From a bacterium (lineage in GTDB: Bacteria > Verrucomicrobiota > Lentisphaeria > Victivallales > GWF2-38-69): DNA of 64,000 nucleotides. Below the pieces are notes generated by a model, which saw only the letters and a program-made list of their open reading frames with translations, ran no database searches and was not told the DNA's origin. The position numbers were made by a program, and so were the translations under genes. This document shows positions 1-64,000 of the stretch, in pieces. Every line of letters begins with the position of its first letter. Within the stretch, counting starts at the first letter, position 1. Location of the stretch: NCBI GenBank assembly GCA_021781705.1, contig JAJXWI010000004.1:6010-70009 (forward strand). Direction: 5' to 3'.

Positions 1-28
1 TGGAGGTATTTGCTAAAGGATTAAATTT

Positions 29-559
29 TTATTCGTCAGCACTTTTGAGACGGTAGCAGAATATTATTATCGCAGCGGCAAGGGTAAAAAGTGAATATGT
101 ATACGGGACGGTTTTAATATGGCGCAACAGTGTTAGCGCTCCATCCAGAGGGGGCATCCAATAAAGAGGCAAGCATCCGATAGTAGAGTACAAAAAAGAC
201 CAAAAAATAAGGAATAGAAATTTCTTTCTCAGCGGGTTGTCTGTAATTCGTTGAGAGTCTGTATTAAATTTTAATACAACAAAAATTGCTATGGCTAAAG
301 TTAATCCTGCAATTGTTGTCGCATTTTTTTCGACATATAAATAAATGTCTAATTCAACATCATGTGGAGGTATTTTTGTGTTTAACGCAAGAATTATGTT
401 TATTATAAAGTTGACAATCGGTCCAGCAAAGACAATAAATAGCAATCTTTTTTCTAGAAGAAAAGAGTATCCTACCATCTTAGCCCATAAAAACAGCCAA
501 AACAATATGCCGAATCCGTAGATAACTACTGCCGAATAATCAACTTCTAATTGGGTCAT
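29..559 (-). CDS. hypothetical integral membrane protein
   Basis: 176-aa ORF with about 5 hydrophobic segments; no family recognised. Confidence 0.7.
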   Translation of the reverse strand: MTQLEVDYSAVVIYGFGILFWLFLWAKMVGYSFLLEKRLLFIVFAGPIVNFIINIILALNTKIPPHDVELDIYLYVEKNATTIAGLTLAIAIFVVLKFNTDSQRITDNPLRKKFLFLIFWSFLYSTIGCLPLYWMPPLDGALTLLRHIKTVPYTYSLFTLAAAIIIFCYRLKSADE

Positions 560-772
560 GATAGTTTTTGTATAAATTCGTTTATTATATAGTTTTTTGT
601 AGAAATCTATACGCCTTTTGACTTGCGCCTAGCTAAGTCTTTCCGTTTCTTCATTTATTATCATAAATAAACTTTGTTCGGGTCATTGTAACTCAAAGGG
701 AGTAAAATTTCAAATTTTCTCACAATTATGAGGAATTCTTTTTGCCATACTAAACCCATGAACCTTTCAGTC

Positions 773-2125
773 TTAATTGCTTTCAACTAAATCAGAGGAT
801 AGGACAAATTCTTTGTTTTCTTCATGCTCTTTTCTTTTTAATATTTTAGCATTCACGTTGATTCTACGGTTTTCCTCTTTTGCTATTACAGCCATAAAAC
901 ATATACCGCATGCTATAGCTATCCACATGGAGGTAAATACTGAAATCCAGCCAAAATAATCAGACATATAGCCCAATGCTACTTTAGCTAAAAGATCTCC
1001 TCCGAGGTAGCCAAATGTTCCTGTCAATCCATTTGCTGTTGCAATTGCTTTTTTGGGAACAAAATCCACTATTGCTACTCCTATCAGAAGTTGCGGGCCA
1101 AAGATCAATCCTCCCATTAGCCCCAGGCAGATATATATACCTATCAGATTTGTTATATGAGAATATATTAAAATGATAAAAGCAAGAGGAATAAAACAAA
1201 TAATACACACCATAGCTCGTCTACCCTTGAATAGGTCGCTTAAAAATCCCCATATAAATGTTCCTGGAATTGCTGCCATTTCAAAACATGTAAACCCCCA
1301 CGCAGCTTGTTTATTGGTAAATCCCAAAGAAGGCAGATAAATCGTTATCCATTGATCAAGGCCGATTCTTACAACGTATACAAAAATATTTGATACGCAG
1401 AGAAGCCATACGAATTTATTATTAAATACGTATTTTTTAAGAATCTCTGTTAGCGGCATGTTTTCAAATTGGCTGTTTTTTCCTTTTTCCCCAGCTTCTT
1501 TATAATGGTCTTCGACGGAAGGAAGGCCTGCGGCTTCAGGTTTGGAATATCCGACAAAGATGGTGTACATAGAAATAACTATTGCTATTATTCCAGGAAA
1601 TATAAACATTCCTTGGACATTCCCGGAAAAAAGGCTTAACCCTAAAAGCGCAACGGCTGCGGCCAAAGCTCCTCCTATATTGTGCGAAATATTCCAGAAT
1701 CCTAATGCTGTGCCGCGTACTTTTTGAGGGAACCATCTGCTTATTGTAGCGTATGACGCAGGCCCCCCAGCACTTTGAAAGAAACCATTAAGTGCCCAGA
1801 AAAGCATCATCATCCATATTCCGCCAAGGAAATAGGCAAGACATATATTAAATATTCCGCCAAATAAAAGTAATATGCCAACAACTTTTTTTGCGTTGGT
1901 CTGATCTGCTATGAATCCGATTACAAATTTGCCTATTCCATAGGGGATGGTAAAAGCAGCCGCGATAAGACCGATCTGACCATTAGAAAAGTGATATATA
2001 TCTTTGAGATATGGTGCTGCAATATTAAAATTCTTCCTAATCAAGTAAATAGCCATGTACCCGAAAAAGACTGCCGAATACGCCAACAGGCTATGAATGA
2101 TGTACTTTCTTTGATTTTCTTGCAT
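773..2125 (-). CDS. uhpT: MFS organophosphate:phosphate antiporter (UhpT/GlpT family)
   Basis: YLIRKNFNIA, GFWNISHNIGGA, GPQLLIG and GTFGYLGGD motifs typical of UhpT; about 12 TM; GAGGAG upstream. Confidence 0.85.
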   Translation of the reverse strand: MQENQRKYIIHSLLAYSAVFFGYMAIYLIRKNFNIAAPYLKDIYHFSNGQIGLIAAAFTIPYGIGKFVIGFIADQTNAKKVVGILLLFGGIFNICLAYFLGGIWMMMLFWALNGFFQSAGGPASYATISRWFPQKVRGTALGFWNISHNIGGALAAAVALLGLSLFSGNVQGMFIFPGIIAIVISMYTIFVGYSKPEAAGLPSVEDHYKEAGEKGKNSQFENMPLTEILKKYVFNNKFVWLLCVSNIFVYVVRIGLDQWITIYLPSLGFTNKQAAWGFTCFEMAAIPGTFIWGFLSDLFKGRRAMVCIICFIPLAFIILIYSHITNLIGIYICLGLMGGLIFGPQLLIGVAIVDFVPKKAIATANGLTGTFGYLGGDLLAKVALGYMSDYFGWISVFTSMWIAIACGICFMAVIAKEENRRINVNAKILKRKEHEENKEFVLSSDLVESN

Positions 2126-2164
2126 TTCGTCCCAATAGCTCCTCTTTAAAATGATTTAAATTTT

Positions 2165-2395
2165 AAATAACAAGGCCCCGGCCAGATCTTTGAATATAAT
2201 AAATCGATAATCTGACCATCTGGGTGGTGTGAAATCCACCCGTTCCACACTAGGTTCTCTCCGCCTTTACTCTTTCACTTTTTTATGACTTTTAATTTGT
2301 ATTTTTATTTTTTTAAATCATTTCTTTGTGAAGTTTATTCCCTTTTTTTAGGAATAAAGAATATTTGTGTAGTTATTTCTCGTAGTTCCGAAGAA
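2165..2395 (-). promoter_or_regulatory. conserved non-coding leader, copy 1 (candidate cis-regulatory RNA)
   Basis: Block-wise homologous to 42016-42333 (23/27 and 39/43 identities counted by hand); directly upstream of the uhpT-like gene. Confidence 0.6.
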
Positions 2396-2628
2396 AATTG
2401 TTTTTAAGAAACATCTTTTATGTCTATTTTTAGTATTTTGACAGCAGAAATCTGTTGCGTTTATTGACGTTTGAACGGGTGCGATTTAATTTTACCGTTC
2501 TCATTAAAAATGAGTTCAAAGTTAACGCTTCAGCCAAAATGGTACGATGATAGTTTGCAATTAGCAAAATGGTCAAGGGGTAAGCGGAGGGGGGCTTAGT
2601 AATTCTTGACAAAACAAGATGAGAAAAA

Positions 2629-2703
2629 TGGTAGCGGGGGTTGGACTCGAACCAACGACCTTCAGGTTATGAGCCTGACAAGCTACCTCTGCTCCACCCC
2701 GCA
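2629..2703 (-). tRNA. tRNA-Met(CAT), initiator type
   Basis: Reverse complement TGCGGGGTGGAGCAGAGGTAGCTTGTCAGGCTCATAACCTGAAGGTCGTTGGTTCGAGTCCAACCCCCGCTACCA; 1:72 mismatch and A11-U24 pair are initiator hallmarks; CCA encoded. Confidence 0.95.
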
Positions 2704-2801
2704 TCGAATGAAGGCTATTAAGATATTCGCAAAGAAAGATATTTCAAACGCGAAAAGAAACTTTTTAGTTATTTTTACTAGGGGTAGAATAATTTTTACA
2801 C

Positions 2802-3365
2802 TTATATGTGCATTAATTCTTTTTCTTTTGCAGCGAGTATTTTATCTATTTCAGAGATGCTGCTATCCGTAATTTCCTGTATTTCTTCCAGCATTGTTTT
2901 TAGTTCATCCTCTGTTATTTCGCTGCCTTTTTGAGCTTTTTTAGCCAGGTCATTGCCTTCTCTTCTTATATTTCTCACAGCAACTCTGGTTTCTTCAGCT
3001 TTTACGGCAACTTGCTTTGAAAGAGACGCCCTTCTATCTTCACTTAATTCTGGAATTGGGAGTCTTAATATTTTGCCGTCATTTATCGGGTTTATTCCAA
3101 TATTTGAAGCGCGAATGGCTTTTTCAATAGTTCCTGTGGAGCTGGGATCATAAGGCTGGACTACCAAAAGCCTTGCTTCGGGAGTTGTTATTCCTGCTAA
3201 TTCTCTGAGCTTTACGGTCGTTCCATAATAATCAATTTGAATATTTTCTATGAGAGCGGGGGAGGCCTTGCCAGTTCTTACTGCTACGAAATCAGCCTTC
3301 ATGTGGTCTATTGCCTTATCCATTTTGTCCATCAATAGCTCTACAAGTTTATTGACATTGCTCAT
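2802..3365 (-). CDS. frr: ribosome recycling factor
   Basis: RTGKASP, IPELSEDRR, RVAVRNIRR motifs; start placed at the ATG after AAGGTGAG. Confidence 0.97.
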   Translation of the reverse strand: MSNVNKLVELLMDKMDKAIDHMKADFVAVRTGKASPALIENIQIDYYGTTVKLRELAGITTPEARLLVVQPYDPSSTGTIEKAIRASNIGINPINDGKILRLPIPELSEDRRASLSKQVAVKAEETRVAVRNIRREGNDLAKKAQKGSEITEDELKTMLEEIQEITDSSISEIDKILAAKEKELMHI

Positions 3366-3576
3366 AAATCTCACCTTATTTATTTTTTAAAAAAATAGCT
3401 CTACTTTGATATTGTAATTATATAAAAAATATACACAAGGCGGATTTTGACAAGATTTTTTTAATTAAAATACGACATTTTGGCAATTGAAAGATTTCTG
3501 ACAAAAATGGTGTAGTATAATTAGGACTGGTATTTTAGTTATGACAAGTACTGCTTCTTGAGTTATGTAAAAACAG

Positions 3577-4386
3577 ATGGAGGGAATTATGTCTATTGCT
3601 TCTCAAAATAAAACAAATGGAAAGTTTCAAGATTTTTTTCGATCTATTCAGGGTGTCGCAGCTTGTGTTTCAGGCAGGATAGAAGTATTGGGAAATTATA
3701 CTGCGTATAATGAAGGATTAGTGCTTAGTACTGCAACTGATAAGGATTCTTATTTTTCAGCAAACCTTGTTGATGAAGAAATAGCTAAAGATAATTTAAT
3801 ATTGTGCGATTTTAGAGAATTTTCTATTATAGACAAAGTAAAATTTTCTCCTGATTATCTATTTGTCATAGTTGATTCCATGGTTAATCAAGAATTTGTC
3901 GAATCAGATTATAAATTGAGAAGAGAGAGCTGTGAAAGGGCTGTTGAGTGTATAAAGAAAAAATATCCGCGTATCAAGGCGCTCAGAGATGTTTCCTCTG
4001 TGATGCTTAAAGATGTCAAAAATTTACTGGACCTTACCGATTATAAAAGAGCTTCTCACATAGTTTCGGAAAATGACCTGGCCTTAAAATGTATGCAGGC
4101 GCTGAAGGATGGTGATATAGAACGCTTCGGTTCATATTTGTATTTATCGAATGAGAGTTCCAGAAACTACTTCGAGAATAGCTGCCATGAGCTTGACTAT
4201 CTTGTAGAACTTTCGAAATCTATTCCAGGGTGTGTTGGCGCCAGACTCAGCGGGTTGGGGTTTGGCGGTATTTCTATTCATGTCGTCAAAAAAGAAGAGG
4301 CTGACAGATACAGCGCAAGAATTGCGACAGCCTTTAAATTGTTAACGAATACAGAACCTCAAATAATTGTTTGTGGTGGCGGGTAA
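3577..4386 (+). CDS. galactokinase-like protein with large internal deletion
   Basis: GRIEVLGNYTAYNEG (GalK signature variant) and GARLSGLGFGG present; PxGxGLSSSA and CGxMDQ absent. Confidence 0.75.
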   Translation: MEGIMSIASQNKTNGKFQDFFRSIQGVAACVSGRIEVLGNYTAYNEGLVLSTATDKDSYFSANLVDEEIAKDNLILCDFREFSIIDKVKFSPDYLFVIVDSMVNQEFVESDYKLRRESCERAVECIKKKYPRIKALRDVSSVMLKDVKNLLDLTDYKRASHIVSENDLALKCMQALKDGDIERFGSYLYLSNESSRNYFENSCHELDYLVELSKSIPGCVGARLSGLGFGGISIHVVKKEEADRYSARIATAFKLLTNTEPQIIVCGGG

Positions 4387-4417
4387 TGGATTGTTTTTTA
4401 GTGGTTTCAAAGCTAGG

Positions 4418-4975
4418 TTAATTATTGAAAAACATATCGATATAGGTCTTTTGTCCTTCTTTTTCTTTTCCGAGATATTTTGCTATGGCCAAGGCAAATT
4501 CAGCCGAAACGCCAGGCCCTTTTCCTGTAATTATGTTATTGTCAATTTCTATCCTGTTTTCCGTGCAGTTTGAACTCTTGAAAGAATCCTTTACTGAAGG
4601 GTGAGCCGTATGTTTTTTCCCTTGCAAGATGCCTGCTTTATCTAGAGCTATTGGTGCCGCACAAACAGCTGCTATCAGTTTGTCTTCTTTGTAAAACCGT
4701 TTAATCATATTTATGACCGGAGCATTATCTCTAAGATTTATAGATCCTGGCATCCCCCCAGGCAGTACAAGCGCGTCAAAATCGAAAGAAGCATCTTTAA
4801 GCAATTTATCTGTTTTTACGGTTATTCCGTGTGACCCCGTAACTTCTATAGCTGAAAGGCCTGCCAGAGTTAATTTAAAGTTTAATCTTCTCAAAAAGTC
4901 CACCGGCAACAAGGCTTCTATTTCTTCAAATCCATCTGCTAAGATAAATAATATTTTTTCCATAAGATTCTCCAC
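4418..4975 (-). CDS. DJ-1/PfpI (YajL/ThiJ) family glyoxalase/deglycase
   Basis: ADGFEEIEA, LPGGMPG, AAVCAAP, ITGKGPG motifs. Confidence 0.92.
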   Translation of the reverse strand: MENLMEKILFILADGFEEIEALLPVDFLRRLNFKLTLAGLSAIEVTGSHGITVKTDKLLKDASFDFDALVLPGGMPGSINLRDNAPVINMIKRFYKEDKLIAAVCAAPIALDKAGILQGKKHTAHPSVKDSFKSSNCTENRIEIDNNIITGKGPGVSAEFALAIAKYLGKEKEGQKTYIDMFFNN

Positions 4976-5098
4976 AATTTTTATTTAGTTTTTGTATAAG
5001 ATTGTAGTCATATATTCAAAAAGAAAAAGCCCGCAACCTCGGAGAGTAGTTTTTTAATAGAATTCAGGTATAATTATTACACGTCAGAGAAAAAGGAG

Positions 5099-5764
5099 AT
5101 GACAACGGAAATGAAAACTTTGTTGGTTTCTGAGACTTTCACTAGTATTCAATGCGAGTCTACATATATCGGAAGACCTTGTTTTACAATAAGACTGGCT
5201 ACATGTAATCTAAACTGTACTTATTGCGACACGAGATATGCTTTAAATGCGGCAGATGCCAAGGAGTGTAGTGTAGAAGAGCTTGTATCTATGGCAGTTG
5301 TCAGCGGGGTATCTTTTGTTGAAATAGCTGGGGGTGAACCTCTTTTTCAGAAAAACACATGTTTGCTCGCTAAAGAACTTCACAAAAACAATTTTACGGT
5401 TCTTCTTGAGACTAACGGGTCGCTTTCTGTTTCTGATGTTCCACGAGGTGTAATTAAGATAATTGACTGCAAATGTCCCAGTTCAGGAGAATCAGAAAAG
5501 ATGCTTTTCGAAAATTTTTACCTTCTAAAAAAAGAGGACGAGGTAAAATTTATTATGCGTGGTGAGGAAGATTATAAATATGCCGTTAATATCATAACTT
5601 CGTTTAAGCTATTAAAAAGAACAAGAAAGATACTGTTCAGTCCCGTTATAGATAAGTTGCCGGTAAAGTTTTTAGCTAACTGGATGATAAGAGATAAGAT
5701 TCCTGCTATTTTACAGCTCCCGCTTCATAGGATTGTCTGGCCAGGGGTAGAACGCGGCGATTAA
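5099..5764 (+). CDS. queE: radical SAM protein, 7-carboxy-7-deazaguanine synthase-like
   Basis: CNLNCTYCDT cluster motif, GGEP, LETNGS, DCKCPSSG, QLPLHRIVW. Confidence 0.8.
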   Translation: MTTEMKTLLVSETFTSIQCESTYIGRPCFTIRLATCNLNCTYCDTRYALNAADAKECSVEELVSMAVVSGVSFVEIAGGEPLFQKNTCLLAKELHKNNFTVLLETNGSLSVSDVPRGVIKIIDCKCPSSGESEKMLFENFYLLKKEDEVKFIMRGEEDYKYAVNIITSFKLLKRTRKILFSPVIDKLPVKFLANWMIRDKIPAILQLPLHRIVWPGVERGD

Positions 5765-5832
5765 TATTTTTTGTTCTGGATTCTGCGTTTTAAGTGTTAA
5801 GTTTTCAACAAGCTAAAGTTTGTACTTCTTTT

Positions 5833-6408
5833 TTATTTTACGCAGCGATAAATAAAAGCAGGAGGAATATTTCTCCAGACAACCTTTGAAGTTTCCACTC
5901 TGTGAAAATATTTTTTAAGAAGTCTTCTGAATTTTATTGCACTAGGCAATAGCGCGCCCTGAATATAAGAAAAGGTCGTAAATATTCCATTTGGTTCTAA
6001 CGAAGCATGGATCGCTTCCATAATGATGTTTTGATCATGAGGCGGAAATGATGCCCAGGGGAGTCCCGATATTATAGTTTCTATATGTTCAAGTTCCTCT
6101 TCTTTTTTAAGCAATTCCAGGTTAGCCGCTGATTCATTATAAACTTTTATTGTTGGATATTTATCTTTGACAATATTGCATAATTCAGGGTTTAGCTCCA
6201 CTACGAAAAATTTTGCATTATATTTTTTCTTTTTTATGATATATTCGGTAAAAACTCCGGTTCCCGGACCAAGCTCAACTATTGAAGAAGATTTTTCAAG
6301 ATTTATACCTGAGGTTATGGTATTGGCTAGAACAGGGGAGCTAGGCCAGATAGATCCCACAGAAGTTGGAGATTTTAAAAAGTTTTTTAGTAAAAGAAAT
6401 CCAGACAT
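5833..6408 (-). CDS. SAM-dependent phospholipid N-methyltransferase (PmtA-like)
   Basis: VGSIWPSS, VELGPGTG, ISGLP, VWRNIPPA motifs. Confidence 0.8.
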   Translation of the reverse strand: MSGFLLLKNFLKSPTSVGSIWPSSPVLANTITSGINLEKSSSIVELGPGTGVFTEYIIKKKKYNAKFFVVELNPELCNIVKDKYPTIKVYNESAANLELLKKEEELEHIETIISGLPWASFPPHDQNIIMEAIHASLEPNGIFTTFSYIQGALLPSAIKFRRLLKKYFHRVETSKVVWRNIPPAFIYRCVK

Positions 6409-6794
6409 TTTCCCAACATTTTTTAAGTTTGGAGTGAATATAACATCTGAAAAATTATATTAAAGTAGGGATAAAGATATAGATTTTAAATTAGTGCACT
6501 TCGAAGGGGGATGCTACTAGTGTTTATGTAAGGTTTACTATTCTTTGTTATAACTGGTGTTGTAGTGTTATTATGATGTCAGTCTGTGTTTGTGGCGGAG
6601 TATTTTTCTATATTTATCACATTAGCGAAAGAAAATGGGAATATATAAAACTATAACTTAAAATTGTTTCCTGAGTTGAGTTTTTTCTGTAACACGATAC
6701 TCTTGACAAGAGATGCATTTCTGTTTTTCACTAAATTGTTATGTTTTTGACAGGATGATTGCGTTGAAATTGTAAAAAATTAGGAGTTTTAAAT

Positions 6795-7376
6795 ATGGCA
6801 AAAATAGTAAAAAGATATGCTCTATTAATAGTAGACATGCAAAATGATCTTGTTATGCCGGGGTCGCCGTTGCGTGTAATCGGGGCTAAAGCGACAGTGC
6901 CGGCTATATTAAAAGCCCTTACTGCTTTTAGAAACTGTAAATTGCCTATTTTTCATGCGGTAAGAGAGTATAGGCCTGACGGCAGTGATGTGGAAATAAC
7001 TAAGCTTACCAATTTTATAGAAAAAAACAAAGGGTTGGTTCCCGGTACTAAGGGATGTGAAATCGTAGGTGAACTCAGGCCGCTTCCTGGAGAATACAAA
7101 ATAATTAAAAATCGGTTTAGTGCATTCATGAATACTGAACTTGATTTTATGCTCAGAAGGCTTGAAGTAAATCATGTTGTTGTTTGCGGCACGCAATATC
7201 CAAGCTGTATAAGGACTACCGTGTTTGATGGGATATCTTATGGTTACCATGTAACAGTTCTTACAGATGCTACATCCGCCAAGTCTCAGGAGATCGCAGA
7301 GGCTAATATCAAGGACATGAGAGACGTGGGCGTTGAGTGCTCAGAAACCTCTGAATTTCTAAAGAAGATTAAGTAA
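6795..7376 (+). CDS. isochorismatase-family cysteine hydrolase
   Basis: ALLIVDMQND, KNRFSAF, GTQYPSCIRTT (Asp/Lys/Cys triad). Confidence 0.9.
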   Translation: MAKIVKRYALLIVDMQNDLVMPGSPLRVIGAKATVPAILKALTAFRNCKLPIFHAVREYRPDGSDVEITKLTNFIEKNKGLVPGTKGCEIVGELRPLPGEYKIIKNRFSAFMNTELDFMLRRLEVNHVVVCGTQYPSCIRTTVFDGISYGYHVTVLTDATSAKSQEIAEANIKDMRDVGVECSETSEFLKKIK

Positions 7377-7384
7377 CTGTTCTT

Positions 7385-8173
7385 TCACCCAATCAGAACT
7401 GGTGTAAGCGGTTTTTCTTGTTCCATCAGGTAAAGTTTTACATCCGTTCTTTCTAACTGGCTTAATTTTTTAGATGCTAATTCATTAACAATAGAGTATT
7501 TATTGCACTCGTTGCTTAGGTGTCCGAGCATTACTATTTTTGTGTCCTGTGTTATCAGTTCATGGAGCGCATCCATTGCCTGCTCATTGCTTAAATGTCC
7601 GTGTCTACTTTTTATGCGGTGCTTTAGATAGGGCGGTCTTGTTGAATTCATAAGCATCCCAACGTCATGATTGCTTTCCAGGATAGCTACCTTACAGCCT
7701 TTCATTCGCGATTTTGTTATATTGTCGAGATATCCTAAATCCATAGCATATCCGATGTTTATATTTTTTGCATTTATAACAAATCCTACGGGCTCGATAG
7801 CGTCGTGCGAAATTTTAAATGACCTTATAGTGAATGATTCCAGTTTGAATGTATCCCCAGTTCCGAATACAATCTTCTTTTTGCCTGTTTTTGTTTCTTT
7901 TCCTGCGTTCATTGCCTGGAAAGTAGAATGATTGGCAAACATAGGAATGTCGAGGAAGTCGGCGATGACCCTTGCTCCTGAGATATGGTCGCTATGCTCG
8001 TGGGTTATAATCAAGGCTTTTATTATATTGGGATCTATTCCGCAGGTATTCAGCCGCTTCAAGAGTTCCTTTCTACTGAACCCTGCATCTATTAAGATGC
8101 CATAATTTCCAAGCGAAATAAGTACGGCATTGCCAGAACTTCCGCTACCTAATACAGTAATATTTAAATCCAT
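7385..8173 (-). CDS. MBL-fold metallo-hydrolase (YycJ/WalJ-like)
   Basis: LGSGSSGN, THEHSDH, SHDA, LESNHD, GHLSN motifs. Confidence 0.9.
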   Translation of the reverse strand: MDLNITVLGSGSSGNAVLISLGNYGILIDAGFSRKELLKRLNTCGIDPNIIKALIITHEHSDHISGARVIADFLDIPMFANHSTFQAMNAGKETKTGKKKIVFGTGDTFKLESFTIRSFKISHDAIEPVGFVINAKNINIGYAMDLGYLDNITKSRMKGCKVAILESNHDVGMLMNSTRPPYLKHRIKSRHGHLSNEQAMDALHELITQDTKIVMLGHLSNECNKYSIVNELASKKLSQLERTDVKLYLMEQEKPLTPVLIG

Positions 8174-8256
8174 CTATATATAACAACTGGTAATTAACAA
8201 TTAATAAAATTTAAGGTTAGAAAATACAGATATTATTTCATAGTGCAAGGTGTTTT

Positions 8257-9102
8257 TCATTCTATCATACCGTAAAGCAATTCTATTTCTTCTTTCCAGA
8301 GAGTTTCATCTATGGTTTCAAGAATGATTGGCATATTGTCAAATCTTGAATCGTTTATGAATCGTTTGAAGAAGTCTAGTCCCAGATACCCTTTGCCGAG
8401 GCTTTCATGTCTGTCTTTTTTTGAGGCAAGGGGTACTTTCGAGTCATTGAGGTGAATTCCTGTTAGATATTTCAATCCTACGATATCTTCGAATTTCTTC
8501 ATGGTCTCTTTGTATTTTTTAGGATCTTTTATGTCGTATCCAGCTGCAAAAGTATGACACGTATCAATGCAGACCCCAATTCTGGGTTTGTCTTTTACCC
8601 TTTCAATGATTTGTGCCAGATGCTCGAACTTATATCCGATATTAGAGCCTTGTCCTGCAGTATTCTCGATTACTATTTTTATGCCTTTTACGGCGTCTAT
8701 ACCCTGTTCTATGCTATCAGCTATCAAGTTAATGCATTCATCTTCGCTTATTTCATTTAAATGACTACCCGGATGGATGTTTAGATATTTGAGTCCTAGT
8801 TTTGAGCACCTGAACAGCTCATCTACAAAGCTTTCCACTGATTTTTTTCTGTTTTCGCCATTAGGACTGCCTAAATTTATAAGATAGCCGGCATGAGGCA
8901 GAATGTATTCAGGTTTAAAACTATGTGCGGTTATGCTTTCTTTGAAGCTCAATACCGTTGCGTTATCCAGAGGTTTTGCTGCCCATTGTCTCTGGTTTTT
9001 GACAAAGATAGCAAATGCTTTTGCATTTATATCAAAAGCATTTTGGGCGGCATTATATACTCCGCCTTCAGTACTTACATGTGCTCCAATATATTTTGTC
9101 AT
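8257..9102 (-). CDS. nfo: endonuclease IV
   Basis: IGAHVS, HAGYLINL, HPGSH, ENTAGQG, DTCHTF, HLNDSK, DRHE, ILET. Confidence 0.97.
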   Translation of the reverse strand: MTKYIGAHVSTEGGVYNAAQNAFDINAKAFAIFVKNQRQWAAKPLDNATVLSFKESITAHSFKPEYILPHAGYLINLGSPNGENRKKSVESFVDELFRCSKLGLKYLNIHPGSHLNEISEDECINLIADSIEQGIDAVKGIKIVIENTAGQGSNIGYKFEHLAQIIERVKDKPRIGVCIDTCHTFAAGYDIKDPKKYKETMKKFEDIVGLKYLTGIHLNDSKVPLASKKDRHESLGKGYLGLDFFKRFINDSRFDNMPIILETIDETLWKEEIELLYGMIE

Positions 9103-9374
9103 CGTTAGTCAACTGTTAGATATTAATGTTTCTGTCGTATTAATCAATAGCCCGTAGGCTGCAGACTATAGACTGCGGATTTTTTTCAGCTAATAACTTA
9201 TGCTGCTGCCCAATTTATACAAAACATTTTTTGAATCTTTATCCATAAGATCCTCTTGAAAAATAGAGGCTCTTATCTTTGTTATTTTATGTCCTTGACA
9301 AAGGGATTACTTTAATTAGAATGACTGTGACGTCGAAAAATATCATGATGAATCTGAACGAATTTGAAGATTAG

Positions 9375-9878
9375 GTGAGGAGTAATATGAAGATTAAAAA
9401 AGTCAATAGGTTTCTATTTGTATTAATAATTGGCTTACTTGCGAGTAGCGTGTCTGTAATGCATGGCAAAAATGTAAAAATAGATCTAAAGGATGATATG
9501 AAAAGAATTGAGTTAGTCCTAAATGTACCACAATATCTTGCGATGACTAGATCAGATGAGTCTGTAATTGTCGAAGTATTCGACCTACGCAATGAGACGG
9601 TAAATACCGTCCAAATAGTACAGAAAGGCAATGGCAGCCTTGAGAGTATTCCAGACCAATATTTTGAAATTATAAGCCCTGCTAAATACATTGACTCGTC
9701 AAATGTTTATATGATATCATTCACTACAGCTTCTCGATCATCCCAATCAAAAGTGAGAATTTTTGAAATTTCCAAAAACACAATTTCCTATGACGATTCT
9801 CTTTTTTCCTGTAAAAGGATTGTTTCTTTTTTATCTTTTACTAAGGTTATAAACTACCGTCCCATAGATATAAAATGA
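9375..9878 (+). CDS. hypothetical exported protein
   Basis: Basic N-terminus then hydrophobic signal-like segment; likely start is the ATG at 9387 after GAGGAG. Confidence 0.6.
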   Translation: MRSNMKIKKVNRFLFVLIIGLLASSVSVMHGKNVKIDLKDDMKRIELVLNVPQYLAMTRSDESVIVEVFDLRNETVNTVQIVQKGNGSLESIPDQYFEIISPAKYIDSSNVYMISFTTASRSSQSKVRIFEISKNTISYDDSLFSCKRIVSFLSFTKVINYRPIDIK

Positions 9879-10013
9879 TTTGCTATAATTATCTCTATGG
9901 TATGCGTATAGTGTTTTTTTACTACGCTTGCGCCAAATTAAAGGCTTTGCATTTTGTGTATAAGCAGCCAAGAATCCTAAAAATGGCATCTTCGCTAGAT
10001 AAAAGCTGTCATA

Positions 10014-10940
10014 TTATTTATTTTTTTCTGTAGATATTTTTAGTATGCCGAAAATGATCATGGCGGAGCCGATCCACTGAACGAGCGTAAGCTGAGTTCC
10101 GTTGATAAGGTAGTCAAGGATTATTACGCTGAAAGGGAGCGCCAGCTCTCCCATAGAGGAAACCATGGCTTTGACTTTCTTTAGGCCGTAATAGTAAATA
10201 TACATAGAGACAGGACCCAGAGTAATAAACGATACGAGGAATATTATCCAGTTATTAGTTGTCATTTCTTTGAAAGACCATATTGTGCCGCTAAAAATAC
10301 AAATAATTATGCTAAATATTGTTCCCAACAAAAAACGGCCGAAAATCATTGTTGAAAATTGAATGCTAGCTGTCAAATATTTACTCACTATTGTGTTTAT
10401 TGAAAAAGAGAAAGCAGAAAGAATAGACAAAGAACATGCAATAAGGAAAACACTTTTTCTGTCAACTGCCGGTAGATTTAGGCCGAAAGTTATTAAATAT
10501 ATTCCAGCCAGGACTATTATACTCCATAGCCAAAATCTGACGGAAACTTTTTCCCTTAGAAAAAATGAAGCAAGCGTAATCGTAAATATGGGTTGGATTT
10601 TTTGCACTAGAACAACAAGCGAAAGCTGGTGAAAATTTACAAGGAATAAAGCTTTTACTATTGCCAAAATTCCAATAACTCCGGAAAAAAGCGAAATAAT
10701 GGACAGAAGGAAAAAGTCTTTTTTCGGCAACTTCAGGACGTTTACATACTCCTTGAACATAAAACAGCTCATTATCGCAAGAGGCACCAGATTCTGCATG
10801 AGAACTACAAAATTAGTTGAGAGGTTATAGAGCCTTGGCAGCAGGACTACCGAAGAAAATCCCCAGCATGTTGCAGCTGTAATAATAAGACAAAGGCCAG
10901 TTTTACTATGTTCTTTTATGTTTTGCATTTTATTCCACAA
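10014..10940 (-). CDS. DMT/EamA family transporter
   Basis: About 10 TM, QKIQPIF..FLREK, YYYGLKKVKA, QWIG motifs. Confidence 0.88.
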   Translation of the reverse strand: MWNKMQNIKEHSKTGLCLIITAATCWGFSSVVLLPRLYNLSTNFVVLMQNLVPLAIMSCFMFKEYVNVLKLPKKDFFLLSIISLFSGVIGILAIVKALFLVNFHQLSLVVLVQKIQPIFTITLASFFLREKVSVRFWLWSIIVLAGIYLITFGLNLPAVDRKSVFLIACSLSILSAFSFSINTIVSKYLTASIQFSTMIFGRFLLGTIFSIIICIFSGTIWSFKEMTTNNWIIFLVSFITLGPVSMYIYYYGLKKVKAMVSSMGELALPFSVIILDYLINGTQLTLVQWIGSAMIIFGILKISTEKNK

Positions 10941-11013
10941 CTTATAAGCGCAAATTTCCGAATTTTGCTTGGATATTGGGTTTCCTCTGGTGATTATTGG
11001 ACATTCGATTCCA

Positions 11014-11784
11014 TTATTCCGGAATAAACCTAGCCATGTCTTTTAATATTTCTAATCCGGCGCGGATTCTCTCTTTTGAGCTCTTGTGAGCAGTTATTGT
11101 TCTTCCTGCTACGAGAATTGTGGCTCCATCTTTTATAGCGTTTCCCGGAGTAAATATTCTTTTCTGATCTGCTCCGGCGGTGGAGGCTTCATGGATTCCT
11201 TTTATTCCAGGCGTGACAAATATAAAACTTTGCGGCAATTTGTCTTTTATCGCGTATAAGTCTGCTGCTGAACATACTACGCCATCTAGTCCGGCCTGTT
11301 GTGTGAGTTTTGCCAGTCTTAATACTTGCTCTTCCACTGGGCATGGTACGTTGATTTCATTATTAAGAATATTTGAATCAATGCTAGTAAGAACTGTAAC
11401 GGCAATAATTTTAGGGCGCCTTATCTTCTGTCTTTCTGAAACAGAATTTGCTCCGTCAAGCGCAGCCTTCATCATTTCAAGGCCACCCAAAGCATGTACA
11501 TTGAACATATATACTCCAAGTTCAGTGGCCGCCGCCGCCGCGCCTTTCACCGTGTTGGGGATATCATGGTATTTGAGGTCTAAAAAAACTTCCCTTCCAT
11601 GCTCCTGGATAAGTTCTATTACAGTTGGACCAAAACGCGTAAAAGATTCTTTTCCAATTTTAAAGAGTCCGACGACATCTTTAAGTTCATCTACGCGTTC
11701 TCTTATCTCTTCCAGAGAGTTTAACCCATCAAGAGGCAGACAGAGCCTTTTTCTTGCCAATTTTTCTTTGTGTGAAAGATTCAT
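11014..11784 (-). CDS. pyrF: orotidine-5'-phosphate decarboxylase
   Basis: FLDLKYHDIPNTV, AVTVLTS, TPGI, DQKR motifs. Confidence 0.97.
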   Translation of the reverse strand: MNLSHKEKLARKRLCLPLDGLNSLEEIRERVDELKDVVGLFKIGKESFTRFGPTVIELIQEHGREVFLDLKYHDIPNTVKGAAAAATELGVYMFNVHALGGLEMMKAALDGANSVSERQKIRRPKIIAVTVLTSIDSNILNNEINVPCPVEEQVLRLAKLTQQAGLDGVVCSAADLYAIKDKLPQSFIFVTPGIKGIHEASTAGADQKRIFTPGNAIKDGATILVAGRTITAHKSSKERIRAGLEILKDMARFIPE

Positions 11785-11786
11785 AA

Positions 11787-12464
11787 TTATTTCAAAACTT
11801 TCGGGAATCCTGCTTTTGCCCCCCATTCGAACGGATCAAGCCTCCATTCTCTGAGAATCTGGGCTTGCTTTTTTGTGACATATTTTGTTTTGACGGCTGC
11901 TTCTATGAGAATGTCATAGGTGAGCACTGGAATGACTTTGCAAGGTTTGCTGAGATTGTTGAACTCATTAACGGCATTGAGAAGGCCATAGCTGAATATC
12001 GAAAGGCAATAGTCCGCTGCACCGTTGGCATTTCTAACTGCCTGAATAGCCTTAGCCGAGCTGCCGCCAGTAGAAATTAAATCTTCAATTACCACAGTTT
12101 TTTTTCCCGCAAGATCGCTATCGGCATCTATTCCTTCTATTTGATTTTTGAGACCATGCGGCTTTGGCTTTTCGCGTATATAAATAAACGGAAGATCTAA
12201 TTTATTAGCTAGAGATACACCATGCGGAATTCCGGCTGTACTTGTTCCTGCAATTACTTCAGCTTTTATGTCTTCAGTTTTAATTATGTCGAGAAACCCA
12301 TCAATAATTAATTTCCTGTATTCGGGATAAAATAGAAACATCCTATTGTCGTTATAGATAGGCATAAAATAACCTGAAGCCCATTGGAACGGTTTTTCTG
12401 GATTGAGCTTCATCGCTTTGATTTTCAATCCGGCCTCAGCAAGTTTTAATGCAAAGTTATTCAT
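11787..12464 (-). CDS. pyrE: orotate phosphoribosyltransferase
   Basis: WASG, PIYNDNR, TAGIPH, IEDLISTGGS PRPP-binding loop. Confidence 0.96.
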   Translation of the reverse strand: MNNFALKLAEAGLKIKAMKLNPEKPFQWASGYFMPIYNDNRMFLFYPEYRKLIIDGFLDIIKTEDIKAEVIAGTSTAGIPHGVSLANKLDLPFIYIREKPKPHGLKNQIEGIDADSDLAGKKTVVIEDLISTGGSSAKAIQAVRNANGAADYCLSIFSYGLLNAVNEFNNLSKPCKVIPVLTYDILIEAAVKTKYVTKKQAQILREWRLDPFEWGAKAGFPKVLK

Positions 12465-12752
12465 TGACTTAACTCCTGACATTTTGTTTGCTCGTCATGG
12501 CAAATAAGTTTCATGCTTGCCATCCCGTGCACTTGTCGAACATATTTTCATTTTAAACTGTGCAGGAATCTTATCACACTTTAGTAAATTATCGAGCCTA
12601 TATAAGTACATTTGGGGAAGAAACAATTCTTCTAAGATTTAGATGTATAGAAATTTCACATAAATAGTTATATATCTCACTTGCTTAAGTAAAATGATGA
12701 CATAAAGTGGAAATAAGGTTAGCCTTTAAAATTAAAAAACAAAGGAGACGAA

Positions 12753-14090
12753 ATGTACGAACTAGATAAGTTCATGATGGAGCTTGAAAGGAAAAATCCA
12801 GCACAGCCGGAATTCATTCAAGCGGCAAAAGAAGTTATTGAAACCGTTATTGACTTTGTTAATGAAAACCCTCGTTATGTAAACGGTAAAATCTTAGAAA
12901 GAATAACTGAACCGGACAGAGTTTTTAGTTTTAAAGTTGAATGGGAAGATGATAATGGAGATATTCAGATTAATAAAGGTTATCGTGTTCAATTCAACAA
13001 TGCAATTGGTCCATATAAGGGTGGTTTAAGATTTCACCCAAATGTAACTTTAGGAACTTTAAAGTTTCTAGGGTTTGAGCAGATGTTTAAAAATAGTTTG
13101 ACTACATTGCCTATGGGGGGAAGCAAAGGCGGCTCTGATTTTAATCCTAAGGGCAAGTCAGAATCTGAAATTTTGAGATTTTGTAGATCCTTTATGACTG
13201 AGCTTCAAAAATATATAGGGCCCGAAACAGATGTTCCTGCAGGAGATATTGGTGTTGGCGGAAGAGAGATCGGCTATATGTATGGGCAATACAAAAGAAT
13301 AAGGAATGAGAATACTGGAGTATTAACTGGTAAAGGTATTAATTGGGGAGGTTCTCTGGTGCGGCCAGAAGCTACAGGTTTTGGTTCGGTTTATTATGCC
13401 AATGAAATGCTAAAAGTTCAAAACGATACTTTTAAAGGGAAAAGGGTTTCTGTTTCCGGTTTTGGCAATGTTTCCTGGGGTGTGTGTATAAAAGCTACTG
13501 AACTAGGTGCAAAAGTTGTTACGATATCTGGTCCTGATGGATATATTTTAGATGAAAATGGTGTAGGCACTCAAGAAAAATGGGACTACTTATTAGATCT
13601 TAGAGCTTCTAATAATGATGTTGTGGCGCCTTATGCTGAAATGTTCGGTGCTAAATTTTTCCCCGGCAAAAAACCTTGGGAAGTAAAAGTAGATATGGCA
13701 TTTCCATGCGCAATTCAAAATGAGCTTGATGAAAAAGACGCTAATGCGCTCATTGCCAATGGATGCAAATATGTTGTAGAAACTTCTAATATGGGATGTG
13801 CCGCTGATGCTGTAACTGTATTTCATAATGCAAAAATTCTATTTGCGCCAGGGAAAGCGGCTAATGCCGGTGGAGTAGCAACATCCGGACTTGAAATGAC
13901 GCAAAATAGCATGAAGCTGTCATGGACGAAAGAAGAAGTTGACGCTAGACTAAAACAGATTATGGTAGCTATTCACGAAGCCGGCTTAAAATATGGCAAA
14001 AGAGATGATGGCTACATTGATTATGTTAAAGGTTCTAACATTGCCGGGTTCAAAAAAGTTGCTGACGCAATGCTTGACTTAGGTTATTAG
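12753..14090 (+). CDS. gdhA: NADP-specific glutamate dehydrogenase
   Basis: GPYKGGLRFHP, DVPAGDIG, RPEATGFG, GFGNV, KAANAGGV motifs; AAGGAG RBS. Confidence 0.97.
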   Translation: MYELDKFMMELERKNPAQPEFIQAAKEVIETVIDFVNENPRYVNGKILERITEPDRVFSFKVEWEDDNGDIQINKGYRVQFNNAIGPYKGGLRFHPNVTLGTLKFLGFEQMFKNSLTTLPMGGSKGGSDFNPKGKSESEILRFCRSFMTELQKYIGPETDVPAGDIGVGGREIGYMYGQYKRIRNENTGVLTGKGINWGGSLVRPEATGFGSVYYANEMLKVQNDTFKGKRVSVSGFGNVSWGVCIKATELGAKVVTISGPDGYILDENGVGTQEKWDYLLDLRASNNDVVAPYAEMFGAKFFPGKKPWEVKVDMAFPCAIQNELDEKDANALIANGCKYVVETSNMGCAADAVTVFHNAKILFAPGKAANAGGVATSGLEMTQNSMKLSWTKEEVDARLKQIMVAIHEAGLKYGKRDDGYIDYVKGSNIAGFKKVADAMLDLGY

Positions 14091-14120
14091 TTTTCCTTTG
14101 TTTGTGCCCAAAGTGATAAC

Positions 14121-14166
14121 AACAAGTCTCCATGGCGGTTATCCCTCCCGTGGAGGCTTGTTTATT
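14121..14166. terminator. hairpin between convergent genes, likely intrinsic terminator
   Basis: AACAAGTCTCCATGG (14121-14135) pairs with CCGTGGAGGCTTGTT (14148-14162), followed by a T-rich tail. Confidence 0.7.
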
Positions 14167-14181
14167 TAAGGCGTTAGTTTT

Positions 14182-17100
14182 TTAAGAATTCGTTGGTTTG
14201 CAGACAATTCCCTTGCTTTTTCTCCCATCAATTTTTATAACAGCTGGGTGTAAGAATTGTACATGGCGCACATATTTATTTTCAAAAAGTTCTTTTTGTT
14301 TATTAAGGAAGGCTACATCATAAAATCCATCTTTAATGAAAGAATTGATGGTGAAATAGCCGACTTTAAAAGATGTGAGATTTTGGAAAAAGTGAGTGCC
14401 CTGGCTTGGATCAATATGATAATTATTCAAGCCCGATTCAATAATAAGCCGAGCGGCTGAAATTTGTGACCATTTTACGGGTATTCCCAGCCATGGATCG
14501 TTTGGCCCCCATCTCCCCGGACCTATGAGGATGTAATTTTTCTTGTCCTCGATAAAACGAGAGTTGAGCTTATCGATAGTAGTTGCAATAAGTTTTGTAT
14601 CAGCAGGGTTAAAAGCTTCAGGTTTCACGTACACGATATCAAAGACATTATCGATAACTCCGTTGCCTAAAGCCTGATTACTGGAAAGAATTATTTTTTC
14701 CTCAGTATATTGCTCCAAGTTTATCTGATTTGTTTCTTCGCTTTCAACAATGGGGCGGATTTGCAGAACATGAAAAGTTTGTGGCTGGCCTTTTTGAGTA
14801 TCGAGACTGGCTGAAAATTCTATTTCTACCTGACAGTTCATCTCCTGCTGTCCGATTGTCAACAACTTTTGAAGAATATCTGCTAGCGGGAACGAGTTAT
14901 ATTTTAGGATATTAGCAAAAGTGATAATCTTTTTGCCGCCTTCATGTATCCCGTCGCGAATAGTATGATCATGGTAATCAAAAGTTGATGCCACGAGTTT
15001 GAATGATCTATCATTTTCTGCGTGCTTAATGTTGAGTTTTAGAAGGTTAACTGCTTCGTTTACAGATGGGTGGAATTTCTCAGGGGAAAGGTCAAGAGCA
15101 TAAAATTCATTTTGGCTGTTGTTGGAGGGTAAATCAGATGTTGTGAGTTGCAATATCTTTTTAGGATATTTAGGGCAAAATCTCATGGAACAACCTCCAT
15201 CAACAATTATTTTTCCCAGCCCGAAAGCTATATTAACGATTCCGTCTTCGTATTTTTCTGGTTCAATGGGGTAGAAATTGACAGAACGGGCTACTCCGGA
15301 AATTGCAGGATAAAAGCGATTTTCATATTTTCCGCCAGATATTTCTTGTATTACTATCCCCATTTTTTCTTGATCTATAACATTAGCTGTAGCTGCTATA
15401 TAAGCCTTGCTCTCCTTGAAGAATACCGACGCATATACGCTTTTAATCGCCTGTTCCAATTGGTAGCACCTTACATTTTTATCATGGTGGTTATTCGGAA
15501 TCATGAATGTTGAGTAAACACCTGCAAAAGGTTGGTAGTGGCTGTCTTCCAATAAGCTTGAAGAGCGCACGGCTAATGGGGATTTTATTGCCTCACATAT
15601 TTCTTTTACATATTCCTTCGTTCGCAGCGGCACGGCAGCCCTGCTGAACCGCTCAATAACCTTCTCATCAGTTGTATCTGAGATAGCAAATTCATAAAGA
15701 TTATTATCCTCAATAAATTCATCGTAAAGATCCGTAGTAAGTACTACTGTGCGTGGAATGGTAACTATAACATTACTCCATGCAGGCATCAGCTTATATT
15801 TGTTTATAAAAGAGTCAATAAATGCAATGCCCCTGGCTTTCCCACCCAGTTGTCCATCTCCCAGTCGGGTAAATATGGCGTATTCGTCCAGGCGATTTGC
15901 AATAATTCCGCGCCCCATTGTTTTTCTGTAATTTTTTATAGTATCGAAGAGGTAACTCCTGATTTCTTCTATGTTATTAAAGTCTTCAGTACTTTTCTGT
16001 GCGAACAAGTCGGCAATGGAGAATAATGCCCTTGCTTTAAACCAGCGTGAAAAGTGATTGTTAGATACATGGTACATTAGGGATTTTGCATCAATTTCTG
16101 AAATTTTTACCTGAAGTGACCTTAAGTTGTTGGCTTTATTTAATACAATATCTTTTTCAGGATCTCTGAATGCAAAATCTCCAAACCCATAATTTCCCTT
16201 GATATAGTTTTTCAGTTCAATAAGCAGAGTTTTTGAATACTTGTTGATAAAGTTTAAGCCTAATTCTTTCATTGTCCCAAGCTCCCAAGTTTCTGAAGAT
16301 TGGAGTAATATGGGTATTCTTGAACCATCCTTTCTGATTAGTCGGGCTAGTTTAATACCTGCTTCCTTGTCCATTTGTCCTTGTACGCAATAGGAAATAT
16401 CAGAAATGACTCCCAAAAGGTTGTTCTTATATATTTTGTAAAGATGAGCGGCTTCTTCAAAGGTTTTAGCTAGTAAAATTTTGGGTCGTGCTCTCATTCG
16501 AAGTGTTTTTTGGTGTTCGTTGAGCCCCTCTGTCATCAGTTCAACAGTTTGATCAAAAATCGCCTGATAGATAGTAGGTAAATAAGACGAATAATACCTC
16601 ACAGAGTCTTCCACGAGTAAAATAGCCTGTACTCCCTTCTGATTTATATCATAGTCGGCATTCATTTTATCTTCTAACAGCTTAATGATAGCTAGCAACA
16701 AACTGGGATTGCCTAACCAGCAGAAAACATAGTCGATAGAACTGAGATCTTCATTGATAAGTTTAATAGATACTTCTCGTGAAAAGTGTGTGAGGGCTAC
16801 AACAGGAATGTCTTTGGATCTTTCTTTAACTTTTTTTGCCATTTCAAAAGCATCAGTCTTGCCAATGTTGAGCATGGTTATTACTAGGTCAAACTTTTTC
16901 TTTTCTAGAAGTTCAAAGGCTTTTTCTGATGAGCTTACCTGAGTAAATTGGGGAGGATACCGAAAATTTTTAGATGCATACTCCAGGAATATCTTTTCGT
17001 TTATACGGCCATCTTCTTCAAGTATAAATGCATCATAATTAGAGCAAATTAGAAGCACATTAATGATACGCCATTGCATGAGGTTTTGGTATGATATGTC

Positions 17101-17193
17101 ATTGAACTCATAACTGTCGGTAGAATAAAGTTCATTGTAGTTGTGTTTTGTGTAAGATTTACTAGTATGAATGATTTTATTTTCTCTGTGCAC
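14182..17193 (-). CDS. receiver-domain plus PEP/pyruvate-binding (PPDK_N ATP-grasp) protein
   Basis: Two CheY-like segments (DLVIT; ILLVEDS..VISD), LGGKARG and PLAVRSSSLLED..FAG PEP-synthase N-domain motifs; no PEP-utilising TIM barrel recognised. Confidence 0.85.
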   Translation of the reverse strand: MHRENKIIHTSKSYTKHNYNELYSTDSYEFNDISYQNLMQWRIINVLLICSNYDAFILEEDGRINEKIFLEYASKNFRYPPQFTQVSSSEKAFELLEKKKFDLVITMLNIGKTDAFEMAKKVKERSKDIPVVALTHFSREVSIKLINEDLSSIDYVFCWLGNPSLLLAIIKLLEDKMNADYDINQKGVQAILLVEDSVRYYSSYLPTIYQAIFDQTVELMTEGLNEHQKTLRMRARPKILLAKTFEEAAHLYKIYKNNLLGVISDISYCVQGQMDKEAGIKLARLIRKDGSRIPILLQSSETWELGTMKELGLNFINKYSKTLLIELKNYIKGNYGFGDFAFRDPEKDIVLNKANNLRSLQVKISEIDAKSLMYHVSNNHFSRWFKARALFSIADLFAQKSTEDFNNIEEIRSYLFDTIKNYRKTMGRGIIANRLDEYAIFTRLGDGQLGGKARGIAFIDSFINKYKLMPAWSNVIVTIPRTVVLTTDLYDEFIEDNNLYEFAISDTTDEKVIERFSRAAVPLRTKEYVKEICEAIKSPLAVRSSSLLEDSHYQPFAGVYSTFMIPNNHHDKNVRCYQLEQAIKSVYASVFFKESKAYIAATANVIDQEKMGIVIQEISGGKYENRFYPAISGVARSVNFYPIEPEKYEDGIVNIAFGLGKIIVDGGCSMRFCPKYPKKILQLTTSDLPSNNSQNEFYALDLSPEKFHPSVNEAVNLLKLNIKHAENDRSFKLVASTFDYHDHTIRDGIHEGGKKIITFANILKYNSFPLADILQKLLTIGQQEMNCQVEIEFSASLDTQKGQPQTFHVLQIRPIVESEETNQINLEQYTEEKIILSSNQALGNGVIDNVFDIVYVKPEAFNPADTKLIATTIDKLNSRFIEDKKNYILIGPGRWGPNDPWLGIPVKWSQISAARLIIESGLNNYHIDPSQGTHFFQNLTSFKVGYFTINSFIKDGFYDVAFLNKQKELFENKYVRHVQFLHPAVIKIDGRKSKGIVCKPTNS

Positions 17194-17352
17194 AATCTAT
17201 TTCTCCAGGTAAAAATCGCATTCCTAACTAAGCATATCTTAAAGATGGTGTCGAGTCAAGAATAAGGTACAAGGAATTAAAATGCCGATTTTAAGTTTTT
17301 CATTTCTTCTTTTATTGGAACTTCGAGCTTCGGCATGGGGTTCGGCATCTTT

Positions 17353-18381
17353 TTAAAATTCTAATTCTTTTGTTTTTCTTTTTCCAGAAACGTCCCAGTA
17401 AATTCTACATTTCTTGTTATTCATGTCAAGAGCCAATGTCCAAATGGTTTTAATGTCTGAAAAATTTTGGCAAGTATAACTTCCTGGTATTCCCAAAATC
17501 TTAATGATGCTGTCAATCTTAAATTTGGCTTTCTCAAAATTTATTTTCTGCAAAGTTTCATAATATCTGATGAAAGTGTTATGGGTGGGAACTCGTTTTA
17601 ATACTGTATCTTCTTCTGCTAATTCGTTATCAACATAATGATTAGTCTGAATTAAAACATCTTCTTTTGGATAGATAACTTTGAATTTTTTTGAGGTATG
17701 TTCAATTATTGCCATATCTCCATTTTTGTCAGCGATAAAGAAGTTTTTTGGGCAGCAAAGCGGAACTCTTTCAAAAACTTTTATTGCCTCTTTTACTGTT
17801 TCGCAGCTTTCCGCAATAATTTTTGTCATGTGGATACAAGAAACTCCATACGCCCATTGATCCGCGTACGCGAATGTAATTCCGATAAATAATCCCTTAT
17901 TGTTTATTGTGTCATCTGCGTTATAAAAGAAATATTTTGGCTTTGCTGTAGAGCGACTGACAATCCCCATATCAGTTATTGCTATAAAAGAATTTCTTTC
18001 GGGATTAATAACTTTATATGCCTCGAATATTTTATCAGTTTCGGGAATCCAATCATAATTTCTACCTACAAAAAGATTATTTTTGACTTTACAGCCAAAG
18101 ATTGTGCACGCCTTATCTAATCCAAAACTGTTTCTATAATAAAAAATTTCGCTCGTTATAAAATCATAAATCAGCTTTTCCTTATCAAAATCCCCACACA
18201 TGGCCATGCCGCTAAATTCTTCTAATATTTCAGGATAGTACTTTTTATAAACATTAAGTTGTTTTTTATGAAGAACGGGGTCAATTTTGACTTTGTCAAA
18301 ATTCATTCCGTTTGCTTTGAAAATCTTGCCCTGCTGTTGGCCAATTTCGAAAAAATTACCTTTGAATGTTTTGATGTTCAT
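17353..18381 (-). CDS. C45-family Ntn hydrolase/acyltransferase
   Basis: GQQQG N-region, A-CTIF self-cleavage Cys, GRNYDW, NFFIAD, QTNHY. Confidence 0.8.
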   Translation of the reverse strand: MNIKTFKGNFFEIGQQQGKIFKANGMNFDKVKIDPVLHKKQLNVYKKYYPEILEEFSGMAMCGDFDKEKLIYDFITSEIFYYRNSFGLDKACTIFGCKVKNNLFVGRNYDWIPETDKIFEAYKVINPERNSFIAITDMGIVSRSTAKPKYFFYNADDTINNKGLFIGITFAYADQWAYGVSCIHMTKIIAESCETVKEAIKVFERVPLCCPKNFFIADKNGDMAIIEHTSKKFKVIYPKEDVLIQTNHYVDNELAEEDTVLKRVPTHNTFIRYYETLQKINFEKAKFKIDSIIKILGIPGSYTCQNFSDIKTIWTLALDMNNKKCRIYWDVSGKRKTKELEF

Positions 18382-18455
18382 CAGCCTCTTTATTTCAACC
18401 TTTTTAGCGCCAGGATACCTGTCTTATATTTTTTCAAATTCTATGGCGGATCTAT

Positions 18456-19070
18456 TCAACTACGCTCCAGCTTCGTCGCTACCGCCTCTATAAATGATGA
18501 CTTATATTCATGATAAACTGATGACGTTTTTCTTAACCTGATAATTTTAAAGCCTTTCAGTTTTTCTGTCATATATTCTTTTGTGAAAAAATGTCTGACA
18601 TGGCCTTTTCGGTACATATTTTCCCCAACTTTTTCACCTTCCCCAAAAAGCGCATCGTCAACTGACTTACACTTTATAAAAAACAACCCGCTTTTTTTCA
18701 AAATGCTAAAGGAGTTATCAAAAATTTTATTTATAGTTTCGTCATTAAAATAATGTAAACTCAAATGAGCGTAAATTACATCAAAAGAATTTTCTCTAAA
18801 ATTGATAGCTCTGATATCTTCTGAAATATATTTTATTTTTTTGCTTTGCAATTCTATTTTACTAATTCCGCCATCGGCAAAGTCAACTGCAGTAACTGAC
18901 AAGCCTTTATTGGAAAAATAAACTGAATCTCTGCCGTCTCCACAGCCCAAATCTAATAACGATCTAAGTTTTTTAGGCCTAATGAGTGCGTATGCACTCT
19001 TGGCAAAATTATTCGCTGGTTCTGTTGGACGACCTACCCATTTATTTTCCCAATAGCTTAATTCGCTCAT
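18456..19070 (-). CDS. class I SAM-dependent methyltransferase
   Basis: LDLGCGDGRD, FDVIYAHLSLHYF; start placed at MSELSYW. Confidence 0.88.
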   Translation of the reverse strand: MSELSYWENKWVGRPTEPANNFAKSAYALIRPKKLRSLLDLGCGDGRDSVYFSNKGLSVTAVDFADGGISKIELQSKKIKYISEDIRAINFRENSFDVIYAHLSLHYFNDETINKIFDNSFSILKKSGLFFIKCKSVDDALFGEGEKVGENMYRKGHVRHFFTKEYMTEKLKGFKIIRLRKTSSVYHEYKSSFIEAVATKLERS

Positions 19071-19115
19071 ATTTATTTCCAACAACATGTTCAAGAAAGA
19101 GTTTTTCAATATGTC

Positions 19116-19131
19116 TGGCAGAGAGAGTGGG
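19116..19131 (-). repeat. degenerate copy of the tRNA-Ser 3' end (att-like)
   Basis: TGGCAGAGAGAGTGGG vs TGGCGGAGAGAGTGGG at 19219-19234; 15/16 identical. Confidence 0.7.
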
Positions 19132-19218
19132 GCTAGCTACGCTTAAAATTCGTCGGATAAATATTCGTTTTTAGGTATTGCTTTTCCACGCAGATATATC
19201 CGTCAAAACTTTAGTTTA

Positions 19219-19308
19219 TGGCGGAGAGAGTGGGATTCGAACCCACGGTAGAGTTTCCCCTACACAGCATTTCCAATGCTGCGCCTTCGACCACTCGACC
19301 ATCTCTCC
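19219..19308 (-). tRNA. tRNA-Ser(GGA)
   Basis: Reverse complement GGAGAGATGGTCGAGTGGTCGAAGGCGCAGCATTGGAAATGCTG...GTGGGTTCGAATCCCACTCTCTCCGCCA; long variable arm. Confidence 0.97.
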
Positions 19309-19500
19309 ATAAAATTTAAACAACGAACTGGTAATGTATACGTAATGAAATAATTAGCAAGTTTAGATCCTAAAACAAATTATAGCTTTTTCTTGAAGAT
19401 TCTGAGGTAGTGTAAATTCTTTTCTGTAAACTCAAAATTTGAATAGAGGGGGCAAATAATCATTCTTTAAACTAATTACAGGGGTGAACCCACTTTATAC

Positions 19501-19884
19501 TCACAGGATTTCTATTTCTCTCTGGTAATCTGTGGCGTCCAGCAATAACTCCAGTTCATCCGGTTCATCAACTTCCATTTCAAAAAGCCACCCGTCTTTA
19601 TACGGAGAAGCTTGAAGAAGCTCAGGCTGTCGCCTCAAAGAGGGATTGGCTTTTGTTACCCTGCCGGTAAGCGGGCATGGTAAGTCATATAGTCCTCCGG
19701 TGTGGTGAATTGTAATACAGTTGTCTCCAATATATAATTCATCACCTACTTTTGGAAGATCTACGGCCTCTATTGATTCCAAGATATCCTGTAAATCATC
19801 GGTAATACCTATGACGACGAGATTGTCATTTACTTTTACCCAGGCGTGTTCAATTGTATACAATAAATTTTTAGGTACGTGCAT
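19501..19884 (-). CDS. glycine cleavage H-protein homologue lacking the lipoyl-lysine
   Basis: YTIEHAWV, IGITD, PLTGRV..N..L...PEL...SPY..GWL motifs; ESVK replaced by HHTG. Confidence 0.85.
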   Translation of the reverse strand: MHVPKNLLYTIEHAWVKVNDNLVVIGITDDLQDILESIEAVDLPKVGDELYIGDNCITIHHTGGLYDLPCPLTGRVTKANPSLRRQPELLQASPYKDGWLFEMEVDEPDELELLLDATDYQREIEIL

Positions 19885-20202
19885 TCAAAATCCTCAATTT
19901 ATGGACAGGTTGATATTTTGTATTTACATATAGATATAATGAATCCGAAAAAACATTGCAAGAAGAGTAGGTAAAAAAAATAAAATTTTATGCAAAAAAA
20001 CAAAAACTTTTAAAGAATTTCGCGATTTTAGTGAGATAAAAGAGGATTGGAGAAGCATTTATTACGTCGCCGTTAATGAGTTTTAAGAAGAGGCGGCTTT
20101 CAAAGACTGTTGTTCCTACTGAAAATTATTGTATAATACATTTTGAGAAGTGGGGTGGTACATTTCTAAATAAGAAATAAAAAATATAAAAGGAAGCAAG
20201 TC

Positions 20203-20607
20203 ATGAAGAAGCCAATTTTATATCTCATCGGCGGGCTGCTGGCTAGTTTTGCAGTCTCAGCACAACAATTTGAGGATACAATCACAGGTAGGGAAGGCGA
20301 TGAAGGCGTACAGCAAATACAAGACAAAAGTGATGTATCCATATATGGACTAATTGCACAAAATTTAGAAGTGCTTAATCAAAACATAGCTGTTGCGGAG
20401 GCCGCTATAATATCCAGCAAAGTAGATATAGCAATCAATAAGGCGGTTATAAAAATAAAACAAACAAGAAACCTCACGGATAAGGATGAAGACGACAAAA
20501 TGGTCGATGCGGTTAGAAAATTAGCCGAAAAGATACTTCAAGATAAGAGTAATAACTATTCCGATAAACCAGGGCCTATCCGCAAATCCCAGGATTTTGG
20601 CAGATAG
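20203..20607 (+). CDS. hypothetical secreted protein
   Basis: Signal peptide MKK...FAVSA; AAGGAAG upstream. Confidence 0.7.
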   Translation: MKKPILYLIGGLLASFAVSAQQFEDTITGREGDEGVQQIQDKSDVSIYGLIAQNLEVLNQNIAVAEAAIISSKVDIAINKAVIKIKQTRNLTDKDEDDKMVDAVRKLAEKILQDKSNNYSDKPGPIRKSQDFGR

Positions 20608-20708
20608 AAAATTCTAGATAGAGATGAGATGTATAGACAACTTGTTTTTGATGAAATTTTGCAAAAATTGCTGTACATGAATTTATTGGAATTAATTTAC
20701 AGCATCAT

Positions 20709-21626
20709 CTATTTCGATTTCTTGGGATAAATATCTCTCCATCTTCTGGCAGCCCAGAGCCATTGAGAAGGATTTTCTCTAACTATCTGTTCGAGTTCAT
20801 CATTGATTTTTTGCGTTAATATCTGTGCATCTTTGGCCATATCTCCTGATGGAGTTATGGTAAAAGGGCCTCTCATAAGCAATTCAAAGTGAAAATGATC
20901 ATCAAGCCTTTTTGTTACGATAAGAAGCAATGGAGCGCCGGTCTTCAAGCTTAGCAGGGCAGGGGTATCATGAGTCCTCACTGGCAGAGAGAAAAACGTG
21001 GTTGCTGCTCCATTATTGTCCCCCGGATGCTGGTCTATTAATATTCCCAATAATTTATGCTGTTTAAGCCCGATAAGGAGTCGCTTTAGTGCTCCTTCTT
21101 GGGGATATATTTCCTGTTTGAATGATTTTCTCTTAGAGAATATATATTCGCTTAACTTGGGATTGTCCATTGGTCTTCCCACGCTTACTATACCTCGAAA
21201 AAGAAGAGATAAGCTTAGCCCTGAAATTTCCCAATTTCCATAATGAGCGCTTGCGCAAACTGTTCCTCTCGGATCTGCCAACGCCTGCTTTATTTCCTCA
21301 GAAATATTATATGTGACATATTTGTTTATATTTTCAGGTGTAAAAATCTGATCAAGTTTTACAAATTCTACAGCAACCTTCCCGAGATTAATGAAATTGT
21401 TTAAAGCTATATTTTTGGCTTCTTCATAATTGTTGGCGACGCCTGCGTGCAAAATATTTTTAATCGTGCGATTTCTATGTTTCCTATCACAGAAAAACCC
21501 TATTCGTGATGCCAGATTTGCAATGAAATACGCCACGCGCAGAGGCATGGCCCTGACTATTTCTATTCCAATCTTGGCTGGTATGAACTCAAGATTGATT
21601 ATAGTGTTACCTTTATTCTTGCTAAT
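20709..21626 (-). CDS. lipid A late acyltransferase (LpxL/HtrB family)
   Basis: SAHYGNWE, RPMDNP, LIDQ, PSQWLWAARRW; frame is open upstream of ATG 21548 to an ATT after GAGGG; start uncertain. Confidence 0.85.
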   Translation of the reverse strand: MSKNKGNTIINLEFIPAKIGIEIVRAMPLRVAYFIANLASRIGFFCDRKHRNRTIKNILHAGVANNYEEAKNIALNNFINLGKVAVEFVKLDQIFTPENINKYVTYNISEEIKQALADPRGTVCASAHYGNWEISGLSLSLLFRGIVSVGRPMDNPKLSEYIFSKRKSFKQEIYPQEGALKRLLIGLKQHKLLGILIDQHPGDNNGAATTFFSLPVRTHDTPALLSLKTGAPLLLIVTKRLDDHFHFELLMRGPFTITPSGDMAKDAQILTQKINDELEQIVRENPSQWLWAARRWRDIYPKKSK

Positions 21627-21777
21627 AATGCCCTCAATTTCAGGGTGTTAAACCCTGCTTAAAAATTAAATAACTAGCTTATGAAAAGCATAAAAAAAGA
21701 CATTCTTAATCTATGCTTTTTTTATGAGTATGCAATAAAAAAGAAGTGAAAAGTAGTTTTTATCCGGAGATGTGTAT

Positions 21778-23091
21778 CTAGGAGATATCTGTGTTCCTAC
21801 TCTCTTTTCCTGCAATAATCGAGATTGCGGCGCAGCTTATTACTGAGTTGAGAAGGAAAAGAAGGCCATTAAAAAAAGGTTCAAAAAGCATTAAAGCAAG
21901 AATTATAGGAGATGATGGTATTCCCAAGGGGTCTAGTACTATTTTTATTAAAGCTACCCACAAGACGGCCGCTGCTCCCAGTGCTGACAAACCTGCAGCG
22001 ATAGAGCCCACAAAAATTATTATTATTTCTGAAAATCCTATAGGTATACCATACAATTGCATTGTAAAAATTGACGCGGCAGCAAACAATGCGATATCCG
22101 CATGAATTTCCATTCCCATCCAGAGCGGTGCGGTTGAGCCCACTTTGTTTTTGTCGAACCCAAGTTTTTTTGTCATTACTTTTATTAATGAGGGCATAGC
22201 GACAATATTTTCTGCTACAAATGACAGAACCATTGGTTCTTTAAGGGCTTTTAATATTGTAGCGAACGATTTTTTTGATGCATATTTTACAATTAAGATA
22301 CTTATTATAAATATAATGAGAAACACAAATGCCAAAAGTGCTCCGAGGTTTAGCAGGGAAAAGAATATATTAAAGTCCAAACCAGTCGTTTCATTAGACA
22401 TTAAGGAAATAATACCGAATGGTAAAAGATATAAAAGAAGCGTAAGAAAAATATTAAAAGCTTCAAATAGACTGTCGCATAAATTGATAAGAAATGCGCA
22501 TGTAGTTGGGGGTATATACTTGAAAAGTAAGCCGAAAATAATAGAGAAAATCAGTATCTCGACCGTTTTTTTGTTAGCCAGAGAACTAAATATGTTGCTA
22601 GGGAAAAAACCTGCTATAATTTTTAGTATGCTGGTCTCCTTTTTCTTAACTTCTTTTTCTGTGTCGAGTTCCTTAATGAAATAATAGTTTTTAAGGATGC
22701 TTTTGTCTTCTATATTGTGGTTTTCCCCGCTGTTTATTATAAGCTTTCCTAAATTCTTTGTAGTTTCTGCAGTTGGAGCAGTAATTGGAGATATTATAAA
22801 GGTTGACAGAATACTTACTCCAGAAATCGCAGAAAAAGTAAGAAACAGAGTAATAAAAATTTTTATTATGAATCCCGAAGAATCCTTAGATATGATAATT
22901 TTCCCTATGCTTGATATTATTATGATAGGAAGCATGATCGTACAACACATTTCGATTAACTTAAAATATATTTCACCGAACGGTTCAATCGCTTTTGTAA
23001 CCACCGGCGCATAAACTCCGATTATGACTCCCAAAGCCAGAGAGATAATAATGGTCCAATAGCTACTTAATATGTACTTAAGCCTTTTCAT
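21778..23091 (-). CDS. DAACS (dicarboxylate/amino acid:cation symporter) family protein, divergent
   Basis: PFGEIYFKLIEM, FFPSNIFSSL, ILIFSIIFG, LLPFGI scaffold motifs. Confidence 0.85.
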   Translation of the reverse strand: MKRLKYILSSYWTIIISLALGVIIGVYAPVVTKAIEPFGEIYFKLIEMCCTIMLPIIIISSIGKIIISKDSSGFIIKIFITLFLTFSAISGVSILSTFIISPITAPTAETTKNLGKLIINSGENHNIEDKSILKNYYFIKELDTEKEVKKKETSILKIIAGFFPSNIFSSLANKKTVEILIFSIIFGLLFKYIPPTTCAFLINLCDSLFEAFNIFLTLLLYLLPFGIISLMSNETTGLDFNIFFSLLNLGALLAFVFLIIFIISILIVKYASKKSFATILKALKEPMVLSFVAENIVAMPSLIKVMTKKLGFDKNKVGSTAPLWMGMEIHADIALFAAASIFTMQLYGIPIGFSEIIIIFVGSIAAGLSALGAAAVLWVALIKIVLDPLGIPSSPIILALMLFEPFFNGLLFLLNSVISCAAISIIAGKESRNTDIS

Positions 23092-23102
23092 TTATCTCCT
23101 CA

Positions 23103-24014
23103 CTATTCGCATTTATATGCTTCTGGATATTTTTCAATAAGATCATCTACATTAAAGTAAAAATCATGAGATTCCAAGTATAAATTAATATAGTCAAACA
23201 GATTGGGATTTTTAGGTGAAATTCCGATAGCAATATTGTCATTTTGGTATTTTAATACGTAAGCAGTAGCTGTCAGAGCAATTTCAGGATGTTTTCTGGA
23301 AAGCAATGTTATTTCATTTTCATCACCTAGCACAGCAAGTATTTCATGATTAGTTAGTGCGTTTAACGCTTCTTGAAGTGTAGGGTATTCATATATTTGT
23401 GCTTTTGGGAAAAGATTATCCGCAAATTCTGCATAGACACTTTCATGAACTCCGATTTTAAATGCATTTTTACACATGTATTTATAGGGATTTTCTCTTA
23501 TGTTGAGCTCTATAGCTTCTTTTTTGCAAACGATTAAGGACTGGCGCAGCCGAGCATATGTGTTGGAAAAGTAAACATATTTAGATCTATCGAATGTGTG
23601 GCTAAGTTCCCCTACAGCTATATCTATTTCTCCAGTATGAAGCTTTTTGAAGAGTTCAGTCTGGTTTGCTATATTATTATCAAATACTGCTTTTACTCCC
23701 AAATGCCTCGCCAAAGAGGTGCTTATTTCTATGTCAAGCCCATCTATGATTTTACCTTCACTATCCTTTATAAGGAATGGAATATCGCCACCTTGATATA
23801 TGCCAACGTTCAAAGTGCCTCTTGTTATTATTTTTTTAATATCTGGGAATACTTCGGACTTAGAATATTGTTCATATCCCATGCTTGTTTTTTTGATAAG
23901 TTTGCCAGAACTATTTTTTGTTTTATCAGTATGTTGTTTTACGTTTTCCTTTCCACATCCTGTCAGGAATATAAGAAATGTCACGACGCAAAGAGCATAT
24001 ATAGTTTTTTTCAT
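23103..24014 (-). CDS. family-3 solute-binding lipoprotein
   Basis: Lipobox LTGC; RGTLNVG, GLDIEI..LA..LGV, GEIDIAV, T.DR...VYFS motifs. Confidence 0.88.
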   Translation of the reverse strand: MKKTIYALCVVTFLIFLTGCGKENVKQHTDKTKNSSGKLIKKTSMGYEQYSKSEVFPDIKKIITRGTLNVGIYQGGDIPFLIKDSEGKIIDGLDIEISTSLARHLGVKAVFDNNIANQTELFKKLHTGEIDIAVGELSHTFDRSKYVYFSNTYARLRQSLIVCKKEAIELNIRENPYKYMCKNAFKIGVHESVYAEFADNLFPKAQIYEYPTLQEALNALTNHEILAVLGDENEITLLSRKHPEIALTATAYVLKYQNDNIAIGISPKNPNLFDYINLYLESHDFYFNVDDLIEKYPEAYKCE

Positions 24015-24202
24015 CTATCTATTCCTCTGACTACAATATTTTGATGTTTGGACAGGTGTTAGCTGTAATCGTAGCATACCTGGGGGCGTTAAACAAGAGC
24101 AAAAGGGTAGTAAGAAAATAGGAAATATTTATTAAGGTGCCTGCTCTCTACATAATTAAGTATCAAATTACTGTGAGCGTAATAAAATTGAAACAAACAG
24201 AC

Positions 24203-24814
24203 TTAACATAGTTCGCTTGAGAGGCATAATGAATTAATCCATTTTTCTAATATCAGATAGTACTCTCTTGTTAATGCCGGAAATTCGCTGCCATTAAGAA
24301 TGTGGTTTATTAACAATGAGAGGAAGTTCTTATTTCTTTTTTGATCTTCCTGAGAATATGCCAGGTCTTCAGGTAGAAGTCCGTTTTCGTAAAGGTATGC
24401 AAGTTTAATGAAAAATTGTTGGCATCGTTTGTTGTTCGTTAAAGAATCAATATACCGCAATAATGATTTGTAGAGAACAGGACACGATACTCCATAGTGT
24501 TTGTTTCTCATAATGAATGGCACAATTTCAAAGGCTTCTGTGAATCTTTCTGGTGCGTTTGCAAGAGCATCATGGGTTTTTAAAAGTTCTAGAGTTGTGG
24601 GCGATATTAATGCCTTATTTCTATCATAAAAGCTTACCGAAAAAACTCTGAAATAATCGACTTCAGGAAAAGATGTTTTAGAAATTCTTCTAGCGCCTTT
24701 TAAAATAAAATCTATTTTTCCCACATCTGGGCTTAGCCCGGAAACAATAAGACTGCTCTCCTGGTAGGCAGTTTTTCTTAATACTATAAATTCTGTAGAA
24801 ATAAAACGGTTCAT
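24203..24814 (-). CDS. recO: DNA repair protein RecO
   Basis: N-terminal OB-fold motif IVLRKTAYQESSLIV..L....GKI....KGARR. Confidence 0.8.
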   Translation of the reverse strand: MNRFISTEFIVLRKTAYQESSLIVSGLSPDVGKIDFILKGARRISKTSFPEVDYFRVFSVSFYDRNKALISPTTLELLKTHDALANAPERFTEAFEIVPFIMRNKHYGVSCPVLYKSLLRYIDSLTNNKRCQQFFIKLAYLYENGLLPEDLAYSQEDQKRNKNFLSLLINHILNGSEFPALTREYYLILEKWINSLCLSSELC

Positions 24815-24982
24815 AAAATAAAATTAACTCTTTTAGACTCTTGCAATAAGATAGCACACTTTTACAGGCGTTTATAGATAAAAAGTGTTGAATCCTTTGA
24901 GTATTGAAACATACTTGTTATCTGGTAGTATAATTTGTATTCATTAATGACTCAGCATGTCAGTATTTAAGGAATAGGAGCT

Positions 24983-26659
24983 ATGAACAGTATAGAAGAT
25001 AGGCAGCTTAAGATAACCTTTGATAATAAAGAAGAAACAACCTGTTTTCCGGGGACTCTAGTAAAAAATATTATCAAGAAACATAGAACCTATGATCCGG
25101 ACCGTACTTATATAGGCGCATTGGTAAATAACAGGGTGGTAACCATGACCTACCCGGTGGACGTAGATTCAGAAATAACAATGCTAACGATGGCTGACTC
25201 TCATGGCTGGCGTGTTTATAGAAACTCTGTGGCTTTTCTCCTTTCTAAAGCGGCCTATGAATGTTTTCCTGAGTATCAGTTGGAAATCAAGCATTCCCTG
25301 AACGAAAGCTTTTACTGCTCCTTTGATGGCGTTGAGGAAAAAAAACTGCCCGAAATTTTGGTCAAGATTGAGCAGCACATGCGAAAAGATGTTGAAGATA
25401 GGCTTTCTATAGTGAGAAGAAAAGTTCTTCTTGAAGATGCTATTTTTCATTTTGCGTCGAAGGGAAGGGAAGATAAATGTAATCTTTTAAGGTTTCAGAA
25501 CCCCCCCAAAGTTGCCGTTTATCTCTGTGGAGATTTTGTAGATCTTGCTCACGGAGCGCTCTCAGAGGATACAAAAGATCTGGAGCACTTTAAACTTTTG
25601 CCCTATGACTCAGGGTTTATTTTGCAATTTCCAGAAAAAAAACTGCCGATACAATTTGTGGAATTCAAAGAGCAGAAGCATCTGTTCGATATATTCAAAG
25701 CCTATTCAAAATGGGGAAAAACGATAGGAATAAAGACTGTCGGCAATTTAAATGAAATAATAATTCGTGGAGAATTTAAAAGGCTGGTTGATGTCGAAGA
25801 ATGTTTTCAGGAAAAGAAAATAGCTGAAATAGCTGATTGCATATATGCTCGCAAAGATGACGTAAAATGGGTGCTTATTGCTGGTCCGTCTTCATCAGGG
25901 AAAACTACATTTGCATATAGGCTTTTGACTCAGCTTAAGGTTAATGGGATAACACCTGTTGTAATATCAGTGGATAACTATTTTGTAGACAGGGAAAAAA
26001 CGCCGAGAGATGAAAGTGGCGACTACGATTTTGAACACATAAATACTCTTGATCTTGATTTGCTGCAAGAGCACTTAAGTCTGCTGGATAAAGGAGAGGA
26101 GGTAGAGATTCCGATATTTGACTTTAAAGAAGGCAGGCGGATGTGGACGGGGCATAGAATCAAGCTTAAGGATCATGAGGTTGGAGTCATAGAGGGCATA
26201 CATTCCTTAAATCCTGTAATGACCAGCATTTTGCCTCCTGAAAGAAAATATAAGATTTATATTAATGCTCTCACACAGCTTAACCTTGACTATAACAACC
26301 GCATATCGACTACAGATTGTAGGCTAATAAGAAGAATAATACGAGACCATAGAACAAGGGGCAACAGGGCGCTAAAAAGCATGAAAATGTGGGAAAGTGT
26401 TAGGGTTGGAGAGAAGCGCTGGATATTCCCTTACCAACAGCAAGCAGACATTGCATTTAGTTCAGCCCTTAATTATGAACTTGCGGTACAAAAGCCGCTG
26501 GTAGAGCCGCTTCTCTGTGAAATAAAGCCATGGCATCCGCAATATTCCGATGCTAGAAGAATATTGGATTTTCTTTCAAACTTTGTTCCGGCTCCGTCTT
26601 ATGATATCCCTCGAAGATCGCTGGTGAGAGAATTCATTGGAGGTGGAATTCTAGGATAA
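24983..26659 (+). CDS. nucleoside (uridine) kinase with N-terminal ThrRS-like domain
   Basis: GALVNN/YRNS ThrRS-N-like region; AGPSSSGKTT P-loop; IEGIH; RLIRRIIRD. Confidence 0.88.
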   Translation: MNSIEDRQLKITFDNKEETTCFPGTLVKNIIKKHRTYDPDRTYIGALVNNRVVTMTYPVDVDSEITMLTMADSHGWRVYRNSVAFLLSKAAYECFPEYQLEIKHSLNESFYCSFDGVEEKKLPEILVKIEQHMRKDVEDRLSIVRRKVLLEDAIFHFASKGREDKCNLLRFQNPPKVAVYLCGDFVDLAHGALSEDTKDLEHFKLLPYDSGFILQFPEKKLPIQFVEFKEQKHLFDIFKAYSKWGKTIGIKTVGNLNEIIIRGEFKRLVDVEECFQEKKIAEIADCIYARKDDVKWVLIAGPSSSGKTTFAYRLLTQLKVNGITPVVISVDNYFVDREKTPRDESGDYDFEHINTLDLDLLQEHLSLLDKGEEVEIPIFDFKEGRRMWTGHRIKLKDHEVGVIEGIHSLNPVMTSILPPERKYKIYINALTQLNLDYNNRISTTDCRLIRRIIRDHRTRGNRALKSMKMWESVRVGEKRWIFPYQQQADIAFSSALNYELAVQKPLVEPLLCEIKPWHPQYSDARRILDFLSNFVPAPSYDIPRRSLVREFIGGGILG

Positions 26660-26782
26660 GAAGAATTTCTTCGCAAATAAGTTGGAATGAATTTTTCCGA
26701 TCAGTTGAACCCTTAAATAAAACTTGCATCTGAGTTGCGTGGTGGCGGGATTAAATTAACAAGATTCAAAATGAGGAGGTTT

Positions 26783-28483
26783 TTAGGACTCTTTCACTAT
26801 TTTAGGTGCGAATAAGTCTATGTTACTGATAAAAATATCAACAAGGGTAGGATCAAATAAAACGCCCTTATTTTTTTTAAAAAAATCAGTAACTTCATTA
26901 ATGCTCCAATTGTCCTTGTAGACTCTCTCAGAAATCAATGCATCAAATACATCTACAATAGTAACTATTCTTGCGGATAAAGGAATATCCTCTCCTGCCA
27001 ATCCATTGGGATAACCCTTTCCGCACCATTGCTCATGGTGATAAAATGCAATATCTTTAGCCGTACTTAAAAGTAGGGAATTGCTGTTTTCTAACATTTT
27101 GGCCCCAATACTCGTATGACTCTTTATGATTTCAAATTCTTCGGAATCAAGTTTTCCTGGTTTTCTCAATATTTGATCACTAATTCCTATTTTGCCAATA
27201 TCGTGCAGCAAGCTGGCCTGCCCTATAATTTCCGATTTCGATTCGTCTAAACCACATTTTCTTGCAAGAAGTTTGGAATATTCACTTATCCTTTTGACAT
27301 GGGTTCCGGTATCTGTGTCTCTTTTTTCTGCAGCTATGGCAAGGCGTAAAATGGTATCTTCTCTGGAAAGTTTAAGTTCTTTTGTCCTTTCGTCTACTAG
27401 ATCCTCCAACGAGTTGTTGACATTCTTAATCGTTGCTATCATTTTAATAAATTCTTTGGTAAGAGTGCCAATTTCATCTTTTCTTGTTGAGTCTATATTT
27501 ACTGTTAAGTCTTTTGTAGTTTGTATGTTGTGGATATTATGCGTTAGACTGGAAATAGGAGTTATTAAAAATTTTTGCACCACTTCGCCGGAAACCAATA
27601 ATAATATCACACACGCAATCAGTACTGCTACAACAAAAGAATTCAGGGTTTTGCTGGCAATCAAGTAAATATCTCTGGGGACAATTACTTTCATTAGCAA
27701 AGGATTTTCTTTTCCAAGTACTCCCAAATAAGAATACAAAAACAGTTCATCGTTTTTTTGAACAGCATAAGAAAGATGATAGCTTTTATCTATCCCGTCA
27801 ATTATATCCTTAAAGTTGCCATAGTTATTTCTAGTGATTTCGTACAGTTTAAAGGGAACCTTTATACTATCAGAAAGAGACTTTATATAATCGGCGGTAA
27901 GAAATCTCCCTGTTATCACACTTCCTCTACAGCTGGTTCTGTCCGATTTTAATATAGGGCTTAATGCAATCATTATCGGCCCGTAGCTGCTCATCAAAAC
28001 CCCGGAAATCACATTTTTTTTGTAATTTATCATTTTGTCATTATATAAAAAATTTTCATATTTTGTCAGGATTAAATTATTAACTTTTTCTAAGGCTATG
28101 GTTTCCGATATTCCTGGATTCAAATGTTTATTTAAAACTTTACCCCAGATTAAAACTTTATTTTCATTATAAAAAAGAATAATATCGAGATTGTTGTCCG
28201 AAAAGGTGCTGGCTGTCAGATTCACATTCTTGTAAGCCTCGTTCCCTGTGTTTACAAAGTTATAAGTATCATCCCACGTCGCCCAATCATGTGCGGTTTC
28301 CGACATGGTTTTTAATGCGTTTTTTATTGTGTCCTGGGAACGTCCGACATCTTTATCAGCTAGTGAAAGTTCTATTTGTTCAATGGATGGTATCAGGAAA
28401 TATTCGTAAGACAATAGAACTATTATTGTGCTTATTATCATGATAGCCAGCAAAATCAAAGAGAACTGATGTCTTAATTTCAT
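26783..28483 (-). CDS. CHASE4-HAMP-HD-GYP c-di-GMP phosphodiesterase
   Basis: DWATWDDTY (CHASE4), RKDEIG (HAMP), HDIGK, HHEQW.GKGYP, two TM. Confidence 0.92.
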   Translation of the reverse strand: MKLRHQFSLILLAIMIISTIIVLLSYEYFLIPSIEQIELSLADKDVGRSQDTIKNALKTMSETAHDWATWDDTYNFVNTGNEAYKNVNLTASTFSDNNLDIILFYNENKVLIWGKVLNKHLNPGISETIALEKVNNLILTKYENFLYNDKMINYKKNVISGVLMSSYGPIMIALSPILKSDRTSCRGSVITGRFLTADYIKSLSDSIKVPFKLYEITRNNYGNFKDIIDGIDKSYHLSYAVQKNDELFLYSYLGVLGKENPLLMKVIVPRDIYLIASKTLNSFVVAVLIACVILLLVSGEVVQKFLITPISSLTHNIHNIQTTKDLTVNIDSTRKDEIGTLTKEFIKMIATIKNVNNSLEDLVDERTKELKLSREDTILRLAIAAEKRDTDTGTHVKRISEYSKLLARKCGLDESKSEIIGQASLLHDIGKIGISDQILRKPGKLDSEEFEIIKSHTSIGAKMLENSNSLLLSTAKDIAFYHHEQWCGKGYPNGLAGEDIPLSARIVTIVDVFDALISERVYKDNWSINEVTDFFKKNKGVLFDPTLVDIFISNIDLFAPKIVKES

Positions 28484-28653
28484 GCTATATAAAACCTAAA
28501 CTACAGATAATATTTAGATAACGATCTAGTCGTACATTATAAATAATAATATCAAATTATACCATGTGCAAAACTCAGAAAACTCGGCTTAAAATGCATA
28601 GTTGGTAAAAAATGCTGTCGTCGTTAAAAAACCAGACACCAGGCGCCTGCAAT

Positions 28654-28690
28654 AAAAAACCCTGAAACTTAGCAGTCTAGTTTCAGTGTT
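28654..28690 (-). terminator. intrinsic terminator
   Basis: CTGAAACT/AGTTTCAG stem with a T-tract on the minus strand, downstream of the 28720 gene. Confidence 0.6.
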
Positions 28691-28719
28691 GATAATATCA
28701 AACGATTAAGCTGTATGCA

Positions 28720-29367
28720 TTACTTCATGTCGTCTACCACCCAATCGGAATCATACATTTTTATTCTTAATTTGCTAGGGGAGGTGGAGATTTCTGGGAA
28801 TCGTGAGACACAAGAGGTGTCCCAATTAAAAGCATTACCTGCGTATAGCGAGGTTGTATTTATTCCTGCGGCATATGCATAAGCTTCGATTGGTGTTTGG
28901 TTTCTTCGTATTGTATGATATCTGTTAATCAGATCTTCAGCAGAAAGATTTTCGATATAGTATTTGGATATGTCACCGTATCCTAAGCAGTAGTTGTGTA
29001 ACACTCGTATGGCTACATATGGGGATGGGGATAATGAACGCAATTTGCGATATACATCGGACCATTGGATAGTCTTGGCAATGTTCTCTACAGTGAAAAG
29101 CATTCGTAGGTGCATTGAGTTTGGGCTTGCGCCCGCTGAATGCAGATCTTTTTGGGTGATTATCAGCATTAGGTTGATTACAGTTTGTTTTAATTGTTCA
29201 GGTGTCATATCTCTTATATCTTGAGATATTTTTAGTTTCAGCTCTTCTTCATCTATACTTACCCCGCTTAGGGGATCCAGAGCAGGAGCTGCTTGCGTTA
29301 CAGCAGTGGTGCCGAATAGTCCCCATGCTATGAGTCCAATGAAAATGTTTAACATGATTTTATTCAT
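28720..29367 (-). CDS. hypothetical secreted protein (YAAGIN-motif)
   Basis: Signal-like N-terminus; GAGG RBS; downstream terminator. Confidence 0.75.
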   Translation of the reverse strand: MNKIMLNIFIGLIAWGLFGTTAVTQAAPALDPLSGVSIDEEELKLKISQDIRDMTPEQLKQTVINLMLIITQKDLHSAGASPNSMHLRMLFTVENIAKTIQWSDVYRKLRSLSPSPYVAIRVLHNYCLGYGDISKYYIENLSAEDLINRYHTIRRNQTPIEAYAYAAGINTTSLYAGNAFNWDTSCVSRFPEISTSPSKLRIKMYDSDWVVDDMK

Positions 29368-29569
29368 TTTTTACCTCGCGCGTGTTAATTTTGTTTGTAG
29401 TTTTATTCTCACAATTTGTGCTTAAAATGAATCATTCTTTAATAAAATGGGATATTATATCTCTATTTTTTTAACGGACTAATGGTATTTGTAAAAAACA
29501 TGAAAATTTCGTTATCATCTTGCATGACGGCAATTCCAGCAAGATGATTTGCATTTCAGATAATCCGTG

Positions 29570-32242
29570 TTATGGCTGAAAAACTTTTAGCATTTCGTTT
29601 ACGGAAGAGAGCTTTCCCTCGAGGTCGCAGAGGTGTTCTTTTGCGTTTTCAACCACCTCCTGTGGAGCACCGCTCAAAAACTTTTGATTCGAAAGTTTGG
29701 CTCTGGAACCATTAACCCAACCCTCGAGTTCTTTTTTCTGCTTATTAAGTTTTGCGATCTCTGATGCTATGTCTACGGCATCTTTCAGAGGGAGAAAAAG
29801 AGTGCCGCAGTTCAATACGGCAGAAGGTGTCTGGCCGTCAAATTCTTGAAACGCGCCGCCTGAGAAAATATCTAATTTTTCGGCACTTAGCATGTTTTTA
29901 ATAATCTCGAGTTGCGACCTTATGAAAGCGGAAATTGTTTTGTCTTCAATTTTTAACGCAAAATTCACTTTTTTGCCGGATGGAATATTGTAGACAGCAC
30001 GCATGTTTCGGCCTGCCCGGATGATGTCAAATTTTGATTCAACCATAGCTATTGTGGAGGTGTCATCTATTGTCTGGCCTATAGCTGTTTTCCTGAAAGA
30101 AGCTGGGTATTGCGCAAACATTATTGTTTCGCCATCTTCAAGGAATCCCATCAAGTGGGAAAGCTCTTCCGTAATATACGGCATGAATGGATGAAGAAGC
30201 ATCAAAATCTTGTGCAAAACAAAATCAAGAACGGTAAGAACCTGTTCCTTGTCTTTACCATCTGCAAAAATACGTCCTTTCGAAGATTCTATGAACCAGT
30301 CGCAGAACTCGCTCCAAACAAACTCGTAGAGTTCATGAGTAGCCATGTGAAAACTGAATTTTTCGAGATGATTGGAAACGCTTTCTACCGTCGAATTAAG
30401 CCTTGAAAGTATCCATTTTTCATCAGCGGTGAGCTTTGAAAGGTCTACATTCTCAAGGTGTTTGAACCCTGAAGTTGTTTTGCCATGTATCTGTCTGAAT
30501 CTGCAGGCATTCCAGATTTTGTTGGCAAAATTTCTGCCTATCTCGCACTTTTCATTGCTGTACCTGATGTCCAATCCTACTGGAGCTATATAAATTATTG
30601 AGAATCTCAAAGCGTCAGCTCCGTAGGTAGCAATAACCTCAAGAGGGTCAGGAGAATTGCCGAGAGATTTGCTGAGTTTTCTTCCTTGCGAATCCCTGAT
30701 TATGCTGGTAAAATATACATTGCTGAACGGAATGTCGCCCTTGAATTCAATACCCGCCATAATCATTCTGGCAACCCAGAAGAAAATAATGTCAGGTCCC
30801 GTTACCAGATCATTAGTGGGATAGAAGTATTCCTGTTCGGGTGTTTGTTCCGGCCATCCCATAATAGAAAACGGCCAGAGCCATGAGCTGAACCAGGTAT
30901 CAAGAACATCTTCTTCCTGTTTCCAATTGCCTGAAGCCGGTGATTCCATTCCTACATAAATTTCATGGGTTTCCTGATTGTGCCAGGCGGGGATTCTATG
31001 CCCCCACCATATTTGACGGCTGATGCACCAGTCCTGAATATTTTCCATCCAGTTAAAATAAACTTTTGACCACCTGTCAGGATAAAATTTTATTTTGCCG
31101 GAGCGAACAGCTTCTATTGCCGGCCTTGCCAGCTCTTTCATGTTGACAAACCACTGAGCGCTGACTCTCGGTTCAATCGGAACATCGCCTCTTTCGGAAA
31201 ACCCGACATTATGCTTATGACTATCGGCTTTTACGAGAAGCTCTTGATCTTTCATCATGGCAAGAACTTTTTTGCGGCATTCAAAACGGTCCATGCCGCA
31301 AAATTCGGCGCCAGCATTTTCATTCATTGTGGCATCGTCGTTCATTATATTCACAACTTCGAGATTATGCCTTTTTCCAACAAGAAAGTCGTTGGGATCA
31401 TGTGCCGGCGTAATTTTTACACAGCCTGTTCCGAATTCCATCTCTGCTATTTCGTCAGCTATGACCGGAATCTTTCTTCCTATTAGAGGCAAGTCTACTG
31501 TTTTTCCAATCAAATGTTTATACCTTTCATCGGCAGGATTAACAGCTACAGCCGTATCGCCAAGCATGGTTTCTGGTCTTGTTGTAGCTATTTCCAGGAA
31601 TCCGCTGCCATCAGAAAGAGGATATTTAAAATGGTAGAACGTGCCGTTAACTTCTTTGTAGATAACTTCTTCATCAGAAAGTGCCGTCAGGGATGTCGGG
31701 CACCAGTTTATCATTCTAACCCCGCGGTAAATATATCCTTTGTTATAAAGGTCAATAAAAACCTTGTTTACAGCCTGGTTTAACCCTTCATCCAGTGTAA
31801 AACGCTCTCTTTCCCAGTCGCACGAGCAGCCTAGTTTTTTAAGTTGTTCGATAATTGTTCCGCCGTATTCCTTTTTCCACGTCCAGACCTTTTCTATAAA
31901 TGTATCGCGTCCGAGATCGTGCCTGGTTTTTCCTTCCTTCTCTCTTAACATTTTTTCAACACGACTTTCGGTAGCGATGCCAGCGTGGTCAGTCCCGGGG
32001 AACCAGCAGGCAGAATACCCCTGCATCCTTTTCCATCTTATCAGAATATCTTGAAGTGTATTGTTTAGGACATGTCCCAGCGTAAGTATCCCCGTAACAT
32101 TTGGCGGAGGAATAACTATAGAATATGGCTTTTTATTCTTATCAACTATACCCTTAAAGTAGCCCCTCTCTTTCCATAACGGAAACCATTTCGCCTCAAC
32201 ACTGGCAGGCTCGTATGCTTTTGGGATCTCTTTTGAACTCAT
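29570..32242 (-). CDS. valS: valine--tRNA ligase
   Basis: PPPNVTG-TLGH (HIGH variant), DHAGIAT, DWCISRQ, KLSKS, C-terminal coiled coil. Confidence 0.98.
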   Translation of the reverse strand: MSSKEIPKAYEPASVEAKWFPLWKERGYFKGIVDKNKKPYSIVIPPPNVTGILTLGHVLNNTLQDILIRWKRMQGYSACWFPGTDHAGIATESRVEKMLREKEGKTRHDLGRDTFIEKVWTWKKEYGGTIIEQLKKLGCSCDWERERFTLDEGLNQAVNKVFIDLYNKGYIYRGVRMINWCPTSLTALSDEEVIYKEVNGTFYHFKYPLSDGSGFLEIATTRPETMLGDTAVAVNPADERYKHLIGKTVDLPLIGRKIPVIADEIAEMEFGTGCVKITPAHDPNDFLVGKRHNLEVVNIMNDDATMNENAGAEFCGMDRFECRKKVLAMMKDQELLVKADSHKHNVGFSERGDVPIEPRVSAQWFVNMKELARPAIEAVRSGKIKFYPDRWSKVYFNWMENIQDWCISRQIWWGHRIPAWHNQETHEIYVGMESPASGNWKQEEDVLDTWFSSWLWPFSIMGWPEQTPEQEYFYPTNDLVTGPDIIFFWVARMIMAGIEFKGDIPFSNVYFTSIIRDSQGRKLSKSLGNSPDPLEVIATYGADALRFSIIYIAPVGLDIRYSNEKCEIGRNFANKIWNACRFRQIHGKTTSGFKHLENVDLSKLTADEKWILSRLNSTVESVSNHLEKFSFHMATHELYEFVWSEFCDWFIESSKGRIFADGKDKEQVLTVLDFVLHKILMLLHPFMPYITEELSHLMGFLEDGETIMFAQYPASFRKTAIGQTIDDTSTIAMVESKFDIIRAGRNMRAVYNIPSGKKVNFALKIEDKTISAFIRSQLEIIKNMLSAEKLDIFSGGAFQEFDGQTPSAVLNCGTLFLPLKDAVDIASEIAKLNKQKKELEGWVNGSRAKLSNQKFLSGAPQEVVENAKEHLCDLEGKLSSVNEMLKVFQP

Positions 32243-32294
32243 TATCTTCTGCGCTCCATAAAGTCTGTGTTAATTTCAATTATTGTATAAACAA

Positions 32295-32325
32295 TAAAAA
32301 AAGCAGTCGGGCTTACCAGACTGCT
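32295..32325 (-). terminator. intrinsic terminator after rpmB
   Basis: AGCAGTC/GACTGCT stem plus T7 on the minus strand. Confidence 0.7.
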
Positions 32326-32357
32326 CTAACTTCCAAAGCAAATAAATTTTTCAGACA

Positions 32358-32585
32358 CTATGCTTTCTGAACTTTGCCTGAACGAATGCAAGACGTGCAA
32401 ACCTTTACTCTCTTTACTTGGCCATTCACGCTAGCTTTAGCCACTTGCAGATTAGGTTTGAATGTTCTTTTGTTGTTTTTTACAACGTGCATTCCAATCC
32501 CGCCTTTTTTCTTGGCAAGACCTTTTCTTGTAATTGTACCGCCAACAACTTTCGTTTTGCCGCAGATATCACAAACAGTACTCAT
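32358..32585 (-). CDS. rpmB: 50S ribosomal protein L28
   Basis: MSTVCDICGK...KKKGGIG...RTFKPNLQ...VCTSCIRS; AAGGAG RBS. Confidence 0.96.
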   Translation of the reverse strand: MSTVCDICGKTKVVGGTITRKGLAKKKGGIGMHVVKNNKRTFKPNLQVAKASVNGQVKRVKVCTSCIRSGKVQKA

Positions 32586-32633
32586 TTCGGCCATCTCCTT
32601 CAAAAAATATATAAACAACTATAATACTAAAAA

Positions 32634-32709
32634 TGGTGGGTTTGCTGGGATTCGAACCCAGGACCCCCTGCTTAAAAGGCAGGTGCATCTACCACTGAGC
32701 TACAAACCC
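32634..32709 (-). tRNA. tRNA-Lys(TTT)
   Basis: Reverse complement GGGTTTGTAGCTCAGTGGTAGATGCACCTGCCTTTTAAGCAGGGGGTCCTGGGTTCGAATCCCAGCAAACCCACCA. Confidence 0.93.
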
Positions 32710-32831
32710 GAAAAACAGAGCTAATAAATTACTAACTATTGAAATCTAATCAAGCTGTAAAACGAAAAAATACCTTATTTTTTTAACTTAAAATTCTAAT
32801 CACTTAAGTTTGTTATAACTTGCAGTTAAAC

Positions 32832-33740
32832 TTATCCTTTCTTTTCAGTATCAAGAGAAGCATCCCAAATGCGCGTACAATTTCGCCCAGAACGTTTTGC
32901 GGCATACAATGCTCTGTCAGATCTCTCGATGGATTGCTCGGCCGTGACATCTGCGTCAATAAGCGTAAGTCCAAATGATGCGGTAATGCGGATTTCCTTG
33001 CCTTCGTAAGAAATACTGCTTGCGGCAATCCCTTCACGCAATAGTTCAATAATCTTTAACCCTGATTTTATGTCAGTATTTTGCATGACAATTAGAAATT
33101 CTTCTCCCCCATAACGAAACAGCTTGTCGTACGGCCTTAGGTTAAGCATTATATGGTTTGCTACCGAGGCTAAGACCTGGTCGCCTGCCAGATGCCCATG
33201 AATGTCATTGATCGACTTGAAATGATCCAGATCCACCATCGCAATGCAGCATGACTCAACATTTCGTTTAACAAGTTCCTGCAATTCATGCAATTTAGTC
33301 AACATGCCAATACGTGTGCAAGCGCGGGTGAGCGGGTCATGATTATACAATAAATCCTCAAGTTCATATTTCAGTGTCTGAAGCTGGAGGCGCAGATTAT
33401 TAATCGAATTACTAAAATTTTCGTAATCAATAAAGGAAATTGCCTCACCAGTACTCTTTTTTATTAGCAATTTTGCGGCAAGCCGATGCATACGCTCATG
33501 CTCAGTCTCTATCGCAATAAAACCTGAATGCCCCGATTTGTGAAGGTCTTGAGCATAGAACCACTGTCCAAAACGGCACTTTCTGTGCGCATCATTTTCC
33601 ACATCGCGTCCGTCGGGCGACATGCTGCATATCAAAGTGCGTAAAAGAGACTCATACCATTGATTGTGGTTATAAAGGGCTTGATCTAATTGCAACAGAG
33701 TATCCCTCAATTCGTTATTGTTTAAGTTCAGCATAGTCAT
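32832..33740 (-). CDS. CZB-GGDEF diguanylate cyclase (DgcZ-like)
   Basis: H..W, HRKCRFGQW, H..MH zinc-binding CZB; DLDHFK, RYGGEEF; GGAGG before ATG 33740. Confidence 0.9.
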   Translation of the reverse strand: MTMLNLNNNELRDTLLQLDQALYNHNQWYESLLRTLICSMSPDGRDVENDAHRKCRFGQWFYAQDLHKSGHSGFIAIETEHERMHRLAAKLLIKKSTGEAISFIDYENFSNSINNLRLQLQTLKYELEDLLYNHDPLTRACTRIGMLTKLHELQELVKRNVESCCIAMVDLDHFKSINDIHGHLAGDQVLASVANHIMLNLRPYDKLFRYGGEEFLIVMQNTDIKSGLKIIELLREGIAASSISYEGKEIRITASFGLTLIDADVTAEQSIERSDRALYAAKRSGRNCTRIWDASLDTEKKG

Positions 33741-34123
33741 TTCGTGTGCCTCCTTTTTTAATAAATAAAGCATTTACTCATGGCAGGTATTTTTTTGAGT
33801 AATTTTAAGTATATACTAATTCAGTGCAAGCTGTCAACCTTCTTAAGCTTAAATGCATTCAATTTACATTTAATCGGACGAAACAGAGGACAAGTATTAT
33901 TCGGCAAAACAGAAAATTTATAGCATCTTCAAGAAGTTTAAGGATAAATTGGAAACGTAGAAAACCAGCAAATCTAACTCATACGCTTTTGCCGATGTCA
34001 GAAGAAAAACCAGAAATTTTATTCTGGCAGCTATATCTGAGCGTTCATCTTGATTATATTAATAATGAGAAAAAGAGAAGTTCTGAGCTAGTTACAAATA
34101 ATAATAACATAAGGATTTTTAGA

Positions 34124-34351
34124 ATGCCTATTTTTGAATATCAGTGCAAAGGATGTGGAAAAATTTTTGAAAAATTAACTTTTGATAGGGTTAAAATACC
34201 GGAATGCCCCTCCTGCAAATCTAGTGATACGGAAAAGAAATTGTCTATGTTTAGCGGAATAGTGTCAGGCTCAGATAAAAGCTGTCCTGCAAAAAGCACC
34301 TGCGAATCGTCAGGTCATACCTGCGGCAGCTGCTGCCCAATGCACCATTAG
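34124..34351 (+). CDS. FmdB-family zinc-ribbon protein
   Basis: MPIFEYQCKGCG...CPSC...KKLS; AAGGA upstream; Cys-rich tail. Confidence 0.88.
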   Translation: MPIFEYQCKGCGKIFEKLTFDRVKIPECPSCKSSDTEKKLSMFSGIVSGSDKSCPAKSTCESSGHTCGSCCPMHH

Positions 34352-34507
34352 GATAGTTGGTGGTTGGTGGACAAACTAACAACAGTCAGCTGTAAACTTA
34401 TAGATAAAAAGCGTTGCTGCACTCTGTCCAGAAAACGCTATTTATTCGTGCAGCTTAGCAATAAAAATTAACTAAACTAGTACAAATGTCGAATGCTGGT
34501 GAATGAG

Positions 34508-34597
34508 ATGGAGGGCCTCGCTTCGTCGAGGCCGAAAATAAGTGCGGACGAGCCGACCCTGCTAAAACGCATGGTAAAAGCTCGTCCCTCCCTCCAT
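34508..34597. repeat. GC-rich REP/REPIN-like double hairpin
   Basis: ATGGAGGG...CCCTCCAT outer inverted repeat enclosing GGCCTCG/CGAGGCC and GGACGAGC/GCTCGTCC hairpins. Confidence 0.7.
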
Positions 34598-34804
34598 ATG
34601 ATTTACCGAACTCTTACGATTAGCAAGGCCGCTTTCGCTCGAAAAAATAGTGAGCTTCATACAAACACACATTTACTAATCAAAACTAAAGACTGTTCGG
34701 ACGAAACCTTATACTCCACATTTTTAGCTAAATGGGAACTGCAGATTTCGTGGCTTGAGCTGTCGGTGAGTTTGAAATCGTTTTCCTATATGCCGTTAAA
34801 AAGT

Positions 34805-34867
34805 TGCCAACGATGAAAGGCTTACTTAACTGCTTAAATTGAAATGTATTATGAGCCCTTGTTATGC
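34805..34867 (-). mobile_element. attC-like recombination site
   Basis: Minus strand GCATAAC-AAGGGCTCA...TAAGCCTTT-CATC-GTTGGCA, 63 bp, overlapping the 3' end of the upstream gene. Confidence 0.5.
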
Positions 34868-35484
34868 GCAGTTTCTATTTTGCGTTTTTCAATCCAGGTC
34901 TTCATATTTTCTATTATCTCACTAAAAGGTAGCGCTTCAAAATCATTTGAATCAAGGCCCGCTTTTTTTAATACTTTGTCATTTTTATAGCTAAAGTCAT
35001 TATATTCTAACCATATTTCCTTATATCCAGGAATATTTGTTTTTTGGGTCTTGAACCAATCTCTAACGACCTTAATTATTTTTTCAGGGTTGTTTTCGTG
35101 TGCAAAGATATCATTACCTGAAATATCTGATATAACTTGCTTGTATCTGTGCTTTTCTTTTTCAAGTATTAAAATTTTTTTATCAGAGTACAATTTATCA
35201 TCAGATAATTTCAAACCAAAATCAATACCACATTCAAAAGGCATGTTAAATCTTGGAAGATCATTATCTTTTAATGGCTCCATCCTGGACAAATCATGAA
35301 TTGAGTATTTTGAGTTAGATATCAATCTCTTAATTTGTGAAAGTCTAAATTCTCCGCTATCTGATGTTTCTGATATTTGAGGATTAATATTATTATATAT
35401 CAGTGTAAATAATAATGGTTTTAAAAGTGGAAAATATGAATTATCAAATGGACAATTTATGAAAGCATTTTCCTGGTAAATCAT
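34849..35484 (-). CDS. nucleoside 2-deoxyribosyltransferase/TIR-like hypothetical protein
   Basis: AFINCPFD, I..S.YSIHDLSR, PRFNMPFECG (candidate catalytic Glu), ISDISGND. Confidence 0.7.
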   Translation of the reverse strand: MIYQENAFINCPFDNSYFPLLKPLLFTLIYNNINPQISETSDSGEFRLSQIKRLISNSKYSIHDLSRMEPLKDNDLPRFNMPFECGIDFGLKLSDDKLYSDKKILILEKEKHRYKQVISDISGNDIFAHENNPEKIIKVVRDWFKTQKTNIPGYKEIWLEYNDFSYKNDKVLKKAGLDSNDFEALPFSEIIENMKTWIEKRKIETAHNKGS

Positions 35485-35497
35485 CGCTAATATTTTT

Positions 35498-35896
35498 TTA
35501 TTTCTTTTTTACAGTTGAATTATTAAGGATAATTTCAGAAGCCGACATATTAATCGCCTCATTTAAAGCGCTATCTATAGTTGAAAAAGTAGAAGTAACT
35601 TTCTTTAATCCTACAGGTTGCACTATCCATGAATCTTTTTTATTTAAAATTCTAACTCTCTTATTATTTGTGAAGGCTCCGTCACTTTTATGAACAACAA
35701 TAGAAGACGCTGATTTTATATTTGCAGCAACTTTTAATGCATTAAATTCGGATGGTTTAATCACTAATGCTTTTTTAGCTCCTTCCTTTTTTACTGACCA
35801 TCCATCTAAACTTTCAATAATATGAACAGTTCCACTGTTTACGGTTGCAGCTTGTCTAAAGCTTTCTAATAATTTGTTTTGCCTTAATTTTGCCAT
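35498..35896 (-). CDS. DUF2188-like protein with tandem repeat
   Basis: HIIESLDGWSVKKEGAKKA...IVVHKSDG, then a second unit RILNKKDSWIVQPVGLKK...STFST..AL..A; AGGAAG RBS. Confidence 0.7.
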   Translation of the reverse strand: MAKLRQNKLLESFRQAATVNSGTVHIIESLDGWSVKKEGAKKALVIKPSEFNALKVAANIKSASSIVVHKSDGAFTNNKRVRILNKKDSWIVQPVGLKKVTSTFSTIDSALNEAINMSASEIILNNSTVKKK

Positions 35897-35934
35897 ATCT
35901 TCCTGTATATTTTTATGTTGGTATTATTTGCATA

Positions 35935-38379
35935 TCAGATAAACAAAGTTGTGGAGCTTTGTTCGGAGAGTGCGGCAAAATTTGCTACTCCTGCTATTTC
36001 AACGCCATCAATGAGTTCTTCGGGTTTGATTCCCATTACATTCATGGCCATATCACAGGCAAGAAATTTTACGCCTATTTCTTGCGCCTGTTTCATGAGC
36101 TCTGGAAGAGTCCCGACATTCTTATTCTTCATTACATGCTTCATCATAGCAGTTCCCATTCCCATCATGTGCATTTTTGAGAGAGCCAACTTTCCCGCGC
36201 CTCTCGGCATCATAAAGCCAAACATCCTGCTCAATAAGTCTTTCTTTACTAATGGTGGACTTTCTTTTCGAAGCACGTTTAAACCCCAGAATGTGCAGAA
36301 TATTGAGACACCGTGCCCGAGCGAAGCAAAGCCTGTCGCAATTATCATTGCGGCCATAGCCTTATCCAGGTCATTTGAAAAAAGAACAATTGTGCTCTTT
36401 TTATTTTTCACCGTATTGCAGCTCGTATTGGTTTGAGAAATACAAGCCTCAGTTTTTCTGATAAGAGCCTCTATTCTATTTCCATCTTTTTTAATATCTG
36501 TCAAAACATTTCCGGTGGAACTGCACCAGGAAGGTAAATCTTTGAAAAACCCGATGTCATTTGCGATAACTTTTAGTACTTGCCCTACACTCAATAAATT
36601 TAAAGCTTCCCTTACTTTAACTATCGGACCTGGACACTGTAATCCGCAAATGTCTATTTCTTTGTCAAAATTCGGCGCCATATTCTCCTCAGTTTCAGAC
36701 TTAAAAACGCCTTTTGTTGTAAAATAGTCATCACTAACTGCTGTAAAGGTTGTGGGCTGGTAAAGTTTCCAGACAAGATATCCTCCGCTCAAATTCTTAA
36801 CTTTATAGCCATTATTCTTAAAAATTCTTTCCGCGATGTATCCTCGTAATCCGACTCTGCAAAATACAACAATCAGTTTTTCTTTTTGAAATCTACTAAG
36901 ATTTTTCCTTACTGCTCCAAGGGGAATGTTTACTGCTCCCGGAATAGTCCCTGCCTCAAACTCATCCGGCCCTCTTACATCGACAAGGAAAGCATCTTCA
37001 GGAATATTATCGGAATTCACAATTTCAGATTTTCCGCTCAAAATATCCGAGCCGACAAAACCTGCAATATTGATGGGGTCTTTTGCGGAATTGTAAGGCG
37101 GGGCATAAGCCAGTTCGAGTTCTTCAAGATCATGCAAAGCAAGGCCGGTTCTTATTGCAATTGCGAGTGCATCTATTCTTTTATCTACACTCTTTCCGCC
37201 TACAATCTGAGAGCCAAGTATTTTTCCGGATTTGTCCGCTATTATCTTAACGAACATGCTCTCTGAACCAGGATAATACGAGGCATTCGATCCCGGCACT
37301 ACATAATACTTGAAGTAATCAACTTTTTCAGCTTTCAACTTTCTCTCGTTGCATCCGACACAGGCGGCAGTAAGGTTAAATACCTTGCATATTGCAGTTC
37401 CAAGCGAACCTTTATATTCTTTTTCTGCTCCAAAAACATTGTCCGCTGCAATTCTTCCCTGCTTGTTAGCCGGACCTGCCAACGGGATCATAGTTTGTTT
37501 ATTGAGGATCAAATCATTTACTTCTGCAGCATCACCAACAGCAAAAACATCAACGACATTTGTTCGAAGACATTTGTCAACGACTATTCCGCCTCTTGAA
37601 TTAAGTTTTATTCCAGAATCCTTTAAGAATTCGGTATTTGGCGTCACGCCTATGGAAAATATTACGATATCTGCGGTTATGCATGAACCTTTGTCTGTGG
37701 TAAGTATAAACTTTTTGCTCGCATCTTTATCTATCTTAATAACGGATGTGTTGAGCATAAGATTTATGCCATTTGAAATCATTTCTTTTTCAAGAATAGA
37801 AGCCATTTCCTTGTCAAACGGGGGCAGAAGCTGATCAATTTTTTCGATGATAGTTGTTTTTATTCCCAGTCCAGCCAGGTTTTCGGCAACTTCAATACCG
37901 ATAAAGCCTCCGCCCACGACTACCGCATTTCTGGCTCCATCTTTTATTTTTGCAATAATCTTGTCCATATCAGGAATGGTCCAGAGAACGTCTACATCGT
38001 TGTCTTTTATGCCTGGAATATCTGGAATAAATGGCATGGATCCGGGAGAAAGTATAAGTTTATCGTATGATTCGGTATAAACTTTTCCGTTTGATAAGTC
38101 TTTTACTGTAATTTCTTTTTTACTAGGAGAGACACTGATGACTTCATTTTTTATCCTGACTTCGATATTAGCCCGTTTTTTTAAAGCTTCCGGAGTCATT
38201 ACCAGGAGGTCTTCTCTCTCTCTTATTACCTTTCCCACATGGTAAGGAAGCCCGCAGTTGGCAAAAGAAACATATTCCCCTTTTTCAAACAATATTATTT
38301 CTGTATCTTCACTGTTTCGCCTTGCTCTTGCCGCAGCACTGGCTCCGCCCGCAACTCCGCCAACTATTAAAAGTTTCAT
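35935..38379 (-). CDS. CoA-disulfide/persulfide reductase-rhodanese-TusA-DsrE fusion
   Basis: GGVAGG, SFANCGLPY, GGGFIG, YAPPY; rhodanese CRVGLRG; CPGP (TusA/SirA); TFWGL and ACDMAM (DsrE-like). Confidence 0.93.
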   Translation of the reverse strand: MKLLIVGGVAGGASAAARARRNSEDTEIILFEKGEYVSFANCGLPYHVGKVIREREDLLVMTPEALKKRANIEVRIKNEVISVSPSKKEITVKDLSNGKVYTESYDKLILSPGSMPFIPDIPGIKDNDVDVLWTIPDMDKIIAKIKDGARNAVVVGGGFIGIEVAENLAGLGIKTTIIEKIDQLLPPFDKEMASILEKEMISNGINLMLNTSVIKIDKDASKKFILTTDKGSCITADIVIFSIGVTPNTEFLKDSGIKLNSRGGIVVDKCLRTNVVDVFAVGDAAEVNDLILNKQTMIPLAGPANKQGRIAADNVFGAEKEYKGSLGTAICKVFNLTAACVGCNERKLKAEKVDYFKYYVVPGSNASYYPGSESMFVKIIADKSGKILGSQIVGGKSVDKRIDALAIAIRTGLALHDLEELELAYAPPYNSAKDPINIAGFVGSDILSGKSEIVNSDNIPEDAFLVDVRGPDEFEAGTIPGAVNIPLGAVRKNLSRFQKEKLIVVFCRVGLRGYIAERIFKNNGYKVKNLSGGYLVWKLYQPTTFTAVSDDYFTTKGVFKSETEENMAPNFDKEIDICGLQCPGPIVKVREALNLLSVGQVLKVIANDIGFFKDLPSWCSSTGNVLTDIKKDGNRIEALIRKTEACISQTNTSCNTVKNKKSTIVLFSNDLDKAMAAMIIATGFASLGHGVSIFCTFWGLNVLRKESPPLVKKDLLSRMFGFMMPRGAGKLALSKMHMMGMGTAMMKHVMKNKNVGTLPELMKQAQEIGVKFLACDMAMNVMGIKPEELIDGVEIAGVANFAALSEQSSTTLFI

Positions 38380-38585
38380 ATAACTCCTTTATTTCTAGAA
38401 TTCCGGCACTACATAGTTGCGGAAGACTGATAAATTACTTTACATCTTTTTGCGCAGGCATCAAACGTCTGCGCGGATTTCTTCGACTCCACCACCACTG
38501 TTTTATCTAATAGTTCGCGTACTTTTTCTGCCATCATGATGGCTTATGAGTTGTATAATTATAGTAAAGGCAAAAAAAGCAAACC

Positions 38586-38789
38586 CTAAATTTTATTAGA
38601 ATAAACAAGTCTGGCAAAATGTTCAAAAGATCTGTCGTAAGTAGCTTCTGATTCAGCATTGAAACAGCATCCTGGAAGTTCTCTGTTTTTTAAATGATGA
38701 CTCAAACATTCACAACATACGCCTTTTCTGGGACACGGGTCATAAGTACAATTACAGTGTTCTTTATTTGTATCTTTTTTACAGTTCAT
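38586..38789 (-). CDS. small Cys-rich protein (DUF6485-like)
   Basis: CNCTYDPCPRKGVCCECL.HH....LPGC.F....E.TYDRS. Confidence 0.8.
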   Translation of the reverse strand: MNCKKDTNKEHCNCTYDPCPRKGVCCECLSHHLKNRELPGCCFNAESEATYDRSFEHFARLVYSNKI

Positions 38790-38809
38790 AAAACTCTCTA
38801 TTTAGATAT

Positions 38810-40018
38810 TCATTTAATATTCAGAAGCAATTTTATTAACTCGTTGTTTTTCATTAGACCTAAAGATCCTTTTTCTGCTTCTTTTTCAGAATAAGAGGTT
38901 ATGGAATCAGGAGAAACATAAGGGGAAATTATCGCCACCGGAACCGGAGTTCTGGTATGCTTCTTGAGCTTTACAGGAACAGGATGGTCTGGCAATAGGG
39001 CAAACGATATGTCGTTTCTTCCTTCAAGCGCAGAAAGCACAGGGCCGACTATTTTTGAGTCGTAATCTTCTATGGCCTTTAATTTTAATTTAAGATCTCC
39101 CATGTGAGAGCATTCATCTATCGCTTCAACGTGCAGATAAACAAAGTCATGATCCTCGAGGGCACTGACTGCGGCGTCAGCCTTCCCTTTATAATTTGTA
39201 TCAATAAACCCTGTAGCTCCCGGCACTTTTATCACATCCATTCCAGCGCAAATGCCAAGTCCGAATATTACATCCACAGCGCTAATAATTGCACCTTTTT
39301 TCCCTTCATACAAATCTTTGAATTTCGGCAATGCCGGACTTTTACCCGGGCTGTGCACCCATATCGAGTTTGCCGGATTTTTAACACCCTTGTTTAAATG
39401 ATGTTTTGCCAAGAACTCGGCAGTTTTAGTTGTTATTTCTTTTATAAATTGAACCGTTATTTTTGCTTCAAAAGAATTATCTGTAAACATAGGATCAAGC
39501 TCTGAAAGTTTCATGCCCTGGCATGAATCGGGTTTCTGGCACTCTATATTTAAAGAAAACTCTTTTCCGTGCAACACCATTATATTTCTGTAGCTTACGC
39601 CGGAATGAAAAGTGACCTTGTCACTGCCAAAGTGCGCCTGAATATCTAACATCATAGCCTCAGCACTTTCATTTAGTACATGGCCGGCAGAATAATCTAC
39701 AAGTACCCCGTCTTTTGTATGAACTAAATTACACCTGAACGCAATATCATCCGGAGCAAGTTTGATTCCCTGGCTTACAGCTTCTATCGGTCCTCTTCCG
39801 GGATAGTATTTCGACAAGTCATATCCGAGGATAGACATGTTAGCTACATCTGAAGAAGTCGGAAATCCTTCCGGTAGTGAAAGGAAAAGGCCATTGGCCC
39901 CATTTTTGGCGATCTTGTCCATATTCGGAGTCTTCGCATATTCCAAAGGAGTCTTACCACCGAGTTCTGCCAATGGTTCATCTGCCATCCCATCTGCTAA
40001 AAACAAAATACTTTTCAT
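38810..40018 (-). CDS. apgM: cofactor-independent phosphoglycerate mutase (ApgM type)
   Basis: DGMADEP..GKTPL, SDVAN, GRGPIEA, HVEAIDECSH, PDHP. Confidence 0.9.
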   Translation of the reverse strand: MKSILFLADGMADEPLAELGGKTPLEYAKTPNMDKIAKNGANGLFLSLPEGFPTSSDVANMSILGYDLSKYYPGRGPIEAVSQGIKLAPDDIAFRCNLVHTKDGVLVDYSAGHVLNESAEAMMLDIQAHFGSDKVTFHSGVSYRNIMVLHGKEFSLNIECQKPDSCQGMKLSELDPMFTDNSFEAKITVQFIKEITTKTAEFLAKHHLNKGVKNPANSIWVHSPGKSPALPKFKDLYEGKKGAIISAVDVIFGLGICAGMDVIKVPGATGFIDTNYKGKADAAVSALEDHDFVYLHVEAIDECSHMGDLKLKLKAIEDYDSKIVGPVLSALEGRNDISFALLPDHPVPVKLKKHTRTPVPVAIISPYVSPDSITSYSEKEAEKGSLGLMKNNELIKLLLNIK

Positions 40019-40223
40019 AACAAGTTATCCTTCAAGTTATTCAATTGATTTAGATAAAACAACATCTAAGTATAAGCTGAATAAAGAAAAGTGCAATTGT
40101 AATAAGATTTGTAAAGTGTAATACTTCTGTGCAACCTACACGGGATGCGTTAAATATTCACTAAACTATGTATGTAAGTATTTAGCAAAGTACGTTATTA
40201 AATCAATCGGACAGATGGTGAAG

Positions 40224-40296
40224 ATTTTGAATTTTAAGTTTTAAAATTTGAGTTAAAAATACAACAATTCAACATTTAGAATTCAATATTCAAAAT
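40224..40296. repeat. inverted repeat built from degenerate heptamers
   Basis: ATTTTGA-ATTTTAA-GTTTTAA-AATTTGA...AATTCAA-CATTTAG-AATTCAA-TATTCAA; 31-bp arms, 24/31 complementary. Confidence 0.7.
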
Positions 40297-40346
40297 TTAT
40301 TCATAGGGGTGGTTTCTTATACATCTTCCTTGTATATATCCATGCT

Positions 40347-40382
40347 AAATAAAACGGGAGTTCTTTTTCAAGAACTCCCGTT
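40347..40382 (-). terminator. intrinsic terminator after APC permease
   Basis: Perfect AACGGGAGTTCT/AGAACTCCCGTT stem with T-rich tail on the minus strand. Confidence 0.85.
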
Positions 40383-40397
40383 GATGCCGTCTAAAAA

Positions 40398-41960
40398 TTA
40401 ATTATTATCTTTTTTGTAGTAACTATTGATTCCCCAAAAATAGAATATCAGGGACATAATGCATACGACCACATTATCCCAAAAAATTGGAATAAGTCCG
40501 ATTCCTCCGAACTCTTTGCTCCCTAAATATGAGCTGATAGCTGCGAAGATCAGGAACATTATTAACCATAAGCTTGATTTAAATTGTTTAAAGAGAGAGC
40601 CCCACCCTGCTTTATTTTGATAATATACATAAAATACAAATCCGCTAAGACCAAGAAGAATTACTTGTCCGGATAAAGGCCATGTCCCCCAGTGAAGAAA
40701 CAGTCCGCATATAACAAAAGCCACAGCGCATATAAAATTGGCGAACGGAAGCTTAAAGGGTCTTTCTGCGTTAGGGCGAGATTTTCTTAACGCCATGAGA
40801 GCTATAGGCCCGCTGATATAAGTAATTATTTCTGCGACAGACAATACAGCTGCAAATTGTTGCCAGCCTCTGAAGAAAAATAGGAATATGAAACATACGA
40901 TAAGGACAGTCCACAAGGCGCCTCTGGGTATTCCGTATTTTGGATTTAGTTTTCCCAGATATTTTGGCATCTGATTATTATGACTCATTCCATATAGCAT
41001 TCTTGACGTAGTTGTAAAATATGTAAGGCCTACTCCGCTGGGAGAGACAAAGACGTCAAGATAGATAAAGAGCAGGAGCACGTTCAAGTTCAGAGTAATT
41101 GCAAGTTGAGCGAAGGGCGATCCCATTGAAATTCCGCTCCACCCTTTTGCGAGATCTGAAGGAGAAAGAGCTCCGACAAATGCCACATGCAGGCCAAGAT
41201 ATATAATAAGGCAGAAAGCAATACTGCTAACAAGGGCGATTGGGATGTTTCTTCCGGGGTTTTTTACTTCGCCGGCAAGGTTGGCAGGTGTTTGAAATCC
41301 ATTAAACGCGTAAATTATCCCGCATGCTGGTATAGCTGTAAGAACAGCATCCCATCCGTATGGAGTGAGCGTATTATTTACCACTGTGAAATTTCTATCA
41401 TGAAAAGCGACAACAATGAGTGATATAATTGTAAAGAGCGGGGTAAATATTTTAAGACAAGTAATGTAAGACATGAATTTTATAAAAAACTTGAAAGACC
41501 AGTAGTTTAAAAGGAAATAAACGAGAAGTAACAGCGATGTTGCAAGTAGTCCGCTAGTAGTAAGGTCTCCGGTAGCGTTATCGAAAAGCCCTTTTGTCCA
41601 TGAGAAGTTCCATGATGAGAGGTATTGGATAGAAGCGAGCGCTTCTGTTGCAATTACAGGAGCTATGCCAAGAAAGTTTATCCATGCTGCAAAAAATCCG
41701 GCAAGCTCACCATGCGATTCATACATATAATGAACCATCCCTCCAGATTTCGGAAACATTGCGCCAAGTTCAGCTATCGTCAGGGCTATAATCATTACTG
41801 CCACGCCACATATTGTCCAAGAAAAAATAGCTCCTGGTCCTGCCATTTTTGCGGCGGCCCCTATCCCAAATAGCCATCCGGACCCGATTATACATACGAT
41901 GCCCGATAGGATAAGAGAAAATAGACCTATCACTCGTTTTGGTTCATTCTTATTTTCCAT
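40398..41960 (-). CDS. APC family amino acid permease (YveA-like)
   Basis: IIGSGWLFG, AELGAMFP.SGG, FNGFQ....AGE.KNP, SPSG motifs; about 14 TM. Confidence 0.9.
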   Translation of the reverse strand: MENKNEPKRVIGLFSLILSGIVCIIGSGWLFGIGAAAKMAGPGAIFSWTICGVAVMIIALTIAELGAMFPKSGGMVHYMYESHGELAGFFAAWINFLGIAPVIATEALASIQYLSSWNFSWTKGLFDNATGDLTTSGLLATSLLLLVYFLLNYWSFKFFIKFMSYITCLKIFTPLFTIISLIVVAFHDRNFTVVNNTLTPYGWDAVLTAIPACGIIYAFNGFQTPANLAGEVKNPGRNIPIALVSSIAFCLIIYLGLHVAFVGALSPSDLAKGWSGISMGSPFAQLAITLNLNVLLLFIYLDVFVSPSGVGLTYFTTTSRMLYGMSHNNQMPKYLGKLNPKYGIPRGALWTVLIVCFIFLFFFRGWQQFAAVLSVAEIITYISGPIALMALRKSRPNAERPFKLPFANFICAVAFVICGLFLHWGTWPLSGQVILLGLSGFVFYVYYQNKAGWGSLFKQFKSSLWLIMFLIFAAISSYLGSKEFGGIGLIPIFWDNVVVCIMSLIFYFWGINSYYKKDNN

Positions 41961-42015
41961 ACTTTTGTCCTTTTTTTTAAAATTCAATATTTTATTAATT
42001 CTACTGTAAAATTAA

Positions 42016-42333
42016 AAATAACAAAGCCCCGGGTAGATTTTTATCATAAATAGACCGAGTATGCCCATCTGTATTGTACCTAAATTCCCCCATTGCTATT
42101 CTGTCGACTATCTAATCACCACGTGAACCTTGCGAAATGCGTTCGTATCGTAACCACGTTTCTCTTTTGAATGGTGAAACTCTTATCCAGCTTATCGCTA
42201 CATTATACTTTTTCACTTTTTCATGATTTTTAATTTGTGTTTTTATTTATTTTTTTATTTCTTTGTGAAGGTTGTTCTCTTTCTTGAAAAATAATCCATA
42301 TTTTGCATAGTTATTTCGCATGCTTGGCAAGAA
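42016..42333 (-). promoter_or_regulatory. conserved non-coding leader, copy 2 (candidate cis-regulatory RNA)
   Basis: Homologous to 2165-2395 but with a longer structured core; directly upstream of the APC permease. Confidence 0.6.
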
Positions 42334-42543
42334 TTTTATGTGTTGTACTACATGAATATTAAAAAATCAAAAAAGAAGGGAGTACAGTTTTTGAAAAATG
42401 ATTAACTGTTTTAAGTGTTGAACCTTTGAGCTTGTAACTTTTTATAATTTAAGATAGAGTAACAAAAGTTATTTACTTTTGCCGGCTCCGGCCCTAATTT
42501 TGCAATGTTTTTGTTAATAATATTAAGTCTAAGGTATAAAGTT

Positions 42544-42942
42544 ATGAAAAAACTGGATCATATCGGAATCGCGGTTAAATCCATAGAAGAGGCTTTAAAG
42601 CTTTACTCGGGACTTTTGGGATATCAGTCAAAAGGGGAAGAAGTGCTTGAAACCAGGGGCATAAAAGTATGCTTTCTTGATGTTAATGGAACAAAGATAG
42701 AATTACTTCAGCCAGTAAGAGAAGATTCAGATATTTCAAAGTATCTCGAAAAGAAGGGCGAAGGCCTTCATCATCTCGCGTATAGCGTTGATAATGTTCA
42801 GGAAATGATAGACAAGGCTAAAGCAATGGGGCTTACGACGCTAAGCGATACGCCTAAACCAGGCGCGCATAATACTCTTATAGCTTTCATACATCCGAAA
42901 TCGGCAAATGGTGTCTTAACAGAACTTGTTCAACATAATTAA
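42544..42942 (+). CDS. mce: methylmalonyl-CoA epimerase
   Basis: LDHIGIAV, KIELL, GEGLHHLAY, FIHPK..NGVLTEL. Confidence 0.92.
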   Translation: MKKLDHIGIAVKSIEEALKLYSGLLGYQSKGEEVLETRGIKVCFLDVNGTKIELLQPVREDSDISKYLEKKGEGLHHLAYSVDNVQEMIDKAKAMGLTTLSDTPKPGAHNTLIAFIHPKSANGVLTELVQHN

Positions 42943-42956
42943 GGAGATTCTGAAGA

Positions 42957-44525
42957 ATGTCTAACTGTAATAATAACGATGCTCTCGGACATATACTTGA
43001 TGCACTTAAGGCCAGAGATCAAAAACTTGACCTCGCCGGAGGCGAAGCAGCTATAGAAAAACAGCACGCGCAGGGCAAGCTCACAGCAAGGGAAAGAATC
43101 CTGGCTTTGGTAGATGAGGGATCCTTTCAAGAGATAGATAAGTTTGTCAAGCATAGAGGTACATACTTCGGTTTGGATAAAAAAGAAATACCTTACGATG
43201 CGGTAGTTACTGGATTTGGGACTGTTAATGGGCAGAAAATTGCTGTTTTTTCCCAGGATTTTACAGTTCAGGCAGGTTCTCTCGGCGAAATGCACGCCAA
43301 GAAAATTATAAAGCTGCAGGATCTTGCGCTAAAATATAGCATTCCGATTATCGGAATAAACGACTCGGGCGGCGCCAGGATACAGGAAGGTGTAGATGCT
43401 TTGTTCGGGTACGGCGGGATTTTTCTTAGAAATACTCATGCTTCGGGTGTGATTCCACAGATTTCAATAATTTCAGGTCCGTGCGCCGGAGGAGCAGTTT
43501 ATTCTCCCGCTATTACTGACTTTATAATAATGGTAGATGAGATTTCTCAGATGTTTATAACCGGGCCGGCTGTCGTCAAGGCGGTTACCAATGAGGATAT
43601 AGACAAGGACGGGCTCGGAGGAGCAGTGATTCACAATAGCGTAAGCGGCGTTGCTCATTTCATAGCAAAGAGCGATGAAGACGCTATGAATTTGACAAGA
43701 AAGATTCTTTCTTATATTCCGTCGAACAATCAGTATAAAGTTGAAGATAGTGAATACGATGTCGACCAAAAACTTGACGAAAAAATTTATAATATAGTTC
43801 CGGTTGATCCTAAAAAAGCGTTTGATGTAAGAGATATTATAACTGTGGTTTTTGATTCTGGAACTTTTCTTGAAGTGCAGCCATATTTCGCCCAGAACAT
43901 AGTTGTAGGTTTTGCTAGAATTGCCGGAAAATCCGTCGGAATAATTGCAAATCAGCCGAATATTTTGGCCGGCGTACTGGATATTAACGCTTCGGATAAA
44001 TCCGCAAGATTTATCCGGTTCTGCGATGCGTTCAATATTCCGATTATCACATTTGTTGATACCCCTGGGTTTTTGCCCGGCGTAGGGCAGGAGCACAGCG
44101 GAGTAATCAGGCATGGAGCAAAACTGCTTTATGCTTATTCAGAAGCTTCCGTTCCTATGGTTTCCATTATTCTTAGAAAATCTTACGGCGGCGCTTACAT
44201 TGCAATGGCATCACAACACCTTGGTGCTGATTTTGTTTACGCATGGCCTGGCGCTGAAATTGCCGTGATGGGAGCTAATGGTGCCGCGAACATTATTTTT
44301 GCGAGGGAAATAGCCGGTTCTTCAAACCCTGAAGAAACGCGTGACGCAAAAATAGAGGAATACAAAAATAAGTTCAGTAATCCTTATATCGCGGCAGAAC
44401 GAGGCTATATCGAAGGCGTTATAGACCCTATAGACACAAGAAAAGTGATTATAAAAGCTCTTTCTTTCGCGGAAGATAAAGCTGAAATAAGACCCAAGAG
44501 AAAACATGGGAATATTCCTCTTTAA
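42957..44525 (+). CDS. acyl-CoA carboxyltransferase (MmdA/PccB type)
   Basis: GKLTARER, DSGGARIQEG, GPCAGGA, DTPGFLPG, RKSYGGAY, KHGNIPL. Confidence 0.95.
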   Translation: MSNCNNNDALGHILDALKARDQKLDLAGGEAAIEKQHAQGKLTARERILALVDEGSFQEIDKFVKHRGTYFGLDKKEIPYDAVVTGFGTVNGQKIAVFSQDFTVQAGSLGEMHAKKIIKLQDLALKYSIPIIGINDSGGARIQEGVDALFGYGGIFLRNTHASGVIPQISIISGPCAGGAVYSPAITDFIIMVDEISQMFITGPAVVKAVTNEDIDKDGLGGAVIHNSVSGVAHFIAKSDEDAMNLTRKILSYIPSNNQYKVEDSEYDVDQKLDEKIYNIVPVDPKKAFDVRDIITVVFDSGTFLEVQPYFAQNIVVGFARIAGKSVGIIANQPNILAGVLDINASDKSARFIRFCDAFNIPIITFVDTPGFLPGVGQEHSGVIRHGAKLLYAYSEASVPMVSIILRKSYGGAYIAMASQHLGADFVYAWPGAEIAVMGANGAANIIFAREIAGSSNPEETRDAKIEEYKNKFSNPYIAAERGYIEGVIDPIDTRKVIIKALSFAEDKAEIRPKRKHGNIPL

Positions 44526-44549
44526 ACTTAATTAAGGAGTTGTTAAGTT

Positions 44550-44702
44550 ATGAGTAAAGATAACATAAGACTTGACGAGGAAATTGTTGCGGTAATAACA
44601 GCAGCTGTCTCTGTTTATATGGGACACGAGAATTTTACGGTCAGGAGTATTAAGCCTTCTGTGCCGGAGCTAGGGAAATTAAAATTGAATACTGGGAATT
44701 AA
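44550..44702 (+). CDS. small delta/OadG-like subunit (50 aa, not in ORF track)
   Basis: AAGGAG RBS then MSKDNIRLDEEIVAVITAAVSVYMGHENFTVRSIKPS...; E(I/L)VAVI.AA motif; lies between carboxyltransferase and biotin carrier genes. Confidence 0.8.
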   Translation: MSKDNIRLDEEIVAVITAAVSVYMGHENFTVRSIKPSVPELGKLKLNTGN

Positions 44703-44730
44703 ATTTTGTTAATTAGAAAGGCGTTTTTAT

Positions 44731-45108
44731 ATGAAAGTGTTTAAAGTAAAAGTTAATAATACATCTTACGATGTGGAAGTTGAAGAAGTAAAATCCGGAA
44801 CTTCGTCCGTTCTGGCGGTTGGCGTGAAGCCGGCGCCAGTTACGGCAAATATTAAAAAAGTTGTATCTTCTAAGGGTAAAGTTGCGGGCGGCTCTTTTGT
44901 AATAAAGGCTCCGCTTCCTGGCTTGATCGTAGAAATTGCTGTTGAAACAGGGAAGGCCATAAAACAAGGCGAAAAAGTACTCGTGCTTGAGGCTATGAAA
45001 ATGGAAAATACAATTCTGTCTCCTGTTAGCGGGACTGTTGATAAAATAATTGTAAAAGTTGGAGAATCTGTTAACAGCAGTCAGGAAATGATTGTTATCA
45101 AAGCTTAA
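44731..45108 (+). CDS. biotin carboxyl carrier protein (MmdC-like)
   Basis: VKVNNTSYDVEVEE N-terminus, APLPG, EAMKMEN biotinylation motif. Confidence 0.93.
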   Translation: MKVFKVKVNNTSYDVEVEEVKSGTSSVLAVGVKPAPVTANIKKVVSSKGKVAGGSFVIKAPLPGLIVEIAVETGKAIKQGEKVLVLEAMKMENTILSPVSGTVDKIIVKVGESVNSSQEMIVIKA

Positions 45109-45144
45109 TTCTATGTTGTTTGCTTGGGAATTGGATATTCATGT

Positions 45145-45657
45145 ATGATCTTATCTAAAAGGTTCAAGAGAAAACTTAAAATATATTATTCCAAGCTTGT
45201 CAGATCCAAAGGTTCGATTCACAGCGTAGCGATGGGAATTGCTATTGGTACTTTTATGAGCGTAGCTATTCCTCTTGGTCAGATACTAATAGCCATTCCA
45301 TTGGCATTTATTTTCAAGGCCCACAGGGGTATGGCTATTTTGTTTACTTTTATTTCCAACCCGTATACTACGCCGATTTTATACCCTGTTGCTTGTCTCG
45401 TTGGAGCTAAAATGCTCGGCATAAGTTTGACTTTAGCTCAGGTGCAGTTGTCAGTTCATGAAGTTTTTTCTTCTTTTAGATTTCATGAGATTTCCGAAAT
45501 AGGCTGGGACCTTTTTATTTCGTTTATGATTGGCGGTCCGATTATTGGATTGGCTATGGCTGTTCCGGGATATTTCATATCTGTCCGTATTATTTTCGCG
45601 TACAGAAAAAGAAGAGATTATCACAGAATGCTAAAGAATCTTACTGGAAAAGAATAA
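45145..45657 (+). CDS. DUF2062 membrane protein
   Basis: SVAMGIAIG, PLGQ, FISNPYT motifs. Confidence 0.8.
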   Translation: MILSKRFKRKLKIYYSKLVRSKGSIHSVAMGIAIGTFMSVAIPLGQILIAIPLAFIFKAHRGMAILFTFISNPYTTPILYPVACLVGAKMLGISLTLAQVQLSVHEVFSSFRFHEISEIGWDLFISFMIGGPIIGLAMAVPGYFISVRIIFAYRKRRDYHRMLKNLTGKE

Positions 45658-45780
45658 AAGACGTCCTTTATGAGAACAAAGCCGATTTTCATCGGCTCCG
45701 GCGACAGGTCTAATTTTTCTGGAAGAAAAATTATTTAACATTGCTGAAATTGTTAACCAAAAATTGAGATTTTTGAGCTA

Positions 45781-46268
45781 CTATGGTGACAGCTGCCATT
45801 GAGAGTCATAATTATTTAAATAGAGTGCGTAGTTTACTTCGTGCTTGTAATAAATCATGTTTTGTGCATTATTGAATTTTTTCGTTTGTGCACCGATGTG
45901 CCAACTGATGATCTCTCTTGCTATGTCTGGTTTATCATCGTCGGTAGCTGTTACCCATTTGATCCCATCCTCAACCCCTCCAGAGGAATTTTTTCTGCGG
46001 TTTATTGGTGGTGGGGTAGGTTTTGTGAGGCTTTCGTATGCTTGACCAGCTAAATTTTGATCAGGGTAAAGTGTCTCGTTTTGGATACAATCATTGGAAT
46101 GCAGAATGTCTGATTCCCATGGGAAGTATATCTTTGCTTGATCGGCTGCATAGTTTACTCCCGCTGCGTAATATATAATATTTGTTTATTTCCTATTCTT
46201 TCCTGGTATTTAATCCATTGATTGATCTGAAAGGCTAGCAATTTTTTAGTGTCTTCATTTTGTTTGTC
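45781..46268 (-). pseudogene. frameshifted, start-less ORF of the YAAGxN-motif family
   Basis: 134 sense codons at 46185-45784 with no early ATG/GTG/TTG; plausible upstream part in another frame; motif shared with 28720..29367. Confidence 0.55.
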
Positions 46269-46341
46269 CTATCTTGGCGACTTTATTATTATATTAAGGA
46301 AGAGCTTACGAGTGTATCACACGCTCGAGGGTTCGAGCACG

Positions 46342-46521
46342 TTATACTATAGACAATTCATTTTTCAGCAAAAGATAAGAAGAACCATTAATCATAACGT
46401 CAAAATAATTAGGATTGTACCTGTTTCCATAAATCCCCATTATTATGCCTGTCTGGTTGTGAACTATTTTGTTTTGCTGATTTAGTGGTTTTACTTTTAC
46501 GAATCTATTAATTGTAAGCAC
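46342..46521 (-). CDS. small hypothetical protein (59 aa)
   Basis: AGGAGG followed by GTG at 46521; MLTINRFVKVKP...YFDVMINGSSYLLLKNELSIV. Confidence 0.65.
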   Translation of the reverse strand: MLTINRFVKVKPLNQQNKIVHNQTGIIMGIYGNRYNPNYFDVMINGSSYLLLKNELSIV

Positions 46522-46546
46522 GTTTCTCCTCCTAAAAGCTGGTTTG

Positions 46547-47023
46547 TTATTTTTCAAGCAACAGGTCTTTTGCCATTTCTCTGTTAGCTTTTTCATTCAT
46601 GTGTTCATTAATTTTGGTAAGCTCTTCTGTCCAGCGGTCTAGCCTCCAGATTTCTACTCCTATTTCACATCCGACAATCATTACTTCAGCCCCAGGTTTT
46701 ATACCGCTGAAATCACGGTACCCTTGCGGGATAGTTACTCGTCCCTGGGCAGAAATTCTCTCTGTTTGAGAGAATGATCCGAATCTTCTTAAATTCCTTC
46801 TATAAACTATGCTGGATGCAGCTTTTTCCGTCGGATTTAACTCGCCCTCTCTCATTTTGAGATAAACAGCTTCCGGATAGACTCCTATGGCTCCTTCGGG
46901 AAGACAGTGCAGAACAACCTCAAATCCTCCATTGTTCTCAAAATCATTGAGAACTCTCGGACTGAGTTTTATTCTGCCATTAGAATCTATCAGAGCTTTG
47001 TCTTGTCCACAAAAATGGAGCAT
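46547..47023 (-). CDS. mraZ: division/cell wall cluster transcriptional regulator MraZ
   Basis: Duplicated AbrB motifs IDSNGRIKL and ISAQGRVTIP; IVGC...VEIW. Confidence 0.88.
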   Translation of the reverse strand: MLHFCGQDKALIDSNGRIKLSPRVLNDFENNGGFEVVLHCLPEGAIGVYPEAVYLKMREGELNPTEKAASSIVYRRNLRRFGSFSQTERISAQGRVTIPQGYRDFSGIKPGAEVMIVGCEIGVEIWRLDRWTEELTKINEHMNEKANREMAKDLLLEK

Positions 47024-47030
47024 GTTTTTC

Positions 47031-47074
47031 TCCAGTTTATTCCATTACAATCCATTATATTCCAATATTTTCCT
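47031..47074 (-). promoter_or_regulatory. putative MraZ-binding direct repeats
   Basis: TCCA at 47031, 47041, 47051 and 47061, TCC at 47071: TGGA boxes with an exact 10-bp period just upstream of mraZ. Confidence 0.75.
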
Positions 47075-47308
47075 AAAAACAACGGTATAAATAACTCTTT
47101 GTTAGAAAAAATATGAAAAGCGCAGATTATCTTTTCAATAGAAGAGTCAAGGAATATAGATTGACTGCTAGAGTAGAACACATTCGCGGTTTGTCACCTG
47201 CTGTTCCACAAACTCATACTGTACGTTACTTAGCTACAAGTTAGCAAAAAATGGCAAAACAGCTGGAACTTGAAATTTAAGAACTTGTAAAGAAATCTTT
47301 AATAGAAA

Positions 47309-47983
47309 TCAGGGCGAGTTTTCCCCTTCAGATTTTGTATTAGTGCAAATAGAAATGAATTCATTGAAAGATTTTTTATATCTTACAAGATCATCCTGAT
47401 TGAAAGATTTAAAAATTCTATCCCTATATTTATTGATTGCGGGGGCAGCTTTTTGTATAAGCTCAGCAGTGTTTTGGCATATGCTCAGTTCGCTGTTGGT
47501 AAATATTTCGTCAACAGATTTAAGTTGAGAAGAAATTTCGCTGCCTATGAAATTACTAAGTTGTTTTTCTTCCTGAAATATGATCATTTCATGAGTAATG
47601 AGTGCATGCGCGGCCTGTATAGTATCTTTTAGGAGTAGAAGATATTGAGTGAGCGGGTCTTTCTTTCTTTCATAGTGCGATGGGAAAAAAGAGAGGGAAT
47701 GTCTTGCTTCTAATGCAATATTTAATAGTTTTAGCGTGGTCTTATATATATTCTTTCTTTCTTCCTGGTTTTTAGAAAATACATTACTGCTAAAAACACT
47801 TATGGCCTGGTCATATGCCGCATCAATTCGGCCGGTAAGTGCCGGGAGATTCAGATGGGACAGCGTACTGTCTTTTTCTTGAGACGCTGTTTTTTTATTG
47901 CCTAACGAGAAAATCATAAAATTCACTGCAAGTATTTGTGATATTTTCCTCTTTATTATACCTAAAAACGATTGAATGGTCAA
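47309..47983 (-). CDS. hypothetical protein
   Basis: 224-aa ORF, helical-looking; start uncertain. Confidence 0.6.
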   Translation of the reverse strand: MTIQSFLGIIKRKISQILAVNFMIFSLGNKKTASQEKDSTLSHLNLPALTGRIDAAYDQAISVFSSNVFSKNQEERKNIYKTTLKLLNIALEARHSLSFFPSHYERKKDPLTQYLLLLKDTIQAAHALITHEMIIFQEEKQLSNFIGSEISSQLKSVDEIFTNSELSICQNTAELIQKAAPAINKYRDRIFKSFNQDDLVRYKKSFNEFISICTNTKSEGENSP

Positions 47984-48300
47984 TGCTTTTTTGTATTTTT
48001 TTCAATGATGAGGTAAAATACATAAAAGTAGTCTTATTGAGAATTTACAAATGATCTAATACGGGAAGAGATAAAAATTAAGCGAATAAAAATCTCTATT
48101 TCTGAATAGATTAGGTAAAATATATGCGGAATTCGTGATAGTTGATTACTATAGTTAAATTTTTTCATAAAGTTGTTCGATTATAACCTCAGGATATTTT
48201 TGTTTGGCAATTGAAGTTTTTTGTTTTAGCCTTATTCTAATCGGGTTTAATTTTATACTTTTTGACTGTTATAAATAATTAATATAAAGGAGACTATCTA

Positions 48301-49437
48301 ATGCAAGTGCCTCTTCTGGACCTTAAGGCTCAATATAGACCGCTAAAACAAGAGATAATGAAAGCTGTCGATGAACTTTGTGATTCTCAATATTTTATAC
48401 TTGGGAAAAGAGTAGAAGATTTTGAGGTAAAAGTTGCTCAATACTGCGGATGTAAATATGCTGTTGGGGTTAGTTCTGGGTCTGATGCGCTCTTAATAGC
48501 TTTGATGGTTGAGGGGATTGGTGCAGGGGATGAGGTTATTACGACTCCCTTTTCTTTTTTTGCAACGGTCGGAGCAATTGCGAGAGTTGGAGCAACCCCA
48601 GTGTTTGTTGATATCAATGAAAATGATTTTAATATTAATCCTGACCTGATAGAAGCTAAGATTACAAAAAAAACAAAGGCTATTATTCCTGTTCATTTAT
48701 ACGGCCAGATGGCTGCAATGGACAAGATAATGGAAATAGCCAAGAAGCACAATCTGGTAGTTATAGAAGATGGCGCGCAGGCTATAGGTTCCGAATATCA
48801 GGGCAAAAGGGCAGGAAGTTTTGGTGATTATGGTTGTTTCTCTTTCTTCCCAAGCAAAAACCTTGGTGGTTTTGGCGACGGCGGAATCGTTACCACAAAC
48901 AGCCAGGAGCGGTATGAACTTCTGAAAATGTTCAGAAACCACGGTGCTAGTCCGGTTAATAAATATTTATATAAATACATTGGAGGGAATTTCAGACTTG
49001 ATGCTCTTCAAGCTGCAATTCTTGATATTAAGCTTAAATATCTTGACGGATGGAGCAAAGCAAGAGAGAACAATGCCGATGATTACCGTGAGTTATTTGA
49101 GGCTTCGAAAATTGGCGATAGAGCAGTTCTTCCCACACGTGTAAAAAATGCTACAAGGCATATTTATAATCAGTTCTGTGTTTTGTTTAAAAACGACCAG
49201 AGAGATAATGTGAAAGCTGGTCTTATGAAAGCAGAAGTGGGCGCTGATATTTATTATCCGCTTCCATTGCACTTACAGGAATGCTTCAGCTATCTTGGCG
49301 GCAAAAAAGGGGATTTTCCTGTAAGCGAAAAAGTGGCTAATCAGATATTGGCGCTGCCTATATATCCTGAAACCACGCATGAGCAGAGGGCTTATGTGGT
49401 TTCCTCAATCGAAAAGATTGTTTTAGGGCAAGGTTAA
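48301..49437 (+). CDS. DegT/DnrJ/EryC1/StrS aminotransferase
   Basis: PVHLYGQ, EDGAQA, SFFPSKNLG (PLP lysine), GGNFRLDALQAA. Confidence 0.95.
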   Translation: MQVPLLDLKAQYRPLKQEIMKAVDELCDSQYFILGKRVEDFEVKVAQYCGCKYAVGVSSGSDALLIALMVEGIGAGDEVITTPFSFFATVGAIARVGATPVFVDINENDFNINPDLIEAKITKKTKAIIPVHLYGQMAAMDKIMEIAKKHNLVVIEDGAQAIGSEYQGKRAGSFGDYGCFSFFPSKNLGGFGDGGIVTTNSQERYELLKMFRNHGASPVNKYLYKYIGGNFRLDALQAAILDIKLKYLDGWSKARENNADDYRELFEASKIGDRAVLPTRVKNATRHIYNQFCVLFKNDQRDNVKAGLMKAEVGADIYYPLPLHLQECFSYLGGKKGDFPVSEKVANQILALPIYPETTHEQRAYVVSSIEKIVLGQG

Positions 49438-49439
49438 TA

Positions 49440-51362
49440 ATGCGGATAGATAATATTAGACGGCAGTCTTACTATAGATTGCTGGGTTATGTTAAGCCAT
49501 ATACTTTAGTTTTGGCAATAGGAATATTTGCAGGCATACTGACCGGGGGATTTTTTGGAGCCAGCTTTTTCTGGATAAAAGGTTTTATACAGCCTTTTGA
49601 AAAATCCCAAACTGCGCTTGTTCAGCAGGGCCAGTCTATTACTAATAAGCCATTTGACAGCAAAGATATCATAAATAAAGCCGGCAATATGAAGGTAACG
49701 GATCAGATGGATTCCATACTCTCTTTTGCGGATAGCGTTGGAATAAAAACGCAGAATGCCCAGGGTAAGATGACACTTTTAGGCTTGTTGATATTTGTTG
49801 GGTCCTTTGTCATAGTTTGGTTTTTTAAAAATATTGCTGACTACATAAACAACTATTGCATGAGATGGGTTGGGACCAAAGTAGTGACAGACATGAGAAG
49901 TGAGGTTTTTAGTAAACTTCTCGATCAATCTTTGGTCTTTTATGGTAAGGCTGACGTTGGGCAGCTCATAAGCAGGTGCATTGAGGATACGGGGCAGATA
50001 CAGTCCGCAGTATCCAATAGTATCGCGGACTTGACTAGTTGTCCTTTTCAAGTGTTGAGTTGTGCGGGGTTTATAATTCTTGTCAGCGTTCAGACTCATA
50101 ACTTTTTTTTGCTGATTATAATGATTTTTGCCGGGTTGCTAGTATTGCTGCCCATTGTTATTGTGGGGAAAAAGGTCAGAACTGTTTACAAGCGGGCATT
50201 TCAGCGCATAGCTGAGGTTATGTCGAGAATGCACGAGGTATTTACTGGTATAATATTGGTGAAGGCATACCATACTGAAAAATATGAGTACAGCAACTTT
50301 CAGAAAGTTAATATTTCCTACTTTCGTTCTCTAGTAAAGGCGATGAGATCTGAGCTTTTAATGAGCCCATTTACTGAATTCCTCGGGGTCGCTGCCGTAG
50401 CTGTATTTTTTATGTACAGTTATCTTACGGGTATTCAATTGAGCGACATAGTTGTTCTTGTTGTTCCTGCGATGCTCGCGTACCAGCCATTAAGAAGCCT
50501 GGCGAAGGTTAATTCTAACATACAAAAGTGTATGGCTGCGGCTGACAGATATTTTGATCTGATAGACACGGACACTAAAATAGTTGAAATTGAAAATCCA
50601 AAGAGGGTTAGAGAATTCAAAGAAGCTGTTAGTTTCAATAATGTTGGTTTTGCGTATGGAGAAGGAAGAAATATTCTCAACGATATAAATTTTACTCTTG
50701 AAAAGGGCAAAGTGGTTGCAGTTGTGGGTGAAACAGGTTCAGGAAAAACTACCATAGCCAATCTTATTGCCAGATTTTATGATATTTCTTCCGGTTCTGT
50801 GACCATTGACGGTGTAGATATCAGAGAGTTAAAGATAAGCGATATAAGAGACCTTGTTGGTATAGTGACTCAAAATACCATTTTATTTAATGACACGATA
50901 GCCAGCAATATTGCCTACGGTAATCCAAGTACTCCAAGGGAAGAAATAATAAAGGCGGCAAAACAGGCCAATGCCCACGACTTTATTGTCGGTGGTAATC
51001 ATGCGGAAGGGTATGATACTGTGGTTGGAGAAAAGGGATTTAAGCTTAGCGGCGGGGAAAAGCAAAGAATAGCCATAGCGAGAGCTATTCTTAAAAATCC
51101 TCCGATTTTAATTTTAGATGAGGCCACGAGTGCCCTTGATACAGTAACAGAAAAACTTGTTCAAGATGCTTTGAATAATCTTATGCAAAGCAGAACAGTT
51201 TTTGCGATTGCGCATAGGCTGAGCACTATTAGGCATGCCGATATCATTCTTGTTATGGACAAAGGCATGATAGTTGAATCAGGGTCTCATGAGGAACTTC
51301 TAGCTAAGCCCGATGGAAGATATAAACATTTGTATGATATACAATTTTTAAAGAATGTGTAA
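49440..51362 (+). CDS. MsbA-like ABC exporter (permease plus ATPase)
   Basis: TM domain; GETGSGKT, LSGGEKQR, ILDEATSALD, AHRLST; lies beside skp and lpxD. Confidence 0.9.
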   Translation: MRIDNIRRQSYYRLLGYVKPYTLVLAIGIFAGILTGGFFGASFFWIKGFIQPFEKSQTALVQQGQSITNKPFDSKDIINKAGNMKVTDQMDSILSFADSVGIKTQNAQGKMTLLGLLIFVGSFVIVWFFKNIADYINNYCMRWVGTKVVTDMRSEVFSKLLDQSLVFYGKADVGQLISRCIEDTGQIQSAVSNSIADLTSCPFQVLSCAGFIILVSVQTHNFFLLIIMIFAGLLVLLPIVIVGKKVRTVYKRAFQRIAEVMSRMHEVFTGIILVKAYHTEKYEYSNFQKVNISYFRSLVKAMRSELLMSPFTEFLGVAAVAVFFMYSYLTGIQLSDIVVLVVPAMLAYQPLRSLAKVNSNIQKCMAAADRYFDLIDTDTKIVEIENPKRVREFKEAVSFNNVGFAYGEGRNILNDINFTLEKGKVVAVVGETGSGKTTIANLIARFYDISSGSVTIDGVDIRELKISDIRDLVGIVTQNTILFNDTIASNIAYGNPSTPREEIIKAAKQANAHDFIVGGNHAEGYDTVVGEKGFKLSGGEKQRIAIARAILKNPPILILDEATSALDTVTEKLVQDALNNLMQSRTVFAIAHRLSTIRHADIILVMDKGMIVESGSHEELLAKPDGRYKHLYDIQFLKNV

Positions 51363-51395
51363 TTCTAACTTTTTTGGAGGCAGTGTACAGAATCG

Positions 51396-51983
51396 ATGAA
51401 ATGTGTTGCAGGTTGTTTTATTGTTTTATTGTTTATAATAGGTTCAGCTGTTATTGCGGCAGATCAGAAAAGTACTGCGGCAGATCAGAAAATTTGTGTT
51501 ATAGATATGGAAAAGATATTTACCAACTACTATAAAACAAAGCTTGAAGATGCAAAAATAAAAAAACAGACGGAAGTTTTTAAGGATTACCTTAAAGTAA
51601 TGGGTGATGCGAGGGGAAAAGTTGAAGCAAGCTACATAGAACTTAGAGATTCATCTCAAAATATAGGGTTGAGTGATGTCGAACGCGAAAAAAAGAGAAT
51701 CGATGCTCAGGATAAATACAGGGAATTGCAGGCCAAAGATGTTGAAATTCAGCAATATAACCAACAGAAAAGGCAGTTTCTTGTTAATGAATATGAAAGA
51801 ATCAGAAAAGAATTGATAAAAGAGATTACAACAGTTATACAAAGCAGAGCAAAAAGAGAAGGATATACTTTTATATTTGATTATTCCGGAAACTCAATGA
51901 ACAATATTTCAACTGTTGTTTATTATGATCAGTCCAAGGATATTACTGATGCCGTGCTGAAAGAAGTGAATTTGGGAAATTAA
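51396..51983 (+). CDS. skp: OmpH/Skp periplasmic chaperone
   Basis: Signal peptide, KICVIDMEKIF, coiled coil, GYTFIFD, DITDAVL. Confidence 0.88.
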   Translation: MKCVAGCFIVLLFIIGSAVIAADQKSTAADQKICVIDMEKIFTNYYKTKLEDAKIKKQTEVFKDYLKVMGDARGKVEASYIELRDSSQNIGLSDVEREKKRIDAQDKYRELQAKDVEIQQYNQQKRQFLVNEYERIRKELIKEITTVIQSRAKREGYTFIFDYSGNSMNNISTVVYYDQSKDITDAVLKEVNLGN

Positions 51984-51997
51984 ATAAAGGAGTTTTT

Positions 51998-53038
51998 ATG
52001 AAAACAATAAGTGCCGGAGATCTTGCAAAAATACTGAATTCAGAAGTTATTGGCAATAGAGACGTACTTGTAGATGGAGTTAATTCTCTTTCAGAAGCAA
52101 CAGCTACAGAAGTCTCTTTTTTGGGAAATATGAGATATAAGAGTCAGTTGGAGTCTACCAAAGCTTCAGTAATAATAGTTTCTAAAGAAATGGGAACGAG
52201 TGTACCGGAAGGCAAGGCTTGGATTATTAGCGACTCTCCAAATATAGCTTTTTCAAAAGCAATCAATTTCTTTGCGCCTCCTTTGCCTGCTTATTTGCCG
52301 GGCATACACCCTGCCGCAGTTGTTTCAAAGAGCGCTAGAATTCCGGAAACTTGCCACATTGGCCCATGCGTGGTTATAGAGGATGGAGTTGAGCTTGGAG
52401 AAAATACAAAAATTCTAGCAGGGACATTTATAGGGGAAAATACTAAAATAGGTAAAGATTGTTTGCTGTACCAGAATATAGTTATCCGTGAAAGGGCGCA
52501 GATTGGAAACAGAGTAATAATTCATCCTAACACCTGTATAGGCGCAGATGGTTACGGATACGAAGCAGGTCCTTTCGGAATAGTAAAAATACCGCAAGTG
52601 GGCATAGTAAAAATAGATGATGACGTGGAAATAGGCGCAAATTGTGCAATAGACAGAGCTAGATTCGGGAAAACCTGGATTAAGATGGGGGTTAAAATGG
52701 ATAATATGGTTCATGTAGCCCATAATGTTACCGTAGGTGAGTTTTCTATGTTGATTGGGCAATGCGGAATCGCCGGAAGCGCAAAAATCGGACAAGGAGT
52801 TATTATCGCAGCTCAGGCAGGAATAACCCATCACATAACAATTGGGGATGGCGCAAAAATTGCCGGCAAATCTGGTGTTACTAAAGATGTTCCTCCAGGC
52901 GGTGTTTATGCAGGGACTCCGGCTGAACCTGTAAGAGAGTTTATGGAAAGACTGACGCTTCCGAAATCCGTAAGAAAGCTTAAAGATAAAATCAAGGCTC
53001 TCGAAGATTCTGTTAAATCGCTAGAAAATAATGGCTGA
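51998..53038 (+). CDS. lpxD: UDP-3-O-acyl-glucosamine N-acyltransferase
   Basis: Hexapeptide repeats, IGADGYGY, KIPQVG, IDRA, DNMVHVAHN. Confidence 0.95.
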   Translation: MKTISAGDLAKILNSEVIGNRDVLVDGVNSLSEATATEVSFLGNMRYKSQLESTKASVIIVSKEMGTSVPEGKAWIISDSPNIAFSKAINFFAPPLPAYLPGIHPAAVVSKSARIPETCHIGPCVVIEDGVELGENTKILAGTFIGENTKIGKDCLLYQNIVIRERAQIGNRVIIHPNTCIGADGYGYEAGPFGIVKIPQVGIVKIDDDVEIGANCAIDRARFGKTWIKMGVKMDNMVHVAHNVTVGEFSMLIGQCGIAGSAKIGQGVIIAAQAGITHHITIGDGAKIAGKSGVTKDVPPGGVYAGTPAEPVREFMERLTLPKSVRKLKDKIKALEDSVKSLENNG

Positions 53039-53075
53039 AGTTGAGACGTAGACGAACCACAAACCACGAACTAAT

Positions 53076-54896
53076 ATGGGACGGATCAATATACTTTCGG
53101 AAAATGTTTTTAACACAATAGCCGCGGGAGAAGTTATAGAACGGCCTGCTTCTGTTATAAAAGAACTTGTTGAGAATTCCATAGATGCAGGGGCCTCTTC
53201 TATAAAAATCGGAATAGAGAAGTCGGGGATAAAAACAATTTCCGTGCTTGATAATGGTTCGGGAATGGACAATGAAGACGCTTTGCTCTGTTTTGAACCT
53301 CATGCTACCAGTAAGATTAAAAATGAAGAAGATATATTTAATATCAGGACAATGGGATTTAGGGGGGAGGCTTTGCCTAGCGTTGCCGCGGTTTCAAAAG
53401 TACGGCTTCGCACAAGGCTGCAGAGTGCCTTGGAAGGTAGAGAGATTGTAATTAATGGTGGAAAGTTTGTGGCAGAACGGCCTGCCGGGTGCGCCCCAGG
53501 AACTGAAATAATAATCTCCGACCTGTTTTATAATGTTCCTGCCAGGAAGAAATTCTTAAAAGGTGAAATTACCGAAGAGAAGCATATACACGAAGTAGTT
53601 ACTCTTCTTACATTAGCTCACCATGAAATATCATTTGAATTTAAAGCAGATGGCAAAGTGATATTTTCTTCTCCTAGTGCAAATAATTTAGCGCCGAGAT
53701 TGGCTTTGTTGTTGGGTAAAGAAGTTGCAGAGAATTTAGTTTTTATTGATGGTAAAAACTTTAATGTTGCTGTTTCAGGATACGTTTCAAAGCCAGGCAT
53801 GGTAAGAAATACCAGAAGGGATCAGAGGTTTTTTGTAAACCGACGCCCAGTCAGATCTCAGCTCTTGTATTCTGCGATAAAAGAAGCATATAACGCTTTG
53901 ATAATGGGGAATGTTTTTCCTATAGTCACTTTGTTTGTTGATATTGATCCTTCCGATATTGACGTGAACGTGCATCCGGCAAAACATGAAATAAGATTTA
54001 GAAAAGAAAAAATAGTTGTGGAAACCGTTGTTGAAGCTATTAAAAAAGCTCTCTGTGAATCTATAAAATCCATTCCTTCAGTAAATGCCACAAAAGTGCC
54101 CTTCAATGCTTTTATGTCGTCGGCAAAAGTAGAATATGAAGTGAATTCCAATAAACCGATAAATGCTGAATTTTTCTCAGAAGCGATTGCTGGGGCACCC
54201 AAAAATTATCTGCAGACCTCATTTGTAAAGAATTTGGAACACGAGGAGTCCAATTCTGAAAGAGAGTCAGTTACAAATAATGAAATTACTGTTAAAGATT
54301 TAGATAAACTTTCCTTGCCGGGCTGTGGATACATTGAAGTTGTTGGAATTCTCGACAAAACCTACATAGTCGGGCTATCTGATGTCGGTTTGATAATAAT
54401 TGACCAGCACGCGGCTCACGAGAGAGTAATTTTTGAAAAACTGCTAAAAGACCACACAACGCTGAACTTATCCCAAGAACTCTTGATTCCGATTACAGTA
54501 GAACTTTCAAAGAGTGAAATTAATTTTCTTAAAAAATATATAGAACTGTTCAGAAAAATTGGCTTTGGGCTTGAGTTCTTTGGTAACGGAACTTTGCTTG
54601 TAACAGCTATTCCAAAAGCTATTGAAATGAACAATGTGTCAGGGATGATTTCCGATTTATTGAATGCTTTGATAGAAGATAAAGAATCCTTAAAGAAAGT
54701 TGATGAAGAAGCAATAGCCAGATGTTCATGCAAGATTGCAGTAAAGGCTAATGACAAACTTACTCTTCTTGAATCAAGAAAATTGATCTCGGACCTTTCT
54801 AAGTGCGATCTGCCTTTCTCCTGTCCCCACGGCCGGCCTACCGTAATAAATGTTTCTAGAACAGAGCTCGAAAAGCGCTTTGGTAGAGTTTTGTAA
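53076..54896 (+). CDS. mutL: DNA mismatch repair endonuclease MutL
   Basis: IAAGEVIERP, GFRGEAL, DQHAAHER, SCK, CPHGRP. Confidence 0.97.
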   Translation: MGRINILSENVFNTIAAGEVIERPASVIKELVENSIDAGASSIKIGIEKSGIKTISVLDNGSGMDNEDALLCFEPHATSKIKNEEDIFNIRTMGFRGEALPSVAAVSKVRLRTRLQSALEGREIVINGGKFVAERPAGCAPGTEIIISDLFYNVPARKKFLKGEITEEKHIHEVVTLLTLAHHEISFEFKADGKVIFSSPSANNLAPRLALLLGKEVAENLVFIDGKNFNVAVSGYVSKPGMVRNTRRDQRFFVNRRPVRSQLLYSAIKEAYNALIMGNVFPIVTLFVDIDPSDIDVNVHPAKHEIRFRKEKIVVETVVEAIKKALCESIKSIPSVNATKVPFNAFMSSAKVEYEVNSNKPINAEFFSEAIAGAPKNYLQTSFVKNLEHEESNSERESVTNNEITVKDLDKLSLPGCGYIEVVGILDKTYIVGLSDVGLIIIDQHAAHERVIFEKLLKDHTTLNLSQELLIPITVELSKSEINFLKKYIELFRKIGFGLEFFGNGTLLVTAIPKAIEMNNVSGMISDLLNALIEDKESLKKVDEEAIARCSCKIAVKANDKLTLLESRKLISDLSKCDLPFSCPHGRPTVINVSRTELEKRFGRVL

Positions 54897-54999
54897 ATAG
54901 TTGTACTTTTTGCCTTCACTTTTTTGTTCCTTTCTTTTGGATGTTATTTTTTGTTCTAACTTAATAGAATCCAAATGATTGGACCAATCCCTAATTTTT

Positions 55000-55128
55000 C
55001 TATTTAGAACTTTTGGGTTTTATGTATGATTTTGAAAAATCAAACCCTTCAGCCTTTACGAGTTCCATTCTCTTTTTGGCATCTTTACACTCAAGAACTT
55101 TCTTTCTGAATTCCTCATCGGTTTTCAT
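55000..55128 (-). pseudogene. Nif11-like leader peptide fragment
   Basis: MKTDEEFRKKV.......RMELVKAEGFDFS resembles Nif11 leaders; lacks the N-terminal helix and the ELxxVAGG/core. Confidence 0.55.
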
Positions 55129-55226
55129 CCTTAAACCATTCGGCTCAAATCTTGTTTTTTTATTGTAGGCACTTATAATCCTAATCATTAGGAATTATTT
55201 CTTTAGGCATAAAAAATAGGAAATTT

Positions 55227-56120
55227 ATGAAGGTAGACTTTGAAAAAATTTTCACCGAAATGCAAGATGGGTTATATGTCACAGATACAAACAGAAAAAT
55301 CATTTATTGGAATAAGGGGGCGGAAGAAATTACTGGATTTGAAGGAAATGAGGTAGTAAATTCCCACTGCTATGACAACATTCTTGTACACATCGACGAT
55401 AAAGGAGTAAGCCTGTGCAAAGAAGGCTGTCCGCTTGCTGCTTCTATAGCTGACGGGCAGCATCGTTCCGCCGAAGTGTACCTCCAGCACAAAGATAAGC
55501 ACAGAAAGCCTGTTCGTGTAAAAACTATTCCCATGAGAGACGAAAAAGGCGAGATTGTAGGATGTGCTGAATTGTTTACTGATTTATCCAACGAGAAAGC
55601 ATACCTTTTGAGAGTAAAAGAACTTGAAAGCATTGTTTTTTTGGATACGCTTACCGGTCTTTTTAACCGACGATATGTCGAGCATTTTATTGAAACTAAA
55701 TTGTCAGAAAAAGAAAGAATTGGAATTGATTTTGGAGTTCTTTTTATAGATATAGATAAATTTAAAAATTTTAATGATACGTATGGGCATAATTTAGGGG
55801 ATCTTGCTCTAAAAACAGTAGCGAAGACTCTAAATGCCAATATGAGATCGTATGATATTTGCGGAAGATGGGGAGGAGAAGAATTTGTCGTTGTTGTGTG
55901 CTACACAAATATTACAGAACTCAATGTAATTGCAGAAAGAATCAGAATTCTCATACGTACCAGTTATCTTGATTTTGATAATAAACCTCTGAATATTACA
56001 GCATCTATTGGCTGCTGTTTGGTAGATGCTCATGATAATGCCGCCAGCATAATAGCCAGAGCGGATTCTCTGATGTACGAAAGCAAAAAAGCGGGGCGAG
56101 ATCGCGTCACTATCAGATAA
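55227..56120 (+). CDS. PAS-GGDEF diguanylate cyclase
   Basis: YWNKGAEEITG PAS with C..CPL; DIDKFK; RSYD I-site; WGGEEF. Confidence 0.92.
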   Translation: MKVDFEKIFTEMQDGLYVTDTNRKIIYWNKGAEEITGFEGNEVVNSHCYDNILVHIDDKGVSLCKEGCPLAASIADGQHRSAEVYLQHKDKHRKPVRVKTIPMRDEKGEIVGCAELFTDLSNEKAYLLRVKELESIVFLDTLTGLFNRRYVEHFIETKLSEKERIGIDFGVLFIDIDKFKNFNDTYGHNLGDLALKTVAKTLNANMRSYDICGRWGGEEFVVVVCYTNITELNVIAERIRILIRTSYLDFDNKPLNITASIGCCLVDAHDNAASIIARADSLMYESKKAGRDRVTIR

Positions 56121-56175
56121 GCCTGTCTAAATTTTTCAAAAATAATGTGCTATATTCTAGCAGATTTTGATGTTT

Positions 56176-56934
56176 TTAAGGAATATAATAGAATGGGTTT
56201 GGATATTTAAATCCCTTGTCGTAAAAACCACCTTGAAAATCGCTGTATTGGTCTCCAATATTTAAAATTATTCTGTACCCATCTTTTATAATTTTCTCGC
56301 GTTCCTTTATTTTGAAATCAGCAATAAATGCCGGCCTTACATCGTTTGGCCTCATAATAAGTTTTGTCCAATTTTCATATCCGGTTCGTTTTAGGTTAGC
56401 TGTTGTCGACTCTCTATATTCTTCTCTTCTTCCTGTAAGAAATATTACAGAGACCCCTTGCTTTTGTGCCTGGATAACTAATTTAAGAGTTGGCTGTATG
56501 GCCGGTTCTCTTCCTGATCGTATAAACTGGTCGTACTTAACGGCGTCATGCGAGAAGTCCATTTCTTCTGCTAACTGGTATGATGATAGCGCAACTTCAT
56601 CTATATCCAAAACTATTGCAAGTTTACCAGGCATGTTTTTACTGCTTTTTAAGCATTCGAGAGCCGCGTCGCCCACCTGATTGATAGTTTTATCATATCC
56701 TCCAGAATAATAATAGGCCTTAAGTTCCTGCTTCAGCAGACCAATATTTTGAGGAGTCTTGTATCCCGATACATACGGAGTTTCATTTTCTGGAATAGAA
56801 ATAGCCGCAGCTTCATCCTTGTTAGTGAACGAAGCACATCCTGATAGAAAGTATATTGCTGTTCCGCATATTACGTAAGAACAAGCAATTTTTAGATATT
56901 TTATTTTTTGCATAACTTTATTTCCTTTCATCAA
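56176..56934 (-). CDS. HAD class B acid phosphatase lipoprotein
   Basis: Lipobox LSGC; LDIDE, FLTGR, NIGDQYSD, PNPFY. Confidence 0.88.
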   Translation of the reverse strand: MMKGNKVMQKIKYLKIACSYVICGTAIYFLSGCASFTNKDEAAAISIPENETPYVSGYKTPQNIGLLKQELKAYYYSGGYDKTINQVGDAALECLKSSKNMPGKLAIVLDIDEVALSSYQLAEEMDFSHDAVKYDQFIRSGREPAIQPTLKLVIQAQKQGVSVIFLTGRREEYRESTTANLKRTGYENWTKLIMRPNDVRPAFIADFKIKEREKIIKDGYRIILNIGDQYSDFQGGFYDKGFKYPNPFYYIP

Positions 56935-59196
56935 TTAACTGCATTTGCTATAATCGCAGGAAAGACATTTTAAGCAGTTTTCCTGGTTTATTAACGTTTT
57001 TTCACTGCACATAGGACATATCATAGCATCCACTGTTATGGCCGAGCTTGTATCCTTTTTACCTTTGAGAATTGCCTTGGTTTCCATGAGCCCTATCTTG
57101 TTAAGGTGTTCTTCTATGGCCCTGCCTATGTCTGCTGCCAATGACGGAATGTATTTACCATCGCTGAAATATCCGCCGTTAGGGTCATAAATACTTTTTA
57201 ACTCCTTGACTAGAAATGATGGGTTGGATTGATTTCTAAATACTGCCGATATAAGCCTTGTCATAGCAACTATCCAGCTGAAATGCTGCAAATTCTTGGT
57301 ATTTATGAAAAGTTCATAAGGTCTTACTGTGCCATCTTTTTCAATAATGTCATTTATTGTTACATATAATGCTTCAGATGAAAGCGGTGTCTTTATTTTA
57401 TAGGTGGTTCCGGCAAGAGCTTTTGGCCTGTTGACGGTTTCTAATGTCTTCTTTGGCTTTTCTTTTTCATCTTCTTTTTTTATCAGAATGCCTGTTATAT
57501 ATTTTGACGGCCTGAAGGTTGTGCACCCTTTTAGCCCTTTTTTATATGCCTGCATGTATATGTCTTTGAATTTTTCAAAGGGATAGTCGACAGGGATATT
57601 TATTGTTTTTGATATTGAACTGTCCACATATTTTTGCAGTATTCCCTGTATTTCGAGATGCTGCAAAGGCGCTATGTCTCCGGCTGAAACAAAATATTCA
57701 GGAAGTTCCTTGTCGTCAATGACTTCTAACCCTTTGAGCTTTAAATATTCTCTGTACGCATAGTCATTTACTTCTACTTCAGAAACATCCTTTTCTGTCG
57801 AGTTTCTGAACTTTCGCTTGTAGTGGAATGCGAAAACCGGCTCTAATCCGCTGGAAACATTCCCTGCAAGCAAGCTTATAGTACCGGTTGGCGCAATAGA
57901 AGTAAGATGTGAATTTCTTATGCCATAGGCCTTAATATCTTCCCGTATCCCTTCAGGTAACGATCTAATAAAATGGCCTTGAGGATATTTTTCTGCGTCG
58001 AAGAGCGGAAATGCACCTTTTTCCTTTGCTATATCAATGCTTGATTCATAGGCTGAATAGGTAATAGTCTGCATTATTTTTTCCGCAATTTTTAGCGATT
58101 CGTTTGAGCCATATTTTACCTTCATGCACAGGAGTAGGTCAGCTAATCCTGTTATTCCTATACCTATTCTCCTTTTTGATAAAGCTTCTTTCTTCTGTTG
58201 CGGCAGGGGATAATTACTGATGTCAATTACGTTGTCAAGCATTCTTACGGCAATTTTTGTCGTCTTTGCTATTTCGGTGTACTGTACATCTGCATTGCTC
58301 TTGAATGCGTTTTTAACGAATTTTGTCAGGTTGATTGACCCGAGCAAGCATGCTCCGAAAGATGGAAGAGGTTGTTCTCCGCACGGATTTGTGGCTCTGA
58401 TTTGCTCGCAGTAATAGAGATTGTTGAATTTATTGATTTTATCAATAAGGATGAACCCTGGTTCCGCAAAATCATAAGTTGATTTCATTATCAAATCCCA
58501 GAGTTCTACGGCCTTAACTGTTTTATAAACCTTTCCGTTAAATACAAGTTCCCATTTTTCATTGTTCTCTACGGCATTTACGAATTTTTCCGTTATGGCA
58601 ACGGATAGATTAAACATTCTAAGTTTCGTGCTGTCCTGTTTCGCAGTTATGAATTCTTCTATATCGGGATGATCGCATCTCATTACTCCCATTTGTGCGC
58701 CGCGTCTTTGCCCTGCACTCATTATCGTTTTGCACGTGGCGTCAATTACCTGCATAAAGCTTATCGGACCTGAAGCCATAGCCCCACATCCTTTAATTGA
58801 ATTGCCGGCCGGTCTTATCGTTGAAAAGTCAAAGCCAACGCCTCCGCCCTGTTTCTGTGTAAGCGCGGCATTTTTTACTGTATCAAATATCCCGTCAATT
58901 GAGTCTTCAATATCGTTCATCACATAGCAGTTGAACATTGTTACGCTATCCATTTGAGTGCCAGCGTTTGCTATGATTCTTCCGGCTGGAAGAAATTTAA
59001 AATCAGTCAGAATTTCGTAAAATTTTTCTTCCCATGCTTGAGGCTCTTTTTCATTCTTTGCCAATGCGGAGGCGATTCTTTTCCATGAATCTTCGTAGCA
59101 AGAATCAGCTTTGCAATATCCATTACCCTTGAATTGATACTTTTTCTCCCATATTTCTTTTCCAATGTCGATGATATTTGCCATAGATTTTGTCAT
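56935..59196 (-). CDS. nrdJ: class II (B12-dependent) ribonucleotide reductase
   Basis: FNCYV, RRGAQMG, ATNPCGEQPL, SIAPTGTIS, SISKTIN; C-terminal zinc ribbon; no beta subunit adjacent. Confidence 0.93.
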   Translation of the reverse strand: MTKSMANIIDIGKEIWEKKYQFKGNGYCKADSCYEDSWKRIASALAKNEKEPQAWEEKFYEILTDFKFLPAGRIIANAGTQMDSVTMFNCYVMNDIEDSIDGIFDTVKNAALTQKQGGGVGFDFSTIRPAGNSIKGCGAMASGPISFMQVIDATCKTIMSAGQRRGAQMGVMRCDHPDIEEFITAKQDSTKLRMFNLSVAITEKFVNAVENNEKWELVFNGKVYKTVKAVELWDLIMKSTYDFAEPGFILIDKINKFNNLYYCEQIRATNPCGEQPLPSFGACLLGSINLTKFVKNAFKSNADVQYTEIAKTTKIAVRMLDNVIDISNYPLPQQKKEALSKRRIGIGITGLADLLLCMKVKYGSNESLKIAEKIMQTITYSAYESSIDIAKEKGAFPLFDAEKYPQGHFIRSLPEGIREDIKAYGIRNSHLTSIAPTGTISLLAGNVSSGLEPVFAFHYKRKFRNSTEKDVSEVEVNDYAYREYLKLKGLEVIDDKELPEYFVSAGDIAPLQHLEIQGILQKYVDSSISKTINIPVDYPFEKFKDIYMQAYKKGLKGCTTFRPSKYITGILIKKEDEKEKPKKTLETVNRPKALAGTTYKIKTPLSSEALYVTINDIIEKDGTVRPYELFINTKNLQHFSWIVAMTRLISAVFRNQSNPSFLVKELKSIYDPNGGYFSDGKYIPSLAADIGRAIEEHLNKIGLMETKAILKGKKDTSSAITVDAMICPMCSEKTLINQENCLKCLSCDYSKCS

Positions 59197-59421
59197 TTTA
59201 AATCCCTATAACGCTTTTTGAAAATTGTTTTAAAAATGCCATCAGCATTCTATTGCTAATATACGGGTGATTCAACAGTTATTTGTAAAAAAAATCTTAT
59301 AATCTTTGACTAAGTTCAATACTGTTTTTTCTTACTGTAGATTATCTCTGGCTAGTCAGATATAATCTGTTTTAAAACAAGGAATATTTCAGGTTACATT
59401 AATAAAACAAACAGGATTTTT

Positions 59422-59916
59422 ATGTTAAAATTTTTTCTTCTTAGGCATGCCAAGTCAGACTGGAAAAACTCAACTCTGAATGATTTTGAACGGCCTCTCA
59501 AGGAGAAAGGGGAGATGCAAGCCTCTTTTATGGGATGTATTTACAAAAAACTTTGTGGTAGAATCCCTGATGCGATTATTGCCAGCCCTGCGAGAAGGGC
59601 TCTTGAAACAGCTCACCTGTTTGCAAAAGAAATAGGTTATCCGTCAAATGAGATAATTCTACAAGAAAAAATATATGAAGCGACGGCTGAAGAACTTTTG
59701 AAAACATTGAGAGATGTAAGTGACGAATATAAGAGAGTGGTCATGGTCGGGCATAATCCCGGGTTTACCGAATTGGCAAATTGCATTATTGATGGAGTAG
59801 ATATTGACAATATTCCTGCGTGTGGACTTGTCGGTGTTGAATTTGATGTTAAAAATTGGAAAAAAATAGAAGAAAAACCAGGAAAGCTTTTCTGTTTTGA
59901 GTACCCAAAAAAGTAA
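59422..59916 (+). CDS. SixA-like histidine phosphatase
   Basis: LRHAKSDW, DFERPL, SPARRA.ETA, VGHNPG. Confidence 0.9.
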   Translation: MLKFFLLRHAKSDWKNSTLNDFERPLKEKGEMQASFMGCIYKKLCGRIPDAIIASPARRALETAHLFAKEIGYPSNEIILQEKIYEATAEELLKTLRDVSDEYKRVVMVGHNPGFTELANCIIDGVDIDNIPACGLVGVEFDVKNWKKIEEKPGKLFCFEYPKK

Positions 59917-60009
59917 TTGATATAATTAAAAACATTAATGCGCTGGTTAAAAAAGGCATATGATCTGGGCATGAGCGCCCTGATAGAACTGCTCCCGCAA
60001 GTCAGGTTT

Positions 60010-60882
60010 TTACAGATAATCTGCATTTAACTGCCTATGCTGCATTTTTTTGTTGTTTTTAAAAGACTCATAGATTTCCTTTTTACATTGCTCGTCAAAA
60101 AAAGTATCTACGAATCTGTCAAATATTATTTTCCTGGCTAATTCACTTGGGTGCAGCATGTCTTCGTTGAAGAACCTGTAATCTCGGAGCTCATCGAGCA
60201 ATATTTCATAAGATGGGAAATATGCCGCATTTTCACTCTCTTCTACAACTTTATGTATCGCATATAATAAATTTGCTTTACTTCTTGCGTTTAAAACCAA
60301 ATCTCCTGGATAATGTCTTACCGGAGAAAGAGTGATAATAATTGAGCATTTTGTGTTCACTAAACGTATTAATTCTAAGGCTTTTTTCAGATTTTTATAA
60401 TTTTCTTCGGGTGACAGAATTACTGTGTGAAACTTATTTCCGGGATACTTATGACAGTTTGCTACGAGCCTATTGTTTTCCTTTAAACAATATACGACAG
60501 AAGAGGACGGGGTAAGCATGAATATGTCTGACATTACCAGTTTATTGTAAAAATTATTAGCTGATTTTTTAATAGTTTCTTTTAAAGTTTCTTGTGATTG
60601 ATGAGAAAATGAACCATGATGTTCCCAGCTATGCCACAGATTGTCATGAAATAGAAAATCTTCTTTTTTATAATTGCTTTTGTTTATTATGCGCTCAAGG
60701 GAGTTAACTATTGAATGTGAATTATAAACTATTCCGTTCGGATTATGTGCTGAATCAAATCCAGCCGAAGCCAGCTGTTCCATTACATATTGAGAAAAAC
60801 ATGATCCGATTCCTGTAACTACAGCATTCTTCCCAAAAAGCTTCTCATTCTTTTTATTTATTATTTCTGTGAATAATTTCAT
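60010..60882 (-). CDS. GSCFA-domain protein
   Basis: IGSCFS, NPNG..YN, TLSPVRH, YFPSYE...DELRDYRF...DMLHP. Confidence 0.9.
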   Translation of the reverse strand: MKLFTEIINKKNEKLFGKNAVVTGIGSCFSQYVMEQLASAGFDSAHNPNGIVYNSHSIVNSLERIINKSNYKKEDFLFHDNLWHSWEHHGSFSHQSQETLKETIKKSANNFYNKLVMSDIFMLTPSSSVVYCLKENNRLVANCHKYPGNKFHTVILSPEENYKNLKKALELIRLVNTKCSIIITLSPVRHYPGDLVLNARSKANLLYAIHKVVEESENAAYFPSYEILLDELRDYRFFNEDMLHPSELARKIIFDRFVDTFFDEQCKKEIYESFKNNKKMQHRQLNADYL

Positions 60883-61176
60883 TTTTATATAACCTGTTTT
60901 TATTGCATTAATAAATATAATGTAGCATTTTTCAGGGGAAACAGCAAAAGTACATAAAGGTGTTAGATTAGAGCTCATTGCCTATAATGCGAAAAATACT
61001 TCTCAGAGCCTCTTTCATCATATTGATATTTCCCAGTTATTTAAAAGTTTTTTCAGATTTGAGTTTTATAAATTGACACCTATAGTGAGCGTATGACTAA
61101 AAAACTTTAACCTTTTTTGCGTCCCGTAAAACGATAGTGTTTTCGAATATAAATAAAACAAAGAAAATTGGAAATT

Positions 61177-62592
61177 ATGTCCATTCTTATTAAGAATATT
61201 CACAGCCTGGTTACGATGGATGAAAATTTTACGGTTCTGCATGATGTGGATTTGTGCATTGAAGGCAATAAGATCGCGAAAATCGACAAAAATATAGATG
61301 CCAGAAATCTTGATAAAGATGTAAGGATTATTGACGGGGCATATAAAGTTGTTTATCCGGGATTTATAAACACTCACCATCATTTTTCCCAGACTCTTAC
61401 AAGAAATATTCCGGCTATTCAGAGCGTAAAGCTTTTTGACTGGCTTATTCTTCTTTATGAAATCTGGAGAAATCTTAATGAAGAATTTGTTGAATTGAGT
61501 ACAAAAATAGCCGTTGGCGAACTCCTTCTTTCCGGTTGTACCACGAGTGCAGACCAACACTACGTATTTCCTCAGGGGGCTTCAGGACAGCTTTTAGACC
61601 TTGAAATAGATATAACCAAAGAAATGGGAATGCGGTTTTATCCAAACAGAGGAAGCATGAGCAGAGGCAAATCTCAAGGCGGGCTTCCTCCAGATGATGT
61701 TGTGCAGACTCCTGAACAAATCATGTCTGATTGTGAAAGACTTATCAATAAGTATTACGACGCTGATCCATTTTCAATGACAAAGATAGTTCTCGCTCCA
61801 TGTTCGCCGTTTTCTGTTACTACCGATTTGATGATAGAAACGGCAAAATACGCACGAAAAAAAGGCGTAATGTTGCATACTCATTTATGTGAAACAAAGG
61901 ATGAGGAAGCCTATTGCCTGAAAATGTTAGGTAAACGCCCCCTCGCATATATGGAAGATTGCGGATGGATAGGGCAAGATGTCTCTTTCGCGCACGGAAT
62001 TTTCTTCAATGACGATGAAATAAAAACTCTTGCCAACACAGGTACGGGCATAGCTCATTGTCCGGCCTCAAATATGAGGCTGGGTTCAGGCATTTGCAGG
62101 GTGCCCGACCTTCTCGATGCGGGAGTTTCTGTAGGGCTTGCAGTTGACGGCAGCGCCAGCAATGATTCAGGAAATTTTGTGAGAGAAATTCAGATTGCAA
62201 TGATGATTAATAGAATCGGTGCGTCCGAAGAAAGAATGACTCCTCAAAAAGCGCTCTATCTTGCCACAAACGGCGGGGCAAAAGTTCTTAATAATCCAAA
62301 AATAGGATCTATAAAAGTAGGGAATGCGGCAGATCTTGCCATATTCAATATGGAAAGGCTAGACTTTGCCGGAGCGATGTCTGACCCGATGTCAGTAATA
62401 GTCTTTTGCGGGGCTGGGTTGAGAACTGATTACACGATAGTTAATGGCAAGGTCGTTGTAGAAAATGGCCAGCTCCTATCTATTGACGAGAGGGAAGTTT
62501 TCCACAGAGCGAATGCCTTTACAAAAAAGATTCTCGAAAAAACCACAGCCCGCACAAAGATAGATTACTACAAATACAAAACGAAATTTTAA
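61177..62592 (+). CDS. 8-oxoguanine deaminase-like amidohydrolase
   Basis: NTHHH.SQ.LTR, LAPCSPFSV, HTHLCE, HCPASNMRL, VDGSASND. Confidence 0.88.
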   Translation: MSILIKNIHSLVTMDENFTVLHDVDLCIEGNKIAKIDKNIDARNLDKDVRIIDGAYKVVYPGFINTHHHFSQTLTRNIPAIQSVKLFDWLILLYEIWRNLNEEFVELSTKIAVGELLLSGCTTSADQHYVFPQGASGQLLDLEIDITKEMGMRFYPNRGSMSRGKSQGGLPPDDVVQTPEQIMSDCERLINKYYDADPFSMTKIVLAPCSPFSVTTDLMIETAKYARKKGVMLHTHLCETKDEEAYCLKMLGKRPLAYMEDCGWIGQDVSFAHGIFFNDDEIKTLANTGTGIAHCPASNMRLGSGICRVPDLLDAGVSVGLAVDGSASNDSGNFVREIQIAMMINRIGASEERMTPQKALYLATNGGAKVLNNPKIGSIKVGNAADLAIFNMERLDFAGAMSDPMSVIVFCGAGLRTDYTIVNGKVVVENGQLLSIDEREVFHRANAFTKKILEKTTARTKIDYYKYKTKF

Positions 62593-62617
62593 ACATCTAA
62601 CAAAAGAGGATAGCGAA

Positions 62618-63871
62618 ATGACATATGAAACTTTAAAACCTTATATTTATATAACTATTGCCGGATTGTTTTTGCTTTTTGAAATGAGCCTTCAGGTTTC
62701 TGTAAGCGTAATTACCCCGAATTTGATGTCAGATTTTAATATTACTGCTGCAGGGATTGGTGTTATAAGTTCACTTTTCTTTTATTCTTATACGATTATG
62801 CAGATACCGAGCGGTATACTCTTCGATTGCATTAGCTCAAAGAAATTAATAGGCGCAAGTTTTATGTTGTGTACTCTGGGGGCTTTTCTTTTTGCGTTTT
62901 CCTCAGGAATATTTTTAGCTTCTGCCGGAAGGTTACTCATAGGATTTGGTTCTGCGTTTGCGTTTGTCTCCGTTCTATACACGGCTTCGCAATGGTTCCC
63001 TCATAAATATTTTGCGGTAATAACTGGACTTGGCATGGTTATGGCTTCCCTTGGAGCTATGTGTGGACAGATGCCTCTGGCTTATCTTGTGGGACTTGTA
63101 GGGTGGAGAAAATCATTGTTTATTCTTGCTGTGATAGGTACAATTCTATCTATCCTGGTATTTGTCTTGATAGAGGATAAAGCTGATAAGAAATCTTTTA
63201 CCTGGAGAAACCTTTATGTTATTATTCGAAAGCTTTTATTAATTTTAGAAAAGAAACAGACCTGGTTCATAGCCATATTTGCCTTTGCGATATGGTCGCC
63301 AATAACCGGATTTGCATCACTGTGGGGGGTGTCTTTTATAGGGAAAGCGTATTCAATGAGTGTTGAACGGGCCGCGTTTTCATGTTCTCTGATCTGGATA
63401 GGCGTGGCTTTTGGAAGTCTGTTTTTCGGATGGTGGTCTGAAAAAGTAAAGAAACGAAACCTCCCCCTTAGATTCGGTGCCATTCTGGGTGTTGCCAGCA
63501 GCATATTGGTTATCTATTTTTCCTTTAATCACTATCTGCTGAATATACTGCTGGTATGTTTCGGGATAGCAACAGGCGGACAGTCACTGATTTTTGCTGT
63601 TATGACAGATGTAACAGAGAAACGTCTTACAGGTACTGGAATAGGATTGATAAATATGGCCGTAGTCGGGAGCGGTTTTGTTTTTCAGCCGATAATAGGA
63701 ATCTTACTGAAAATTCTTCACCCTGTTCAAGAAGGTGCAGGACATGTTGTATCTTATTCTCTAATAGATTATCGTGTCGCGCTTGTCGTGATACCTCTGA
63801 TATTTATTATAAGCCTTCTAGTTTCTCTCTTCTTTATTAAGGAAACATATCCAGCTCAATCTGTCGACTGA
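62618..63871 (+). CDS. MFS transporter
   Basis: About 12 TM; MQIPSG..FD, GRLLIGFGSAFAF; 25 bp after the deaminase gene. Confidence 0.88.
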   Translation: MTYETLKPYIYITIAGLFLLFEMSLQVSVSVITPNLMSDFNITAAGIGVISSLFFYSYTIMQIPSGILFDCISSKKLIGASFMLCTLGAFLFAFSSGIFLASAGRLLIGFGSAFAFVSVLYTASQWFPHKYFAVITGLGMVMASLGAMCGQMPLAYLVGLVGWRKSLFILAVIGTILSILVFVLIEDKADKKSFTWRNLYVIIRKLLLILEKKQTWFIAIFAFAIWSPITGFASLWGVSFIGKAYSMSVERAAFSCSLIWIGVAFGSLFFGWWSEKVKKRNLPLRFGAILGVASSILVIYFSFNHYLLNILLVCFGIATGGQSLIFAVMTDVTEKRLTGTGIGLINMAVVGSGFVFQPIIGILLKILHPVQEGAGHVVSYSLIDYRVALVVIPLIFIISLLVSLFFIKETYPAQSVD

Positions 63872-64000
63872 TTGGGGAATATTATATTTCGTGCTTAAAT
63901 TTTTTGTGAAGAGAAGCTGTATAGGATTGTTCTTTAGTCTCTTATGAGCTTCTTTTAGAACTTTCAAATATCCTTTTCGCGTTTTCAAAAGTCAAGTGCA

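Follow-up and report, generated by a model that had tools for sequence, protein, structure and literature searches.

A co-oriented, multi-copy upstream element with a promoter-like end of conservation, found in two transporter leaders of a bacterial genome

Two transporter genes in the window (the whole 64,000-nt stretch of DNA analysed here, C93:6010-70009) are preceded by members of an AT-rich element family that recurs in the genome. Nearly all copies point toward the genes behind them and all lie outside predicted ORFs, their conservation runs up to a sigma-70-like hexamer pair and then fades, and they carry no RNA-structure signal. We lean toward reading the conserved distal block of the two leaders as one copy of a multi-copy promoter/operator cassette placed before gene-specific 5′ UTRs; the promoter, the transcription start site (TSS), the regulator and the co-regulation in this reading are predicted from sequence. 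The original prediction was of a reusable leader platform with a swappable structured module for nutrient importers. The observation itself is real, and the reused, oriented module and a transporter sub-clade were both recovered. The modular riboregulator was not borne out: the family has 41 copies, no signal of a structured RNA and a promoter-like end of conservation.

The two leaders and the element family

The genome behind the window comprises 2.58 Mb in 140 contigs, with 38% G+C. A long AT-rich intergenic region precedes each of two minus-strand genes. The first (773..2125) encodes a UhpT-like MFS organophosphate:phosphate antiporter (Pfam MFS_1, 6e-61; NCBIfam UhpT, 479.7 bits, slightly below the cut-off of 497), and the second (40398..41960) encodes an APC-family amino-acid permease (Pfam AA_permease_2, 1e-51; NCBIfam amino acid transporter subfamily). 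The homology of the two upstream regions was confirmed, as was the statement that the genes behind them are not paralogues, the MFS and APC proteins being unrelated. All leader features given below lie on the minus strand.

A recount gave identities of 23/27 for the proximal blocks (2165..2191 in copy 1, 42016..42042 in copy 2) and 39/43 for the distal blocks (2268-2310 and 42206-42248), in agreement with the earlier values. CCATCTG (2216 and 42065), ATTTCTTTGTGAAG (2320 and 42257) and TAGTTATTTC (2370 and 42308) are likewise present in both leaders. Copies 1 and 2 are far more alike than chance would produce: 113 nt match at 80.5%, with E 1.5e-21 in the whole-genome search. In a local BLAST between the leaders, a 67-nt stretch around the proximal block was 73% identical. 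The segments that separate the blocks had been called unrelated; this holds only in part, since MAFFT aligns some portions of them, such as GGATTTCACACCACCCAGATGGTCA and GCATTTCGCAAGGTTCACGTGGTGA. Only the two window loci share the proximal block CCGGGGCYTTGTTATTT: among 12 genome matches at up to three mismatches, they alone have at most one. Seven of the other ten, weaker matches lie inside ORFs.

The distal block belongs to a larger family, as a genome search with copy 1 gave many further matches. Repeated nhmmer rounds settled at 37 copies (E ≤ 1e-3), and the last pass yielded 41 at E ≤ 0.05. Identity among the copies is ~75-85%, over a conserved length of ~140-180 bp. None of the 41 copies overlaps a predicted ORF in a crude ORF call covering 82% of the genome. 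Among the 38 copies with a callable downstream ORF (the remaining three are at contig ends and have none), 34 are co-oriented with it, at 32-428 nt from the ATG (binomial p = 6e-7). Of the four exceptions, at least the C47 copy precedes a co-oriented signal-peptide ORF that was dropped by the greedy ORF picker. Thus, the further copies are not randomly oriented, which argues against the MITE-like behavior that the original prediction had named as its refutation, and the claim held that an upstream module is reused in a fixed orientation, with gene-specific sequence behind it. The same long upstream sequence stands before many diverse genes and is directed toward them, as in the cassette of a multigene regulon.

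These data also bear on a non-autonomous mobile or recombination-spread repeat (MITE- or Correia-like) with an outward promoter, for which the orientation bias would reflect selection after insertion and no dedicated regulon would exist. Such a repeat would account for 41 copies of ~75-85% identity before unrelated genes, for DNA far better conserved than the neighboring proteins and for the many copies near contig ends, as expected of assembly-breaking repeats; that the element was not found in 200 genomes of the order would fit a recent, lineage-specific expansion. However, a dispersed repeat is found in either orientation and in any context, and no copy of the present element was seen inside or downstream of a gene. 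The inverted repeat AAATAAC...GTTATTT, described as bounding both leaders, does so in the window copies; it is not a feature of the family, because its 3′ arm is absent from the transporter-linked copies C112, C66 and C59, as judged by reading their leaders. No family-wide terminal inverted repeats were seen. The family boundaries are ragged rather than sharp, and the subfamilies differ in the extent of the common flank on both sides. The element subtypes also track gene classes (see below), for which co-duplication and functional specialization would be a better explanation than random insertion. We regard a mobile repeat of this kind as improbable.

A Pfam scan of thirty downstream proteins assigned TPR to four, zf-MYND to four, AA_permease to three, MFS to three, and the Sodium:dicarboxylate symporter and STAS families to one each. 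One protein was N-terminal asparagine amidohydrolase-like, and 13 had no Pfam family at 1e-5. The amidohydrolase-like protein was counted, along with the TPR and zf-MYND proteins, among the eukaryote-like secreted proteins. NCBIfam identified the MFS protein at C59 as GlpT-like and the symporter as GltP/DctA-like. Most copies thus stand before secreted TPR, zf-MYND or unknown proteins, and the module is not specific to two importers. In BLASTP comparisons, many of the remaining downstream proteins fell into paralogue families with common signal peptides. Family A (TPR) starts with MKMKFIEMS...LNCYQLYGD and family B with M..HNCFQVLKLALC....; in each of them, both the cassette and the signal peptide are shared. 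The genome has 14 zf-MYND matches in ~11 genes, as compared with none in 14 control genomes. A search of a protein atlas with one secreted family lacking a Pfam assignment gave no usable match. The STAS gene was also considered as the lead gene of a sigma-factor operon, which was rejected: its neighbors are on the other strand, and none of them is a sigma or anti-sigma gene.

A maximum-likelihood tree of the element joins the UhpT-like copy to the three APC copies (support 91/71). A single change accounts for the label "transporter" on this tree, and none of 500 shuffles was as good, although near-copies inflate the test. The branch carrying the transporter subtype is weak (74/80). Taken together, the tree supports an element sub-clade that would be specific to transporter genes and would include both window copies. 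The proteins behind these copies are far more diverged than the DNA upstream of them. The UhpT-like and GlpT-like proteins are 34% identical and the APC paralogues 30-37% (BLASTP), while the upstream DNA is ~80% identical even where the proteins are unrelated.

Element anatomy and promoter signature

In gene direction, alignment A2 of 28 element copies shows a 17-bp palindrome (IR1), a second inverted repeat (IR2), the best-conserved core, an A/T-rich tract, TTGAAA and nAnnnT, in this order. The family form of IR1 is TGTGAAAT-N-ATTTCACA, that of IR2 is TTATTYT...AGAATAA, and the core reads AGAGAATAAAC-TTCACAA. In copy 1, a degenerate IR1 (CGAGAAATAACTACAC, 2367..2382, A2 columns 10-25) is a candidate regulator site. 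IR2 of copy 1 (2334..2358, columns 40-68) is formed by TTTATTCC (2351-2358) and GGAATAAA (2334-2341), with pairing not above that of column shuffles. The core GGGAATAAACTTCACAAAG (2324..2342, columns 61-80) has the highest information content and is a candidate activator site at approximately -83 to -63. The A/T-rich tract that follows (2297..2323, columns 82-112) lies immediately upstream of the -35 position and is presumably UP-element-like. In copy 2, A2 places IR1 (TGCGAAATAACTATGCA) at 42304..42320 and the conserved core (AGAGAACAACCTTCACAAAG) at 42261..42280, with a pattern match at C93:48272-48290.

The most constrained part of the element resembles a promoter. The six columns at 113-118 read T17 T25 G18 A23 A28 A27 in the 28 copies, A117 being present in 28/28 and A118 in 27/28. 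The nAnnnT motif follows TTGAAA after 16-17 nt, and its A (28/28) and T (27/28) belong to the handful of A2 columns with no or almost no variation. TTGAAA-N16-17-nAnnnT, with A at -11 and T at -7, is therefore a family-wide signature of the sigma-70 type, and the tRNA genes of the same genome have equal geometry (TTGACA-16/17-TAnnTT). Promoters were scored with a weight matrix trained on 20 sites from the upstream regions of 41 tRNA genes. At the family promoter position, 10/28 copies scored at least 5.9 bits, which corresponds to the top 0.4% of the intergenic background, and 7 of the 28 reached the training range (≥6.5 bits). When all copies were scanned without bias, +108 to +119 was the most recurrent strong position (15 sites ≥5 bits). 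AT-rich DNA yields many promoter-like hexamers.

The information content per A2 column is 0.5-1.4 bits up to column 150 and then falls to 0.38, 0.20 and 0.10, indicating that the family-wide homology ends about ten columns past the -10. Across subfamilies, conservation extends some 25 nt beyond the predicted TSS (AGCGAGAAGCTAAYGTG). Because conservation common to the whole family stops at a -35/-10 pair of sigma-70-like character, the distal block would most likely be promoter/operator DNA that is not transcribed, rather than the RNA leader platform of the original description. Other promoter types were set aside. Sigma-54, sigma-28 and sigma-B were rejected because their spacing or key bases misfit when the consensuses were compared with the alignment by eye. 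Two upstream candidates, TTGATA... and TTTCCT-16-GATAAT, were rejected as well, being found in subsets of the copies and at inconsistent spacing. CRP/FNR-type operators have the consensus TGTGA-N6-TCACA, with a 16-bp core. The family palindrome TGTGA-N7-TCACA has 17 bp with a central base and does not correspond to such an operator, PrfA-like boxes included.

The window copies depart from the family signature. Copy 1 has ATTAAA (2291..2296, columns 113-118) where the family has its -35 and, 16 nt past it, AAGAGT (2269..2274) in place of the -10, which puts the predicted TSS near 2262. This pair scored poorly (-1.8 bits, with 13% of background positions scoring as well). Copy 2 has ATTAAA (42229-42234) and AAAAGT (42207-42212) at the same spacing of 16 (42207..42234, columns 113-144; predicted TSS near 42200), with a score of -0.2 bits that is matched by 7% of background positions. 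Both retain the -10 A and T, and the remaining hexamer bases are weak. The other transporter-linked copies also score poorly at this position. Such degenerate hexamers imply that the window copies would depend on an activator or be transcribed from a different start.

The proximal block, found in these two copies only, may be a second, gene-proximal promoter. The candidate in copy 1 is TTCAAA (2189-2194)-16-TGTTAT (2167-2172), which scores 7.2 bits and so falls within the tRNA promoter range; in copy 2, it is ATGATA (42042-42047)-18-TGTTAT (42018-42023), with 6.6 bits. About one hit as strong as these is expected per leader by chance, and the sites are for that reason only a lead. The resulting 5′ UTRs would be ordinary in length (~35 nt for copy 1 and ~50 nt for copy 2).

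If the family promoter were used instead, copy 1 would have a gene-specific 5′ UTR of ~137 nt (2126..2262). This segment holds the hairpin GGGTGG (2236-2241) / CCACCC (2222-2227) with the loop ATTTCACA, which was recovered as first described. It also contains an 18-codon uORF (2163..2219, MVRLSIYYIQRSGRGLVI) that starts in the conserved CAGATGG and has no Shine-Dalgarno motif. Copy 2 has an 18-codon uORF from the homologous ATG (42012..42068, MGILGLFMIKIYPGLCYF), again without a Shine-Dalgarno motif. The two uORFs read the shared conserved nucleotides in different frames, and that of copy 1 is probably fortuitous.

RNA-structure tests and transcription of the leader

The search for RNA families and folds gave uniformly negative results. 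Rfam returned three tRNAs only for the window at the gathering threshold, and it had no match at E ≤ 1 on 20 element-plus-gene loci (31,197 bases). The statement that the leaders fit no known riboswitch consensus thus agrees with the Rfam search, in which no family matched the element or the leaders. Pairing in the two palindromes was 72.1%, as compared with 71.7% in column shuffles (equaled by 186/500 shuffles), and the covariation score that had been proposed as a check showed no signal (0.139 versus 0.142 in shuffles). All copies are paralogues of one genome, which leaves covariation little power and inflates conservation through relatedness; the negative covariation result is accordingly weak evidence. 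RNAalifold gave a consensus of zero pairs on 28 elements and none on eight related leaders. The RNAfold energy of the copy 1 leader (-34.6 kcal/mol, z = -0.38) was not better than that of shuffles, nor was the fold of the copy 2 leader (z = +0.18). A scan of both window leaders found no terminator-like site. The proposed structured, swappable RNA module therefore failed on covariation, consensus pairing, folding energy and terminators alike, and this element is not a new riboswitch class.

Since these tests gave no support for RNA structure, the palindromes and the repeated TTCRCAA half-sites are read as protein-binding DNA, and IR1 is taken as a DNA-level repeat because of its lack of covariation. 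A helix of four base pairs, GANN/NNTC, around ATTTCRCA appeared compensatory by eye but was not supported, as it needs a sliding register and does not appear in the RNAalifold results.

The whole element could still be transcribed from a promoter at or above its 5′ edge. This would give a long conserved 5′ leader RNA, to which, for instance, an RNA-binding protein or a small RNA might bind, with gene-specific modules after it; the original prediction would thereby be extended to 41 genes. Sigma-70-like sites were flagged at the homologous 5′ edge in both window copies, at 2426..2397 in copy 1 (TAGACA-18-AACAAT) and at 42362..42333 in copy 2 (TTAATA-18-TAAAAT), and their use would mean that the whole element is transcribed. 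Several copies have further upstream homology containing TTGATA/GATAAT-like hexamers, and the conservation that reaches ~25 nt beyond the putative -10 is in keeping with a transcribed leader. Moreover, ATTTCRCA recurs in the 5′ UTRs and is at times placed in loops, namely GGGTGG-ATTTCACA-CCACCC in copy 1 and GAAC-GCATTTCGCAAG-GTTC in copy 2. However, display of this motif in hairpin loops was rejected on counting, the GGGTGG/CCACCC hairpin included: stems scoring at least 5 surrounded 6/23 motif sites, and among 2663 background positions the share was 18.9% (p = 0.26). The upstream promoter-like sites occur at varying spacing across the copies. In addition, the palindromes do not covary, neither the element nor the eight related leaders have an RNAalifold consensus, the leader folds do not exceed shuffles and Rfam has no matching family. 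We consider a transcribed conserved leader unlikely.

A narrower RNA reading concerns the two importers alone, in which the proximal block and the core would form a private attenuator or a switch that sequesters the Shine-Dalgarno sequence. The proximal block is indeed common to these two loci only, and both leaders have the 18-codon uORF from a homologous ATG. Copy 1 can form GGUCAGAU/AUCUGGCC beside two mutually exclusive hairpins (GUGUGGAA/UUUCACAC and GGGUGG/CCACCC), followed by a U-rich stretch. The corresponding helix retains only 5/8 pairs in copy 2 under direct alignment, though, and two sequences provide no statistical power. The terminator scan was empty in both leaders, the fold z-scores are close to zero, and the uORFs run in different frames over the conserved nucleotides without a Shine-Dalgarno motif. 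Such a switch is very improbable.

Distribution, the putative regulon and known systems

The element was not detected outside this genome in the collections searched. BLAST against 40 relatives gave only AT-rich matches of 24-55 nt, in 7 genomes, and the copy 2 leader gave low-complexity matches only. The core pattern has 15 matches in this genome and none in any of 200 other genomes of the order; its reversed control has no occurrence. As the genome is the sole representative of its genus in the collection, "lineage-specific" means here that the element was not found among the genomes searched. In metagenome contigs, the core pattern was found in 119 stretches, but none of the 80 retained loci matched the element HMM at E ≤ 0.01, so these matches are ascribed to chance. 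The UhpT-like protein was searched in public genome contigs and metagenome contigs, and no relative was confirmed. For the carboxyltransferase, public genome contigs gave at least 80 loci from many phyla and archaea, the best having 63% identity among those listed.

DNA of the organism is contained in metagenomes from mine drainage, tailings and groundwater. The metagenome contigs pile up about two-fold on 2268-2331, as a repeat would. Contigs from X4 to X6 over 2091-2612 are identical or differ by one letter. A contig from X3 over 1500-2385 has four differences, which are confined to 2300-2349, no more than 86 nt from where the contig ends, and may indicate a repeat-induced join; another X3 contig of 154 nt has ten differences in 2386-2479. 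The strain variation at copy 1 offers nothing usable for covariation.

In the promoter/operator reading, the cassette, with its at least 41 copies in the genome, would comprise ~140-180 bp with operator palindromes, the core and the UP-like tract, ending in the sigma-70-type core promoter TTGAAA-N16-17-nAnnnT. Transcription would start a few bases past the -10, and the sequence downstream of this start, the former "swappable core", would be a gene- or subfamily-specific 5′ UTR. The genes would be under joint control of one or more putative DNA-binding regulators that bind the repeated TTCRCAA / TGTGAA half-sites; the set consists of secreted TPR, zf-MYND and unknown proteins together with importers of hexose phosphate, glycerol-3-phosphate, amino acids and dicarboxylates. 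The window copies would represent the transporter-linked subtype, probably activator-dependent or else served by the proximal block as a second promoter. More tentatively, and as a possibility on which we would not rely, the cassette, as a unit of ~150 bp, may have spread before unrelated genes of an apparently host-associated bacterium in a copy-and-paste manner, by recombination or a transposition-like process. This would have wired importers of host-type metabolites and an expanded set of eukaryote-like secreted proteins into one regulon, with a diverged subtype dedicated to transporters.

If the cassette does mark one regulon, a single sequence search would list ~40 co-regulated genes in an uncultured organism. 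The products of most would be secreted proteins, either functionally uncharacterized or bearing eukaryote-like domains, and the rest would be importers of host-cytosol-type metabolites. The regulon would then point to a host-associated lifestyle and to candidate effectors, for which the cassette would be a ready-made tag. An upstream identity of ~80%, set against proteins that are unrelated or ~34% identical, also makes a clean case for promoter copying or homogenization between genes.

Riboswitches, T-box leaders and attenuators have in common with this element a long conserved region with local hairpins before transporter genes. Unlike them, the element has no Rfam match, covariation, thermodynamic signal or terminator, and its common part also stands before at least 30 non-transporter genes. 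The Correia elements of Neisseria are short multi-copy intergenic repeats that are able to give their neighbors promoter activity. Repeats of the Correia type carry inverted repeats at their termini and are flanked by target duplications; they lie in either orientation, also downstream of genes. The present element showed no family-wide terminal inverted repeats, a strong bias to one orientation and no copy downstream of a gene.

In Listeria, the PrfA box regulon includes the PrfA-dependent UhpT homologue Hpt, and thereby ties secreted host-interaction proteins to a hexose-phosphate importer. The present set resembles PrfA- and PmrA-type regulons in that a UhpT-like gene, other importers and eukaryote-like secreted proteins would be under one cassette. 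The PrfA/PmrA-type boxes have 14-20 bp, whereas the element is conserved over ~140-180 bp with the palindrome TGTGA-N7-TCACA. Promoter motifs have been put to use in this context by S4TE 2.0, which, as outlined in its description, employs them in predicting type IV effectors (PMC6448907).

By analogy, the closest documented counterpart would be the erp / "upstream homology box" system of Borrelia burgdorferi. As it is presented in the erp account, conserved promoter and operator DNA, in some families together with a conserved signal or leader peptide, precedes diverse coding sequences that are co-expressed (PMC10016077). The erp loci occupy one allelic position on cp32 prophage plasmids, encode lipoproteins and are controlled by BpaB, BpuR and EbfC. 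The copies in the present genome differ in being spread over many chromosomal contigs and in preceding polytopic transporters, a STAS protein and unrelated genes as well. The erp cassettes have no sequence similarity to the element, whose regulator is putative only. The likeness lies in the arrangement: as in the erp families of that account, the members of families A and B carry the upstream cassette together with a common signal peptide.

Cassette copies near contig ends

Many copies of the cassette, the AT-rich upstream element read as promoter/operator DNA, were located within about 0.4–1.7 kb of the end of a contig, or on contigs 2.6–6.1 kb long (C135, C85, C44, C60, C66, C65, C71, C99, and C79). 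The cassette family probably breaks the genome assembly, and therefore the actual number of copies may be higher than 41.

Eukaryote-type protein families in the genome

The zf-MYND domains, which are of eukaryote type, were found to be expanded in this genome, with 14 matches in about 11 genes (0 of 14 control genomes). Examples are the matches at C14:513–776, C79:2951–3064, C78:15753–15869, C27:27740–27853, C56:18274–18393, and C13:8073–8372. Judged by position, the cassette lies upstream of at least six zf-MYND genes, on C79, C78, C27, C83, C123, and C44. It also precedes the minus-strand gene of a 404-aa protein on C127 (2023–3237; locus L048:1–1215). This protein matched PF14736 (9e-13), a eukaryotic family of protein N-terminal asparagine amidohydrolases, and gave no match in NCBIfam.

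Upstream ORFs in the transporter leaders

Both transporter leaders carry an 18-codon minus-strand upstream ORF, starting at homologous ATG codons within CAGATGG (window 2163–2219 in copy 1 and 42012–42068 in copy 2). A 2-nt length difference shifts the frame, and equal ORF length is regained through two additional T ahead of the stop. No Shine–Dalgarno motif was found at either ORF. Chance alone is a sufficient explanation for both.

tRNA promoters and neighboring genes

Many tRNA genes of the genome have promoters of the form TTGACA-16/17-TA(A/T)(T/C)TT, as exemplified by tRNA-Met (window 2704–2750, minus strand). A conserved TTAGCC/TTAGCT often follows a few bases past the -10 element, close to the expected start site.

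Divergent from copy 2, the plus strand encodes a glyoxalase-fold (methylmalonyl-CoA-epimerase-like) protein and a carboxyltransferase (window 42505–44525). The best carboxyltransferase relatives among species-representative genomes show an identity of only 63% and are spread across many bacterial and archaeal phyla, so that this lineage is without close named relatives in that set.

The 269-aa plus-strand ORF at window 3577–4386 contains only a galactokinase N-terminal signature and a GHMP-kinase C-terminal domain. It may be truncated or mis-started; usual galactokinases are longer.
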